64,000 bases of DNA from an uncultured Verrucomicrobiae bacterium (GTDB taxonomy: Bacteria > Chlamydiota > Chlamydiia > Chlamydiales > Rhabdochlamydiaceae). Below the pieces are notes generated by a model. That model had not been told where the DNA came from. It did not search any database and saw only the letters and a list, made by a program, of their open reading frames with translations. Positions 1-64,000 of this stretch are shown piece by piece. Made by a program: the position numbers and the translations under genes. Numbering within the stretch: position 1 is the first letter of the stretch; each line of letters begins with the position of its first letter. The stretch lies in contig CAWEXY010000022.1 in the NCBI GenBank assembly GCA_963813135.1, positions 1 to 64,000 of the forward strand, given 5' to 3'.

Positions 1-137
1 AACTCCCCGTGGCCTACCTCTATAGCACCCATATCAATCTCTCTGACTTTGTCGGCAAAAAGGTATCCGTGCTCGTTACGCCGCGTTCAAACAATAACTT
101 TGCTTTCCCCGCCTACTACGTTCTTTCCGTAGAATAG
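1..137 (+). CDS. 3' end of chlamydial conserved protein (CT017-like), partial
   Basis: Frame from base 3 reads LPVAYLYSTHINLSDFVGKKVSVLVTPRSNNNFAFPAYYVLSVE*, resembling the C-terminus I recall for chlamydial CT017-family proteins. Confidence 0.6.
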   Translation, partial: LPVAYLYSTHINLSDFVGKKVSVLVTPRSNNNFAFPAYYVLSVE

Positions 138-174
138 GAATCTTGATATACATAGGGGACTTAACAGGTCCCCT

Positions 175-946
175 ATGGAATACGTGAATTTGCCACCCGC
201 ATCTTAGCGCCGATACCCTCGAAGAAAAACTCTTCACACCTGACATTCTTACCGATGAGGATCCAGGACCCGTCCTTCTATGAAGGAACCCTCCCGCCCC
301 TATCATCTCCGTCTGCAAAAATTTAGCCGCAAAGACCGCCTTCCTTCTCTTGCCCTGCATCACGATCCTGACAAACGGGCCGTTTGCCTGCATCGTTTCG
401 CAGGACATGAACTCCTCGCCGTGAGATCATGGCCTATGCCCTTCTCGCTTTTCCTGACGCTTCTCCGGCCTTCCGCCGCGGCGTTGCTTACACCCTCTGC
501 GAAGAACAGGAGCATGTCCTCCTCTATATGCAGCGCATGAAAGGCCTTGGCATCGCTTTTGGCGACCTTCCCCTCTATCGCCACTTCTGGGCCTACGTCC
601 CCTTCCTCAAAACTCCCCTCCATTATTTGAGCGTCATGAGCCTCACCTTTGAGATGGCCAACCTCGACTCGCCCCCCTCTACGGCGCCTCGTTTGCCAAG
701 CATGGCGATATGGAATCTGCCGCCCTCATGGAACGCATCTTGCGCGATGAGATCGGCCATGTCGCATTTGGAAGACGTTTTCTGGAGCAATGGAAATCCC
801 CCGAAGCGTCGGATTGGGAGACATGGAAAGCCCACCTTCCCCCGCGCATGGAGCCAAGCCGAGCAAAAGGGTGGGAGTTTTTCGAAGAGCATCGCAGGAA
901 AGCCGGCGTCTCATCCGATTGGATCGAGCGGCTGAAAAACGTCTAA
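175..946 (+). CDS. Ferritin-like DUF455-family protein, frameshifted
   Basis: ATG at 175; fragments give LHRFAGHELLA, EEQEH, LTFEMANLD and ILRDEIGHV (di-iron ExxH pattern) across ORFs 280-540, 429-935 and 710-946. Confidence 0.7.
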
Positions 947-1295
947 ATTTGGCTGAGTGTTTTTTTCTCCCCGTCCAATCCCTTCGACGCGGAGGTAATC
1001 TAAAATGCCCCATACGCCGCGCAGCTGCCCTGTAGAAATAAGATCGGTTAGGGCATACTTTCTGAAAAGGAAATCGTACGGTTGGATTTGATCCTTCTCG
1101 AACTTCTCTAGAATCCTTGGATGCTCCGGAAACCCTCCCTCTTACAAAAACCGAGGAAAAAACAAGCAATGTAGGCTTGACGGCTCTTTCATCTTTCCCT
1201 CAAAAGCCAGGAGAATTCAAAAGGCCATCGACCTCTCCAAAAAGCCTCTGCACAAAGGACTTTTTTGCGACAACCTAGGGAATTGCCTTGCACTA

Positions 1296-1671
1296 TTGGA
1301 GAAATACGAAGAAGCCATTCGCGCTTATGAAACAGCCATGGGCCTCAAAAGAGGAAATATGCCCGAAAACAATTTACCCCTGCAGCTGGCGATCTCTTAC
1401 AATAATTTAGGCGAATGCCACCTCATGCAGAGCAAATTCGAAATGGCTATTTTTTGGTTTGGGCAAGCAGAAGCCATCTTTAAGCAGCAGCCCATGCTGC
1501 GCCTCCAGGCAAAGTGTTTCCCAGCTTGCGCTTGAAAGGAAAGACGAGGGGGAACAAAATTTCCAGAAAGCCTACGATGATGCACGCGACTGCTTAGGGG
1601 AAAACCATCCGACCACCAAGGGCTTCAAAAGAGATCTAAAGGGATTAGAAAATCATTGCCGCATCATATAA
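1296..1671 (+). CDS. TPR-repeat protein, frameshifted; true start probably further upstream
   Basis: YEEAIRAYETA, LAISYNNLGECH and LGENHPTT are typical TPR/kinesin-light-chain-like repeats; split over two frames. Confidence 0.6.
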
Positions 1672-1715
1672 ATTTTCACCAATCTCTTCATAAAACGGCT
1701 TTATTTTAATGGGCA

Positions 1716-1767
1716 TTGAATGGACTCATAACCTATAGAGCCTTAGGTTCCATCCCGGGTTGCCCCA
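1716..1767 (+). repeat. Degenerate tRNA(CAT)-derived repeat, copy 1
   Basis: ttgaatGGACTCATAAcctatagagccttaGGTTCcATCCcgggttgcccca: anticodon loop CTCATAA, T-arm-like segment and acceptor 3' strand; no 5' half. Confidence 0.75.
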
Positions 1768-1834
1768 ATTTCTTATCTCCTTAGATCTCGCTTGAGTTAG
1801 GCCAAGTTTTTTTCTCCAATTAGATCAGGAGAAG

Positions 1835-2911
1835 TCACTCATTCTTCTTCCCCGAACCAGCCCTGAAAGCAGCTTTGCAAACAATCATTATCGCCTGCAT
1901 AAAGTTAGAAAGGCTCTTCCACAGGCTCTTCCAAAGAAAACAAACCCAAAAAGAAAGTCCCTCAGCGGATTCGCCGAGCGGCGCAGGGGAGGGGCTGTTC
2001 TGGAGGCTATGCTGGGAGGGTGCCGGCTGAAATAGACCACCAATTAAAGGCGCTGAAACAAGATAATCTTCTCTTACTCTCTGAGCAAAAGACCGGTCTA
2101 GTCGATCGTAATAGACACGAGCTTTTCTCTGTTCATGACTAAGGCGATAAACGTGTTCGGCTATTGGCATAACGCCTGGAATTCTCTCTTCTGGCGGCAG
2201 ACGTTTATAAACAAATATAATCGTATCATTACACGCCACATACTCGGGAAGAAAATGCATTTGATTAATCAAAAAATCATATGTAGGAATAATAACATCT
2301 GCAAGTAGGCCTTTTGCTTTCCATTCATCGACTGCTTCTTGCATGGCGGTAAGTCGACACTCTCTTAGTATTCGCTTCGCCTCCGCATACTCAATAGGAT
2401 TATTTTTTCTCTGCCGACATACCCACCAATCCCCTGATTGTTGCGTGTGAAGCGCATGCCTTTCACATTGAAATTCACGCACTAATTCTTCATATCGATC
2501 TTCTGATTCTTCTCGAGATAAGCCCAATGAGAGCATGGCATAACATCCAACGGCTGGTTCATAACACAGCAAACCTACACTTCTACCATTGTAAAGCCCG
2601 CCACGAACAGCTCTCATATAATCCCCAAGACCCAGACTTGGAAACCAATATCTTTGAAGACGCATCTTATCGTCTTGGATACTGTTATCCAGGACGTTGA
2701 TGTTGCGTGCTTCGTCTTTGAAGAGTGGTTCAGTAAAACCTCTTCTGACAGCTGCTACCACATCTCTTACTCTAGCCGTTTCTGCTCCTGGATCTCTTGC
2801 GCGAACAATCTGTTCCCCAGGCTCTTCCGCACGAACTGCCTCTTTTCTCACTTCGTGTTCGGGGTGAGGAGAAGGGAGAAGAGGATAAATGCGCATAGAT
2901 AGAATGCCCAT
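1835..2911 (-). CDS. Hypothetical protein
   Basis: 358-aa ORF with RBS-like AAGGAC; no family recognised. Confidence 0.65.
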   Translation of the reverse strand: MGILSMRIYPLLPSPHPEHEVRKEAVRAEEPGEQIVRARDPGAETARVRDVVAAVRRGFTEPLFKDEARNINVLDNSIQDDKMRLQRYWFPSLGLGDYMRAVRGGLYNGRSVGLLCYEPAVGCYAMLSLGLSREESEDRYEELVREFQCERHALHTQQSGDWWVCRQRKNNPIEYAEAKRILRECRLTAMQEAVDEWKAKGLLADVIIPTYDFLINQMHFLPEYVACNDTIIFVYKRLPPEERIPGVMPIAEHVYRLSHEQRKARVYYDRLDRSFAQRVREDYLVSAPLIGGLFQPAPSQHSLQNSPSPAPLGESAEGLSFWVCFLWKSLWKSLSNFMQAIMIVCKAAFRAGSGKKNE

Positions 2912-3243
2912 AAAATTTGTCCTTTCTTGTTAAGGTTTATCGGTCGGATCGTTAGGCAGAGGGTCTGCACAGACCTGCGATGCTGAGGAAGATGTAACTT
3001 TTGAGTCCATAATCTCCACTAAAAATTAAGTAATAAAATTGTAGCACGAAATACTGAAAACGAAAATAAAAAAAAGCATTTTCTTGCACAGTTATTTATG
3101 CAAACAATGTCTTGAATAAATCCATATCTCTCTCGTGCTCAAAATGTTCCGTAAGCGACTAGAAACCAAGAGAATATTTGAGATGAACCCGACCTTATTA
3201 TCTTTGAGAGGAAAATGCGATTCTGGTTCACATTATTTATATT

Positions 3244-3296
3244 TTGAATGGGACTCATAACCTATAGGGCATTCGGTTCCATCCCAGGTTGCCCCA
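3244..3296 (+). repeat. Degenerate tRNA(CAT)-derived repeat, copy 2
   Basis: ttgaatgGGACTCATAAcctatagggcattcGGTTCcATCCcaggttgcccca, near-identical to copy 1. Confidence 0.75.
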
Positions 3297-3427
3297 TTTT
3301 TACTTCAGGGCCTTTAAGTTTTCGTAATATTTTCCGTTGCGCTGTCCAACTTAAAATAAGATTGCGTAAAAAAAGCTTGAGGGACTAGCATTGTCCATTT
3401 TCTGAAGCAATCATCCAAAAAAAGGAG

Positions 3428-3856
3428 ATGATTATGAAAGTTGGTGAAAGAGACCAAGAGCTTTTTACTCCCCTGCTTGAGCAACCTCAAGGATTGGGTC
3501 TGGTACGGCGACTAAAGCAACTTGCCTACGGAGGAACAATACCAGCATTGGGCATCGCAGATGGAATAACCGGCTTTGTCTTATTTCTGAATGATCCTGA
3601 ACGGCAAAAAATTGGATATTGCTGCCAATTTCCTGATACAGGTCAACTAGCCTTAGGTATTACGGGCCTTGCTTTTTCAGCGCTATCATATGGTGTAAGT
3701 TATTACTTTCTACATAAAAAAACTAGTAACTCAGTTGAACAAAAGCAATACCAACAGACTGATGAACTAGCAGCAAGTCTAGGAACTCTCTCGCTCGTGG
3801 TTAATGGTTTATTCGTCGTCACATTGGGTATCAGTTGCAAAACTAGCTGTGATTAA
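3428..3856 (+). CDS. Small membrane protein (about 3 TM), hypothetical
   Basis: AAGGAG RBS directly upstream; three hydrophobic segments. Confidence 0.7.
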   Translation: MIMKVGERDQELFTPLLEQPQGLGLVRRLKQLAYGGTIPALGIADGITGFVLFLNDPERQKIGYCCQFPDTGQLALGITGLAFSALSYGVSYYFLHKKTSNSVEQKQYQQTDELAASLGTLSLVVNGLFVVTLGISCKTSCD

Positions 3857-3971
3857 GGTTTCATCGACTTACAAACATTACCCAACGAAGCCTGGCAAAG
3901 AACGTCCGAAGGCCATTCTCATCTAGAGATGTCAAATTTATAGCATTGAATGTTCCCGAAAATTCTTTGAA

Positions 3972-4029
3972 TTAAAAAAGACCGTTTTTTTCGCCAAATA
4001 TTACATACTGCCCATCAAAAGGCTTTCCT
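3972..4029. repeat. 58-bp direct repeat, left copy (duplicate of the 3' end of gene 9258-9884)
   Basis: Matches 9258-9315 at 57 of 58 positions by manual alignment. Confidence 0.9.
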
Positions 4030-4120
4030 GAAGGCTAGAGTTTCGGGGTTCTTCAGGCTCCCATTTACGTTATCTGCTAGGCCGCAATAAGCGGCCCTTA
4101 CACTGTCATCTTGATTGCCG

Positions 4121-4180
4121 TTGGCTGTTGCTGCGGACTCATAATCTATAGGGCCTTAGGTTCCATCCCAGGCAGCCCCA
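4121..4180 (+). repeat. Degenerate tRNA(CAT)-derived repeat, copy 3
   Basis: ttggctgttgctgcGGACTCATAAtctatagggccttaGGTTCcATCCcaggcagcccca. Confidence 0.75.
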
Positions 4181-4512
4181 TTTTCCTGTAAATGCAGAAC
4201 ACCTGCAAGGTCGGGGAAGCATTATGCAACTTTTCGAATGCCTCCAAAGTATCTCTATTCCTCTCTACGTCTTGTTTAGAGCTACTATCCCATGAGTTGA
4301 TTTCTTCTGAAAAACATGCATTACAGCGACAACCTCGACACAGAAGGCATTGCTAATAATTCAGGCGATTCGTTAAGGTTTTCCTTTAGATGAACCATCA
4401 GAAACGCTTCTCTTAACTCAAGGGACGCTTCTGAGAGAGATGAACAACTCTGTGGAGCAAACAGATGTTATTCAAAACCTTGTCCGACCTACGGGTTCTT
4501 TATGGGAGCGCT

Positions 4513-5958
4513 ATGAAAAATGCCACTGTCTTCAAAGTTTTTTGTTTTTGGGCCGTATGCTGTGCCTTTTTCTCTAAATTGCATAGCGCTCCGCCACCTC
4601 CGCCGACACCCCCGCCTCAATACGTCCCTTTTTCATTCGGGAACGTGAACAATACGATGAGCGGGCCGTTCGTATATAGCAATCTATACATCGTCGTCAA
4701 AGGGACGGATCCTGCTACCGGCAATGCTTGTTTTGTGAAGTTTAACGTGGCGACGGGGGTTGGCACTTGCCATGACCCTATATCTTCGACTGATAATGGC
4801 TATACCTATGCCCTGTCGAGTTTTCCAGTCGATGGTGACAACGTGCCCTATGTGTATATGCCATGCATCATTAGCGCCAGGCTCTACATGTCCATTGGGA
4901 GTGGCACATTTACTGGGTTGACGCTTCCAGTACAGGGCGCTTCAGCACCCTACACAATTGGCGACCCTATCCCAACAGATCCCATGGATACCGCTTATAA
5001 TTATCTGTACGACAAAGTGGAATTTAATATTAAACCGGATGAGTGTGTGATCAATCCGACCCTTGTCGACTATTTCTGCTTTCCACTCCCCATCACCGTT
5101 ACTGCAAATGGAGGGTGCAGTCAGCTGTATGCTGGAATGCCCCCCACTCAAAACAGGGAGCAGATTTTTAGTAATACGGAGCATACTGGGTATGCTGATA
5201 TCGTCAATAGCATTACAAATACGGCATCACAAGCCCAGTGGTCGGGGCTTCTCCTCAAACATGGGTCGAAAAATTTGCGCATTCTCTCTACAAATACAGC
5301 CTTGGGCTCAGCCCCCGTTTTGTTTGATACCAGCTATTTGTTATCTACGGCCTATTACAATAAAGGCAACGATACATGGCTTTCAAAGTTTTGGTTTAGT
5401 CAATCGGCGCACAACTCTTATTATACAACGAATACGATTTGGATGGACCTCTCACAGCTTCCCGGATACGGCCTTTATAGCGGGCAGGTAAATCCTACTA
5501 CGGGCGCATTCAACTTCACTAAACAAACTGGAACAAAGGGAGCGAGTGTATCCATCACGCTACCCACTAGCACTGTCCCTTTCTTTGCAGGAACTGGTTT
5601 TGTATCTTCAGGAGATGCAGCGGCGGCGACAATTATCGAGAAGTTTTTATCTGCAGGTGTTGTATCTGGAGTTCTCCCCACCGCAAGTTCTAAGACAAAT
5701 CCTATCAACAATTCCTTCTTCCAAGCCTTCAAGTCGTCATATTATCAAAACAATTCCTATTTCGCTGCAGGGTCAGGTCCTTGGTATGATCTCTATTCAA
5801 AGGTGCTACACTCGTTTGCTGTCTATCCCTATAACTTTTACACCTATGCTTATGACGATGTGCTCGGAAATGATAATACGATCACTTCTGAAAACATTTT
5901 AACAAACAACGTAACTGTTACGATCACGCTGGGTGATATGACAGGAACCACCCCATGA
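4513..5958 (+). CDS. Secreted GH64-family beta-1,3-glucanase
   Basis: Signal peptide and Pro-rich linker; SARLYMSIG, YDKVEFN...INPTLVDYF (catalytic Glu/Asp positions), YSKVLH...YAYDDV. The ORF track starts at 4465; ATG 4513 fits the signal peptide better. Confidence 0.8.
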   Translation: MKNATVFKVFCFWAVCCAFFSKLHSAPPPPPTPPPQYVPFSFGNVNNTMSGPFVYSNLYIVVKGTDPATGNACFVKFNVATGVGTCHDPISSTDNGYTYALSSFPVDGDNVPYVYMPCIISARLYMSIGSGTFTGLTLPVQGASAPYTIGDPIPTDPMDTAYNYLYDKVEFNIKPDECVINPTLVDYFCFPLPITVTANGGCSQLYAGMPPTQNREQIFSNTEHTGYADIVNSITNTASQAQWSGLLLKHGSKNLRILSTNTALGSAPVLFDTSYLLSTAYYNKGNDTWLSKFWFSQSAHNSYYTTNTIWMDLSQLPGYGLYSGQVNPTTGAFNFTKQTGTKGASVSITLPTSTVPFFAGTGFVSSGDAAAATIIEKFLSAGVVSGVLPTASSKTNPINNSFFQAFKSSYYQNNSYFAAGSGPWYDLYSKVLHSFAVYPYNFYTYAYDDVLGNDNTITSENILTNNVTVTITLGDMTGTTP

Positions 5959-7748
5959 GGTATTCTATGTTCAAGAGATTGACACTGCTGCTGGCCCTTT
6001 GCGGATTCTTCTCCCTCCACGCCAGCGGATGCAATCCTTATACGCTTCCCAGTTACGAATCGGGATACGTCCCTTTCACAATCGTAAACAACGCTGGCGG
6101 CTCTGTTACATCCAGCGATCTTTACATCACAATCACAGGGACGGATCCGGCGACCAATAGCAGCTGCATCGTGCAACTGGCTCCAGGCATGGGCGGGCAA
6201 TGGTATGGATCTTTGGTCGATGCTACTCAATTTTTATTTGCAAACTCCAACCCCAATAACCTTACTCCCTATAGCTACCAGGTTTCCCAGTTTCCAACGC
6301 AAAATAGTCAACCCGTGATTTATCTACCCCCCATTACAAATGCGACCATGTACATTTCTATCGGATATGGGATGGGTTTGAACGTTACGCCAGGCGGTAC
6401 AATAAGCATTCAACCGCCTCAGCTCTTCACCCCATCAGATGGAAACTATTACCATCTGTATGATAATTCTACTTTTTTCTCGATTGGGACCGAGCTTGAA
6501 GTCCAGTCCCAATACCTAAACGGTTTTGGGCTGCCGATATCCATCATCGTCTCAACGAACCCAGGCGCAAATAGCAACATCCAATACTCGGGGACGACAC
6601 TAAACGGAGGCCACAGAACGGACCTCTTCACGAATTATAATACTGCCCTTGGAAACATCACAGATCTGAATGCAAAAGCTCAGTGGGCAAAATTACCATT
6701 GTCCTTTACTTCCGCAAGCGGAGGCGGGGTCACGCAATTGAGACTTGCGTCCGCTCTTTCTGCAATGAATTTTGCCACTTCGCCATTTGATCCTATGTAT
6801 CTTTTAAACTCTAGCCAATACCAAGACAATTGGATACAACAAGTATTTGGTACAACCACCCTTCCTTTTCCCATATATATTGATGTGTCAGCTCTAGGAA
6901 CTGGATACAATTATTATTCCTGCACAAGTGTTTCAGGTGGAAATCTCATCTTCACGCCAGGAACAGGCTCAACTGGAAAAACCGTGACCATCCCCTATCC
7001 ATTCACCACATCTTTACCCTTCCTCAATGCAGCTGGATCGGGAACAGGTAGTTTTAATGTTGCAGCAGGCAGTGATAGTCTAGCCGGCCCTCTTATCTGC
7101 TCCTATTTATCTGCAGGGTTTGTCACAGGTCTTTTCCCTGTGACAGCCAGCAGCCCAAGCGGCGGTCCATTAAGCGCAACGAATTTATTCGGCAGCGACT
7201 ACCTCGCCTATGCGAATGCCGGCGGTTACTTTTATCAAGGAAACCCCTATTTCACTGATGGATCAGGTCCTTGGTATGACCTATATGGCGCCGTCCTCCA
7301 TGCTGCATCTCCTTTCCCCTATTTCAATTTGCAGGCCGAGGCAGTAGATGCGTCTCTGGGGTATTTTTCACCCATCATGGCTAGCAACAATGGCAATACG
7401 CAGCCAGCGGTCTTTGTGGTTTTGAACCCGCTTGGCACGACAGTCGTACCCAATTTTACAGACTCGACTCAATACACGATTACTATCGCTCCGACTCCCG
7501 GCGCAGTGTCTTATACCGTGAATGGAAGCACCTCTTATACGAGTGGAATGCAATTTTCTGGTGCTGTTCCGTTTACTCTTACGATTACTTACCAATCAGG
7601 TATCTATAACGGCAAAACATTCACCTCGCAAATTTGGGTGAATGACACGAATGCCTATTCCATTGTTTTTCCTCAGCCTCCAGCAACGCTCGGTGTTACT
7701 AACACGGCCCTACATAACTGGAATATTGGGGTGGGAGCTTCTCCCTAA
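5955..7748 (+). CDS. Secreted GH64-like paralog with C-terminal extension; catalytic residues substituted
   Basis: ATGA overlap with the upstream gene; shares GTDPAT, MYISIG and GSGPWYDLY; Glu/Asp positions read STF and YLNGF. Confidence 0.75.
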   Translation: MRYSMFKRLTLLLALCGFFSLHASGCNPYTLPSYESGYVPFTIVNNAGGSVTSSDLYITITGTDPATNSSCIVQLAPGMGGQWYGSLVDATQFLFANSNPNNLTPYSYQVSQFPTQNSQPVIYLPPITNATMYISIGYGMGLNVTPGGTISIQPPQLFTPSDGNYYHLYDNSTFFSIGTELEVQSQYLNGFGLPISIIVSTNPGANSNIQYSGTTLNGGHRTDLFTNYNTALGNITDLNAKAQWAKLPLSFTSASGGGVTQLRLASALSAMNFATSPFDPMYLLNSSQYQDNWIQQVFGTTTLPFPIYIDVSALGTGYNYYSCTSVSGGNLIFTPGTGSTGKTVTIPYPFTTSLPFLNAAGSGTGSFNVAAGSDSLAGPLICSYLSAGFVTGLFPVTASSPSGGPLSATNLFGSDYLAYANAGGYFYQGNPYFTDGSGPWYDLYGAVLHAASPFPYFNLQAEAVDASLGYFSPIMASNNGNTQPAVFVVLNPLGTTVVPNFTDSTQYTITIAPTPGAVSYTVNGSTSYTSGMQFSGAVPFTLTITYQSGIYNGKTFTSQIWVNDTNAYSIVFPQPPATLGVTNTALHNWNIGVGASP

Positions 7749-7770
7749 CTGCTTTGTTGGAGATCGCTAG

Positions 7771-7806
7771 CCAATTTTCTGCAAACCGAGGGTTTGCAAA
7801 AATTGG
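7771..7806. terminator. Hairpin between convergent genes
   Basis: ccaattttctgcaaacc-gag-ggtttgcaaaaattgg imperfect inverted repeat. Confidence 0.55.
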
Positions 7807-7852
7807 CAGCAAGATCCGGCGAATAAGCGATTCAGGCTCTCTCTAAAAAGTC

Positions 7853-9109
7853 TCAAAATCGGAATTCAGTTCCAATATTGATGCCCTGCGTCCAGTAACT
7901 TGTTGTTTTGTGAAGAGGCTTAGGCCGAGCGGGACCAGTCAGGGTCGGAGAACCCCCAGTTGATCCAACACCTGCATCTGTCTCATTAACCGAACGATCA
8001 ATTTGCTTTCCTGGGCGCACTACAGAACTTAAGTAAAGAAAGTCATATCCAACAGAAAGACGGAGATTCTCAAGTAGATTTACACCAAATCGAAGCGTAA
8101 CTTGAGGAACCACGGCAAATCGATGGCGGTGGCGATTGCCGATATTTGTCGGCTGAGTGAATATGCCGCCGCTCCCTGCGCCATAACTATTGTAAATGGT
8201 GGGGATTGAATCGGAAAAGTTTCCGGAGATCTTCACGTATTGGACCATATCTCCTAGGGAAATTTTACCTAAAAAATTCGTGAACCACCAGCTATGAGCA
8301 TACTCCCCTCGTATACCAATCTGACCGCCATAGAACATGTTGATCGTGCGGAATTTGTCTTGAATATTCGTCCGCCTAAATTGCGATGGAGCAGTAATAG
8401 AAGTAGAGGAAAAATTCAGTCGTAATTCTTCGGATAAATCTACGAAAAGAAAGCCGCCCAGAGCGCTCAATTTAAAGTTTTCTTTTGATATCACATTCCA
8501 CAGTCCATTGCCTTCAACGTCCCATAGGCTGGTCGTCGAATGAACAGATATTTTCCCATAAATCGTACTGCCATCAGCGGCAAGAAGAGCCGTCTCGCCT
8601 GAATTAAGGATTGTAGCCCAACCACCGCTCCCTGCTGCTAGTGGGAATGAAGCAACGTTATTGAAAGGAACTCCAAGAACCGGCAATCCATCATGAGAAC
8701 TGCTCTTCGAGTAGTTCTTCACCTGTTTCGGTAGGTAAATCCCCTCAACCTCAAGACCAAATTTGTTTTCTTTCCCTACCCAAGAACGTAAACCAATGCG
8801 GAACCCCGACTGGGGGCCAAAGTGGACGTCGTGATTGCCATACCGTACGCGAGTATTGGGCTGGCCGAGTGCTGCTGGAACAGAGTCGGCAGCAGAACCA
8901 GTGGTAATCAGAGGAGTGCTTAGCGGAGAGTTTTTGCTCCACAAGAGTAAGTATTCTGCATTGCCCCAAAGACGGATATGAGGCTGCCCTCCATTGTCAT
9001 AACAATGCCCAGCTTTTTCAACGATCGGTTGGTTATTTTTTTTGACCTCATCCCCAGAAAGAGAAATCGCCGCAGTAACGGCACCTAAAAGACATCCTCG
9101 AAATAACAT
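7853..9109 (-). CDS. BBP7-like outer-membrane beta-barrel protein
   Basis: Signal peptide; W..AEYLLLW.K..PL N-terminal motif; VGYDFLYLSSVVRPG; terminal GINIGTEFRF beta-signal. Confidence 0.75.
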   Translation of the reverse strand: MLFRGCLLGAVTAAISLSGDEVKKNNQPIVEKAGHCYDNGGQPHIRLWGNAEYLLLWSKNSPLSTPLITTGSAADSVPAALGQPNTRVRYGNHDVHFGPQSGFRIGLRSWVGKENKFGLEVEGIYLPKQVKNYSKSSSHDGLPVLGVPFNNVASFPLAAGSGGWATILNSGETALLAADGSTIYGKISVHSTTSLWDVEGNGLWNVISKENFKLSALGGFLFVDLSEELRLNFSSTSITAPSQFRRTNIQDKFRTINMFYGGQIGIRGEYAHSWWFTNFLGKISLGDMVQYVKISGNFSDSIPTIYNSYGAGSGGIFTQPTNIGNRHRHRFAVVPQVTLRFGVNLLENLRLSVGYDFLYLSSVVRPGKQIDRSVNETDAGVGSTGGSPTLTGPARPKPLHKTTSYWTQGINIGTEFRF

Positions 9110-9257
9110 GACATTACCTCAAATGTTTAAACCTAGAACTAACAGCCACCTAATTTTGTGTCAATTTTTTTAGCACAAACATTTCGAATGTCTTGATTCC
9201 CCTAGCATACGCAGGCATACTGCCTTCCGTTTACATTGAAGACCTTTATGACAATTC

Positions 9258-9884
9258 TTAAAAAAGACCGTATTTTTCGCCAAATATTACATACTGCCCA
9301 TCAAAAGGCTTTCCTTCCGTTTTATTTACCCATTCATTTATGACTTTCTCCATAAAGTGGGCAAATACGAGTTCCTGTTCAAGTAGTTCAGCCGCGTGAC
9401 CGTGAAAACCCCTATCGGCTAGATCCAATACCTCTTTACGAAGATCGGTATACAGCGCCGTCCACTCATCTATCCGAAGTGTTTTTGCAAAAACACGAGC
9501 ATCGTAAGCGTCATTTTGGATCGCAAAATCACAGTATTGCAATAGAGAAGCATCATTGCGATAAGTGTCTTTCCACTCACAGTCCTGCCAAGGAAAATAA
9601 GCAATAGAGATCGTCTGGCCTACTTCCCATTTTTCTACATCAAAAAAATAGCAAGGATCCGGCTGGGGCACTTTTTCTCTCCATATCAATTCACTCCACG
9701 TTAGCTCATTTGATTGCAGCCCGTGTAACAACCATACCTCATAATCATCGCTGATGAGGACGGCTTTCTTGCCAATCGGGAATATTTTCCAAATGTTTTT
9801 TTCTTGTATGGCGCCATTTGCCATCCCTTGACCGCAGACCAATACCATCAACAGTAAGATCATGCTTTTTATGATTTGCTTCAT
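9258..9884 (-). CDS. Hypothetical exported protein
   Basis: 208 aa, N-terminal signal peptide; its last 58 bp are duplicated at 3972-4029. Confidence 0.7.
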   Translation of the reverse strand: MKQIIKSMILLLMVLVCGQGMANGAIQEKNIWKIFPIGKKAVLISDDYEVWLLHGLQSNELTWSELIWREKVPQPDPCYFFDVEKWEVGQTISIAYFPWQDCEWKDTYRNDASLLQYCDFAIQNDAYDARVFAKTLRIDEWTALYTDLRKEVLDLADRGFHGHAAELLEQELVFAHFMEKVINEWVNKTEGKPFDGQYVIFGEKYGLF

Positions 9885-9958
9885 TACACCCTCTCGTTTA
9901 AGAGCCCAAGTGTAGGAAATCCTTCATTTCTTTCCCACTGCTTTTACCCTAAAGAAGG

Positions 9959-10477
9959 TCAGAAGAACCATAAATCAGTTTTCCCTTTTTCTTCTCTCAA
10001 AAAGGGAGTCAGCTTATGCCTTTTCGCCGTCTTTTTGCTTTGAATATGGAAGACTTTCCACTTCTTCACCGTCAAAGCATCGGCAACTAAGCTTCGATGG
10101 CAACGCCATGGAACGGCTTCCGAGCACATGAGAACACAGCGCTTTTTCTGTGCGATTTTTTCTAGTTTTTCCAAAGCTTTTGCAAAAGCAGGCGTTTGCA
10201 TGTAATCGGCATAGCCGCGGAAGGAAGCATTGATCCATCCCGTGTTGACGGAATCTTTCAAAGCATGTCGAAAGCCTCCCAGATCTTTCCTATGCCGGTA
10301 TCCCATCTTGCTCTTTCTCAGCACCTTTTTTAGCTGTACTTGATTGAACTGCGGGCAATGCCTCGACTTCGGCACCGTCCTGATATCAATGAGCAATTGA
10401 ATGCCGTAAGCGTTCAAAAGAGCCATGAAGTCTTCGATCGATCGCGTAGAATGGCCAATTGTGTAGATTTGCTTCAG
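9959..10477 (-). CDS. DUF488-family protein
   Basis: IYTIGHSTR (in-frame upstream of the ORF-track start; probable CTG start at 10477), LIDIRTVPKS, LGG and LMCSEAVPWRCHRSLVAD. Confidence 0.85.
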   Translation of the reverse strand: MKQIYTIGHSTRSIEDFMALLNAYGIQLLIDIRTVPKSRHCPQFNQVQLKKVLRKSKMGYRHRKDLGGFRHALKDSVNTGWINASFRGYADYMQTPAFAKALEKLEKIAQKKRCVLMCSEAVPWRCHRSLVADALTVKKWKVFHIQSKKTAKRHKLTPFLREEKGKTDLWFF

Positions 10478-10529
10478 TCCGATTGCTCCCTACGTTCCAC
10501 ATCACCGCTGTGGCTCTTCAGATAGAGAC

Positions 10530-10913
10530 TTAACCAGCGTATTTTTTGCTCAGTGTTCCCAAAGAGACCGCAGCAAGCAATAAGCCAACGTCCCGCAAGG
10601 CGATATCGAAATAATGCCCGGTCATCAAGAGGTTAATAATGATCCCCAAGAGCCAAACAGCGACGATGTACGCAAAGATCCGAGGCTTAAAAATAATCCC
10701 AATCCCCGCGATGATCTCGATCACCCCGGCGAACATCATAAATCCGTGATCATGGTAATGAATGACTCTTAATGCAAAGGGAGAAATATACTGCGACCAA
10801 TTCGTGAGCAGGTAAAAAAACTTGTCCAACCCTGCAAGAATTGGTGCAATGACAAACGTTACTTGCAAAATTCGAAAAGCCTGATATCCACAGTCCCCTG
10901 AAAATTTCGACAT
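10530..10913 (-). CDS. DoxX-like membrane protein
   Basis: AGLDKF...W..Y, GVIEIIAG and DIALRDVGL motifs; about 4 TM. Confidence 0.75.
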   Translation of the reverse strand: MSKFSGDCGYQAFRILQVTFVIAPILAGLDKFFYLLTNWSQYISPFALRVIHYHDHGFMMFAGVIEIIAGIGIIFKPRIFAYIVAVWLLGIIINLLMTGHYFDIALRDVGLLLAAVSLGTLSKKYAG

Positions 10914-11126
10914 GGCTCATCCTTTGAAAAGGTTCATCTAATCCTTGGATTAGCAACTTGATCGAAAAAATGCAAGATCCTGTCAAATCGAATCTCATCA
11001 ACTTTGATCGGCACAGCTCTATCGACTCCTGACCTTTTTGGTGCATTCGGCCAAAACTTATAGCGGCTTTCTAAGCAACTTCCGAACGAAATTTAACCAC
11101 AAAGACATAGCGAAGCAAAGGCGCCC

Positions 11127-11220
11127 AGAATGAGCAGGATACTGAGGTCACTCAATTATGCTCAAAATCGACAAATGTCGATATTGAGCATAATTGATTC
11201 TTAAGTTGCTCATTATGAGG
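11127..11220. repeat. Nested palindromic intergenic element
   Basis: tcaattatgctcaa (11152-11165) pairs with ttgagcataattga (11184-11197); inner atcgaca/tgtcgat; outer aatgagca/tgctcatt. Confidence 0.7.
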
Positions 11221-11248
11221 TCCCCTTAAAACAAAAACATTTTTTTAT

Positions 11249-11306
11249 TTGGCTGAACTGCGGACTCATAACCCATCAGGCCTTAGATTTGATCCCAGGT
11301 TGTCGT
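11249..11306 (+). repeat. Degenerate tRNA(CAT)-derived repeat, copy 4
   Basis: ttggctgaactgcGGACTCATAAcccatcaggccttagatttgATCCcaggttgtcg. Confidence 0.7.
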
Positions 11307-11402
11307 ATTTTTTGACGGGCACAAATCATGTGAATCCAAAACGTCGGGGAGCAAAAAGTTTATAAATACAATCTAAATAAGACCGGTCTTCAAAAATACA
11401 TT

Positions 11403-12886
11403 CTAGAGCTGATTTTTAAGCCATTCAAATAGTTTGACCATGAGCAGAGTGTCCTGACAGCAATATTTCAACATTTGTTGCTCAAGGATGCCTTTGCCTT
11501 CTTTGGGAATTTTTTCGTCAATAAGACGTTCATAAGCGACCATAGCTTCAGTGCCATCCTTGATGGCTAGATTCTCGTAACTTGCTTCTTGTCCGAGCAG
11601 AGCTGGAGCGACTGACTTAATGCTGAAGCTCCCCTTGAAATTAATATCGTAAACCGTCTCCTTAACCACTTCCCAAAGATCTTCAAGCCTCTCTTTGATC
11701 TGTAATAACTCAGTAGAGTATTGAGGAAAGTCCCTTGCGAGATCTTTTAATATTTTAGATTCATATGTCTTGGAATAAACAATAATAGTCCCCCTGTTCT
11801 GGAACGGATGCGAGCAACTTTAGTATAAATTCTTCTCTGGGGTCTGAGAGAATTGTTGTGTAAATATTCATGATGATTTAGGGCAATCCCCGTTATCGAT
11901 ATGACAGCTGAATTGAAAAGGGATATGCTGATATGGCCTAGTATTATTGAATTTTGGGATTGCATAATCGATCGCTTCGAAATCCAAAAAGATTAAGGGG
12001 TATTGCCACCCCTGCAAGAGCTCTTCAATTGTTCTCCTATCCACAAATCGTTTTCCAGTTTGGGATACTTCTATCATTCTTTTTTGAAGAATCGGCTTAA
12101 AGTCAGCCTCGTTCAACCGAATGGATGTCGAGCTGGCCCCTTTCATAGAGCTCCCATTTTTTACGACAGTTTGGAATATTAAAAATGCTGAGCTCAGGAA
12201 CATGCGCCCAACACAGGCTCTTAAAAGGGCATTCATGTGGTTTATCGCATTTTTTGCTAATGCTTACTTCTGGTGGTGTATCATTTTTAAGCAATTTGAA
12301 AAGATGAGGCAAGCGTTCAGGCATCGAAGAGACTGTATCGGCGATTCGATCTGTAAAATCTTCTAATGAAAAAAGATTTCCCCCATCAGGGTAGATATAG
12401 TCTCTATTGAGATGCATCAAATATGCTTTGTTGATTGGGAATCCCAGATTTTTTAAGACCCACATTTGGATGGAAATGTCTAAGATATAGTCTTCAACAT
12501 CATCCTTATCAGGCTCATTGTAGGTCGTTGCCTTTACTTCTATCAAATCCCATGTTCCATCATCATTTTTTTTGAGGATATCAACCCTACATAATAGGCC
12601 TTCAAACTCAAAAGCTGGTTCAAATAATGTTTTTTCTCCATTTTGAAGTAGAGCATTTGTTCTAGCTAAAGCTACAGGTTTGGAGAGTTCATGCAATCAG
12701 AATTCCATCAGGGAACAGCTTTCTTGCGGTCTCTCCTACGATCTTTCCATGTTGGAGTAATCTCTGATCGAACCGACTAAGTGGAGCCGCTATATGAGGA
12801 TTAAAAATTTGGAAATAAAGGGCTTTGGAACAATTAAGTCCCATTTTAGCCTTTGATTTCGATAAAACCGCCGTACACTCGTTCAT
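11403..12886 (-). CDS. DUF2779-domain protein (Cas4-like PD-(D/E)xK nuclease plus RNase H-like exonuclease), frameshifted
   Basis: LSKSK...C, FEPAF..CRVDIL..WDLIEVK, CDKPHECPFKSLCW, FLDFE...PYQHIPFQFS, GSFSIKSVAPAL and YCCQDT across four fragments. Confidence 0.8.
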
Positions 12887-12974
12887 AAATAATTTAAAAT
12901 AAATTTTCAGATTTTAATTAAGTTAGAAGCAATTATAATAAAATTAGATCATGAAAACTATTAAATAAATCATT

Positions 12975-14645
12975 ATGGGAAAAGACACTCAAAAATCATT
13001 CCTGGATAAATGGATCAGTTTGACTAAACCGGAATCAATTTTACACATCAAATCAGATGTCGACGAGGCTTTATTTAATTGTGCATCTGCAAAATGTATA
13101 TATGCTAACAAAGACGCATTACCATCAGAAAAATTTGATTTAATTATCTTTGATACGCCATATCTTGACTCATGGAATGATGAATCTTCAGGAATAACAA
13201 CACGAGATATATCGGGAGAAAAACTTGAAATTCGTATTCACTGGGAAAATCTATTAAATACGTTACATCTCCTTTCTCCAAATGGAAATTGTCTTTTCAT
13301 ATCAGATGAATCTGATTTCTTGTTCCAATCCGGGTTCGAGCGAGCATTAAATAATAACGGATTTTATACTAATGCGCTATTCAATACGGGCAGGTCAATG
13401 GACTTTTGGATAAATCATCCTCTAAAAAATGATGATTTCTCTTTTTATCCAACTATCGCACATATTACACAAAAACACGGGGATGAACTATACACCGACA
13501 TCTTAAAGAACCAAGAAATTGCAATCAGCTCGATTGATATGTATTTCAACGATAAAAATAGAAAAGATTTAACTCGTTATATTGACAGAAAATATTTCAG
13601 TGGATTTGGGCATATATCAGCCCTTCAAGAATTGGAATTGATAGAAGTTCCTTATAAACATGATTCTCACTTATCCCTTAAAGCCTTGTCCGATGCAATA
13701 AACGTAGTTTCTAATGAATCTCAAGATTGTCTTAATGATTATGAGAATTCATTATATGTCTCATCAAATTTTGTTGGAAATAGTTTAGTTAACACTAAAC
13801 CTCCTGACAATTATTACAAACCATGTATTCAATTCATTTTAAAAAAAGAAACAATCATAGATCAATTTGTTTTGGAGTTTTTTAATTCCGAATATGGAAA
13901 GTTAGTTCTCCAATCAGCGATGCCCAATTGGAAGCTACCTATAGAAAAAATACAGCACTCCTTTGAAAACATAATGATCCCCATACCACCACTGCAAGAC
14001 CAAAAATTTATCGTTTCAACAAGAAAACAACTCGATACTTTGGCCACTGAAATTAAGAATTTTAACTCCTTATTTTCTCTAAATCCGAATGAAGGAAAAA
14101 AATTTCACGATCAATTGAGTGATATGCTTCGAGTAATTGATAAATTAACTCAGCCAGATAAAGTCAGACAAATTATAAAAAAAGGCGAAACAAAAACATC
14201 CGAATTTAAACAAACTATGAGCCTTTGTATCAAAAAACGAACCAAGGAAGATTATATACAAGTCGCTGCGCTAAAAACAGTAGTGGCTTTTCTAAATACT
14301 GATGGTGGAGATTTGATAATCGGTGTAGATGACGACAAAAATATAATCGGGATTAATGTTGAAGTCGAATTGCTCTACAAAAACAGCGTTGATAAATATC
14401 TACTTCATTGGAAGAATTTAATAAAAGAAAATATAGGAGAAGAATTTTACCCATTTATAGACCCTAAAATCGTTGAAATTGAATCTAAGATTCTTTTACA
14501 TGTGGAATGTAAATCCTCTAAACGTCCCTGCTTTTTGAAAAAAAGCGAATTCTATGTTAGGACTAATCCGGCAACAGATAAATTAGAAGGCCAAACATTG
14601 ATCGATTACATCCAAAATCATACCAATTTCCAACAAAACAAGTGA
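12975..14645 (+). CDS. Degenerate N6-MTase/TRD-like N-terminus fused to a C-terminal Schlafen (AlbA_2) domain
   Basis: FDLIIFDTPY, LLSPNG, FFNSEYGK and IPIPPLQDQ (RM-type motifs); GETKTSEFK, VAFLNTDGGDLIIGVDD and FYVR (AlbA_2); visibly AT-rich. Confidence 0.75.
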   Translation: MGKDTQKSFLDKWISLTKPESILHIKSDVDEALFNCASAKCIYANKDALPSEKFDLIIFDTPYLDSWNDESSGITTRDISGEKLEIRIHWENLLNTLHLLSPNGNCLFISDESDFLFQSGFERALNNNGFYTNALFNTGRSMDFWINHPLKNDDFSFYPTIAHITQKHGDELYTDILKNQEIAISSIDMYFNDKNRKDLTRYIDRKYFSGFGHISALQELELIEVPYKHDSHLSLKALSDAINVVSNESQDCLNDYENSLYVSSNFVGNSLVNTKPPDNYYKPCIQFILKKETIIDQFVLEFFNSEYGKLVLQSAMPNWKLPIEKIQHSFENIMIPIPPLQDQKFIVSTRKQLDTLATEIKNFNSLFSLNPNEGKKFHDQLSDMLRVIDKLTQPDKVRQIIKKGETKTSEFKQTMSLCIKKRTKEDYIQVAALKTVVAFLNTDGGDLIIGVDDDKNIIGINVEVELLYKNSVDKYLLHWKNLIKENIGEEFYPFIDPKIVEIESKILLHVECKSSKRPCFLKKSEFYVRTNPATDKLEGQTLIDYIQNHTNFQQNK

Positions 14646-14826
14646 ACCAATGTTACACTAATGTTTAATCGCACTTTCATTTCTTATTACCTTTTGACGT
14701 CATTATGTAAAAAAACATCCGTATGTTTAAGATGTGAAAATCTCTCTTGAAAAGTCAAGTTGTCGGAAATTAAGATAAGGAATCTAGCGGCTAACTAATA
14801 AAAATTGAAGTCAAAAGAAATGGACG

Positions 14827-15192
14827 CTAATGCGGACCGGGCTTTTGTATAGTCGGTTGTTTCTGAGGAGAGATGCTAAGCCGGCTCTTTTCCCCAGTCA
14901 TACTATTGTAAAGAGAATTGATTGCTTGAATTTCAAGGTTGTAACCTTCAGTTTGTAAACGGGAAGGATCGTTCTTCGCAAAGTGCAAAACAAGATAGCA
15001 GTAAAAAATCAAAAGCCCAAGCATCACAACTGCACTAAATATTTGAACCCATAAGCTCGGTCCTTTCAAAACCCCATATCCAAATAAGGTTTGAATAAAT
15101 CCAAAAACCCAGTTCATGGATGCCATAACATTTTTCTTGTAGCCGGTACGAATACCCTTTTGTCCTGATACAAATGAAAACAAATTAGGCAT
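14827..15192 (-). CDS. Small 2-TM hypothetical protein
   Basis: Two hydrophobic segments followed by DPSRLQTE; overlaps the upstream gene. Confidence 0.65.
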   Translation of the reverse strand: MPNLFSFVSGQKGIRTGYKKNVMASMNWVFGFIQTLFGYGVLKGPSLWVQIFSAVVMLGLLIFYCYLVLHFAKNDPSRLQTEGYNLEIQAINSLYNSMTGEKSRLSISPQKQPTIQKPGPH

Positions 15193-15589
15193 CTTTTTGC
15201 CCTCTAAACACCGATATCGTCAAACAGAGCGAATCTTCTCCTGAAGAAGCTCCATAAATTTGCAAAAAGAATTTGTCTGCACCAATGCTAAATTCGAAAG
15301 GCTGTGAAAGTGAAGCACCTAGAGAGTTGAGGAAATTAGTTAGAATAAATGTTAAGGTATCCCCTTCTTGAAGAGTTTCAAGACCTTTTTTAGAATCATC
15401 TGGATCTGACTTGAATACGAAATTAAATTGAACAGATTTTTCAGGAGTCACAAGTATGTGCACCTGAACACCCTGCTTCGGATTACAACAGAGCGTTTCA
15501 GAAAGGATAACCTGTAAGCTGCCGTTAAATATTTTTGGTGTAATCCTATTCACACAAAGTACTTTACCAAAGCAAGTGCTAGGGATCAA
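15185..15589 (-). CDS. Hypothetical beta-rich protein (DUF6864-like); start uncertain
   Basis: FILTNFLNSLGAS..P pattern; translationally coupled to 14827-15192. Confidence 0.5.
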   Translation of the reverse strand: MIPSTCFGKVLCVNRITPKIFNGSLQVILSETLCCNPKQGVQVHILVTPEKSVQFNFVFKSDPDDSKKGLETLQEGDTLTFILTNFLNSLGASLSQPFEFSIGADKFFLQIYGASSGEDSLCLTISVFRGQKDA

Positions 15590-15794
15590 ACAAAAATAAT
15601 GGAATCAATTTGTTATGCCCACAATAGGGAGCCGGTTAAGACTACCATTAGTGCAATCCCAGGTTGCAGCATTCTTTAGAACACCATTGCATTGTAAAGA
15701 ATTCACGGGGTCATACATAGAAGATCAACAAGCTTATTCTTTGGTTGCCTTTTTTAGTCAGGAAGTGCCAAAATCGTAGTCTCGCGAGGGCAGT

Positions 15795-16358
15795 ATGATC
15801 GACTTCTTCAACATCTTCGGCGGACTCATCAAAGAAGATCCCGTTTTTTGGTTCTGCGCCCTTGCAGGATCGGGACTATTCGCCCTCCAATTGACCTTCA
15901 GCGCCATCGGAACACACCACGATGCAGATCACGGAGAATTCGATACCGTAAAGTTCAAATGGCTCTCCAAGCAGGCCCTGACGGGATTTCTGATGATGTT
16001 TGGATTCATTGGTTTGACTTGCAGAAAAGAATTCGAGCTCTCGGGCGCTGCCTCTGCGATGGTGGCTTTAGGAGGCGGCGCTGTGGCGATGCTCATCACC
16101 GCGCTGATCTTCGGAGGAGCTAAAAAACTTCGCAGCACGGGCACGGTTTTTAGAATAGACGATGCGGTCGGCAAAGAAGCGATGATCTATCAGCGCATTC
16201 CCAAAGACGGCGTTGGGAAGGTCTCGGTCTCTTTACACAACTTCACCCATGAGATCGATGCGATATCCCCTTGCGCTGAAGATCTCCCCTCATTTACCCC
16301 GGTTCAAATCATAAAAAAAGCAGACGACAAGACGGTCCTTGTCGTCCCAATAAAGTAG
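15795..16358 (+). CDS. NfeD-like membrane protein
   Basis: Three TM segments, then an OB-fold-like C-terminus (VGKEAMIYQRIP..G.GKVSV); directly upstream of flotillin. Confidence 0.85.
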   Translation: MIDFFNIFGGLIKEDPVFWFCALAGSGLFALQLTFSAIGTHHDADHGEFDTVKFKWLSKQALTGFLMMFGFIGLTCRKEFELSGAASAMVALGGGAVAMLITALIFGGAKKLRSTGTVFRIDDAVGKEAMIYQRIPKDGVGKVSVSLHNFTHEIDAISPCAEDLPSFTPVQIIKKADDKTVLVVPIK

Positions 16359-16365
16359 GTATTTT

Positions 16366-17721
16366 ATGGACGTCACATACTTCGGTTTTACTCTGACTCT
16401 GTTCCTGGTGTTCATCTTCTCAACGGTTATTTTTCTGGCGAAACTTTATCGCAGATGTCCATCGAATAAAATTCTGGTTGTTTATGGACGCGTGGGCGGC
16501 AGTAAAACGGTCCAATGCTACCACGGGGGCGGAACGTTTGTATGGCCCTTGATCCAAGGAAGCGCTTTTTTAGATCTGACCCCCAGAAATATCCACATTC
16601 CGTTGAAGGGAGCCCTTTCCCATCAGAACATCCGCGTGAACGTTCCCAGTACATTTACCGTGGCCATCGGGGTTACTCCCGATATCATGAACAACGCGGC
16701 GGTCCGTTTGCTGGACTTGGACCATAAGGGCATCGAGTCCATGGCAACGGAGATCATCGTGGGACAGCTCCGCCTGACGGTGGCTTCGCTGCGCATCGAA
16801 GAGATCAATCAAGACCGGGAGAGGTTCCTCGAATCTATTAAGAAAAATATTGAGCCGGAGCTGCATAAGATCGGCCTGACCCTTCTCAACGTGAACATCA
16901 CGGACATCACGGACGAATCTGAATACATCGAAAGCATTGGGAAGAAGGCCTCTGCGACAGCTGTAAACCAAGCCAAGGTGGATGTCGCCGAGCAAGAAAA
17001 GCAAGGGGATATCGGAAAAGCTTTAGCTGAGAAGGACCGCAGGGTGTCTGTCGCCTCTTTCAATGCGGAAGCTGTCAAGGGCGAGAACGATTCGAAGGCG
17101 CATATTGCTTTGACCAACGCAACGCTGGCCGAAAAAGAGGCCGACGCCTCTCGGCGCAGCCAAGTGGCCAAGCAACAGGCCGAGGCGGAAATTCAAAGGG
17201 CAAGAGCGCTGGCGCAAGCCCAACTTTTGGAAGCCGAGCAGATTGTCCCGCAAGAGATCAAAAAGAAAAAGATCCAACTCGAAGCCGAGGCCGAAGCTCA
17301 AAGCAAGGTCTTGATCGCCAAAGGCGAGGCCGAAGCCATCCTGGCTATCAAGAAAGCGGAAGCGGAAGGGATCCAAAAACTGCTCGATGCCAAAGCTAAG
17401 GGATATAAACAGCTGGTCGAGGCCTGCGGCGAGGACGCGAAGAGCGCATCGACGATGCTGCTTATCGAAAAACTCGAAGAGATCGTTAAATTGCAGACAG
17501 AGGCCATCAAGAATATTAAGATCGATAAGATCACTGTCTGGGACAGCGGCAATCAGGGCGATCCTGCCAAGGGATCTTCGACCTCTAACTTTATCAGCCA
17601 GTTTGCAAAATCGCTTCCTGCGCTGCACGATGTAGCGGCGATGGCCGGGCTGGAACTGCCGCAATATCTGGGGCAAATCAAGAAAGAAACCCTAGAGGAA
17701 GAAATCTCTAAGATAAAGTAA
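16366..17721 (+). CDS. Flotillin/SPFH-domain protein
   Basis: N-terminal TM; YRRCPSNKILVVYG, GGTFVWPLIQ; AEAEA-rich coiled coil. Confidence 0.93.
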   Translation: MDVTYFGFTLTLFLVFIFSTVIFLAKLYRRCPSNKILVVYGRVGGSKTVQCYHGGGTFVWPLIQGSAFLDLTPRNIHIPLKGALSHQNIRVNVPSTFTVAIGVTPDIMNNAAVRLLDLDHKGIESMATEIIVGQLRLTVASLRIEEINQDRERFLESIKKNIEPELHKIGLTLLNVNITDITDESEYIESIGKKASATAVNQAKVDVAEQEKQGDIGKALAEKDRRVSVASFNAEAVKGENDSKAHIALTNATLAEKEADASRRSQVAKQQAEAEIQRARALAQAQLLEAEQIVPQEIKKKKIQLEAEAEAQSKVLIAKGEAEAILAIKKAEAEGIQKLLDAKAKGYKQLVEACGEDAKSASTMLLIEKLEEIVKLQTEAIKNIKIDKITVWDSGNQGDPAKGSSTSNFISQFAKSLPALHDVAAMAGLELPQYLGQIKKETLEEEISKIK

Positions 17722-17763
17722 CCTCGCGCGCGATGCGGCAGCGCCATCAATTTGGTGGTCATC

Positions 17764-18240
17764 TCATTTGTGCAAAAGCCTGTCTACTTCTTCCCAAGGA
17801 AGTCTGCTTCCAGCCTTCTTCATCTTCTCGAAGGCTGAATGAGCTGTTGAGAGCTGAATGATCTTTTTTTCTAACATATCTTTTACAAGCCAGATCGTGC
17901 CATAGACTGGAACTTTTTCCAGGTCCGCAGCTTTTCGAAGGTGTTTATCCCCAGTTAAAAGAGGGCAGTTTTCATGGAAGGCAAGACTAAGAGCAAATAT
18001 ATCCATCCTGCTGGGACGGCGATACTTAGCTGAAAATTCTGTTGCAATATCGATTGCTTCTTTTGGAAGAGTTTTAACCTTCAATCCAAGGCCTAGAAGG
18101 TGCACATGCCTGGCCTTGAGTTCTCTTTCAAAAAGGACATCGGGTATCAAAAAAACTGTCTTCATGCTGAACATCGGGGCTAGCAAGACTCCATGTTCAA
18201 TATCAATCAGAACATTCGCATCGCTAACAATTATTTGCAT
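17764..18240 (-). CDS. PIN-domain protein (DUF3368-like)
   Basis: IVSDANVLID, LLTGDKHLRKAA and VYGTIWL. Confidence 0.85.
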   Translation of the reverse strand: MQIIVSDANVLIDIEHGVLLAPMFSMKTVFLIPDVLFERELKARHVHLLGLGLKVKTLPKEAIDIATEFSAKYRRPSRMDIFALSLAFHENCPLLTGDKHLRKAADLEKVPVYGTIWLVKDMLEKKIIQLSTAHSAFEKMKKAGSRLPWEEVDRLLHK

Positions 18241-19297
18241 GACGCTTATCGTCCATTAAGCGGAACTTTCTAAAAGTGTCAAGAGTATAGCCGAGTAATT
18301 CCGCTGCTTTTGATTCTCCAATATAGTCCTCGCCTAAGGCATGAAAAACCATCTGTTTGAAAATATGAGTTTTCTCGGAAGCGATCTGACAGCCGGGCTC
18401 CTGTTTCTTCCAACCCTTCTGGTTAAATTGAAAAATCAAGCTGTTAAAATAAGATTCTTTAATGATTTCTACTTCTCTTAATCGATAACAAATGGAGCAC
18501 ATGCTGAGTTTAAATTCTTCTTTAATTAAAAATAACTCTCTCCACTCTATGGAAGTTCTAATCTTGCCCATTTCTTGTATGATAGCTTCCTTGGGCAAAA
18601 GAAAAGCCCCCGCAAAACGATTGCATGCTTTTTCTTCATCGACACTTTTTGATATTAGACCCTGCAGAATAAAATGACCCAGCTCATGGGCTAAAGTAAA
18701 ACGTTGCCGATCTCCGGGCCATCTTGAACTGATCACAATGATGGGTTCATCATTTATCAGAGTAGCTAGACCATCGAACATTTTTTCCTCATAATCAATG
18801 ATAAATACTCGTACCCCATGGCTCTCAAACACATCTATGAGATCTTGAATAGGCGCCCTTCCCAATTTCCAATGGTTCCTAATTTTATTGGCAACTTCTT
18901 CAATTTGGTCATAGGATTCAATGCGGCTCGGCAATGAGTCGGGAATTTTAAATGACTGAATGGGAGGATGCGGATAGAGACCTTCTAACTCCAAGCGACG
19001 TTCAATCTGGTCCGCAATCTGAGCTTTAATGGATTCCTCAACTTTCTTTCCCAGCCGTTGCCTTTTTCGAAATTTGATTTCGCCAAGCTTAATAGTTTCA
19101 GGGCGAAAGAAAAACTCAACGGAAACCCCTAAAGCCTTGGATAGTTTAATCAGAATGTCCGAGGAAGGGGTCAACACCCCCTTTTCAAATTTACTTATCG
19201 CCATATGGCTCAAGCCCACAAGCTCTCCTAATTTGCGAAGCCCCAGTCCCGAAGCCCTTCTTGCCCTCTCAAGGCGCTTGCCTAAATTTATTGCCAT
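18224..19297 (-). CDS. XRE HTH plus ImmA/IrrE metallopeptidase
   Basis: N-terminal HTH (RLERARRASGL...ISKFEKG); RQRFTLAHELGH; EEKACNRFAGAFLLP. Confidence 0.92.
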   Translation of the reverse strand: MAINLGKRLERARRASGLGLRKLGELVGLSHMAISKFEKGVLTPSSDILIKLSKALGVSVEFFFRPETIKLGEIKFRKRQRLGKKVEESIKAQIADQIERRLELEGLYPHPPIQSFKIPDSLPSRIESYDQIEEVANKIRNHWKLGRAPIQDLIDVFESHGVRVFIIDYEEKMFDGLATLINDEPIIVISSRWPGDRQRFTLAHELGHFILQGLISKSVDEEKACNRFAGAFLLPKEAIIQEMGKIRTSIEWRELFLIKEEFKLSMCSICYRLREVEIIKESYFNSLIFQFNQKGWKKQEPGCQIASEKTHIFKQMVFHALGEDYIGESKAAELLGYTLDTFRKFRLMDDKRHANNC

Positions 19298-19309
19298 GCC
19301 TTCTCTCCT

Positions 19310-19350
19310 TTGTTTACAGTTTACAATATTTTTACTTGAGTTGTAAACAA
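19310..19350. promoter_or_regulatory. Probable operator upstream of the XRE-ImmA gene
   Basis: ttgtttaca (19310-19318) and tgtaaacaa (19342-19350) form a perfect inverted repeat; extra gtttacaa half-site at 19319. Confidence 0.5.
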
Positions 19351-19422
19351 GAATAATGAACCCTTAGGAAAAATTTCCGTTGCAGAGGGTCCTTTTCAGA
19401 TGACCAATTTCGCGACAATCGA

Positions 19423-20960
19423 TTAAGGCGTGGAGATGGCTACAGACGAGCTTTCTTCAAAAAAAGAGTCCGCCCACGTCATATAGTACGTCTTAGAGGC
19501 CCCTTTCTTTTGCCCATGATGATAAAATTCGGGCGAGGTGCCTTCATAGAGCATCTGCGTTAAATAAAGATCGCTATACACTCGGTAAAGAGACGCCTCG
19601 GGCATGGGAAGGCAGGAAATTTTGTTCACATGGTCCCTTTGAAAAAGGAGCTTCTTCGTGCTCTGCGTCAAATTGACGGTGAAGAAATTCCCATTAATGG
19701 TCTGCACGGTATATTGGCCATTCATGTCCATCGCCCACAAAACTTGGGCATTATCTTGATCGTTCACATACACAGAAGGGCTGCCCGGGCTTCCATTCGA
19801 GAAAGATAAGGCAACGGGATCGGAAAAAGTCACTCCCGTATCTACGGATGAGCTGCCGACAATAATCTGATCGGCAACGTCCGTATATACAATCGCTGCA
19901 ATGCCATCGTCATTGATCGAAACATCGGGCTCGATGCCGTTTTCGGCCGGCGTAGATAACGCGATGGGCGAAGAAAACGAGAAGCCCCCGTCAAAGGAAT
20001 AGGCATACTCGATGACCGTGTTGGCGCCATGGCTCTCCCAAACAACTACCAGATTGCCATCGCTGTTCATGCTAATCCTGGGGTTGGCCGCAAGTCCATT
20101 GGGATCGGAGACCTGCTGGGGCGAAGACCAAGAAGCCCCTGAATCCATAGAATAAATAGATTCGACTACCGTGTGCGTGCCATCATCCCGCACCCCACAG
20201 CCGCAGCCATTCCTGAATCATTGAGCACGAGCCTTTGGTCGGATGCGGTAGCGGCTGAGAGAGTCGAAGGAGTGCTGGCGGTCCATGTAGCCCCGGCATC
20301 GATAGAATAAAATCCTTGTATCACTCCCCCTTCTTCGCAAATCAGGCAAGCTTCTTCAACAATATTGATCGCTACTTGCGGTTTGGAGGCTCCCGTACCG
20401 GAAACAATCCCCGTGCTCGGCATCCACGTAGCGCCCCCATCGGGGGTATAAGCGGCCTGGACCACTCCATTGAGCCCTTCCCAGCAAGCAATGCCAAGAT
20501 CTTCTCCCTGCAGAGCTACCTGGGGATTTTGTATAATCGTTGCCTGCATATCAAGCGGAGTCGCTAACGTTGTCCAATCTTGACCGCCATCGGTGCTATA
20601 GGCTGTTTGGATTTCATATTGGCCGTCATAGTTAACAAAAACGGCAATCGCTACGTTATTATCATTGAGAGCGACGCGGGGCGTTGGGTTCACCGTCGCT
20701 TGCTCTGGGTATTCAATGGGCGTGTCGGGAGAAAACCAAGCTCTTCCATCATTGGCGCTGAAGGTGGATTCGACGGTCCAATTGCTGCCATCGAACCGCG
20801 ACCATATGGCAACAACTTGATCGACGTCGTTTGAAATGATTTCCCCTACAGGCTCATACATCAGGCCGGGCTCAGAAAGAGTCGTCGTCGTATTCCAATT
20901 AAATGACGTATTGGCCCAGAGGCCGGAGCACATGCATAATAAGGCAAAATACTTTTTCAT
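19423..20960 (-). CDS. Exported Asp-box (BNR) beta-propeller protein, sialidase-like fold; one frameshift near 20190
   Basis: MKKYFALLC signal at 20960; seven S.DGG..W-type boxes over two ORFs. Confidence 0.75.
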
Positions 20961-20973
20961 AAATCCTGCTTGA

Positions 20974-21554
20974 TTAAAAACGATATCCAAGGCCGCCGCC
21001 CGCTTGCAAACCGCCCATGTAGACGGAGAAACGGTCGCCGCTATCGTGTATTTCTTTCTTGTCGTAGAGGTAGTTGAGGACAATTCCACAAAAAAGCCTC
21101 TATAAAAATAGAACTTGGCCCCAGCTCCGAAGCTGCCGCCAAACGTCCACTCTCTCTTGTTAGAAGGCAGCCCGGGAACGGTGATATGGGTCTTCGCATA
21201 GACGGCATTGGGCCCTGCTTTCGCATAGAGGTCCCAAAAACTCCCCTGCGCAAAAATGTATCCTGCGTACAGTGAAAGGGGAACTACGGTTACAGAAGTT
21301 GAAAAAGTCAGATCGGCGCTCGTCAGCCTTTTCCTTTTATGAAAACATCCCCCTTCGACGCTCAGGAAAAATCTCTTCGGCAGCATGAACCCTATCTCCC
21401 CTAAAGGAAGGTAGCCTCCTTTGTAGAGATGGCGAAAATTTTTGTCCTGAGGATAAAAATAAGAGGGTTTGAAAGAAACAAAACCTATGGGCTTGCCCGG
21501 TTCGGCAGAAACAACGCCGGCGGTTAGGAGAAAAAAAATCGACCATTTCCTCAT
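20974..21554 (-). CDS. Small outer-membrane beta-barrel protein, frameshifted near 21080
   Basis: Signal peptide and alternating beta-strands; the alternative frame ends GGLGYRF* at 20974. The 462-aa ORF-track fusion with the next gene is probably artefactual. Confidence 0.7.
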
Positions 21555-21572
21555 CGGAGCTGTTCCTTTGCG

Positions 21573-22241
21573 TTGGAAAAAAACTTTTCTTTTGTTAGCT
21601 TTAAATATATGATGTTTCTTTTTTTACGCTATTTTCTTTTTTGCTTCAGCCTTTTTTCGCCCGCTCTTTTTGCAACAAATGCGGCCAACATACAGTACAT
21701 CGTCCTTCTTAGAGCTGATGGCCGCCTGGGAACAGATCTAGATAATTATTGGAACGATATTTTGAACGTCGACACAGACCTGTGCCACCAAGCCATCTCG
21801 CAATATCCTCCTCACTGCACCATCACAGGATTTTTCCATCCGACCCATAGCGCCGACTACTATCTGGGTTTGATTAGTACGGCGGTAGCGATGACTCCCG
21901 GCCCAGCAACCGTCGATGTAACTCCCACCATCCAACACGGGAATACGTTGGATTATCTCGAACTCGATTCTCCGTACGTCACCGATTTTGGAACTAATTT
22001 CCTCACTTTGGCCCATTTGCCCCTCACTTACCTAAAAGGGCCTAAAGGGCCCACAGGATTTGACTTTCACATCACGTTGCGCGACAAAACCTTCAAAAAA
22101 TACTTAGATCGATTATCAAGAATCCAAGGTCTGCAAAAGAGATTTATCAATCCAACTCACTCGGCGGGATGGCTTATCTACTTGTACATCAAACAAAATG
22201 ACGTGCTAACGCAGTATGGCCAGCCGGTTAGAATCATTTAG
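21573..22241 (+). CDS. Exported 2H-phosphoesterase-like protein
   Basis: Signal peptide; two HxT motifs (PPHCTITGFF and DFHITLR) about 85 aa apart. Confidence 0.6.
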   Translation: MEKNFSFVSFKYMMFLFLRYFLFCFSLFSPALFATNAANIQYIVLLRADGRLGTDLDNYWNDILNVDTDLCHQAISQYPPHCTITGFFHPTHSADYYLGLISTAVAMTPGPATVDVTPTIQHGNTLDYLELDSPYVTDFGTNFLTLAHLPLTYLKGPKGPTGFDFHITLRDKTFKKYLDRLSRIQGLQKRFINPTHSAGWLIYLYIKQNDVLTQYGQPVRII

Positions 22242-22249
22242 AGGACTTT

Positions 22250-22855
22250 ATGAAAAAAACTATCTTGTTCATCTGCTCAGTTCTGGCCTTTACCTTCTCA
22301 CCCCTTGCGGCTGAAATGAAGGTCTTGGCCTTCGCCGGCAGCAACCGAGCCAACTCTTATAACAAAAAGTTGGTGCATGACGCGGCAGATATCGCCCGGC
22401 AAATGGGCGCCACGGTCACCGTCATCGATTTAAAGGACTATCCTATGCCTTTTTACGATGAGGACCTTGAATCGAAACAAGGCATGCCCAACAATGCAAA
22501 AAAACTGCGTCAATTGATGATCAAGAATGACGCCGTCATCATTGCCTCCCCCGAGTACAATGCCTCGATCCCTGCCCTACTTAAAAACACGTTGGACTGG
22601 GTGTCGAGAGGCGAAAACGGCAGCTACTCACCCGATGCATTCAAAGGAAAAAAGTTTGCCATCATGAGCGCTTCCCCAGGCCCCGGCGGAGGTGCCAGAG
22701 CGCTGGTGCATTTGCGGGCCATTATTGAAGCCGTCGGCGGAACCGTCATCGAAAAACAGGTTTCTATTCCCAACGCTCAAGAATATTTTTCCGTGAACAA
22801 GAGGCCGCCCAATCCTGCCCTAACTGCAGAAATAAAACAGTTGCTGGCAAAATGA
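22250..22855 (+). CDS. NAD(P)H-dependent FMN reductase with N-terminal signal-like peptide
   Basis: FAGSNRANSYN, ASPEYNASIPALLKNTLDW and SASPGPGGG. Confidence 0.9.
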   Translation: MKKTILFICSVLAFTFSPLAAEMKVLAFAGSNRANSYNKKLVHDAADIARQMGATVTVIDLKDYPMPFYDEDLESKQGMPNNAKKLRQLMIKNDAVIIASPEYNASIPALLKNTLDWVSRGENGSYSPDAFKGKKFAIMSASPGPGGGARALVHLRAIIEAVGGTVIEKQVSIPNAQEYFSVNKRPPNPALTAEIKQLLAK

Positions 22856-23027
22856 GTGTTGCCATTTGAGGAGCAGGCCGGATTGACTATTTACTGCTCT
22901 CTCGCTCCTCCTCGAACATGCCTTCATAATACAATCTTCTCATTATAAACGACTTAAGAAGTTAAAAATTAAATTGAATAAAATATATAATATACAGTAT
23001 AATATTTGTTTTAACAAGGAGTAAATT

Positions 23028-23789
23028 ATGACAGACCATGTAACAAGTACAACAAGCAAAGCGGCAATCTCTGCCCCTTTTGCAGAACAAGGTGTCCCCA
23101 AGGAAGTAGCGCATGTAATTTTTTCTAATTTTACGGATGCCGAACTTCTGCAAATGAGACTTGTCAATCGAAGCTTTAACCTGTTTATAAGCAAGGATGT
23201 TTATGCCCGACGAGCTCATCTATATGCATTCGCTTATTTAAACCCAATAATTCACGTGTTGAATGTGAAACAACCTCTACTTAATCGAATAATGAACTGG
23301 TTCGAAAGCTCTGCACAAGATTTTTCGAGAGTAAAATTAACAAAGGCCTTGAATTCGCGTATGTTGAAGACGTTAAAAAATGTTTTCAAAGCTAATACTC
23401 CAGGTATTCAAATTTCGAAGACTTTTACGAAGGCAGAACCTTGGAGCATCGAAGAGGGCCTTGATGAAAAGAATCACAATTATATTAAATTCAAAGTTCG
23501 CTTAGATTCCAGCACAATTTTATGTACTATAACAAGTACAGTCGACGGCGGCTTTACTTGCGACTATACGGCACACTTAGGAGTATTCAGCGACCACCAT
23601 TACGACCGGAATAATGATCCGATTGAATATAAAGCTTCTAGACGCATCGACGTAACAAAACCTGATGAAAAGACTGCCGTTATGATGGATGGCCTAAAGA
23701 AGCAGTATCCAAAAGAGAGTGAAGCCAAAATCCTCTTATTAGCAGCCACGGCTTCGGACGCCGTGCAAGATCTGCTGAACGCCAACTAA
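23028..23789 (+). CDS. F-box-like protein, candidate secreted effector
   Basis: Ser/Thr-rich N-terminus, then VPKEVAHVIFSNF...LLQMRLVNRSF; AAGGAG RBS. Confidence 0.65.
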   Translation: MTDHVTSTTSKAAISAPFAEQGVPKEVAHVIFSNFTDAELLQMRLVNRSFNLFISKDVYARRAHLYAFAYLNPIIHVLNVKQPLLNRIMNWFESSAQDFSRVKLTKALNSRMLKTLKNVFKANTPGIQISKTFTKAEPWSIEEGLDEKNHNYIKFKVRLDSSTILCTITSTVDGGFTCDYTAHLGVFSDHHYDRNNDPIEYKASRRIDVTKPDEKTAVMMDGLKKQYPKESEAKILLLAATASDAVQDLLNAN

Positions 23790-23841
23790 ATCACCCTGGC
23801 GGCCTGTTCAGAATCTTTTTGCTAAGCGCTCATACGCGCCC

Positions 23842-24138
23842 TTAGGGCTTCAACGATAGCAGGGGCTGCTTTTTCAGGAGACCCCGCATCGAAAGGAGGC
23901 TCCGGATCGTATTCGATGCCCAGCTGCATAGATTGGGCAAAGAGCGGGCCGCGGAAGAGCCTTTGATGCCTACAAGACGTATCCCTGGCCACCCAAACGT
24001 TGAGATCATTTCTTTGAGCCTGAGGTTATGCTTTTTATCGACCTCTTCAAATAGATTTTGGGCCCTGGCAAACTCGTCCTCCTGCTCCATAGCAAGAATC
24101 TCCGCTTGCAGCTCTTTATGATCTGCGAGGAACCATTC
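23842..24138 (-). pseudogene. DUF6624-like gene remnant
   Basis: EILAMEQED...VDKKHNLRLKEMISTFGWPG..LVG..GSSAA; truncated at the 3' end; the 5' end runs into the repeat element. Confidence 0.6.
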
Positions 24139-24255
24139 TTTGAACGATTGCCATGCCTCAATCCCATCTCTTTAGGGGTGGGTTAGGCAGGCCTGTAGTT
24201 GGTCTATTCCTTAAATCCTCGAAGAATCCCTTCCATTTATGGGAGGGTTCTTCAA
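24139..24255 (+). mobile_element. Non-autonomous IS200/IS605-like miniature element, copy A
   Basis: 117 bp; begins tttgaac; hairpins atcccatctctttaggggtggg and aatcccttccatttatgggagggtt; ends TTCAA. Confidence 0.75.
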
Positions 24256-24374
24256 TAAGCCGATTTGGCGCCCTGTAGAAACATTTCTAAAGCTTGTGAG
24301 TTTTCTCCATGCACAAAACGACATAGACATGTAACCAAAACTAAAAAAACTTTCACTTGATGAACTCCCTACTT

Positions 24375-25616
24375 TTATTTATCCCGAGCATAATAGGCCA
24401 TGGCGCCTAGGCACAATAGAGCGGCCACAATCAGGATGAGCTTTGATGATAGCAGCAAAAGTGCACCGCCGAATAGACAAATAATGGCATCCCCTAAGAC
24501 GCGCAGCGATAATTGCACTCCCATCACCTCTCCCTGGATAGAATCGGGGGCGGAATCAGAAATCTTGACCGTGATCAACGTCACGGCAAGTCCAATGACG
24601 AGCCCGCTCAAACCAAAGAAAAGCATCATCAAAAAACTTGAGTTGACGAGCGCGACTCCCAAGAGAAAAAATGCCATTCCACCCATGGAGCCTAGGATGG
24701 CTAGCCGATTGGAGATGCGCGTGGAGGCGAAGGTAGGCAGCCGCCCGTTCCCGATGGCGAGGCCAAGGCATAGCAGGGCGTTATAGAGGATCAGCTGCGG
24801 CGGCCCCAGCTCCCACTTGACCGTGAGGTGGACGGGCCCGAACTCATAAAAAATATCGACCGCAAGAGTGAATGTTGTTGAAATGAGCATGAAAAATTGC
24901 AGTCGTTTATTCGTAAATAAGACCGACAATCTCTTCACGAAATTGATGCGCTGCCAGACAGTCCGCACCTGGGCTGGAATCGTGACTGCCGCATGCCGAA
25001 ACACAAAGGCTGAGAGGACCGCAAGGCCAAAAAAGAGGATGCAAATAAAATAGAACGGCGCCGAAGTCGATAGATCGCTCATCAGCCCTCCTAAAAGAGG
25101 CCCCAGAAGGTAGGCAACAGAGCTTGAGGCATTGATCTTGCCAAACGCCTCGTGTTTGGGAATTGTTTTAATATCCGCTGCCATAGCTCTAGCAATGGCA
25201 ATATTGCCCTCCATGAAACCCGCCGCAAACCGGCTTCCAATGAGAAGTCCGAGCTGCTGCCATTCGATGGCCAGCCCTGTGAGCAAATAGCAGACGGCTG
25301 AGAAGACCAAGCTCCTCGACAGCAATTTGCTCCGGCCGTAGTCATCGGATAAAGCTCCGAGGATGGGCGAACCAATGAATTGTCCCAAGGGATAGGCCGC
25401 CAGCGTGATCCCCAGGAAGAGGGCTCGGCTAGATCCGCTCCAGTCTGCCGACAGGATGGAATAGTCGGGATTTAAAAAGAGCGCAGGAAAGATTAAATAC
25501 GGTATGGAAATGCCGATGAAGCCTAAAAAGACAATCGTCAAAATAATCCAAAACTGTTGTCTTTGACTCCTCTGCTGCGACACGATTCCTCCACGCCAGC
25601 CTTCAGCATACAGCAC
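24375..25616 (-). CDS. MFS transporter (DHA1/TetA-like)
   Basis: GALSDDYGR motif A, SRFAAG and LGPLLGG; about 12 TM. Confidence 0.9.
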   Translation of the reverse strand: MLYAEGWRGGIVSQQRSQRQQFWIILTIVFLGFIGISIPYLIFPALFLNPDYSILSADWSGSSRALFLGITLAAYPLGQFIGSPILGALSDDYGRSKLLSRSLVFSAVCYLLTGLAIEWQQLGLLIGSRFAAGFMEGNIAIARAMAADIKTIPKHEAFGKINASSSVAYLLGPLLGGLMSDLSTSAPFYFICILFFGLAVLSAFVFRHAAVTIPAQVRTVWQRINFVKRLSVLFTNKRLQFFMLISTTFTLAVDIFYEFGPVHLTVKWELGPPQLILYNALLCLGLAIGNGRLPTFASTRISNRLAILGSMGGMAFFLLGVALVNSSFLMMLFFGLSGLVIGLAVTLITVKISDSAPDSIQGEVMGVQLSLRVLGDAIICLFGGALLLLSSKLILIVAALLCLGAMAYYARDK

Positions 25617-25693
25617 AAGGCTAAGGAAACTATATAAAAAAGATGGGTCATTATTCGCTTTAAAATAATTTTTATATAAAGTATTTATAGCAT

Positions 25694-28408
25694 ATGTACC
25701 CTCGTATTAACTCCCTGATCGCGGCCACTCTTTTCCTCGGGTCTCCACTCGATGCTTGGGATTGGACAACACTTTCTCATTGGTGGGATCCTCCTCAGCT
25801 GCCTCCGGAGCCTGCCGCCACTGGGATACCGCCCGTTGAGACGGATGTTCAGGAGCCAGTTCCCATCGCTCCTATATCACAGGCGCCGCAGCCAATGGGG
25901 GCTATCCTTTGGGTGCTTCCAGGCGGCGGAAATTGGGATAGTCCAGCAAGCTGGGGCGGCACCGTTCCCAACGCCGTCAATGCCGAAGCCGAGTTTATAA
26001 GCCTCCCTAATACAACACCCTCCACCATTACAGCCAGTTCGAGTCAAACTTTTACCATAGGAGCGCTGGACCTAGGCCTCAACTCTGCCCACGGAGCGGT
26101 CACTTTTAACTCCAATATTTCTCTCCTATTCCAGAGCACTTTGAGCTCTAATTTGATTTATGATATTTCTTCCGTCTCTCAGATCTTGATCCAATCTAAC
26201 ATTGATATCGATTCGCCTCCCCTGCTGTACATTCAACAATACGGAGTGAGCCCAGGGTCTTTAGAAATCTCCGGAGTTATTTCTGGCTCTAGCGGAGTCA
26301 ACTATCTAGGGCCTCAACTATGCAAACTCAGTGGCGCCAACGTCTTTACAGGACTTACCGATGTTCAAGGTGGAACCCTCATTTTGGCTAACTCTACGGG
26401 AGCTTGCTTGCAAGGAAATTTACAAGTCGACAGCGCTGGAACTGTGCAATTTAATTTTGCCAATCAATTAGGAGCTTCTTCTAACGTCACTGTCAACGGC
26501 TCGGGACAATTCAACTTTAACTCTACCAATCAGTCATGCAACTCTCTGACACTGAATGGATCGAGCTTCGACACGCAATCACAAACACTAACTATCGCCA
26601 GTTCCTCCCCTATCAACCTCCAATCGGCGCAACTTTACGGAAACTTCGTTTTATCCAGCGGCGGAACTATCAGTGTCAATAACACGGCGGGGACCGACTC
26701 TTACATCGCAGGGGCCACCATCCATCCCACCGGACCTCTTACTCTCGACGTAACTCCGGTCAATGCGTTTGACTTGTTTACCATTCAAACTACCGTCACG
26801 AGCGGCCCGGTCAATAAAACGGGAGCCGGAACTTGGGTCGTCGTCGGAGGATCTTTCCCCGCTACGCATATTAGCCAAGGGACTTTATCGATCAATTCTT
26901 TTGGCGCCCCCACATTTGCCTCCATTCTAGTCGACCCCGGCGCCACACTCAGCATTCCCCAATCTGAGAACATTACAGCGACGACAATTACGAACAATGG
27001 GTTACTCAGCCTAACTTCAGAGCAAGACTTCGGAATATATAATATCACGGGAAGCTACGTTCAAGGAGCCACAGGCAATCTTAACCTCAACATCGCAAAT
27101 ACCCATATTTCGGCTGTTGACCAACTTTTTTTTTCTTCAACCGCCAGCTTAAATGGCACCTTGACCGTTAATCTAGATACAGAAGACATCGTGATCGATC
27201 AAGACACTGTCGTCTTCCTTGATGCCGCAGGAGGAGTTTCTGGCACTTTCTCAAGCACCAGCTCTAACTTCCCCCCCGGCCTGAGCTTCGATGTGGGATA
27301 CACGGCAAACACCGTCTTCCTAGTTTTCCATGGCAATTACATTCCTGCCTTCAATTTCCTTCAAAGCAGCGGCTATATGAATTTTGCGCAGCCGATATTT
27401 GCTCTCAATGACGAACATAACTTACAAATGGTCCGCCGCTGCGCTTTTGTCCGCAGCCGCTTTGAGCCTGCCCAAGAATCTCCCTCCAAAATAATAGGAC
27501 TTCTTGCTAGCGCCAGCGATGCAGTTCCTGCAAAAAAGCAAGAACAAATCTCAGTTTCCCGCTTCCGCAACAATCCCGAAGGCAAACCTTTCTCTTTCTA
27601 TGCTGCTCCGCTGGGCAGCCGCGGTCATTTTAGCCATACCCATCAGCAAAAGGGCTTCCACTATCGCATGACGGGAGGACTGCTCGGTGCCGACTATGCC
27701 TTTACGCAGGCGGGCATCGGCGCTCAGATCGGCTACGAACACCTCCACGCCGGCGTGCATGATCATTGGGGCCGATTTGACATCAACAACCTCTTTGGCC
27801 GCTTTTATGGCACCTTTAAGCCCTTAATCCATGCTCCTTTCTTCATCGATGCCTCCATTGGCTCTGGAGGACAGTGGTACGATGTCGATCGCTTTACCCC
27901 CAAAGGAACGGCGCACGGAAAACCCCACGGTTGGGAATGGGACGCTTACTTAGGACTGGGCTACGATGGTTGGGTGAACAATGTCCGCTTTACCCCCCTT
28001 TTCGCAGTCCAAGCGATAGAGACCTATATCAGAAAATACTCCGAGCATGGGGCTACAACGCACAATCTCCTCTTCAACAGACATCACACCACCTCACTGC
28101 GCAGCGACTTAGGCCTCAGTATCGGGGGAAAACTCGTCAGACGCAAAATCACATGGCTGCCCGAAGTCCGGGGCTACTGGCAGCACGAGTATCTCGGGCA
28201 TCATAAGCATTTAACTGTTGCGACACCTTTGGCCAGTCTAACAACGCAAACGATAGTTAGCGGCCTCGATAAAAACTACGGCATCATCGGTACGGAGCAA
28301 CGGTTTTTATTTAACGATAAATGGTCGCTGTCGCTCAACTACGATTTCCAGTGGAGCCGCCATCAAGAAAGCAACGATTTCCTCGTTGAACTATCCCTAT
28401 ATTTTTGA
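25694..28408 (+). CDS. Autotransporter
   Basis: Signal peptide; LSGANVFTGLTDVQGGTL and KTGAGTW passenger repeats; C-terminal barrel (WLPEVRGYWQHEY) ending in F. Confidence 0.9.
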   Translation: MYPRINSLIAATLFLGSPLDAWDWTTLSHWWDPPQLPPEPAATGIPPVETDVQEPVPIAPISQAPQPMGAILWVLPGGGNWDSPASWGGTVPNAVNAEAEFISLPNTTPSTITASSSQTFTIGALDLGLNSAHGAVTFNSNISLLFQSTLSSNLIYDISSVSQILIQSNIDIDSPPLLYIQQYGVSPGSLEISGVISGSSGVNYLGPQLCKLSGANVFTGLTDVQGGTLILANSTGACLQGNLQVDSAGTVQFNFANQLGASSNVTVNGSGQFNFNSTNQSCNSLTLNGSSFDTQSQTLTIASSSPINLQSAQLYGNFVLSSGGTISVNNTAGTDSYIAGATIHPTGPLTLDVTPVNAFDLFTIQTTVTSGPVNKTGAGTWVVVGGSFPATHISQGTLSINSFGAPTFASILVDPGATLSIPQSENITATTITNNGLLSLTSEQDFGIYNITGSYVQGATGNLNLNIANTHISAVDQLFFSSTASLNGTLTVNLDTEDIVIDQDTVVFLDAAGGVSGTFSSTSSNFPPGLSFDVGYTANTVFLVFHGNYIPAFNFLQSSGYMNFAQPIFALNDEHNLQMVRRCAFVRSRFEPAQESPSKIIGLLASASDAVPAKKQEQISVSRFRNNPEGKPFSFYAAPLGSRGHFSHTHQQKGFHYRMTGGLLGADYAFTQAGIGAQIGYEHLHAGVHDHWGRFDINNLFGRFYGTFKPLIHAPFFIDASIGSGGQWYDVDRFTPKGTAHGKPHGWEWDAYLGLGYDGWVNNVRFTPLFAVQAIETYIRKYSEHGATTHNLLFNRHHTTSLRSDLGLSIGGKLVRRKITWLPEVRGYWQHEYLGHHKHLTVATPLASLTTQTIVSGLDKNYGIIGTEQRFLFNDKWSLSLNYDFQWSRHQESNDFLVELSLYF

Positions 28409-28443
28409 TACTCTGTCATAAACGTCTCTATACAAGAATTGTT

Positions 28444-29085
28444 ATGAAAAAAATGATAGGCCCCAACCCTAAAACTATCTATCCCATGAAGGATTACGAT
28501 AAGCTCGTTTTTCTTAAAAACTTTGTCAAAGCAAGCAACATCATCGTGGGCGACTACACCTACTTTGATGATCGCCGCTACGGGCCGGACAAGTTTGAAG
28601 AGTACAATGTCCTCTACAATTACGACTTTACAAAAGTAAAGCTCATCATCGGAAAGTTCTGCGCGCTAGCAGCGGAGACTCGTTTTATCATGACGGGCAA
28701 CCACAAACTTGATGCGATCAGCACCTATCCCTTTCCGATATTTCAGCAGGGATGGGAAAGCGCATTCGATGTAGAAGATTTTCCCCTCAAGGGAGACATC
28801 GTTGTCGGCAACGATGTCTGGTTTGGCTACGACAGCCTGATCATGGGAGGCGTCAAGATTGGGCATGGGGCGATCATCGCAGCAAGGGCCGTCGTAGCAA
28901 AGGACGTCCCACCCTACGCCATTGTCGCCGGCAACCCTGCCCGTGTCGTGAAAATGCGTTTTGACGATCCTACGATCGCGCGCCTGCTCCAGATAGCCTG
29001 GTGGGACTGGCCTATCGAGAAAATCAATCGACATCTAAAGCTCATTTGCAGCCTCGATGTCGACGCTTTGGAATCAGCGGACTAA
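28444..29085 (+). CDS. Vat/CatB-family xenobiotic O-acetyltransferase
   Basis: IIVGDYTYFD, KLIIGKFC, STYPF, KGDIVVGNDVW and WWDWP. Confidence 0.9.
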   Translation: MKKMIGPNPKTIYPMKDYDKLVFLKNFVKASNIIVGDYTYFDDRRYGPDKFEEYNVLYNYDFTKVKLIIGKFCALAAETRFIMTGNHKLDAISTYPFPIFQQGWESAFDVEDFPLKGDIVVGNDVWFGYDSLIMGGVKIGHGAIIAARAVVAKDVPPYAIVAGNPARVVKMRFDDPTIARLLQIAWWDWPIEKINRHLKLICSLDVDALESAD

Positions 29086-29283
29086 ATGGGGCTTCTTAAT
29101 CGTGGCCTGGGGCGATGCCTTGCTTAAAATCCCCGACTCCAGCGGAATGGCTTGGATCTTCAAGAGATTTTCCGCTAATTGGTCCAATGCCGCTTGGACG
29201 GAACCGTCTTTTTTAGCCGAATCGATGAAAAAGAGTACATATTCCGTATTCTCATGCTTGTATCGAAAATTTAATACAGACAT
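29074..29283 (-). CDS. Small hypothetical protein
   Basis: 69-aa ORF with GTGGA upstream; fills the intergenic gap. Confidence 0.45.
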   Translation of the reverse strand: MSVLNFRYKHENTEYVLFFIDSAKKDGSVQAALDQLAENLLKIQAIPLESGILSKASPQATIKKPHLVR

Positions 29284-29371
29284 TATCCACTACGTCTCAA
29301 AGAAATTGTTATAGCTCTCGATTTAAATTCATAATTCCTTTACGCTTTCTACAAATATTTTAGAGGCATCA

Positions 29372-30787
29372 ATGGCAACAGCTAAATTAAATTTTACTCA
29401 CACCCACTCTCACCACCATTTTAAGGCTGAGGCTGAACCATTGCACCATGCTCATAAAGCGGCCAAACTTGTCTTCGCCACCTCCTTTTTTTCCTGTTAC
29501 AAACAAGAGCATATCGATAAACAAATAGGGATCAAATACGCCCTTATCTACACCTATAACGTTGTAGTCATTACCAACAAAGCACTCTATCGAGGAGTAG
29601 TGTGGATTGTAGAGCATGTCGCTTTTCTGATTTTAATACCTTATAACGCGACGATCGGATGGGCCCTGAAAAAAACGATTTATCCCTATAACCCCATTAG
29701 CGGAGAACACCACTTTGTTTTCGTTCCGCGCAGAGTAGAGAAGTTTTTGGGCGATTGGGTTTTTTATCCGTCTTCTACTTTTGGCATGAAAAAATCGATC
29801 ACTAAACTCAGCAATGACACATCTATCAACGTTGCGGTAGAAGAAGCTTTCGAGAAGATCAGAGATAGAAACAAAGAGCTCTTGAATCCCAAAGGAGAAA
29901 CGCTTTTTGATTACCGCGTTACAACAGTTAGATCCAGCAAAATGAATGCTTTCTGCGTACCCGGCGGCGGAATGGTCGTCTTTAGCCAGATCGTGCAAGT
30001 GCTTCATGGTGGAATAGGGCAAATCAAAGAAAGTACGATCACCTTAGCAGATGGATCCAAGGTAAAGGTCGATTTAAGCGGCGTAACATTGCAAGACGCT
30101 TTAGGCGCACTCATGGGACATGAAATGACCCATGCCGCTTCGCGCCATTCGATGGCCTCCATGTCGGCTCGGTTTATATTTTCATGCGTGCTAAAGATCG
30201 TCCGATTATTCCTGATAACTTCCATGATAGAAAAAGCCTCTTCTAAGAAAGAAGAAGAAAAAGCGAACAAAGTCGACTTGTCTAAAATGAATAAATCCTC
30301 TTCTAAGAAAAATGAAGAGGAGAACAAAAAAGCAAACGAGGTCGATTTTTCTATGATGGAAAGATTAGTGGCCTGGTCGGAAGATAAAGTAGGCCATATT
30401 GCTGATCTAATACGGGGACGCAATTGCGAATACGAAGCCGATGTCACCGGAACCTATTTTTTACACCAGGCCGACTTAAATCCTCTGGGCGCTTTATTTC
30501 TGCTGGAAGTGTTATCACAATCGAAAGGCCGCGCCGCCTCCTTTTTTCATCGGAACCTTGAATTCCTCTATACACATCCCTGGGAAGAAAACCGCAAACG
30601 AGCTGTCTTTGCCGCAATCGCAGAGCTTGACCCTGAAAGGCTCAAAGCGAAAATTACAAAATGGGAGAAGGGATCCTCTGATGCTTATGATCTCTCCAAT
30701 TCAAGCCCTGCTTTGCAATACTGTGAAGATTTGCATCAAATGTTGAAGAACCCTCTCATAAATGGAAGGGATTCTTCGAGGATTTAA
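29372..30787 (+). CDS. M48-family metallopeptidase
   Basis: NAFCVPGG, GHEMTH, EYEAD and THP motifs. Confidence 0.88.
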   Translation: MATAKLNFTHTHSHHHFKAEAEPLHHAHKAAKLVFATSFFSCYKQEHIDKQIGIKYALIYTYNVVVITNKALYRGVVWIVEHVAFLILIPYNATIGWALKKTIYPYNPISGEHHFVFVPRRVEKFLGDWVFYPSSTFGMKKSITKLSNDTSINVAVEEAFEKIRDRNKELLNPKGETLFDYRVTTVRSSKMNAFCVPGGGMVVFSQIVQVLHGGIGQIKESTITLADGSKVKVDLSGVTLQDALGALMGHEMTHAASRHSMASMSARFIFSCVLKIVRLFLITSMIEKASSKKEEEKANKVDLSKMNKSSSKKNEEENKKANEVDFSMMERLVAWSEDKVGHIADLIRGRNCEYEADVTGTYFLHQADLNPLGALFLLEVLSQSKGRAASFFHRNLEFLYTHPWEENRKRAVFAAIAELDPERLKAKITKWEKGSSDAYDLSNSSPALQYCEDLHQMLKNPLINGRDSSRI

Positions 30788-30859
30788 GGAATAGACCAAC
30801 TACAGGCCTGCCTAACCCACCCCTAAAGGGATGGGATTGCGGCATGGCAATCGTTCAAA
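30743..30859 (-). mobile_element. Non-autonomous IS200/IS605-like miniature element, copy B (inverted)
   Basis: Reverse complement of 24139-24255 with 3 mismatches in 117 bp. Confidence 0.8.
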
Positions 30860-31703
30860 AACGGTCCACAAAAATCATGAGGCTTACGCCCATGATGACA
30901 ATGAGCGAGTGAAGAAACACTTTACGCGCCCAGAGTTTGTCGCTCGCGGCCTTAAAGCCTTTGAGGCCTTTCCAGAGCCAAGCGAGGCTTAAAAGCGCCG
31001 TGGCCGCGAGATAGGCATATCCTGTAAATCCGAAGAAAGTTAGGAGAAGGGCCGCAACGCAAAAAGCGGTCATGTACAGCACGATCTGGATTTTTGCCGC
31101 TTGCATGCCGCGGACGATGGGAAGCACGGGGATAGACGCAGCGGCATAATCGCTCATGCGGTACATCGCAATCGCAAAAAAGTGGGGCATCTGCCACAGC
31201 ACGACGATGCCAAATAAGAGAAATGCACCCAGGTCCAAGGCATTGCTGACCGCGCAGTAGCCGACGACGGGCGGCATGCCGCCGGCGATGCTTCCGATAA
31301 GGGTCGCATGCCAAGAACGGTATTTCCACGGGCTATAGAGAAAGACATAAATCGAAAATCCCACGAGGGCCATGAGCGCCGTGAGAAGGTTGGCGTAGAA
31401 TATCAACATCAGAACACCGAGCACGAGTAGGGCTGCAGCATACACGAAAGCAGAGATCGTAGAAATCTCCCCTCTCGCGAGCGGCCGGTTTTTTGTGCGG
31501 GCCATTTTTCCATCCATCTCACGGTCGATGTAGTTATTGCAGACGCAGGCAGATGCGATGACGCAGGAAAGGCCTAGTAAGGTCATAAAGAAGAGAGCGA
31601 TGTCAAAATGCCCGCGGGAAGCAAGAGCAAATCCTGCGATGGCGGTAATGGCATTGCCGAAGATGATCCCAGGCTTTGTGAGTTGAAAAAAGGTCCTAAT
31701 CAT
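30855..31703 (-). CDS. cyoE: Heme o synthase (protoheme IX farnesyltransferase)
   Basis: LTKPGI, NNYIDREMDGKMARTKNRPL and WQMPHF; last gene of the cyo operon. Confidence 0.95.
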   Translation of the reverse strand: MIRTFFQLTKPGIIFGNAITAIAGFALASRGHFDIALFFMTLLGLSCVIASACVCNNYIDREMDGKMARTKNRPLARGEISTISAFVYAAALLVLGVLMLIFYANLLTALMALVGFSIYVFLYSPWKYRSWHATLIGSIAGGMPPVVGYCAVSNALDLGAFLLFGIVVLWQMPHFFAIAMYRMSDYAAASIPVLPIVRGMQAAKIQIVLYMTAFCVAALLLTFFGFTGYAYLAATALLSLAWLWKGLKGFKAASDKLWARKVFLHSLIVIMGVSLMIFVDRF

Positions 31704-31732
31704 TTATTTCTCGCATTTGAGAAGCAGAGGGA

Positions 31733-31798
31733 ATTTTTAACGCAAAGGCGCAAAGACGCGAAGATTTTTTTGTGTCTTTGCGTCTTTGCGTTAAAAAT
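31733..31798. repeat. REP-like palindrome between cyoD and cyoE
   Basis: atttttaacgcaaaggcgcaaagac ... gtctttgcgtctttgcgttaaaaat, 25-bp arms with 1 mismatch. Confidence 0.8.
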
Positions 31799-31805
31799 CT
31801 CTTTC

Positions 31806-32135
31806 TCATCCCAGGCCCGTACTCATGGGGCTCATCGGCATTTGCCGGTAATTGAGGTGGTACATGATCCATATGGAGCCGAGGACTAAGATGAGGAGAA
31901 CTGACAGCATGAACAAAAAGACTGCCATCTTCCAGTGGGGTTTGCTCTCGTATCCTAAGTAGAGGAAAAGAACAAGCTGGACCAGGGCTTGCACGAGGGC
32001 AAGGCCGACGATGGCAAAAATCAGGGTGTTGCCTGTGAGAAGGCGCTGCGTGACCAGGAAATAGGCTGCCAGCGTCAAGAAAATGCAGAGAAAAAGACCC
32101 CATACGTACGACTTGAACGAACCTTCTTCGGTCAT
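31806..32135 (-). CDS. cyoD: Cytochrome bo3 oxidase subunit IV
   Basis: SYVWG..L...LT, VQLVLFL and GSIWIM; ATG overlaps the cyoC stop. Confidence 0.9.
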   Translation of the reverse strand: MTEEGSFKSYVWGLFLCIFLTLAAYFLVTQRLLTGNTLIFAIVGLALVQALVQLVLFLYLGYESKPHWKMAVFLFMLSVLLILVLGSIWIMYHLNYRQMPMSPMSTGLG

Positions 32136-32703
32136 ATGACTCCCATTAAATAGACCATTGTGAAAATGAAAATCCAGACGACATCCAAAAAGTGCCAAAA
32201 GAGTTTTAAGCAGGTCAGCCTTTTAAACGAGACAGGCGTGATCCCATGGCGGCAGACCGGCACGAGCAGTACGATCATCCAAAGGAGTCCGAGCGATACG
32301 TGGAGTCCGTGGGTGCCTACTAAAGTGAAGAAGGACGAGAGGAAACCGCTTTTCTGCCAGCTGTTGCCTTCGCGCACGAAGTGGGCGAACTCGGTCAGCT
32401 CTAAGGCGATGAAGCCAGCGCCCAGTAAGAACGTAACGCCCCACCAGAGGAGAGTTTTTTTCACATTGTTTGCACGGGCCGCAAGTCCAGCGAGGCCGCT
32501 CGTGAAGCTGCTGACAAGGAGGAGGATGGTCTCCGCAAGGGCAAACGTGGGGTCGAAAAGGTCGTGCGTGGAGGGCCCGCCAAACGTGTTGTTGTGGAGA
32601 ACAGCATAGGTGGCAAAGAGGGTCGCGAACAAAATGCAGTCGGTCATGAGGTAGGTCCAAAAACCGAGGTAGGTCATCGAAGCGGCTTGTTCTTGGTGAG
32701 AAG

Positions 32704-32707
<4 letters not shown>
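32132..32707 (-). CDS. cyoC: Cytochrome bo3 oxidase subunit III
   Basis: GFWTYLMTDCILF, FFTLVGTHGLHV and FWHFLDVVW. Confidence 0.95.
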
Positions 32708-34654
<1,947 letters not shown>

Positions 34655-34655
34655 G

Positions 34656-35519
34656 TTATTTCTCCATCGGCATCATAAATTTCATCATAATCCAATCAAA
34701 AAGATCGGCTTTTTGAAGGAGAAACGAAGCGGCCGGATTATTTTCACTGGGCTTCGCCAATGTTTTATATGAATCTAGGTCCAGCTTCTGCGGCACGGCC
34801 CGCACCTGTGCAACCCATGCCTCAAAATCGGATAATGAAGAAGCTTTAGCCGTAAATCTCATCCCCGAAAATCCCGTTCCGCTCAAATTTGCCGAAGATC
34901 CGGGAAAGCTCCCCTCCTCATTGGCAAGCAGATGCAGCTTGGACTGCATGCCCGGCATCGCATAAATTTGTCCGCCTAAGTTCGGTATCCAAAACGAATT
35001 CATCGGGGCGTCGGCAGTGATGAGAAAATTAATGGGCGTGTTAACGGGAAACTGCACAAAGTTGACCGTCGCAATGTTATACTCGGGATAGATGAACAGC
35101 CATTTCCATTGGAGAGCGACAACCTGGATGGTCACAGGTTTGCCCGGGGCATCGAGCGGTTTAAACGGATCGAGTTCATGGCTGCTCTTCCAGCAGAGGA
35201 CGGAAAGAACACCCACGATGGCGCAAGGAACGCCCCACCAAATGATTTCTGCTAGGGGATGGTCAGCCCACTCAGGATCGTATTTTTCTTTATGGTCGGA
35301 GCGGTATTTCCAAGCAAAAAGAAAAGCGAAGAAAAAAACGGGCACGACCACAATGAGCATGAGGAGTGTGGCGGTGACGATGAGATCGCGCTCCTTGGCC
35401 CCTACCCAGCCTGTGGGATGCAGCACAGAAATATCGCCGATGTGCAAAAATAATATGCGGAGCAGCACGACGCTGGCGGCCAAAAGAGCAAAGAGTGCGA
35501 TTTTGTATTTGATGCGCAT
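34656..35519 (-). CDS. cyoA: Cytochrome bo3 oxidase subunit II
   Basis: VVALQWKWLFIYP and MNSFWIPNLGGQIYAM; no CuA cysteines, so quinol type. Confidence 0.95.
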   Translation of the reverse strand: MRIKYKIALFALLAASVVLLRILFLHIGDISVLHPTGWVGAKERDLIVTATLLMLIVVVPVFFFAFLFAWKYRSDHKEKYDPEWADHPLAEIIWWGVPCAIVGVLSVLCWKSSHELDPFKPLDAPGKPVTIQVVALQWKWLFIYPEYNIATVNFVQFPVNTPINFLITADAPMNSFWIPNLGGQIYAMPGMQSKLHLLANEEGSFPGSSANLSGTGFSGMRFTAKASSLSDFEAWVAQVRAVPQKLDLDSYKTLAKPSENNPAASFLLQKADLFDWIMMKFMMPMEK

Positions 35520-35610
35520 GTTTTGTTAAAACTCCCCATTTAGCACGAAGCCAAAAGCTTGTCTAGACCAAAAAATAGCGCCATCGATATACCTTTTGAA
35601 GGAGTTATAA

Positions 35611-36453
35611 TTGATGATAAGAGAAGAGATTGTCCGAGTTGCCGCATATCAGGCGGCAGCACATGCCTCTTTCGAGGGCCGCAAACAACAGATTCAGTCT
35701 GTTCTTAAGGAGGCAGAGAAAGCAGGCTCGCATTTCGTTTGCTTTCCAGAAGGCTTTTTGACGGGCTATTACGCTGAAAAAGCAGAGGCGGAATTAAATT
35801 CTCTAGAAGTAGAAGGTGATCTTTTCCAGAGGTGGCTGCACGAAATCCGCGATGGCCAGCCCACTCTTATCGTCGGCTTTAATGAACGCGATGGCGATGA
35901 TATTTATGACTCAGCGGCTGTCGTAGAAAAGGGAAAGCTGCTCGGCGTTCAGCGCAAGCACTATCTTTATCATCCTTATTTCAGTTCTGGAAAAACATTT
36001 TCTCCTTTTCATAGCCAAGGCATCTGCTTTGGAGTCGTGATCTGTCTCGATACCATGTATTTTGAGCCTTCACGTTTACTCGCCCTTCAGGGCGCAACCA
36101 TTCTTTTCTCCCCTATGTGTAATAAGGTTCCACTCGATCACAGCTATGCAAAACGTCCCTCCTATTATAGCCATTTCGTGGCCCGCTCCTTCGAAAATCG
36201 CTGCTGGCTCATATCCGCCGATTGGATTTGGCATAACGATGGAAATTTCTTTTGCCCTGGACATACAGTGGTGTATGACCCAGATGGTCGAGAAATCAAA
36301 CGAAGTCAAGCCGGAAAAGAACAACTGCTGATCATCGATATTCCCCAAAAACACCTCCATTCAAAAAAGGGCCGAAGAATTTATGGAAGCTCATTTCTAT
36401 TGGAGAAAATGCTAAAAATGCACGCGATGAAGTCGGACGCTTGTGCAAAATAA
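35611..36453 (+). CDS. Carbon-nitrogen hydrolase (nitrilase superfamily)
   Basis: FPEGFLTGY, QRKHYL and ICLD give the E-K-C triad. Confidence 0.9.
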   Translation: MMIREEIVRVAAYQAAAHASFEGRKQQIQSVLKEAEKAGSHFVCFPEGFLTGYYAEKAEAELNSLEVEGDLFQRWLHEIRDGQPTLIVGFNERDGDDIYDSAAVVEKGKLLGVQRKHYLYHPYFSSGKTFSPFHSQGICFGVVICLDTMYFEPSRLLALQGATILFSPMCNKVPLDHSYAKRPSYYSHFVARSFENRCWLISADWIWHNDGNFFCPGHTVVYDPDGREIKRSQAGKEQLLIIDIPQKHLHSKKGRRIYGSSFLLEKMLKMHAMKSDACAK

Positions 36454-36574
36454 AAGGTTTTGATATATGTTAGTACTTCCTTCGGTTGCTTAGGTTTCTT
36501 GCGAATGCGCGAAGTTAATGCAGTTCGTGGAAATGAGGAAGGAAGTTTGAATATAAACAAAAAGGAAGTCTCAA

Positions 36575-37108
36575 ATGTTTAAGAAAATTGGTATATTAAC
36601 TTCCGTCAGCCTTATCGCTTTTTCAGCGTTAACTGCGGATCAAATGGACAGTGGAAAGTCAAATAAAAACATGGACATGAACATGTTCGATGGCGGCTGG
36701 ACAATGGGCCCCATGATGAACGTGTCTCCAACTGGCACAGAAGAATTCATATCAGTCGGCTACATCGATGATATGTTCTTAGTGGACGTCGGTGCCAACT
36801 ACAACCACTTTAAATTCCATTCTCACAAAACGAATCAGGCAATGTTCTTAGCTCATTTGGGCTTACGTGAACGTCTGTACCAAAATTTATTTGTGACCTA
36901 TGGAGCCGTAGGTGGTATCACAGCTGGAAAAGTAGAAGATGAGCGTCCTTGGTCAGCAGGAGCATTCGTAGGATTTGACTTACAAATCGTAAGACACTTC
37001 CTCATTTCTGCTAAAATCAACGCTTTCAACTATGAGCGTACAGTAAATGACTCAAAAAACTACGAAGTGTTTTCATCTGGAACACTCGCGCTTTCTTACG
37101 TATTCTAA
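36575..37108 (+). CDS. Small outer-membrane beta-barrel protein
   Basis: Signal peptide; beta-strand pattern; ends LALSYVF. Confidence 0.7.
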   Translation: MFKKIGILTSVSLIAFSALTADQMDSGKSNKNMDMNMFDGGWTMGPMMNVSPTGTEEFISVGYIDDMFLVDVGANYNHFKFHSHKTNQAMFLAHLGLRERLYQNLFVTYGAVGGITAGKVEDERPWSAGAFVGFDLQIVRHFLISAKINAFNYERTVNDSKNYEVFSSGTLALSYVF

Positions 37109-37134
37109 TCGAATACTTTAGAAGGTAAGCTTAG

Positions 37135-37187
37135 CTTCCCTATGTCATTTGCAAGCAATTGCAGTGGTCATAGGGAAGTTTTTTTTT
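37135..37187 (+). terminator. Rho-independent terminator
   Basis: cttccctatg...catagggaag stem followed by a T-run. Confidence 0.7.
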
Positions 37188-38919
37188 ACCCTTGTGCGTA
37201 GAGCTCCCCTAAACGGTCGTATAGTTTTTCCAGCTTCTTCTGTTCCTCGGAGATCGTCGTAAGCAGCGATTGGATCTCTTCCCGATTCCCGCTCGCAGAA
37301 ATAGCAGCCAACTTCTCATTGTTCTTTTCAAGACTAGCTTCTAAAAGCTCTATCTTCTCTTCACAACGGGCGATCTCCGCCTTCCCAGATTTTGGTTTGA
37401 GCGGCGAGGGCTGACTGGCGCGCTTTTTTTCCGGTTTTTCTTCTTGCCAGCCCACCTTATCGAGAAACTCATCATACGTACCGAGAAACAGCTCTTGCTT
37501 CTCTTTATGGCAAACCACCAGTTTGTTGAACGGTATGCGCCGCAGCACCCACTCGCTATGCGTGACGATCACCACGGCACCTTCAAACTCCTCAATCGCA
37601 TCGATAAGGGCCTCGATCGACTCGATATCGAGATGGTGGGTCGGTTCATCGAGAAATAGCAGGTTGCAAGGCTGCGCCACGATTTTCCCGAGGAGCACTC
37701 GGCTTCTCTCACCCCCCGAAAGGACCGATATCGGCTTTTCTGCCAAATCTCCGCTGAACATCATCAGCCCGCAGATCGCGCGCACTTTACTAAAATTGAG
37801 CGCGGGGTTGGCCTGAGAAATTTCCTCTTCAATCCGCATCTTCGCATCCAGCCGGTCAATCGACGTTTGTCCAAAATATCCCAGCCGCATCGCCTGGGCT
37901 TGCTGCAAAGTTCCTTTCTTTGGGGCCAGTTCTCCGGTCAGCAGCCGCAGCAGGGTCGACTTTCCATAACCGTTCTTCCCGATGATCGCTACCCGGTCTC
38001 CCTTTTCGATCACCAAGGAAAAATCATCGATGAGCGGAGCATCATAAGCAAATTGCAAATGGGAGGCCTCGATCATCTTCTTTCCCATGAACGGAATTTC
38101 ATGAAAGGAAAAATCGAGATGATGCAGGTCTTTTAATTTCTCTAGCGATGGCAGTTTGTCGATCTTTTTTTGCCTCGATTGGGCTTGCGCAGCTTTGGTC
38201 GCCTTGGCCCCAAATCGATCGATGAACTTCTGCATATGGGCTTTTTGCTTCTCGACGCTGATGCGCGTCATTTCATGCCGCTCTTCTTCATCCGCAATGA
38301 GCTGGAAAAGATCCGAGCTTTTTCCTCGGATTTTATGAATTTTATGGCGATGGATCCCCATCATATAGTCGGTCACATTGTCCAAGAATTGTAGATCGTG
38401 CGAGATGAGGATCATCTCCCCTTCCCACTCTTGCAAAAAGCGCGTCAAAAATCGAACCGAAAGAATATCCAGATAGTTGGTCGGCTCATCGAGCAGCAAG
38501 CAATCAGGCTCTGAAACGAGAACCTTGGCTAACTGCACTCGGAGCGCAAAGCCCCCCGATAGCGAGCGCGGATCGGCGTCCATCGCCTCTTTATTAAACC
38601 CTAGCCCGAAAAGAATGCTCTCTACCTTATAAAAGGCATCGCTTTCTTCCTCACGCAGCCCCAGCGCTGCCTCTTCTAAAATCGTCGGCTTTGTAAATCG
38701 AATTTGCTGCTGGAGGACACCGATGCGATAGCCTTTCGGAAGGACCACCCTGCCCTCGTCCGGCTGCTCCTCCCTTGTCAGTAAACGAAAGAGCGTCGAC
38801 TTTCCCGATCCATTGCGGCCGATCAGCCCGCACCGCTCCCCCCTCTGTATGCTGAACGAGGCCTCCTCAAGAACAACCTGGCCGCCATAGGCCAGACAAA
38901 GCTCATCTGCTTGAATCAT
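37186..38919 (-). CDS. ABC-F family ATPase
   Basis: Two ABC domains (GRNGSGKS/LSGG/LLDEPTN and GKNGYGKS/LSGGE/LDEPT), no TM, C-terminal coiled coil. Confidence 0.95.
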   Translation of the reverse strand: MIQADELCLAYGGQVVLEEASFSIQRGERCGLIGRNGSGKSTLFRLLTREEQPDEGRVVLPKGYRIGVLQQQIRFTKPTILEEAALGLREEESDAFYKVESILFGLGFNKEAMDADPRSLSGGFALRVQLAKVLVSEPDCLLLDEPTNYLDILSVRFLTRFLQEWEGEMILISHDLQFLDNVTDYMMGIHRHKIHKIRGKSSDLFQLIADEEERHEMTRISVEKQKAHMQKFIDRFGAKATKAAQAQSRQKKIDKLPSLEKLKDLHHLDFSFHEIPFMGKKMIEASHLQFAYDAPLIDDFSLVIEKGDRVAIIGKNGYGKSTLLRLLTGELAPKKGTLQQAQAMRLGYFGQTSIDRLDAKMRIEEEISQANPALNFSKVRAICGLMMFSGDLAEKPISVLSGGERSRVLLGKIVAQPCNLLFLDEPTHHLDIESIEALIDAIEEFEGAVVIVTHSEWVLRRIPFNKLVVCHKEKQELFLGTYDEFLDKVGWQEEKPEKKRASQPSPLKPKSGKAEIARCEEKIELLEASLEKNNEKLAAISASGNREEIQSLLTTISEEQKKLEKLYDRLGELYAQG

Positions 38920-39086
38920 GGATATAGTCTAGAGAATTTCGAAGTATTCGAAAACCCTTCTTCTTTATCAATTTACTCAACCTATTAAGGATCAAAGATT
39001 TAAAAAAATACAACACCTTGAATATGAACCACTTAGTTGTAAATTAATTTATATAATATTAATAAAAATTAGTTTAAAATTATAGA

Positions 39087-40556
39087 ATGGCAACGAATGA
39101 ATATAGCTTCAGATCGGCAACTCTTGATGCCCATCATAAAGCCCTAAAAACCGAGAAAGGCAAGTCGGGCCGCAAAGAAATCGGCACAGAGCAATCAGCC
39201 TCGCTCACTAGAGAACCCGAGCACGATTGTTTCAAATTCGACGAATTTGCCGCCGCTGAAAAAGCCGTCCGGCGCATCTGGGGAATGTATATACGCCTCT
39301 GCGCTACTTTTTATTTGGATTGCAAAACATGGCGAGGAAAAACCGAACTGGTCGGTGCTGTTTCCCATTGCGGGCAGTGCCATGGCTCTCATTGGTGCCT
39401 GACCCCTTCTTTATATGATGACAAAATCGAACGCATTATCGATCGCATCATTCTTTTAAAGGGCCATGTCACTCCCCGATCGAAGCTTTATTGCCAAAAT
39501 GCTTTGGAATTAGAAGAAAAAGATTTTACTTTTATGAAAGAAAATACCGATCGGGAAAAGATACGCTCTTTTTTAGAAAGTCGTGTCAAACCAGGGCATT
39601 GGCATCGATCATATAAGGGAACAGCTTTTGAGAGGCAGTCTAATAGCACGATTACAAATCATGCCAGGTCCAATCGCGTCGATTCGATTATGGAAAAGCG
39701 GCTGCGGCCCGAAGAAGACGCGGTCAATCAAGAAACATTCGAACACCGTCTATCCCCGGAAATAGCTACGCACAAGCTCGTCGCCAGAATGGTCGAGCAT
39801 TTCGAAAAAAGTTTGGACCTCTTTAAAAAGCGTAAGGCCCATATCGAGCGTTTTATGGAGCTCAGCCAGCAAATCTCTTCTATGCCCGACCGGTCGCTGG
39901 CCTTCTTTCAAAAAATCGAAGAGCTTTTAAGCTTAAGACAGGAATTTAAGACGAAAAACAACATTATCCCCCGCTTTAAGAAGATCGATGAGTATCGATC
40001 CGATTTTCATACCCTCAATGCCCTATTGAAAGATTTTGTAAAAACAGTCGGGGAAAATCCCTCCGAATGCCGAACCGAAGAAATCCCTACGCTGACAATG
40101 GAACTTAAGGCCCTGCCTCCCGTCGATTATAAGCTCCACCTCGAAGAGCTCGAGCATTACATTCAGGAGACCGAAGCTCAGCTCGAGGGGACGAAGCTCT
40201 ATAGCGACCTTGAGGTCATTGATTCATTCGCCGTCTCCTTCTTTGGCATCAACGACCTTGCAACGAATACGCGCATTAAACCCACTGCGGAAGAGATGCA
40301 GATCCAACTCCTCAATATGATGAAGAAGGAAGAACCGCCTAAAGCCCGCGATCGAAAAATGCCTAAATTGGAATTTGAACGATCTGCCACGCCGGAATCC
40401 CATCCCTTTAGGGATGGGTTAGGCGGGCTTGAGCTGGTCAATTCCTTAAATCCTCGAAGAATCCCCTTCATTGATGCCTTCATTGATGCCTTCATTGATG
40501 AAGGGGTTCTTCAAAATGTTACCAACTCCCCTTCTAAGCATCCGCGGACAGAATAA
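39087..40556 (+). CDS. Hypothetical protein, possible effector
   Basis: 489 aa with an HCGQCH motif and coiled coil; the C-terminus is encoded through repeat copy C. Confidence 0.7.
   Translation: MATNEYSFRSATLDAHHKALKTEKGKSGRKEIGTEQSASLTREPEHDCFKFDEFAAAEKAVRRIWGMYIRLCATFYLDCKTWRGKTELVGAVSHCGQCHGSHWCLTPSLYDDKIERIIDRIILLKGHVTPRSKLYCQNALELEEKDFTFMKENTDREKIRSFLESRVKPGHWHRSYKGTAFERQSNSTITNHARSNRVDSIMEKRLRPEEDAVNQETFEHRLSPEIATHKLVARMVEHFEKSLDLFKKRKAHIERFMELSQQISSMPDRSLAFFQKIEELLSLRQEFKTKNNIIPRFKKIDEYRSDFHTLNALLKDFVKTVGENPSECRTEEIPTLTMELKALPPVDYKLHLEELEHYIQETEAQLEGTKLYSDLEVIDSFAVSFFGINDLATNTRIKPTAEEMQIQLLNMMKKEEPPKARDRKMPKLEFERSATPESHPFRDGLGGLELVNSLNPRRIPFIDAFIDAFIDEGVLQNVTNSPSKHPRTE
40374..40514 (+). 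mobile_element. IS200/IS605-like miniature element, copy C (diverged, internal 12-bp x3 repeat)
   Basis: tttgaacgat..atcccatccctttagggatgggttaggc..ttccttaaatcctcgaagaatccc..(ccttcattgatg)3..gggttcttcaa. Confidence 0.75.
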
Positions 40557-40557
40557 T

Positions 40558-40590
40558 TCCGGTGAAAGGCAATAAGACCCTTCACCGGAA
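40558..40590. terminator. Hairpin between convergent genes
   Basis: ttccggtgaa...ttcaccggaa. Confidence 0.6.
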
Positions 40591-40598
40591 AATGTTAT

Positions 40599-41807
40599 CT
40601 AGCGGGACTGCAGAAGCTCAGGAGTTGCCAGATTATTTTGGATCAGCATTTCAACGACTTGGGGGCTGGCGCGGTTAAACATCAGCTGCCGCTCCACATG
40701 CCCTGTCTTGGAATACGGCTCTAAAAGGCCTGGGGCAATTCCCAGCTCTAGCAAACGCTCCCATAAAAACTCTTTGCGAGTGCCCGGCGCAAACTTTTGG
40801 ACGCCACCGGTCTGCTCGATGCACGTAGCGAGCGGCGCGAGCGACGTATCATCCGTCGGATGCACGAAGAGCACCATGGAGAACCGGTCCTTGCCCGGCT
40901 CTTGCGCGAGCACGCGATGCTTGGCGCTGACAAAGAGGCCGTTCGTGAGATTTTTAAGCATGTCTCCCACATTCACGACGAAAGCATCCTCGGGGACCAC
41001 AACCGTCATCCATTGTCCATTCACCTCGACTTGAAGGCCCTTTTCTGTCGCAAAGGGCAAAATGGCGAGCAAATCGATATCGGTATGCTCAGCGGCCCAT
41101 AGAAGCGGCTGCTCAAGATTATTGATTTGTTCGGCCGTCAGCTTAGGATAATAGAGCGCACGGAGCAAAGTATTTCCATTCTGCGTCGTTTCATGGAAAA
41201 AGTTCGCAGCGATAGGCTCTTTCGCATGGAGGTTAATGACGCCGATGACCGCTTCATTGAGAGGGACGACATAGCGGCTCAGTTCATCGTATAAAGCCGT
41301 CATCGCATCTTTGAACTCAGACCCTTCTGGCCAAATATTTTTAGCGATGTCCAGCTCGATGTGTTTTTCATCCGAAAGCTCGCGTCCGATGTGATAGAAC
41401 TCTTTGTAGTCCTTCGCGCGATATCCTTTGGCCGTCTCGCCGGCAACAAAGCCCCTCTGTCCCCCAACTTCCTGTTTAAAGGACTGCATCTTCGCATCGA
41501 GATCTTGACGGAAGAACTTTTCCGCCTCGGCGTATCCCCGCTTGACGACCGCCGCATCGACGCCCGTATTTCTGACGGCAAAGAACCCGATCGTGGTCAT
41601 CGCATCATAGAGCGTCTGCAAAAATTGCTGCCTCTTGGCCGGGTCGTAGAAATCCTGCATATCGACAACAGGAATCGCGATATCGAGCTGAGAGCTCATG
41701 GTATATTCGCCTACAGGCGTTTTGATGAGATCCATCGAGGAGACGTTCATCACTCTTTCTTCAACAACGTTAGCGTGGTCATTCGTGTTCATATCCATGG
41801 GTACCAT
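40599..41807 (-). CDS. 2-oxoglutarate/Fe(II) oxygenase (IPNS-like)
   Basis: IPVVDM..GFF, HTD, NVGDML..LTNG...SAKHRV and RFSMVLF. Confidence 0.92.
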   Translation of the reverse strand: MVPMDMNTNDHANVVEERVMNVSSMDLIKTPVGEYTMSSQLDIAIPVVDMQDFYDPAKRQQFLQTLYDAMTTIGFFAVRNTGVDAAVVKRGYAEAEKFFRQDLDAKMQSFKQEVGGQRGFVAGETAKGYRAKDYKEFYHIGRELSDEKHIELDIAKNIWPEGSEFKDAMTALYDELSRYVVPLNEAVIGVINLHAKEPIAANFFHETTQNGNTLLRALYYPKLTAEQINNLEQPLLWAAEHTDIDLLAILPFATEKGLQVEVNGQWMTVVVPEDAFVVNVGDMLKNLTNGLFVSAKHRVLAQEPGKDRFSMVLFVHPTDDTSLAPLATCIEQTGGVQKFAPGTRKEFLWERLLELGIAPGLLEPYSKTGHVERQLMFNRASPQVVEMLIQNNLATPELLQSR

Positions 41808-41873
41808 CGGCCGCTCCTTTGTTAAGCCATAAAAAAAAGCTACCCCTAAAAACTATTTTTCTCAACCATTACC

Positions 41874-43043
41874 TCAAAAGCCTTTGAGCATCTCTTGATG
41901 GAGCAAAGGAAGAGCAACGCGCAGCTGCTGCTGAACATCGGCCCAGGTTTCCGAATCAATGCCTAGATAATACGGCGGCTTGCAAATGTCTTTGTGTTTT
42001 TGTATGAACGTCCCTTCGTCTGCCAGAGCATAAGCCGGCGTTTTCCAATATCCCCCTAAGAAATGGACTTTATACTCCCCTTTCTCATGGATGAGCATGA
42101 AGGCCACCCTCATTGTGGGGTGGTAGATTTTATTTCCTAGGTGGGGCGCATAGACCAGGTCCGACATCACGAACTCTTCCACAATAAAGGAATTAAAACG
42201 GTCCTGAGCCCAATATCGGAAGGCCGAGTCGGGGTCGTTTTTGGCTGCCTCGCTGGGATTGATGATATATTCGAGCGCATGATCCAGCTGATCTTTTTCA
42301 ACGATCGCCACGCCATTGCCCATGAAGGCCCCGCGCGGTTTGATCACAAACGCATCGCATTTCAAATCATTGATGATTTGCGCGGCCAGATTCTTCGTAT
42401 ATTCCTTTTTATAGAGCCCCCACTTGGGCTTGTATTTCGATAACGCGGGGTTGCGCCCAAAAAGCGCCGTCATTTTGTATTTGTCGACCCAAAAAGGAAA
42501 AGTCCCCCTATCGACGACAACAACGCCAGGACACCGTTCTGCCAGCTCTTCATCTGCTTTTAACAAGGTGGCATTCACAAAAAGAAAGCCATGATAGGCC
42601 GAGAGATCTTCTTTATCAGCAACAGTCTTTTTAGATTCGGCGAAAAATTCAGGATCGTAAAAGATTTCTTCCAACGAGTTTTTTTTCCGCCAATAATACG
42701 CTTGGTCCAAGACCCATTTCAATCCGGGATCCGCGATATGTTGGATGATTGTCCATCCTCTGGGAGAATAATGCGATAGCACTTTGAAAAATTCTTGTTG
42801 GATCGAAATATCTCCAGGGTTGATGAAGCCGGTCCCTGAAAATACCGAGAGAATGCCGTTTTGGATTTCGCAGATCTTGATTTCCCTCTGCCGAGAGTAT
42901 TTCAGGTCGGCTACTAAAAACGAGATGTCGACTGGATGCTCTTGGGCAGGCAGTTGTGCACAAGAAAGGATTCCAACTCCAATCGAGACACACCAATTTC
43001 TAACTTGCTGAACTAACATACATTTCCCTCCTACGATGCGCAT
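41874..43043 (-). CDS. ATP-grasp-like protein with signal-like N-terminus
   Basis: DKYKM, FVIKPRGAFMGNGV and FIVEEFV. Confidence 0.6.
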   Translation of the reverse strand: MRIVGGKCMLVQQVRNWCVSIGVGILSCAQLPAQEHPVDISFLVADLKYSRQREIKICEIQNGILSVFSGTGFINPGDISIQQEFFKVLSHYSPRGWTIIQHIADPGLKWVLDQAYYWRKKNSLEEIFYDPEFFAESKKTVADKEDLSAYHGFLFVNATLLKADEELAERCPGVVVVDRGTFPFWVDKYKMTALFGRNPALSKYKPKWGLYKKEYTKNLAAQIINDLKCDAFVIKPRGAFMGNGVAIVEKDQLDHALEYIINPSEAAKNDPDSAFRYWAQDRFNSFIVEEFVMSDLVYAPHLGNKIYHPTMRVAFMLIHEKGEYKVHFLGGYWKTPAYALADEGTFIQKHKDICKPPYYLGIDSETWADVQQQLRVALPLLHQEMLKGF

Positions 43044-43102
43044 AGGTTCAAGATAGTATGTCCAAAAATTTTATTCCTAAAAGAATCTTGTAAAAAGCAG
43101 CA

Positions 43103-45652
43103 TCAAAAGTTCCAATTCACGCTAAGAGCTACCGAATGAGATTGATACTTGGAGCCGAACTCTCCTTGGTAGCCGATCGATCCCCACGGATACTGGGGCG
43201 ATTTAGGCTCAAAGATCATCTCGAACTCGGCAACGCCGAGGTTCTGCGTCGTCGAAAGGGTCTCGACGCTGAACGAGCCGGAGCTCCCACGATGAACGCA
43301 TTGACGGTCCCCACTTTGAACGGCTTTTTGTTCACATAGCTGAGCTTTTCTTCGAAGCTCAGGCGCCAATTTGCGAAGGTTACCGCCTCGTAGAAGCGGA
43401 CGCCCGCTTCTGAGCGCAGGAAAGAAGAGAAATGTTTTTTTTGCCCCATGTTGAACGGACCGCTGCCTTTCTCTTTATAGCGGTTTTGCCAGTTGCAGAT
43501 CCAATCGAGCATGACGAAGGGCTCATAGGTCACCATTTGATTTTGGGAATTAAAGTCATAGCCGATCTCAAAATGAGGGGCGAGCTGCCCTCCCTTGGGA
43601 TGGGACTTAGACGTGAACTCAAATCCTGTCATGCGGACATGGCGGACGCTGTCGGTCTGGAAAAGGCCGCCCCAGAGGGCAGCATCGAAATAAAGCTTGG
43701 TGTTATCCCATAAAGCGTAAAGAAAGAGGTATTCTTGGTTAATGTTGATATGCCCGGCGTCCCTCTTTTCATGGATATGGGTATAAGCATAAGCAGCGCC
43801 TGTCCCGACCCGAGTATGCACGCCGGCCTTAGCATCGAAAGCAAGGACGGCAGCTCCCGTCGTTGGATTAAAAGCAGGGGCTTGGTGCTCCGCCTTTTGG
43901 TAAGCTAAGGAGCCTAAGTACATCTATCCAAATTTCGTAAGGGCGCTCTTTAGGAGGAGGTGTTGCCTGTACGACTTCCGGTGGTGTTTCTTGTTTGACT
44001 TCCGGAGATGCGGGTATTTCTGATATTGCCTCTTTTTCTTTCAATCTTGTTCTCGGCTTGCCCCATGCGATGGAGTTTGTATTAGAGGCCACGCAGATGT
44101 CTAATTGTGGAGATGAGCGGGCTATTTTATTTTCATTTTGGCTCATCGAAGTGTGGCGGCGGAAATTTCTGGCGTCTCTTCCATGATGCGAAAGCCGAGA
44201 CGCTAATTGAAAGAAGGTATTATCGGCGGTAAAAACGGCAAAGGCGTTGCGCATGGGAGCGACGCTCTTCAAGGCGTTCACGAGAGTCCCATCGAGAACA
44301 GACGGCACAAAATAGTAGGCTAGCTCTGGAGTATATTGGTTGATATAGTTGGCCACTTTGCGAATGTTGCCCGTAAGCCCGGAGGTGGGCACATTGGCGA
44401 GGAGATAAGCATTGACAGCGACGGTGGTAATGAATCCATTTCCCGGAAGTGGGGAAAGGGCGACGAGCTGACCCGAGGGAGTAACAAGATAAGCAATAGG
44501 AGCATGCGTAGTGATATCATGCCCCCCGATTAGCCCTGCGCCGAATTCATTGATCGCCACGCTGAAGATTTTCGCATTTGTGAAGGAAGGGGCTTCCAAA
44601 TTAGTCAGAGCGCCCGACGGCGAGACGAGGTAAGCGAAGGCGTTGCTCGCATGATCCTCTCCGCCGATAATACCTTGCCCAAAATCATTGATCGCCACTG
44701 AGAGAACTATTCCATGTTGTGTAGGCAAAGAAGCTCCCGAAGTCGGAAGCTCCGTGAGGGTCCCCGAGGGCGAGACTAGGTAGGCGATAGGAACATGGGC
44801 AGCCGTGTTCCCTCCCCCGATAATACTCTGCCCGGAGTTATTGATCGCCACGCTGCTAATGCCAGAAAGGACTCCTAAATTAGGCAGCTCAGTAAGAGCG
44901 CCAGACGGCGAGACGAGATAGGCGATGGGGTTGTCATTCACTAAATTTTCTCCGCCGATGATACCTTGCCCAGAGTCATTGATCGCTGCGCTGAAAAGGA
45001 CTCCAGATGGGGGTAAAGAGGATCCCGAAGTAGGAAGCTCTGTAAGAGCGCCCGACGGCGCGACGAGGTAGGCGATGGGAGGGGCGCCACCCGACCCATT
45101 ACGTCCGACGATAATACCCTGCTCGGAATTGTTGATCGCCACGCTTCGGATTCTTCCCGTTGCGGGTAGAGAGGCTCCCGAAGCAGGAAGCTCTGTAAGA
45201 GCGCCCGACGGCGCGACGAGGTAGGCGATGGGAGGGGCGCCGCCCACAAAACTCTCTCCGCCGATAATACCATGTTCGGAATTGTTGATGGCCACGGTAA
45301 AGATTTCCCCAAATGCCGGGAAAGAGGCCCCCGAGGTAGGAACCTCCGTGAGAGCGCCCGACGGCGAGACGAGATAGGCGATGGGGGAGCCCCCCACAAA
45401 ACTCTCTCCGCCGATAAGGCCCTGCTCGGAATTGTTGATCGCGGCGCCAAAAATTTCCCCTATTGCGGGCAAAGAGGCTTCCGAAATAGGAGTGAGGGCT
45501 CCTGAGCCTGAAATGAGGGCGCCATAAGGGGCGGGTCCGGCGACTTCTCCGCCGATAATGCCTGCCGTAGGAGCAGCGTAGGCGACATTAGCCAGGGCCA
45601 GTGAATAATAGACCAGCGAACTTTTTTTCCAATCGCTAAGAAAGCTTTTCAT
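43103..45652 (-). CDS. Autotransporter with 8 tandem passenger repeats, frameshifted near 43900 and 43280
   Basis: Signal peptide; 8 copies of GIIGG..PIAYLVSPSG.LT..VAIN; barrel in ORFs 43216-43923 and 43103-43369 ending VNWNF. Confidence 0.85.
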
Positions 45653-45726
45653 AGATCTCTCTTTTAAAACGAGCTGTAACTTGGGCAGCTTTTATTGTCA
45701 AGAAGTGGCACCTGGCCCGATAAGAG

Positions 45727-47402
45727 TCAATAATTGACGACGAGGGCGAAATGCAGCCGTTGTTCCTTTTTATGCTCGCCGACTTTGATGAGAGGAAACG
45801 CCCAATCGATGCGGGCCGTTAAAAAGTTGCCAATGATGTACCGGGCGCCGGGGCCGACGCCGAGAAGGGGCTGCCATTTGCCCTTTCCTTCAACGGGTTG
45901 ATGATCTTTGCCCAGGCCGTAATCGACGAACCCTAAGAAGGTGAGATCATCGTGGATTTTGCGCGAGGCATGATGAAGGATCGAAAAAGAAGGTATGCGC
46001 AATTCACCGTTGAGGCAAACGGCATTGTCTCGATTAACGAGCCGTTCTTGATACCCTCGCACGGTATTAAAGCCGCCTAGGCCAAATTGTTCGGAAGGAA
46101 GAAGGTTCTTCGAGGAGGCTTGCCCGCGTGCTTGTATGTCTAAAGCTGCCATCGGCGGTACTTGTATATATCTTCGAAGCTTACACGCCCAAAGACGTAA
46201 TTGGGGTGGGCATCGGCCCGCAATCTTTGGTAGTCTTTTGTCGTTTGATGGGGCAAGACGTGACCGGGGGACCAGAAAATTTCGGCATCGAAGCCTACTT
46301 TGTTGGAAAATCTTTTGCCGGCTGTTTCATAGGCGAGATGATACTGGCCCATGGCTTGACCGATAACAGCGTCGCCCGAAGCATTGCCGATGAAGGTGCT
46401 GCCGAATATCAGTTCGTTGTTGGTCCATTTATAATCAAAGCCCAGAGTCCAATCTTGGACGAGTTGATTGTAGGTAGGCCCTGCAGGGAAGGTATAGCGG
46501 AAGCTCCCTTGGGCCGATTTTCCGTGGTTTTTAAAAGGGCGCAGGTCGGGATGGACCGAGGAATAGCCGCCATAAATGTTGATGATATTGCGCCACGGGA
46601 GAGGGACGACATAGTTGATGGTGTGGGCTTGGAATTTATAAAAATCTTCCGAAGCGGTGTATTGATAGGTGAAGATTTGGTCGGCGCCGAAAACATTGGC
46701 CCAGTTAAACCCGGCATAGTAGCGCATCAGGCCTGTATAGCTGTTTCCTGTGTTGTCTCCGCCGGCAAAGAGTCTAAAAGAGCGGCGGTCTTTTGTGACC
46801 AGCCGGATATCGGTAGTCCCCGATTCTTTCCCCGGAGTAAGGATAATGTCGGTATGATGGAAGGGGTTGCGGTTCATCCAGTTGACATCGGAGAACAAAA
46901 TCGTCGAATCGATAGACTCGCCTTTTTTGAGGCGGAAGTTTTTTTCAAACAGAGAAGTGGGGAAATGTTTATTGCCGCTGTATTCAACCTCGCCCAGCTT
47001 GCTTTCGACAATGACCAGCTGTAAAAGGCCTTCGGAGAAATTTTGCTGGGGAGCAATGACCATCATCACAGGATGGTTCTGGTTGCGATAATACCGGATG
47101 ACGGTTTGCTTGATTTGGGATAAGTTCTCCAGCGTCAGGGGCACGCCGTATGCTATGTATTCTTCGAGGCCGCGGCGAAGGCCTTCTTCGCCTCCAGGGA
47201 TCTCGATATCAACAAACTGGACGCCCGGCTCTTTAGGCGGTTTCAGCACCATATCTCTTTGATGGCTCATGATGCGGATGTTTTGAAGCGAAGGGGCGAT
47301 CTGCTCGTACTTGGGCTTTTGGGCGTCCAAGGCTCCATCTAGAGACATCTCTCCATGGAGCGCGGAGAATGCTACAAGAGAAGCAAAATAATACAACTTC
47401 AT
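45727..47402 (-). CDS. TpsB (ShlB/FhaC/HecB) transporter, one frameshift near 46150
   Basis: POTRA-like region, DNTGN..TG, SEQFGLGGFNTVRGY and FVDYG. Confidence 0.9.
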
Positions 47403-50400
47403 TCGTAGCCTTCTAAGTAAAGTTGGGTCTCTTGATAGAGTCCATAGCGGTCCATGAGAAAATAATCAATATTTTTAACAGCGGCAGGATGTTTGTAGCA
47501 GCTGGAGATGTCGTAGATCGATTTCACATATTTATTTTTCTTGCCTTCGTAGCACTCTCTGTATGATTTGAGCCATAAGTACTCATCAAAATGCCGCAAA
47601 TTAAAGGACATTTCGGCAGAAACAAATGCGAGCGATGCGAGTTCGCTTGAGGTGTTTACAGGAGCCGGCCCTCCAATCTTATAGAAGATCGTATAGGGAA
47701 CCCCAAAGCCTCCGATGAAGGTATTATAGAATGTCGAGTATTGCTCTGTCGGAGAAGGATTCCCTCCCGTCGCAGGATCGACAATGCCGTTGAGCGATCC
47801 TTGGACGATATTTTGGCTAGGCCGCGCCGTAAAGATGCGCAAAAGCCCTCCGCTGGTGAGCAGGGACGCAGACGGATCGAGGACAAAGCGCCCTGTCCCG
47901 ATATTCGGGGGCGTGGGAGGGTTTTGATCGGCAACGAGCGTTATATTGCCTGTTCCCGTATTTGAGATCCGAGCATTTTCCCTAACAAGGACATCAAAAT
48001 TGGCGGTAGCAAGAATATTTCCGGCGCTTGTGGTAATGCTTGTTTGCTGTCCCGGGGCAAAGCCGCCCAGCAGGATATTTTGACCGCTCGTAATATTGAT
48101 GCTTCCTTGGTTGGTTATCATAGCGCTGCCCCCTTCGGTAGAGAGCATATGAAAGTTCCCGCCCGTCGTGATATTCATCGTTCCCGTGGTGCCTTGGATA
48201 AAGCCATTCCCGTTGATCCCGCCCAGGATCGTAAGGGTCGATCCCGCCGTAACGGTTGTCGTCCCGCTGCCGGTGTTATTGATGCCAGCGTTATCAGAAA
48301 TTAAGATATCGCCCAATGTCGTTACGACGGAGACTAAATCTGTCGTCCCATTGTAGATTACGGTAGAACCCGGATCGATGAGCAGGTCTTGATTTGCCAT
48401 GACGCTTAAAGGGCCGTTGCTTGTGACAGTCGCGCCGTTGATCAAGTTGATGCTTCCCCCTGACCCTCCGCTTCCTGTCGCCGTAAAGGTCAGCGCCCCA
48501 TGTCCTGAAGCGATAATAGATCCTCCATCTAGGTCGGCTGATAAGAGGGTTGTGATCGTGGTGGTCCCGCTGCCGGTGTTTTCAATGCTTGCATTGGGGC
48601 CGAGGAACAAAGCAGGTTCCGAGACACCTGGGACAAGGGTCAGATCTCCGGAGGTTGTCGAGATGGTAGCGAAACTTTGACCAAAACCATCGCTATTGTT
48701 TCCCATTAAATAACAGGAATTACCTGCTGTAATAAAGAGAGGCCCATTATTTATAATCTGAACGTTCGAGGCTACAAACTGAGCTGGGCCATTTGCAATT
48801 AAACTAAGCTCATCGGCGGTGATGGTCATCGCGCCGGTGTTTCCGGCAATTGATGTAACCACAGATAATAATGATGCATTAGCAAAACTTTGGAGTGAGA
48901 GGTTCCCGTTTGTCTGTAAATTAGTGGTCCCGCTGCCGGTGTTCAAAATCTGAGCATTGATAAGCGACAATTCCGTTCTCGCAGTAATAGACAGGTCGCC
49001 GGAAGATGCCGAGATAAAGGCGTTTGGCGTACCCCCGCTTACATACCCGCCATTTAAGGAAATTGTGCCTGAATTTATAGTTAACGGACCTCCATTAGTT
49101 ATGCTGGCAACAGAGGCAGAAGTAGAAGAGCCTGTCATAAATAGATTATTAGCAGCGCCGACAGAAAGGGAACTATTAGTGGTCCCGCTGATGGTAGCAC
49201 TGCCGGAAGTCCCGGAGGTGAGGAAAATGTCCCCGGTTGCCGTTACGGTAGTGGTCCCGCTGCCTATGTTGGAAACGATGGCGTTGTCGCTGAGCATCAA
49301 AGTGGTGACATTCAAGGAGAGGGCGCCGGCACTGGTCGAGATCGAAGCGGGATGAGAAGTGCTCCCTTGCAAGGAAGTAGTATGAGTGGAGCCGACGGTG
49401 AGAGGCCCTCCATTCGTAATGAGAGAGGATGCTTCGGGAGTGGATTGCACAAAAATGTTAGTAGCATTGACGGTCAGGAGGTCGGCGGTTCCCATGATTT
49501 GTCCGCTTCCACTAATTCCAGAGGTGAGAAAAAGGTCCCCGGTTGCCGTTACGGTAGTTGTCCCTGCTAAATTATTTTCGATGAGAGCGCTGTTTGAGAG
49601 ATTTATATCACTTGCAGAGGAAATGGTCATTGTCCCATTACCTGTAATAAAACCATCATTGAGCAGGCTTATGTTTCCCGCAGATAATGTTAAATCCCCA
49701 CCGCCAAAAATGAGGCCGGTAGATATTTCGAGGCCATTTGTGACAGTGATGTGAGTGAGCCCCGATCCGAAATTGAGGATTTCGGTTAAGACACTAGAGT
49801 CGGTAGATTCAAGATTAAGATCGCCGCCGATACTCATCGTAGCAGTACTTGTGGTGCCAGCGGTATTTATAATAGACTGTCCCTTGCCGCTCAGCATGGT
49901 GCAATTTTCTGTTGTGGTGATAGACACAGGAAACGATCCCGTAGCCGTTCCGTATCCATTGGTAATCATTGCAAATGATTGCATGCTTGTCGATGTTGCG
50001 GCATTCTCGATAAGGAGCTCGCCTGTGGAGAGAGTCAAAGGTGTCGCAAAGCTGCCGATATTCGTTTGATTTCCCACAGCTTGAGAAGCAAAAACACCCA
50101 GAAGCACGTCATAGGGATTCGAACCATAGGGAGCGCCGATGAGGCTGATGGATGTGGGCGCTGTGACGCTGAAAGTCGGGAATGTGTAGTTAACGGTCGA
50201 TCCTCCAGGCGCGACGATCCGGCTTCCGATGATCGCTTCGGACGCGGAATTCGCTTGGAGGTTGAGCGAGCTGCCGGTGGAGACAGAATAGGAAGAACAG
50301 CTGATCGTCATCACTCCGGCGCTGCTGAGGTAGGCGGTGGGGCCGATAGAGGCAAACGTCTGGTCGGCCGTTCCCCCCGTGAGAGAAATCGGGCCTGTGG

Positions 50401-53050
50401 AACTGACGGCTATGGTTCCCGTATAGCTGTCCGGCGCGGTAGTCGTGCGGCCGCCGTGTCCAATAAGGGCGAAGTTGCCGACGCCCGCCCCCCCATTGAG
50501 CGTGATCGATCCACCAACCCCGGTCATTGCGATGTTGCCTGTGTTGGTGGCGCCCGTATCTGTTCCGCGCAGGTGGCCGATTTGCGCAAAGGAATTCGTC
50601 GTGTTGCCCGGGCCCCCTTGCATAAACACATTGCCTCCTGGAGGAGGGCTGATCATAATGTTCCCTGAAAGAGTTCCAGAGTTGGACACGGCGCTGCCAT
50701 GGCCAATGGCCGCATAGCAGCCATTGCCTGTTCCGCCTTGGATGATAAGATTGTTTGTGTTGCCGCCTGTCGGGAAAGAGAGCGAGATATGGCTATTTGC
50801 GGTAGAGGCGGGGAAGCCTACTTGAGCACAAGCACCGGTGGCTTCTCCCCCCCCATGATTTGAACACTTCCAGTGGAACTGTTTAATGTTAAAGTTACAC
50901 TCCCGTTAAAAGAACCGACTGCGGCCTCTCCTTGTTGTGTTCCATCGCCAACGGCAATCGCTGTTGAAGAAGACAAGTTGATGGCTCCCGTAGAGAGATT
51001 TAATACTTGTCCAAGAACATTGACAGCTCCCGTTGCACTCACTATCAGGGGGCGAGCAGCTGCAATATTTATAGAGGGGGAAATGGGGCTGGAAGGATTG
51101 ATATTAATACTGCCGTTAGTTAACAGTTGAACAATTCCTAGGTTACCGCCCGCAGCTGTTTGATGAATGACCCCTGTAAGGTTGATATTTCCCGTATTGG
51201 CCGATATGCTTAGAGCAGAGTCGCTCGTCACCTGAATTAGTCCGTCAATATTCATGTTTCCGGAGCCAGCATTGGCGATATCGAAGCTGGAACCGGTTGT
51301 TGTGCTGAACGTTGCGCCCGAAGTTATGTCGAAATTGCCTACCCCTCCCTGGACGGAAAAAAGTGCAGGCTGTGAACTGTTGTACTCAACTTCTCCGTTG
51401 ATCTCAATACCGCTTTGGGCTTGTGTTCGGAATTGATGGGACTGTGTATTGGCATTGGTAATAATGAGACCGCCGTCAACGCGGAAAGATCCGACGGGAG
51501 AGCCAATTCCACCTGCCAGCCAATCGTTTATCGCATATGGCGCGGAGACAGTAATAGTGGTTTCTCCCGTAATAATGATGCTGCAAAAGGCCCTCAGTGT
51601 CAATGTTGTTTGTACGCCGGGATCATTCATCCAAGTAAAGCTATTAGCGAAAGAAATATTGCCCGCAGAGCCTCCATCGGCTCCTCAATTAGAAGTATCA
51701 ATTTCGACACTGCCGATCGCTAAATAAGCTAAAAGCCCCATTTGCGGCCCGGTAGTGTTAATCGGAAAATTAGCAATTTCGGCTCCCGAAGCAGGTTGCA
51801 CCGGATTGGGGTTGCTGATATCTAAAATCGGAGCGTTGCTGATTGTTACATCTGCTGGGTCGACGAACAATTTTCCCGGCTTGCCGTGGAAAGCTGCGAT
51901 CATCCCCATACCGCCCATACTTAAATCTTTACGCGTGGAGACTTCAAAGAATCCGCCATCTCCGGACTCTGCCCCGCCGCGGAGGGAAGCACATCCGTAG
52001 AATCCTATGGCATCTGTACCCCAAAGAATGATCTTCCCGCCATCGCCTCTGAGATGTCCATCGGCAAAGATTTTCGCATGGTTTTTCATGATCGTCCAAT
52101 CTGAATGGAGAATGGAGGGGTCTTTCCCTCCAAAATCTCCCCCGATCCGGACCATGCCTCCGCCTTTTAGGCCCCCAACGTCAATAGAGGAATCACTTTC
52201 TAAGTAGACAGTTTTTCCTAAAACTTCGACATGGCCTCCCGTACCGTCATTTCTGTGGGAGGCGATGCGGCCTTTATGCGTCGTTAGCCCGCCCGGCGCG
52301 CAGAGGGAAACGTCCCCGGGCTGCCCTCGATCCAGCCGTCGCTTTGGATCGCATAAGCATAAGGGTTGCCATCGGATTGAAGCTCCACTTGCATTGCGCG
52401 CAGCATCCCTTCTTGGGAGATACCCGTGCCATCTTTTTCGGAGGAAACGGCGGTTTGGATCCAGAGCCTTTTATTGCCTTGGGGCTGAAGAAGGACGGTT
52501 TTTGCGGCAGCGAGGCCGATCGTCCCTTGGGGCGCTTCGATCACTCCCGTATTTTCTACGCGGTAGCCGATCAAATGGACATCCCCGTCCCATGTCTGAA
52601 TAATGCCCTCCGAGACGACGGAGGTCTGCCGGTCGCCTGAAAGAGGAGGTCTTCTCCTTTGAGAAAGTCTTCATTGACGACATCGAGGGTGGAGGCCGTA
52701 AATCCGGCTGCATGCACATAGCCGCTTTTCCCGAGAATGATGCCTTCGGGGTTGATGAGGTAGATATGGCCATTGGAGGTCAGCCCTCCGTCGAGGCGGC
52801 TAGGAAGGGCCCCGGTAACTCGGTTCAGGACGGAAGCCCCCCGTATATCGGGAAGTTGGAAGTGGACGATCTCATCGGGGGAAATCGAAAAATCTTCCCA
52901 ATGCAAAATCGCTTTATCCGTCGCCGTCACCGCGAGGGTCTTGGCCCGAGAACTTTCAAACGAGGCTTCTCCAGAGATAACTTGGGGGCTGGTAGGATTG
53001 CTGCAGAGTGTCGCTGTCGTTATCGAAAAAAGCCAATAGTATTTCTTCAC
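47399..53050 (-). CDS. Large TpsA filamentous-haemagglutinin-like exoprotein, several frameshifts
   Basis: Haemagglutinin activity domain (WEDFSI, VLNRVTG, LINPEGI), GDGGKIILW..GGFFEVS, AQIGH repeats and a long Gly/Ser/Thr beta-helix. Confidence 0.85.
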
Positions 53051-53051
53051 A

Positions 53052-54305
53052 TTATTGTCCTGTTATAGGAGGTACAACATCCTGCGGAGGATAATATGTT
53101 ACTGTTCCGTCCGTGCCGTTGTAGGCCCGGACATTGGCTGTGCCGCCAAACTCCAATGTCTGCAGACCATAAATATCGATCGTGCCGCCGTTGCCGCTGG
53201 AGACGCCGCCTCCGCTGCTAGTTCTGCCGTTGCATATGGTCATTTGATTCGCAAAAACCGAGATCGCGCCCCCATTGCCTTGTAAAACAGCATCGGCATA
53301 AATGCGCGCAGTCGGTTCCACGGTTGTATTGTCGGCATTGAGAATAGAAGGATCGGTCCCCATAGGACTTCCGCCGATATAGATAGTGCCGCCTCCGTTG
53401 TAGCCTGCGGCAAGGATCGTTCCGCTCACATCGACAGTTTGCCCTAAGACCTGGACCATTCCGCCGGTGTTGTCGGAATTTTTAGCGACGATGCTGCCCG
53501 AACAATCGGTCGAGCCGCCGGCAGCTTCGAAAATCACAGATGTCGGAGTGCCGTTTTGGCCTGCGCCGACAATATAACCGGTGTGGTTGATCGCCATACT
53601 GTAGATATTGCCGTCGGCCCGCAGTTCCGTGCGCAGCGCCGTGATATAGTCTTCACTGGCGATGCCGGTCCCGCCCACGGATGCGGCGGTGGGCACGATC
53701 GTGATCCGCTGGTCATTGGCCGGGGTTAAAATGACCTGGAGACCCGCGCCAAGGGAGACATTGCCCTGCTCGGCATAGATGGGGGCCGAACTGTCGATCT
53801 GATACCCGATCAGGATCGAGTCGCCGGCATTCGAGACGATTTGTCCCATATGGGTGATCGCCGCCGTCGAACTGCCTGAAAATGTCATGCTTACCCCGGC
53901 CAAAAAAGAGGCGTTATCGACATCGAGGGTAGAGCCGACGAACTGTCCGACTTGAATTTTCCCCGTAGGGGTGATCAGAATTCCGTTGGGGTTGATTAGA
54001 TAGACCTGTCCGTTGCTGCTCAGCAGGCCCTTAATAGAAGTGGCGGCCTCACTAGTCACCCGGTTCAAAATAGCTGATGTCGTCTGCGGTAGGGTGATTT
54101 GTGTGAGCTCAGCTAGTTCTATAGAAAAATTTTCCCAATCGACAATGGCCCGGTCCGAAGTGCTTGTAATCTTGAGTGTGTTTGCAGTTGGGCTATCGAA
54201 CGTAACGTCGCCAGAGACGACCGTTGGATTACTCGGGTTTGTATAGAGAATAGAAGCTGAAAAAAAGGCAGCACAGAGTCCAAACTTTTTCATAAATGAC
54301 CTCAT
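53052..54305 (-). CDS. Short TpsA-like protein (haemagglutinin domain only)
   Basis: Signal peptide; WENFSI, ILNRVT, VYLINPNG and GNGG repeats. Confidence 0.85.
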   Translation of the reverse strand: MRSFMKKFGLCAAFFSASILYTNPSNPTVVSGDVTFDSPTANTLKITSTSDRAIVDWENFSIELAELTQITLPQTTSAILNRVTSEAATSIKGLLSSNGQVYLINPNGILITPTGKIQVGQFVGSTLDVDNASFLAGVSMTFSGSSTAAITHMGQIVSNAGDSILIGYQIDSSAPIYAEQGNVSLGAGLQVILTPANDQRITIVPTAASVGGTGIASEDYITALRTELRADGNIYSMAINHTGYIVGAGQNGTPTSVIFEAAGGSTDCSGSIVAKNSDNTGGMVQVLGQTVDVSGTILAAGYNGGGTIYIGGSPMGTDPSILNADNTTVEPTARIYADAVLQGNGGAISVFANQMTICNGRTSSGGGVSSGNGGTIDIYGLQTLEFGGTANVRAYNGTDGTVTYYPPQDVVPPITGQ

Positions 54306-54357
54306 ATGATTTCTGATAAGAAGTTTTTGAAATTAAGTCAAATTTATATAGACATTT

Positions 54358-55392
54358 TTAAATTTCTTTTTCTTTGGTGGACAATTCGCGGACTTGCGTG
54401 TCAACGGGAGCCGTGTCGATCAGCTCATCGGAAGCAGAGGCCGCTCCCATCTCATGGAACTTGCGAGCAGAGGATAGGACGCGCGTTTCCAACGACCCTG
54501 TCGCCTTATTATAAGAGTCGACTGCCGCTGTGAGCGATTTGCCCAAGCGCATCCAATGCCCTTGAAGATCGCACAGGCGCTTATAGAGCTCTCCGCCTAG
54601 CTTCTGCACTTCTTCGGCATGGCGCGATAGGCTCTCTTGCTTCCAACCGTACGCTACAGCCCGAAGGAGGGCGATCAGCGTGGTCGGGGTGGCTAAAATG
54701 ACATTCTGGACCGCTCCGACGTCGATGAGCGACGGGTCGTGCTCTAATGCGGCCCCAAAGACTGTTTCGGAGGGAAGGAAAAGGATCACAAACTCCGGCG
54801 CTGGATTGAAATGATCCCAGTAGGCTTTGCGGCTAAGCAGTACGATATGCTGGCGCAGCTGCCGCGCATGATCTTTCATCTTTTGATGGCGCACAGCGTC
54901 ATCTGTTGCTTCGATAGCTTCTAAGTAAGCTTCGAGGGGCACTTTGGAATCGACGACCACTTGACGGTCGCCAGGAAGGCGCACGATAAGATCGGGACGA
55001 TGGCGCCCTTCTTCATTGGAATGCACAGCCTGCTCAAAAAAATCGCAGTGGGAGAGCATGCCGGCCAGCTCGACAACACGGCGGAGCTGGATCTCCCCCC
55101 ATCTGCCGCGGCCGACCGGAGAGCGGAGGGCTTTGACGAGGTTCGCGGTCTCTTTTTTCAGCTCGCGGTCGGTCTCTACAAGAGTTGTGAGCTCATGATG
55201 GATGGAGCCGTAATCGCTTTTGCGCTCATTCTCAAAGTGGTGGAGCTGCTGCTCCAACCGCTGCATGGCCCCTAAGACGGCTTCTTGCTGCTTGCTCAGG
55301 GCGCCCTCGCGGACCACAAGTTTTTGATAACGGACAAAGACCCACAGGAGAAGTCCTACGGCCAGCCCTAAAAGAATGAAAAGATAAGTCAC
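54358..55392 (-). CDS. rmuC: DNA recombination protein RmuC
   Basis: RGRWGEIQL, RPDLIVRLPG, VDSKVPL and ATPTTLIALL. Confidence 0.95.
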   Translation of the reverse strand: MTYLFILLGLAVGLLLWVFVRYQKLVVREGALSKQQEAVLGAMQRLEQQLHHFENERKSDYGSIHHELTTLVETDRELKKETANLVKALRSPVGRGRWGEIQLRRVVELAGMLSHCDFFEQAVHSNEEGRHRPDLIVRLPGDRQVVVDSKVPLEAYLEAIEATDDAVRHQKMKDHARQLRQHIVLLSRKAYWDHFNPAPEFVILFLPSETVFGAALEHDPSLIDVGAVQNVILATPTTLIALLRAVAYGWKQESLSRHAEEVQKLGGELYKRLCDLQGHWMRLGKSLTAAVDSYNKATGSLETRVLSSARKFHEMGAASASDELIDTAPVDTQVRELSTKEKEI

Positions 55393-56222
55393 TCGCCGTC
55401 CTCATCTTCCGGCTCAAAGTCTTCGAGCGTCTTCGATTTTTTGCCAGCGATGAGCCGTATAATAGAAAGGATCCACCCCAAAACGATGTACCCCCAGCTG
55501 ATCACGAGGAGGGTAAGGGGGAAGAAATGGAGGACGCCGTAGATCAAAATGATCGCCAAGACCACGGTCATGAGCACGAGATGAAAAGAAGGCACGCGGA
55601 AATGGAGTACTTTGAGACTGGGGAACTTCCAACGGCTGATCATGAAAAACCCTAGCACAATCATCGCCGAGCTGAGGATGATGGCGATGGTGGCTGAAGA
55701 AAATTGCAAAAATTGCTGCACCTCTGGCGAGGCAAAGAAGAGATTGATAGAAACGGCTGCAATCGCCGCGGCATCGATCGGAAGGCCGGTAAAGTTCTTC
55801 TTTTGCGCGATAACCTCTTCGGGCCCTTTAGGCTGGGCGGCCTTCACGTTGAATCGGACCAGCCGCAGCACCCCGCAGATCGAATAGAGCATGGCGCCTA
55901 TGATGGCGAACAAAGATAGTCCTGACCCCTGCTCGAGCGACAGCCCTTTCAAGAGTAGGACCGAGGGGGCTACCCCAAAGGAGATCGCATCGGCCAAGGA
56001 ATCGAAGATGACGCCAAACTCGCTTTCCGCACGAATAATGCGGGCCACCGCGCCGTCCAAAAGATCGGCAAAGGCGGCAACGAGGAGCAATAAAAGAGAT
56101 GTATAAAGGACATGGTAGCTCCCAGCCCCGGGTTCGACCATGTTGATTTTGAAAATGACAAAGAGACCGCAGGCAAGGCCAAAGGCGGTGATCGCGTTAG
56201 GAATGAGGAAAACCTTCTTCAC
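55389..56222 (-). CDS. pssA: CDP-diacylglycerol--serine O-phosphatidyltransferase
   Basis: IPNAIT, DLLDGAVAR...SEFG..FDSLADAISFGVAP, RLVRFN and FTGLP. Confidence 0.9.
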   Translation of the reverse strand: MKKVFLIPNAITAFGLACGLFVIFKINMVEPGAGSYHVLYTSLLLLLVAAFADLLDGAVARIIRAESEFGVIFDSLADAISFGVAPSVLLLKGLSLEQGSGLSLFAIIGAMLYSICGVLRLVRFNVKAAQPKGPEEVIAQKKNFTGLPIDAAAIAAVSINLFFASPEVQQFLQFSSATIAIILSSAMIVLGFFMISRWKFPSLKVLHFRVPSFHLVLMTVVLAIILIYGVLHFFPLTLLVISWGYIVLGWILSIIRLIAGKKSKTLEDFEPEDEDGE

Positions 56223-56261
56223 TCCTCCAATCTACCACATTTCCGATAAAAGAAAAGGCCC

Positions 56262-56885
56262 TTAAGGGCCTCCAAAGAAATGTTTATCGAAGAGGCCAGA
56301 AGAATAATTCAGGCTAAAAAGAGACGAATTTAAAATTGTTTTTCCCGAAGCCTCGAATGTTTGCGTCGAAGAACAGCCCGAAGGCGCGTCTCGGCTTACG
56401 CCCTCTGCAGTCGAGGAGGAAGTATCTTTTTTTTCTTCTTTGTTTGTGTTAGGATTTTTCGGATCTAAATTGGCCGAGCCTTCCTTTTCTGGCGTAAAGT
56501 AAGATGTCGATGTACGATCGCCGTCGCATTCCCATTTATACTTTGCTTCAGGATTGTTGAGCAGCTGCATCAACGAAACACGATCGCCGTTCATATCATA
56601 AAGATAGACAAGCTTGCCTTTTTCTCCGGTGCTCTCCATCGTGACTTGTATCTTTGAGAATCCCGATTCTAAGACTTTAATGCTTTTCATAAACTCTGCA
56701 GGCAACTCTCCCTTTCCGGCCCATGCTTTCAGACGCTGATAGAATTGGATTCTTTCAGCCGTAGACATGCTGTCAGTGCCCATTCTGTCCGAATTGCTGC
56801 TCGCATAGTTGTATATTTCCAATGCCCTTGATGTGGTCTGGAGAAGCGAACTTCCAGTTAATTTCTCTAAATATGCGTATGTCAT
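56262..56885 (-). CDS. Hypothetical protein
   Basis: 207 aa with AGAGG RBS; no family recognised. Confidence 0.65.
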   Translation of the reverse strand: MTYAYLEKLTGSSLLQTTSRALEIYNYASSNSDRMGTDSMSTAERIQFYQRLKAWAGKGELPAEFMKSIKVLESGFSKIQVTMESTGEKGKLVYLYDMNGDRVSLMQLLNNPEAKYKWECDGDRTSTSYFTPEKEGSANLDPKNPNTNKEEKKDTSSSTAEGVSRDAPSGCSSTQTFEASGKTILNSSLFSLNYSSGLFDKHFFGGP

Positions 56886-56990
56886 AATATTTATTACCTC
56901 TTTTTATAATCTTACAAAATCTCTAATTATAATTTAACATGTTACGAATATTAACTCAAGATATTATTTGAATACATAAGAGACTGATAA

Positions 56991-57389
56991 TCAGCCTTTT
57001 AAGTGTGTTTCAGGAGGAGTGGAACGCCTCTTTTTTTTACGCTCAGGCTTAGGAGGATAGATCTCCTGTTTCTTTTCGCGCACAACCTGTTGAAGATTAG
57101 CGACCTGCTCTCGCTCTTGGGGGGTAAGAGAAGAAGTTTTAAGCAGCTCTTGCCAAAGGGCTTGCGGCGCTTTACCGCTTTCTTTTGCTGCGTCTTGCGC
57201 CAAACTGTCGAGCTCGCCGAGAAGCCAGACAATCTCGCGCCGGGCCTTTTCTTTGACCTTATCGTCCGAAGAAAAGAAGTCTTTTTGCAGCCGAGGGATT
57301 TCCGGGAGAATGAGCTGCATGGCCTTTCGAAGGCGCTCTAAGCCCTTTTCCGTAATATTATGAAGCTTGTCGTCTAAAGGATAGCTCAT
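56991..57389 (-). CDS. Small helical hypothetical protein, apparent paralog of 59247-59657
   Basis: SSDDKVKEKA...SGKAP..L; basic Pro-rich tail; start uncertain. Confidence 0.6.
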   Translation of the reverse strand: MSYPLDDKLHNITEKGLERLRKAMQLILPEIPRLQKDFFSSDDKVKEKARREIVWLLGELDSLAQDAAKESGKAPQALWQELLKTSSLTPQEREQVANLQQVVREKKQEIYPPKPERKKKRRSTPPETHLKG

Positions 57390-59154
57390 CAATTTTCCTA
57401 TAATCAATTTTTCCGTTCGGAAGCAAGGGAAAGGTTGCAGCGTGGATAATTTCTTGGACGCGGTAGAGATTGCTCAGGCCCAGTTCCCGGATGCGGGCGT
57501 TGATTTCTTGCAGATCGAGCGGCTGATTGGCGACGAGGATTAAATGGGGATGGTGGGGAGGATCTTCGCGAAAGGTCAATGCGAGGAGAAGCTGAGGATC
57601 TCGCAGGGCATCTATCAGCAGATGTTCTACCATCGTTAAACTGATGAGTTCGCCGCCGATTTTCAGACTGCGGCTTTGCCGTCCCATAAGAATGAGAGAG
57701 CCTTTCTCTAATTTGCCGATATCTCCAGTGATAAACCATCGTTTATTATCCCGCGCGAAGAAAGGCTTTTTTCCATTATGGAGATATCCCGCAAAAACAT
57801 TGGGTCCATGAGCGGCGACGATACCGACTTCGCCTGCGGGTAGAAAATCCTGCGTATCGGGATGGACAATCGCAACCTCCACCCCAGGCAGAGGGAGGCC
57901 TACGCCTGAAGCCTTTTCATTCCTTTGCAGCGTGAGGATCGGCGAGCATTCGGTAAGCCCATATCCTTCGAGCAGCTGGATCGGCGCTGCTTTTTCCCGC
58001 AAATACCCGGGGGCCTTTTCAGCTCCTACAATGGCCAGGCGCACGCTTTTTTTCTCTTCCCCCGTCGCCGTATCGAGAAGAATGCGAAGGAATGTCGGAG
58101 TGCTGCAGAGGATGGTTGCTTGATACCGGAGCATCGAGGCGCTATGCCCTTTAAAATCGAGGAGCTGAGGATTGAGCACGACGCGAAGCCCCGCCAAAAT
58201 GGGAAAAATATGGGTGAGGGAAAAGCCAAAAATATGGAATGGGGGCAGAATACCTAGCATCACATCTTCCGAGCTTAAAGAAACGGCCTGAAGCGCCGCA
58301 CGCTCATTGCTCAGAATATTGCGGTGCGAGAGCGGCACGCCTTTGGGCTTATCTTCAGTTCCGCTCGTAAAGAGAAGAATGGCTGTTTCTTCGGGGGATA
58401 ACTTTTTCAATTGGAAATGGTGCAATATGTCCTCAGCGCTCCGACGTGTAAGTTTAAGCGCTGAAAGTTTTTCATGCGGCCCCAGCTTGAGAAAACTTTC
58501 AATGGATTCTGCTTCGAAAGGAAGCTCGTAAGGTAAGTGCTTTAAAAAGGGTCCAGCGGAAAATACTATGTTAAGGTCGGCCAGCTCGCACACCTCTTTC
58601 AAATGGCGGGGGCCCAGCGACCAATTGAGCATGACGGGAACCTTTTGGGCGAGCCAGAGGGCGCCTACGACAACAAGCCAATTGGTCGAGGACGGAAGCA
58701 TAACGCCGATACGCTCATCTTTTATCTTTCGAAACTCCTCAGCCAGCCCGATGGCGAGGGAAAGCAATCGGGTATAAGTCATAAGGGTCTCAGGATCAGC
58801 GGCTGCCGCTTCATCTCCCCGCTCCTTGCAGCTGCGAATGAAAACCTCCACCAAGGTCTCCCCTATAGGCATGGCGAGGGGTTTTCGGTTTCCCCGCCAC
58901 CTTTTGACCTTGCGCTGGTCGATATCCTCATGCAACTGGAAGACTTTTCGACCCCTGGCCACATTGCAGACATCCTGCACCGTTCGAAGGTTTTCGAAAG
59001 TCGCGGCATGCCCAAAGTCCTTTTCTAGGATAACGACGAGCTCTGTGACATCGAGCGAATCGAGCCCTAAGTCTTCATAGAGGTCCATTTCGGGCTGAAT
59101 TTTCTCTATGGAAACATGGGACAGCCGCGCCAGCTCCCGCAATATTTGATCCAT
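57358..59154 (-). CDS. Acyl-carrier-protein plus AMP-dependent acyl ligase fusion (Aas-like)
   Basis: N-terminal DLGLDSLD phosphopantetheine site; LFTSGTEDKPKG, EGYGLTE, TGDIG and LPNGKIDY. Confidence 0.88.
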   Translation of the reverse strand: MDQILRELARLSHVSIEKIQPEMDLYEDLGLDSLDVTELVVILEKDFGHAATFENLRTVQDVCNVARGRKVFQLHEDIDQRKVKRWRGNRKPLAMPIGETLVEVFIRSCKERGDEAAAADPETLMTYTRLLSLAIGLAEEFRKIKDERIGVMLPSSTNWLVVVGALWLAQKVPVMLNWSLGPRHLKEVCELADLNIVFSAGPFLKHLPYELPFEAESIESFLKLGPHEKLSALKLTRRSAEDILHHFQLKKLSPEETAILLFTSGTEDKPKGVPLSHRNILSNERAALQAVSLSSEDVMLGILPPFHIFGFSLTHIFPILAGLRVVLNPQLLDFKGHSASMLRYQATILCSTPTFLRILLDTATGEEKKSVRLAIVGAEKAPGYLREKAAPIQLLEGYGLTECSPILTLQRNEKASGVGLPLPGVEVAIVHPDTQDFLPAGEVGIVAAHGPNVFAGYLHNGKKPFFARDNKRWFITGDIGKLEKGSLILMGRQSRSLKIGGELISLTMVEHLLIDALRDPQLLLALTFREDPPHHPHLILVANQPLDLQEINARIRELGLSNLYRVQEIIHAATFPLLPNGKIDYRKIDELSFRRQAS

Positions 59155-59197
59155 AATCTGCGTATAACTCCCTAAGGCTAAGTTGTAAAGATTTTAT

Positions 59198-59226
59198 TTG
59201 AATTTTGCTGAGTTTTCTGCTATTAT
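59198..59226 (+). promoter_or_regulatory. Putative sigma70/66 promoter
   Basis: TTGAAT-17 bp-TATTAT with an extended TG. Confidence 0.45.
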
Positions 59227-59246
59227 AAAGAGTAGGGAGATCCTAT

Positions 59247-59657
59247 ATGACGAGAAACATCCTTGAAAAATTTGATGAGCTCTTTGGCGATCTCGATAAG
59301 ATGACACCTCAAAAAGTCGAAATGCTCGTCCATGAGACCCTAAAATTCTTTGAACATCTCAAAACGCAGCTCACCTCCGGCGATGAAAAAACGCGCAAAG
59401 AGGCGCTCGATACGGCCGTAGAGCTGCAAAAAAAGCTGGAAGCGTTCTCTAAAAAAGCATTAGAAAAATCGGGAATGACGCCCGAGCAGCTCCAAAAATT
59501 CATCACGTCCCCTTCGAATTTCTCTTCCGATGAATGGAATGCCTTCCAAAGCTCCCAAAAAGAGATCTCTGACTTTGAAAAAATGCATCCGGGAAAAAAA
59601 GACGAACGCCCCCCGCGTCCTCCCCGCATTAAACAACCCAAACCTACAAAGATTTAA
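59247..59657 (+). CDS. Small helical hypothetical protein
   Basis: GGGAG RBS; SGDEKTRKEA...SGMTPEQL; basic Pro-rich tail. Confidence 0.75.
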   Translation: MTRNILEKFDELFGDLDKMTPQKVEMLVHETLKFFEHLKTQLTSGDEKTRKEALDTAVELQKKLEAFSKKALEKSGMTPEQLQKFITSPSNFSSDEWNAFQSSQKEISDFEKMHPGKKDERPPRPPRIKQPKPTKI

Positions 59658-59662
59658 ATTCT

Positions 59663-60601
59663 ATGGATAAGATACGCCCAGATTCTTCGATGCCCCCTGT
59701 TTCTCAACCAGGACCGTCGTCTTCTCCTCAGACGCGATGGTCTGCCGCAGGCGCACACTTGGGCGGACGGCTGGCTATCGATGCCAAAATGATATCTGAA
59801 ACTATTTTCCCTACAGAGCAAACGCAAGAACAAAGATATGCTGAGACTTCCATCGAAATATTCTACTTATTAGCTCAATTGAAAGAACTGCTTAAAGACC
59901 CCGCAAAAAACAAAGCAAAGATTGACGAAATTTATAAAAAATTTGATGAGTTATCAAAAGGTCCTGATATTTTTGATAAGGACATTACTTTTTTTCATGA
60001 GGGCAAAGAACATAGCTTTAACATGAAAAATATCATCAATATTGTTTTTGCTAATAGAAATAATTGGATCGCAAATCCCGATCTCTTCAATGATGCTTGG
60101 TCAAAAGGAGCGCCCCCGCTCATGTTATGCGCCCTGGCGCTTGTCGAATATAAAGGCTCCGGCATGGATATGAGTCTTTCTAATACCGATCCTCATGCGA
60201 CGGAAAAGTTTGTCCGCATGTGCCTGATCATGGCAGCGATCGATACCACGAAAGGCGGCTCAGGCACGGACAGCAGCTTTTGGGGCTGGGCGTCCAGCTT
60301 TGGCAATTTCGCCGATGTTTTCCCAGACATGCTCATGGTCTATCTCTATGACAAATATATCAAAAACGACACCCCTGAAGAATGGGCTAAATTCCAGAAA
60401 GAATTCAGTGATATCGTCAATATGCTCCCCAAGCCCGATGCGAGCACCCCTAGCTACGAAAAGGCCTATAAGGAGCTGCAAAATTGGATGAAAGATTCAG
60501 ACTCTTGGGAGTCTTGGGATGATTTACCCGTAGGCTACCCGCGCGACTTTATTACAGGCGATGTTGGCTATCCTCTTTGGAACGAATGGCGCAGAAAATA
60601 A
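59663..60601 (+). CDS. Hypothetical protein, candidate type III substrate
   Basis: Ser/Pro-rich disordered N-terminus; helical body. Confidence 0.7.
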   Translation: MDKIRPDSSMPPVSQPGPSSSPQTRWSAAGAHLGGRLAIDAKMISETIFPTEQTQEQRYAETSIEIFYLLAQLKELLKDPAKNKAKIDEIYKKFDELSKGPDIFDKDITFFHEGKEHSFNMKNIINIVFANRNNWIANPDLFNDAWSKGAPPLMLCALALVEYKGSGMDMSLSNTDPHATEKFVRMCLIMAAIDTTKGGSGTDSSFWGWASSFGNFADVFPDMLMVYLYDKYIKNDTPEEWAKFQKEFSDIVNMLPKPDASTPSYEKAYKELQNWMKDSDSWESWDDLPVGYPRDFITGDVGYPLWNEWRRK

Positions 60602-60677
60602 GCCGTTTATTCTAAGTCACTTACATAACCTTCTCATTTTTAGTCATTTACAATCTTATATCAAGTAAATTATTTCT

Positions 60678-60707
60678 TTGACATTATCAGACATTCTATG
60701 CTAAAAT
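60678..60707 (+). promoter_or_regulatory. Putative sigma70/66 promoter
   Basis: TTGACA-18 bp-TAAAAT with an extended TG. Confidence 0.6.
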
Positions 60708-60751
60708 TAGTGTTGGGAAGGTAGAGCTTTATTAGAAATGCTCACAAAAAG

Positions 60752-62203
60752 GTGGAACAAACAATTATGAACGAAATTAAAAACTTAACGATAGAACAGC
60801 AACCGATCTTCAACTTAGCGGAAGACGCCAACGACGACATCGAACTTGGCTTGGCCCTTTTAGGTCTTTCGGCGGTTCAGCTTAGCCGCACAGCTAAGAC
60901 GAGCCTGGGCGCTTCTGTCGATGAAGACGTATCCGTTAAAGGTAAAGATTGGGACTACACATGGAGCGACAATAAAGATTGGGGATACATGGGCGCTGCG
61001 GCCAGCGGTCCCCGTTTCGACCCTAATGATAAAGATTTCCCTTTCGATCCTGAGTTCGACCCGAACAACGTGAAGAAGATGATTTGGCAAATCCAGCAGA
61101 TGATCGCTTGGATGAAAGCCAATAACATGAACCTGAACGCGGTTCCTAAGCTACTCGCCTTCTTCCAAAGTATGGGAGAGCAGTGGTCAAACATGTCTGT
61201 CGAAGATCGGGCAAAACTTTCAGCTACATTAGGCAGCCTCTTATCTGCCAATGGCCAAGACCTTTGTAAATTGCTTATCGATGCCATGGTCCAAGGAGCC
61301 TATTATAGAAACGGCGGCGGCGACAATGGCAGGGCGGAAGCTAGAAAAGTGGCCAAAGACTTGATGGACCTGTTTGCAGGCTATAGCTATATAGACAACC
61401 CATGGTTCCAAAAGTTTTTCGACTCGGCTAGATGGGCTTATGACCACATCGACTCGCTCATAGATAAAATGAGCTATGAAAGATGGACGATCGGTTATGA
61501 AGGCCGATGGGGAAGATTTTGGAACGATTCCAACGGCGATAACTGGATCAACCAGTTCTATCAGCAGCAAATTGCAGACATCATGAAACTGGGCAACCCG
61601 GAACTGATCGTGTTCATGCTCATGAACTTGATGCTCAACCGCGATGACGACGGCCAAACTGCCTTGGGCGGCCTGGGCTCCGTCAACGAGCGCCTGACTG
61701 TATACGTCGATAAGATCCGAAAACTTTCAGCCGATTTCCGATCAGGAAATTGGACTGAGTCAAAAGCTAAAGAATTCTGTGAAACTTTAGAAGATCTTGG
61801 ATTCTTGATCGATAACAACCCGAACCTGGATGCGATCAAAGGCCAGATTAACGGTGCTATCGGGTTCTTCATGAACGCTGAGGTACCTGTTGGAGACGGA
61901 ACGTTTACGACTGTTGGAGAACTGATGAAGAAAGGCGACTTCGGCAAAATCGCGAAATTCTTCAACGACCAGATGCCGAAACCTGACGTCCTCGATGGCC
62001 AGTGGGAGTTCTATAACGGCGCCAACCAGTCGCTTTCCGACATGGGTTCCGCGGTATCGGGCATCTCGCAGCTGACCGGACAAACGATGAACACGATGCA
62101 AGGTACGAACCAGCAGCGTGAAGCCTTTATCAGTGCGTACTTGAAAGGTCTGACGGACCTCATGAGCCGCATTAGCAGTAACTCAAGAGCAAGTAAAAAC
62201 TAA
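60752..62203 (+). CDS. Hypothetical helical protein, candidate T3SS tip/filament-like
   Basis: C-terminal Gln/Ser-rich amphipathic helix; first gene of the operon with the translocator-like gene. Confidence 0.6.
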   Translation: MEQTIMNEIKNLTIEQQPIFNLAEDANDDIELGLALLGLSAVQLSRTAKTSLGASVDEDVSVKGKDWDYTWSDNKDWGYMGAAASGPRFDPNDKDFPFDPEFDPNNVKKMIWQIQQMIAWMKANNMNLNAVPKLLAFFQSMGEQWSNMSVEDRAKLSATLGSLLSANGQDLCKLLIDAMVQGAYYRNGGGDNGRAEARKVAKDLMDLFAGYSYIDNPWFQKFFDSARWAYDHIDSLIDKMSYERWTIGYEGRWGRFWNDSNGDNWINQFYQQQIADIMKLGNPELIVFMLMNLMLNRDDDGQTALGGLGSVNERLTVYVDKIRKLSADFRSGNWTESKAKEFCETLEDLGFLIDNNPNLDAIKGQINGAIGFFMNAEVPVGDGTFTTVGELMKKGDFGKIAKFFNDQMPKPDVLDGQWEFYNGANQSLSDMGSAVSGISQLTGQTMNTMQGTNQQREAFISAYLKGLTDLMSRISSNSRASKN

Positions 62204-62216
62204 ACGAGGTAAAAAT

Positions 62217-62735
62217 ATGACTATCGAAATTAAAATTGATTCTTCCAGTCTCGCAGACGCCAAGGAACGCCTTTTTGGCGACCTGTCTAGCGGAACCGCC
62301 GGGGCTTCCGGAGGCCATGCGCTAGCAGCAGGATGCGCAATGCTCCTCATCGCTCTCTACGGTCTGCAGTCAGAGATTGCCCTGTCGAGCGCTAAAGCGG
62401 CTGAATATAAGTCGCAGCTGGCGGATGCTATTCAGAAAAAACTCGACGGTATCCTGGCGAAAACGAAACCTGAGAACAACCCTGCCTTGGCAGCGCTCGA
62501 TAATAAAGACGCGAGCACGCAAGACAAGGAAAAGGCCCAAAGAGCGCTGGACGATTTGCAGCGCGAGTACAGCAACGAACAGAGCCGAGGCCAGAAAGAG
62601 CAAGAAAAGGTCAGCCTGAGCTCTAACGTCCTTCAGGGATATATGAGCCAGCAGTCCCAAGGTATGCAGGCCTTCATTAAATTAATTGAAGCGCTCAATC
62701 CGGGCTTCTTATCCAACCTATTGGCGAGAGGTTAA
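62217..62735 (+). CDS. Small coiled-coil secreted-type protein (EspA/SseB/DUF720-like pattern)
   Basis: Short hydrophobic helix then Gln-rich coiled coil; GAGG RBS. Confidence 0.55.
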   Translation: MTIEIKIDSSSLADAKERLFGDLSSGTAGASGGHALAAGCAMLLIALYGLQSEIALSSAKAAEYKSQLADAIQKKLDGILAKTKPENNPALAALDNKDASTQDKEKAQRALDDLQREYSNEQSRGQKEQEKVSLSSNVLQGYMSQQSQGMQAFIKLIEALNPGFLSNLLARG

Positions 62736-62739
62736 TCAC

Positions 62740-63861
62740 ATGAGTATTAATGTAATTGAAAGAGATACACGCCCTAAGACAGAGCCCGCCCAATCAGAAC
62801 AAAAATCTGTGGGGAACGGCGATGCCATGCAGCAGATGCTTGCCGCCACTTTAAAGGCGATGCATAGCTTGCTCAAACTCCAATCCAAGGAGATGCAGGG
62901 GCAATCGGCTATTTCAGAAATGTCGAGCAATGCGACCGATGCCATCCTCGCCGATTATAAAACGAAGATGGACGAGTACATGGAGACCAGAGATACCGAG
63001 CATTCAACCAATGAAGCTCTGAAATACCTGGGCTGGGCCCTCACGATAGCGAGCGTTGCGCTCGGATTTATTATCGGTGGACCTGGCGGTCTAGTCGTAG
63101 CGCTGACCCTGGCCGTCCTCCTCACGCCGGGATTGGCAAGCCCCTCGAAAAACGGGGATACGAGCCTCTTGGGCAGTCTGCTTGACAACGCTCTTGAAGG
63201 TATGGATGCCTCGCCGGCTACGAAAGGTTTAATTAAGCTGTCCGTGATCGCAGGGCTTTGCCTCTTTGCTGGCGGCGTGGGCGGAGCGGCCAACGCGGCT
63301 ACGAAAACAGCTGGTTCGGCGTTTACAGCCGGCCGCTTCCTGGCTGTCGAAGCGGGCGCGCAAGGACTCGCGAGCCTTAACCCGACTTCTGACTTTGCCA
63401 TGATAGGCGCCGATGAAAACGATCAGAACCGTAAACAGATCGCTCAGATTGCATCTTGGGTTGTCAACGGCATAGCGATGATCGCCACATTAGGCTTCGC
63501 CTGGAAATCAGGCGCCGCAGCTAAGCAGTCGTTCGAGATCTTCGGATCTTCGAATGCAGGAAGAGCTGTTACTTCGGCTGTGAACGGCTCGAACACCCTC
63601 TTAACAGCGGGCAAATCGGGAACAGAAATTTATGGCGGTACAGTCTCTCTTGATATCGCAGAGATTCAGAAAGGGCTCGCCTACATTGAGAGCACTTTGA
63701 CAAAACAACAAGGTACGACCGACATGGGACAGGAAAGCATGGCGCGGCGTTCGAAAGAATATAAAGGCATGGTCGATGAGATCACGAGCCAGGCCAATGG
63801 CTATACCACTTGGAATGACGGACTGTATGCAGCGGCCCGTGCGATGGCAAATGCGATTTAA
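62740..63861 (+). CDS. Putative T3SS major translocator (SctE/CopB-like)
   Basis: N-terminal coiled coil, Gly/Ala-rich hydrophobic hairpin (LGWALTIASVALGFIIGGPGGLVVALTLAVLL), second hydrophobic segment, C-terminal coiled coil; ATG 62740 follows GAGG. Confidence 0.6.
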   Translation: MSINVIERDTRPKTEPAQSEQKSVGNGDAMQQMLAATLKAMHSLLKLQSKEMQGQSAISEMSSNATDAILADYKTKMDEYMETRDTEHSTNEALKYLGWALTIASVALGFIIGGPGGLVVALTLAVLLTPGLASPSKNGDTSLLGSLLDNALEGMDASPATKGLIKLSVIAGLCLFAGGVGGAANAATKTAGSAFTAGRFLAVEAGAQGLASLNPTSDFAMIGADENDQNRKQIAQIASWVVNGIAMIATLGFAWKSGAAAKQSFEIFGSSNAGRAVTSAVNGSNTLLTAGKSGTEIYGGTVSLDIAEIQKGLAYIESTLTKQQGTTDMGQESMARRSKEYKGMVDEITSQANGYTTWNDGLYAAARAMANAI

Positions 63862-63890
63862 CAAAAGTTACAAATAAGGAGAATATTTAT

Positions 63891-64000
63891 ATGGGAAATC
63901 TACAATTCATACCTAGTTCGACAGCGGTGAACTTTCGAGCTTATTGCGATGCGATGAACGCAGCGCTCAAGATGGGGCTCGTTGAGCTGGACCAGCTCTG
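63891..64000 (+). CDS. Start of the next operon gene, partial
   Basis: AAGGAG RBS; MGNLQFIPSSTAVNFRAYCDAMNAALKMGLVELDQL is open to the window end. Confidence 0.6.
   Translation, partial: MGNLQFIPSSTAVNFRAYCDAMNAALKMGLVELDQL

Follow-up and report, generated by a model that had tools for sequence, protein, structure and literature searches.

What does a protein do that joins degenerate restriction–modification (R-M) parts to an intact nuclease domain? The question is raised by a 556-amino-acid open reading frame, free of internal stops, in the 64,000-nucleotide stretch analysed here (the window). The first-pass annotation had read it as a degenerate methyltransferase (MTase) and target-recognition domain (TRD) fused to a Schlafen nuclease, and Pfam, fold and alignment agree that a single chain combines an MTase fold that is dead, a TRD and a Schlafen domain that is intact. 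Every motif on which that reading was built could be located, namely DTPY at aa 60 (position 13152), FFNSEYG at aa 302 (13878), IPIPPLQDQ at aa 335 (13977), E405-x4-E410-x-K412 (14187) and NTDGGDLIIGVDD at aa 441 (14295). The features are collected in Table 1.

Table 1 Features of the fusion gene, with position in the window, strand and evidence
Whole gene: pseudo-HsdM, TRD, helical hairpin and Schlafen/AlbA_2, 556 aa	12975..14645	+	ORF, Pfam, neighbour survey
Truncated type I HsdM-like MTase domain, probably dead, aa 1-205	12975..13589	+	fold and alignments
Degenerate motif IV DTPY	13152..13163	+	alignments, profile–profile match
Linker helix, aa 206-232	13590..13670	+	model, family conservation
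Single trimmed HsdS-type target-recognition domain, aa 233-338	13671..13988	+	Pfam Methylase_S, profile, model
Long helix resembling the HsdS conserved region plus return helix, leading into the nuclease, aa 339-392	13989..14150	+	model, HsdS alignments
Putative Schlafen/AlbA_2 RNase domain, aa 393-550	14151..14624	+	Pfam, model
Catalytic E405-x4-E410-x-K412	14187..14210	+	invariant in 111/111 aligned members

An assembly frameshift masking a normal N-terminus was considered and found no support: matches to the family profiles gain nothing from either of the remaining forward frames. Two short public contigs are identical to the window at 12973-13138 and 13475-13684; they come from one sample, possibly the source itself. 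A promoter scan stayed at chance level, no terminator was found, and no model for the whole protein exists in PADLOC or NCBIfam. The whole-protein AlphaFold model, built on a 111-row alignment, reached a pLDDT of 87.2 and was split by structural alignment into three parts (aa 1-220, 230-373 and 391-553). On the idea that two chains might pair like an M2S core, a homodimer of aa 52-550 was predicted; its score of 0.21 against a mark of 0.42 speaks neither for nor against such pairing.

Folded alone (pLDDT 84.8), aa 1-232 returned type I HsdM catalytic domains as all nine best matches among 48,161 chains, headed by 2okc (Z 12.7, rmsd 3.7, 194 residues aligned over a 279-residue target range). 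The domain assignment suggested in the first-pass annotation, run with AlphaFold, Foldseek and profile–profile comparison, thus places an HsdM fold at the N-terminus and a TRD after it. In the profile–profile alignment (aa 52-180, Probab 72.5, E 3e-5), DTPY falls on the NPPF motif IV of HsdM; the match takes in HsdM from motif IV onward only. DTPY had been taken to replace DPPY or NPPY; it is indeed a degenerate motif IV, but the proper reference is the type I NPPF. Across the family the motif reads DLPL, DLPF, DFPL or similar, none of the 111 aligned members carries the canonical NPP(F/Y/W), and a motif-I-like pattern occurs in one member, as a loose match.

The segment upstream is itself short. 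Motif IV is preceded by 59 residues here (family median 68; 80 or fewer in 98 of 111 members), while in nine intact HsdM domains motif I sits 76–87 residues upstream of motif IV, and alignment against intact relatives opens a gap of about 60 columns across motif I and the next elements. The region of motifs IV–VIII is retained in the dead domain and the SAM motif I (DPxxGxG) is missing; HsdM_N gave no Pfam match in the 556 residues, which leave no room for it. The SAM half is clearly shortened and devoid of its glycine loop, with the exact place of the deletion uncertain, so that the earlier remark on the lack of a clear SAM-binding FxGxG was right about the motif but too mild, the segment being curtailed and not merely blurred. 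The absence of canonical motif IV together with the shortened motif I segment indicates that the methylase is probably dead family-wide. "RM-like relics", as these parts had been called, acknowledges their R-M derivation and understates what appears to be a conserved trait of 111 members. Two findings had been named in advance as speaking against the fusion reading, a missing MTase/TRD fold and an active methylase: the folds are present, and an active methylase was ruled out by the motifs.

For the TRD, Pfam Methylase_S matched aa 247-362 (E 4.2e-5; score 24.3 bits, cut-off 22) in a trimmed form that covers Pfam positions 50-160 of 168, and the family profile matched EcoKI HsdS (E 5.9e-10). 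Residues 230-373 of the model superpose on the half-S-type protein 8vsr_B (Z 11.0, rmsd 3.5, 137 aligned), with the hairpin formed by helices 340-367 and 371-387. Type I HsdS proteins have two hypervariable TRDs joined by conserved helices; this family has one TRD, whose mean pairwise identity is 53%, against 17% between the halves of eight real HsdS proteins, a rough control that mixes families. TRD divergence also tracks nuclease divergence (r 0.67). A TRD so uniform, changing in step with the nuclease, is not a diversifying specificity domain.

The C-terminal part matched Pfam SLFN_AlbA_2 at aa 405-537 (E 2.9e-17). Its E/E/K triad is present in all 111 aligned members and conforms to the Ex4(E/D)xK pattern of pSlfn proteins, and aa 391-553 superpose on AlbA_2 domains, among them 9o0d, the tRNase domain of SAMD9 (Z 12.1, rmsd 3.3, 146 aligned). 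The prokaryotic Schlafens tested so far are reported to be trigger-dependent tRNases acting through the same motif (PMC13056530), and cleavage of tRNA through it is also described in PMC13462974. Two further AlbA_2 genes occur in the same genome (G000:C21 near 161500-161900 and G000:C9 near 17500-17800), both showing by eye the common Schlafen–ATPase-like–HTH layout. The Schlafen clade of this family is also found C-terminally on HsdR, type ISP and type IIG proteins (L060, L063, L068, L076, L079 and P0128-P0134) and fused to TPR proteins; Schlafen tails on R-M enzymes thus appear to be a recurring theme.

A search of proteins of 305-973 aa yielded 331 homologues, mostly of about 545 aa; among the 120 matches listed of these 331, most were 530-590 aa long, with 85–99% query cover and 31–45% identity. 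After exclusion of near-duplicates, fragments and long fusions, 111 of the 120 were aligned, and mean pairwise identity rose from 38% in the dead MTase through 53% in the TRD to 65% in the Schlafen domain. A sensor-only profile lacking the Schlafen domain matched 607 clusters at 50% identity (E up to 1e-30). Among the best 150 of these 607, 134 carried a Schlafen domain, 15 ended short and 1 had another tail, from which the coupling of sensor and nuclease appears near-obligate. Swapping of effectors on the sensor was considered and set aside, with one case in the best 150 of 607: P0175, the sole non-Schlafen tail among them, is helical, about 120 aa long and without a Pfam match. A search for longer proteins with the sensor, a weak test, returned at least one match. 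Atlas clusters of about 479 aa, without a common Pfam domain, scored 0.92.

Named carriers include cyanobacteria, Bacteroidota, Chloroflexota, several proteobacterial groups, a spirochaete, Patescibacteria-type lineages and archaea. The closest homologue among the matches listed comes from a Chlamydiae MAG, and 399 other scored genomes of the phylum gave no match at E 1e-20. There was no match in 50,697 phage records, and plasmid matches were confined to the intact form described below and to Schlafen-only proteins.

In the window the gene stands alone, with both neighbours on the opposite strand, and its GC content is 32% (GC3 28%) against 48% for the contig. Upstream and divergent from it, at 11403-about 12790 (−), lies a Cas4-like nuclease/DUF2779/exonuclease-like gene split over several frames; two short public contigs from one sample have one base fewer at 12112, so the interruption there, at least, may reflect faulty assembly instead of pseudogenization. 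Downstream, at 14827-15589 (−), are two small low-GC genes, one encoding a DUF6864 protein and the other a membrane-like protein of 121 aa with two helices and no family, neither of which was found beside family members at other loci. About 3 kb off, at 17764-19297 (−), an HTH plus IrrE/M78 peptidase gene (PADLOC RmrA-like, E 5e-58) overlaps a PIN/DUF3368 gene, the pair being likely a toxin–antitoxin or stress module. Farther away, at 4465-7748 (+), two tandem genes with signal-peptide-like starts match GH64 beta-1,3-glucanases. Using tblastn and Pfam, we found no hsdM, hsdS or hsdR in this genome (1.83 Mb, 82% complete), the lone exception being one weak N6_Mtase match at the cut-off. The closest relative likewise has no type I genes at its locus and no HsdM_N match in its genome.

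Elsewhere, a survey of homologue neighbourhoods of the kind proposed at the outset revealed a strong association of the family with type I R-M loci as well as other defence genes. An hsdM+hsdS pair lies at 9 of the 30 loci of at least 10 kb (22 genome, 8 metagenome), a set of loci that are not fully independent and that omits L009 as a duplicate, the intact fusions, loci with Schlafen alone and those metagenome loci (48 of 56) that are shorter than 10 kb; about 1% would be expected from the HsdM_N density in the same genomes. Counted over genome loci, the figure is 9 of 33. In seven loci (L021, L024, L025, L027, L029, L037 and L040, the last with hsdS and hsdR identified by eye under table 25), hsdM, hsdS or hsdR is directly adjacent on the same strand. 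Type I genes are absent from the other 21 of these 30 long loci, some of which adjoin Druantia III (L101), OLD (L018) or Mrr (L006), while shorter loci have Shedu, Mrr or type II R-M as neighbours, and GmrSD-HNH is also among the defence genes nearby. Genome-wide, HsdM_N occurs in 27 of 33 carriers and 8 of 14 controls (p 0.14), with no clear enrichment. Since fusions of this Schlafen clade extend to HsdR, type ISP, type IIG and TPR proteins, the linkage to R-M need not mean functional coupling and is partly a habit of the whole clade.

Longer relatives carry an intact HsdM, with motif I and NPPF and usually HsdM_N, on the same TRD–hairpin–Schlafen module (L002, L022, L023, L030, L057, L136, P0110, P0115, P0121-P0125 and P0277). 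When compared with 7 free HsdMs (4 of the 11 were dropped because the motif pattern missed them), the fused HsdM parts were rejected as one clade (AU p 1.2e-5), and the tree places the fused HsdM of L057 as sister to the free hsdM that follows it immediately (support 97/96). Fused parts of several lineages and this sister pair indicate that the module has exchanged its N-terminal part with real hsdM genes more than once, as expected if it keeps copying its current target. P0280 (717 aa, cluster of 19), in which HsdM_N is joined to the dead MTase domain and followed by TRD and Schlafen, is either an intermediate or a graft. On the tree of the module itself the intact forms appear dispersed, with 5 changes; repeated origin was nevertheless rejected as a conclusion from this tree, as the AU test keeps one clade (p 0.61). 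Because the constrained tree also scored higher, no direction of change is claimed. In L057 (6408-16061) and L139 (5945-16068), both from marine gammaproteobacteria, an intact HsdM–TRD–Schlafen fusion lies immediately before an hsdM–hsdS–hsdR operon; L139 is a plasmid with adjoining CBASS genes.

Taken together, the protein is very probably a regulated defence RNase in which a dead R-M module acts as sensor for an intact RNase effector. As to what is sensed, we lean tentatively towards a one-gene abortive-infection protein whose HsdM–TRD pseudo-enzyme serves as an integrated anti-restriction decoy. The C-terminal Schlafen domain would be a latent tRNA endonuclease, and the N-terminal 390 residues, derived from a type I HsdM–TRD fusion, would neither bind SAM nor methylate DNA but mimic the target of phage or plasmid anti-restriction factors. 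Binding of such a factor would be relayed by the hairpin to the nuclease, which would then fire, cut tRNA and stop translation. Latency, trigger, relay and any oligomer are what we infer here. An anti-restriction factor, our provisional prediction for the trigger, is favoured because HsdMS of the Ronin system is a methylase-independent decoy and because the module seems to keep exchanging parts with real HsdM.

The decoy reading gains from the patchy spread, the low GC, the lack of a match in the other 399 genomes of the phylum, the type I linkage at 9 of 30 loci, the HsdM fold and the near-obligate coupling of sensor and nuclease. Several observations weigh against it. The sensor of this copy is acidic, with net charges of −11 in the pseudo-MTase and −4 in the TRD against family medians of −5 and +1, and is a poor fit as partner for an acidic DNA mimic, although net charge is a crude measure and free HsdM domains are likewise acidic. 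No hsdM, hsdS or hsdR was found in this 82%-complete genome, HsdM_N is not clearly enriched among carriers, R-M operons serve generally as slots for Schlafen genes, and the module tree keeps a single origin of the intact fusions. Finally, HsdM_N and about 60–80 further residues are missing, which may limit the fidelity of any HsdM mimicry. The broadest version, a widespread bacterial and archaeal single-chain decoy that baits anti-restriction proteins with its pseudo-methylase and TRD, fires a Schlafen tRNase and renews its bait from host hsdM genes, is somewhat unlikely as a whole.

Other accounts of the same architecture were weighed against this. The dead MTase and TRD might have retained DNA binding, whether to a fixed site, to a modified base or to some unusual form of DNA made in infection, and thereby switch on the RNase, a reading we regard as unlikely: aa 1-340 superpose as one unit on the DNA-bound monomeric MTase M.TaqI (2ih5; Z 12.6, rmsd 5.6, 290 aligned), the conservation of the TRD (53% versus 17%) and its covariation with the nuclease suggest one fixed ligand, and nucleic acids activate SLFN11 and SAMD9 (PMC13056530). 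Yet the TRD is trimmed, near neutral in the family and acidic here, and a chain that has no methylase would encounter any plain-sequence trigger in the chromosome of its own host as well. Alternatively, the protein might use its HsdS-like helix to join the host's own type I complex as a pseudo-subunit and be released or activated when that complex is blocked. This would follow the precedent of PrrC and suit both the same-strand adjacency to hsdM, hsdS or hsdR in several loci and the HsdM_N matches in 27 of 33 carrier genomes. Such a guard is improbable given that 21 of 30 long loci lack type I genes, that those scoring at least 200 bits on the pseudo-MTase profile have them in 0 of 9 cases (a post hoc split, p 0.03), that the linked type I systems belong to different subfamilies, and that no partner was found in this genome.

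The R-M ancestry could also be purely historical, the sensor now detecting some unrelated protein of a phage, a role reported for the Ig-like domain of pSlfn5 (PMC13056530). Many copies stand alone, and variation is greatest in the dead domain (38% mean pairwise identity against 65% for Schlafen), as it is in the pSlfn5 sensor; but type I linkage persists, and the repeated exchange with HsdM, including the P0280 graft if it is one, suggests that likeness to R-M still matters, leaving this account quite improbable. It is very improbable that the family is functional while the sensor of this particular copy decays after transfer to a small-genome host, its nuclease silent. Conserved positions have been lost here in the pseudo-MTase (15 of 28 kept; mean of other members 25.9), the linker (4 of 11; minimum elsewhere 7) and the TRD (16 of 25; minimum elsewhere 18), some apparent losses near indels being possible alignment errors, and the end branch measures 0.87 against a median of 0.41. 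Set against this, the reading frame is unbroken, the nuclease retains the triad and 64 of 73 conserved positions, the model is confident (pLDDT 87), and an uncontrolled intact RNase should be toxic. The closest relative, moreover, keeps 14 of 28 pseudo-MTase positions, and such similar losses indicate divergence at the level of the lineage. The unusually diverged and acidic sensor of this copy may thus be either retargeted or decaying.

Some plant immune receptors carry integrated decoy domains, and an integrated anti-restriction decoy, if true, would be a prokaryotic parallel to these eukaryotic proteins; its hundreds of natural sensor variants could then serve as bait for unknown R-M inhibitors. 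Most prokaryotic Schlafen sensors have no known trigger, and the ancestry of this one supplies a short, testable list. One 1.7-kb gene suffices, with no partner required in most loci, and L057 and L139 offer good cloneable test loci. A positive result would join Schlafen tRNases with anti-anti-restriction defence (PrrC, PARIS and Ronin) and provide an example of a DNA methylase turned pseudo-enzyme; a negative one would still define the ligand of the dead HsdM–TRD unit.

Among known systems, the nearest is pSlfn22 (NADP_Rossmann.TRD.pSlfn) of Perez Taboada et al. (Nat Microbiol 2026, PMC13056530, Supplementary Table 2), whose order of a SAM-MTase-type Rossmann domain, TRD and Schlafen domain is that of the present protein. 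The group has 8 members and a defence score of 1; four entries, WP_013253010.1, WP_159342116.1, WP_186545318.1 and WP_286307534.1, are 541-543 aa long, one with Pfam TRD at 262-352 and Schlafen at 392-524, and two of these four adjoin type I R-M. Kinship was compared for one of the eight members: NZ_CP011038.1_56, an intact form of 783 aa lying before a type I operon, is matched over linker, TRD and Schlafen by family member P0012 (aa 209-535, E 1e-25). In contrast to the present family, pSlfn22 mixes several MTase–Schlafen layouts. The architectures tested in that paper are others, and its accessible parts contain no mention of a dead or truncated MTase and propose no trigger for pSlfn22. Direct fusions of Schlafen with R-M methyltransferases also appear, in one clause, in the Cash paper (Nat Commun 2026, PMC13462974), as its 'Cluster 3'; they resemble our protein in fusion type, with no experimental test of them in the accessible parts of that source. 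By structure, the best Foldseek match of the whole model is 7eew (E 7.7e-8, TM only 0.23), the natural HsdM–S fused methylase of Vibrio vulnificus YJ016 with Ocr, which is also matched by sequence profile (positions 59-182, E 1.3e-4). It too has an MTase followed by an S-type domain in one chain, but is by its title an intact cofactor-bound methylase, and it has no Schlafen domain.

The decoy logic itself is closest to Ronin (Silas et al., bioRxiv 10.1101/2023.04.06.535777), where type I HsdM/HsdS is described as a methylase-independent decoy for anti-restriction proteins that still senses when motif IV is mutated and, for the most part, in the absence of hsdR. Ronin is defined by cell death upon expression of Ocr, ArdA or Aop1 regardless of methylase activity. 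Its three genes encode a complete HsdM, a complete HsdS and a membrane toxin of 61 aa (RonA), whereas here a single gene, with no neighbouring hsdM, hsdS or small transmembrane toxin, unites sensor and effector in one chain with a truncated MTase, one TRD and a putative RNase effector. PrrC–EcoprrI likewise ties a latent tRNase to type I R-M with an R-M inhibitor as trigger; however, PrrC combines an ABC-type NTPase with an unrelated anticodon nuclease and is silenced by the active R-M system to which it is constantly linked, while all 556 residues here are accounted for by other folds, none an NTPase, and most family loci have no linked R-M. A literature search of titles and abstract openings, mostly outside subscription papers, returned no description or test of a dead HsdM–TRD–Schlafen family. 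The layout is therefore already catalogued, as pSlfn22, and the decoy logic has precedents in Ronin and PrrC; relative to the literature examined, what is new is the methylase that appears dead and truncated throughout the family, the fixed TRD and the apparent exchange with host hsdM.
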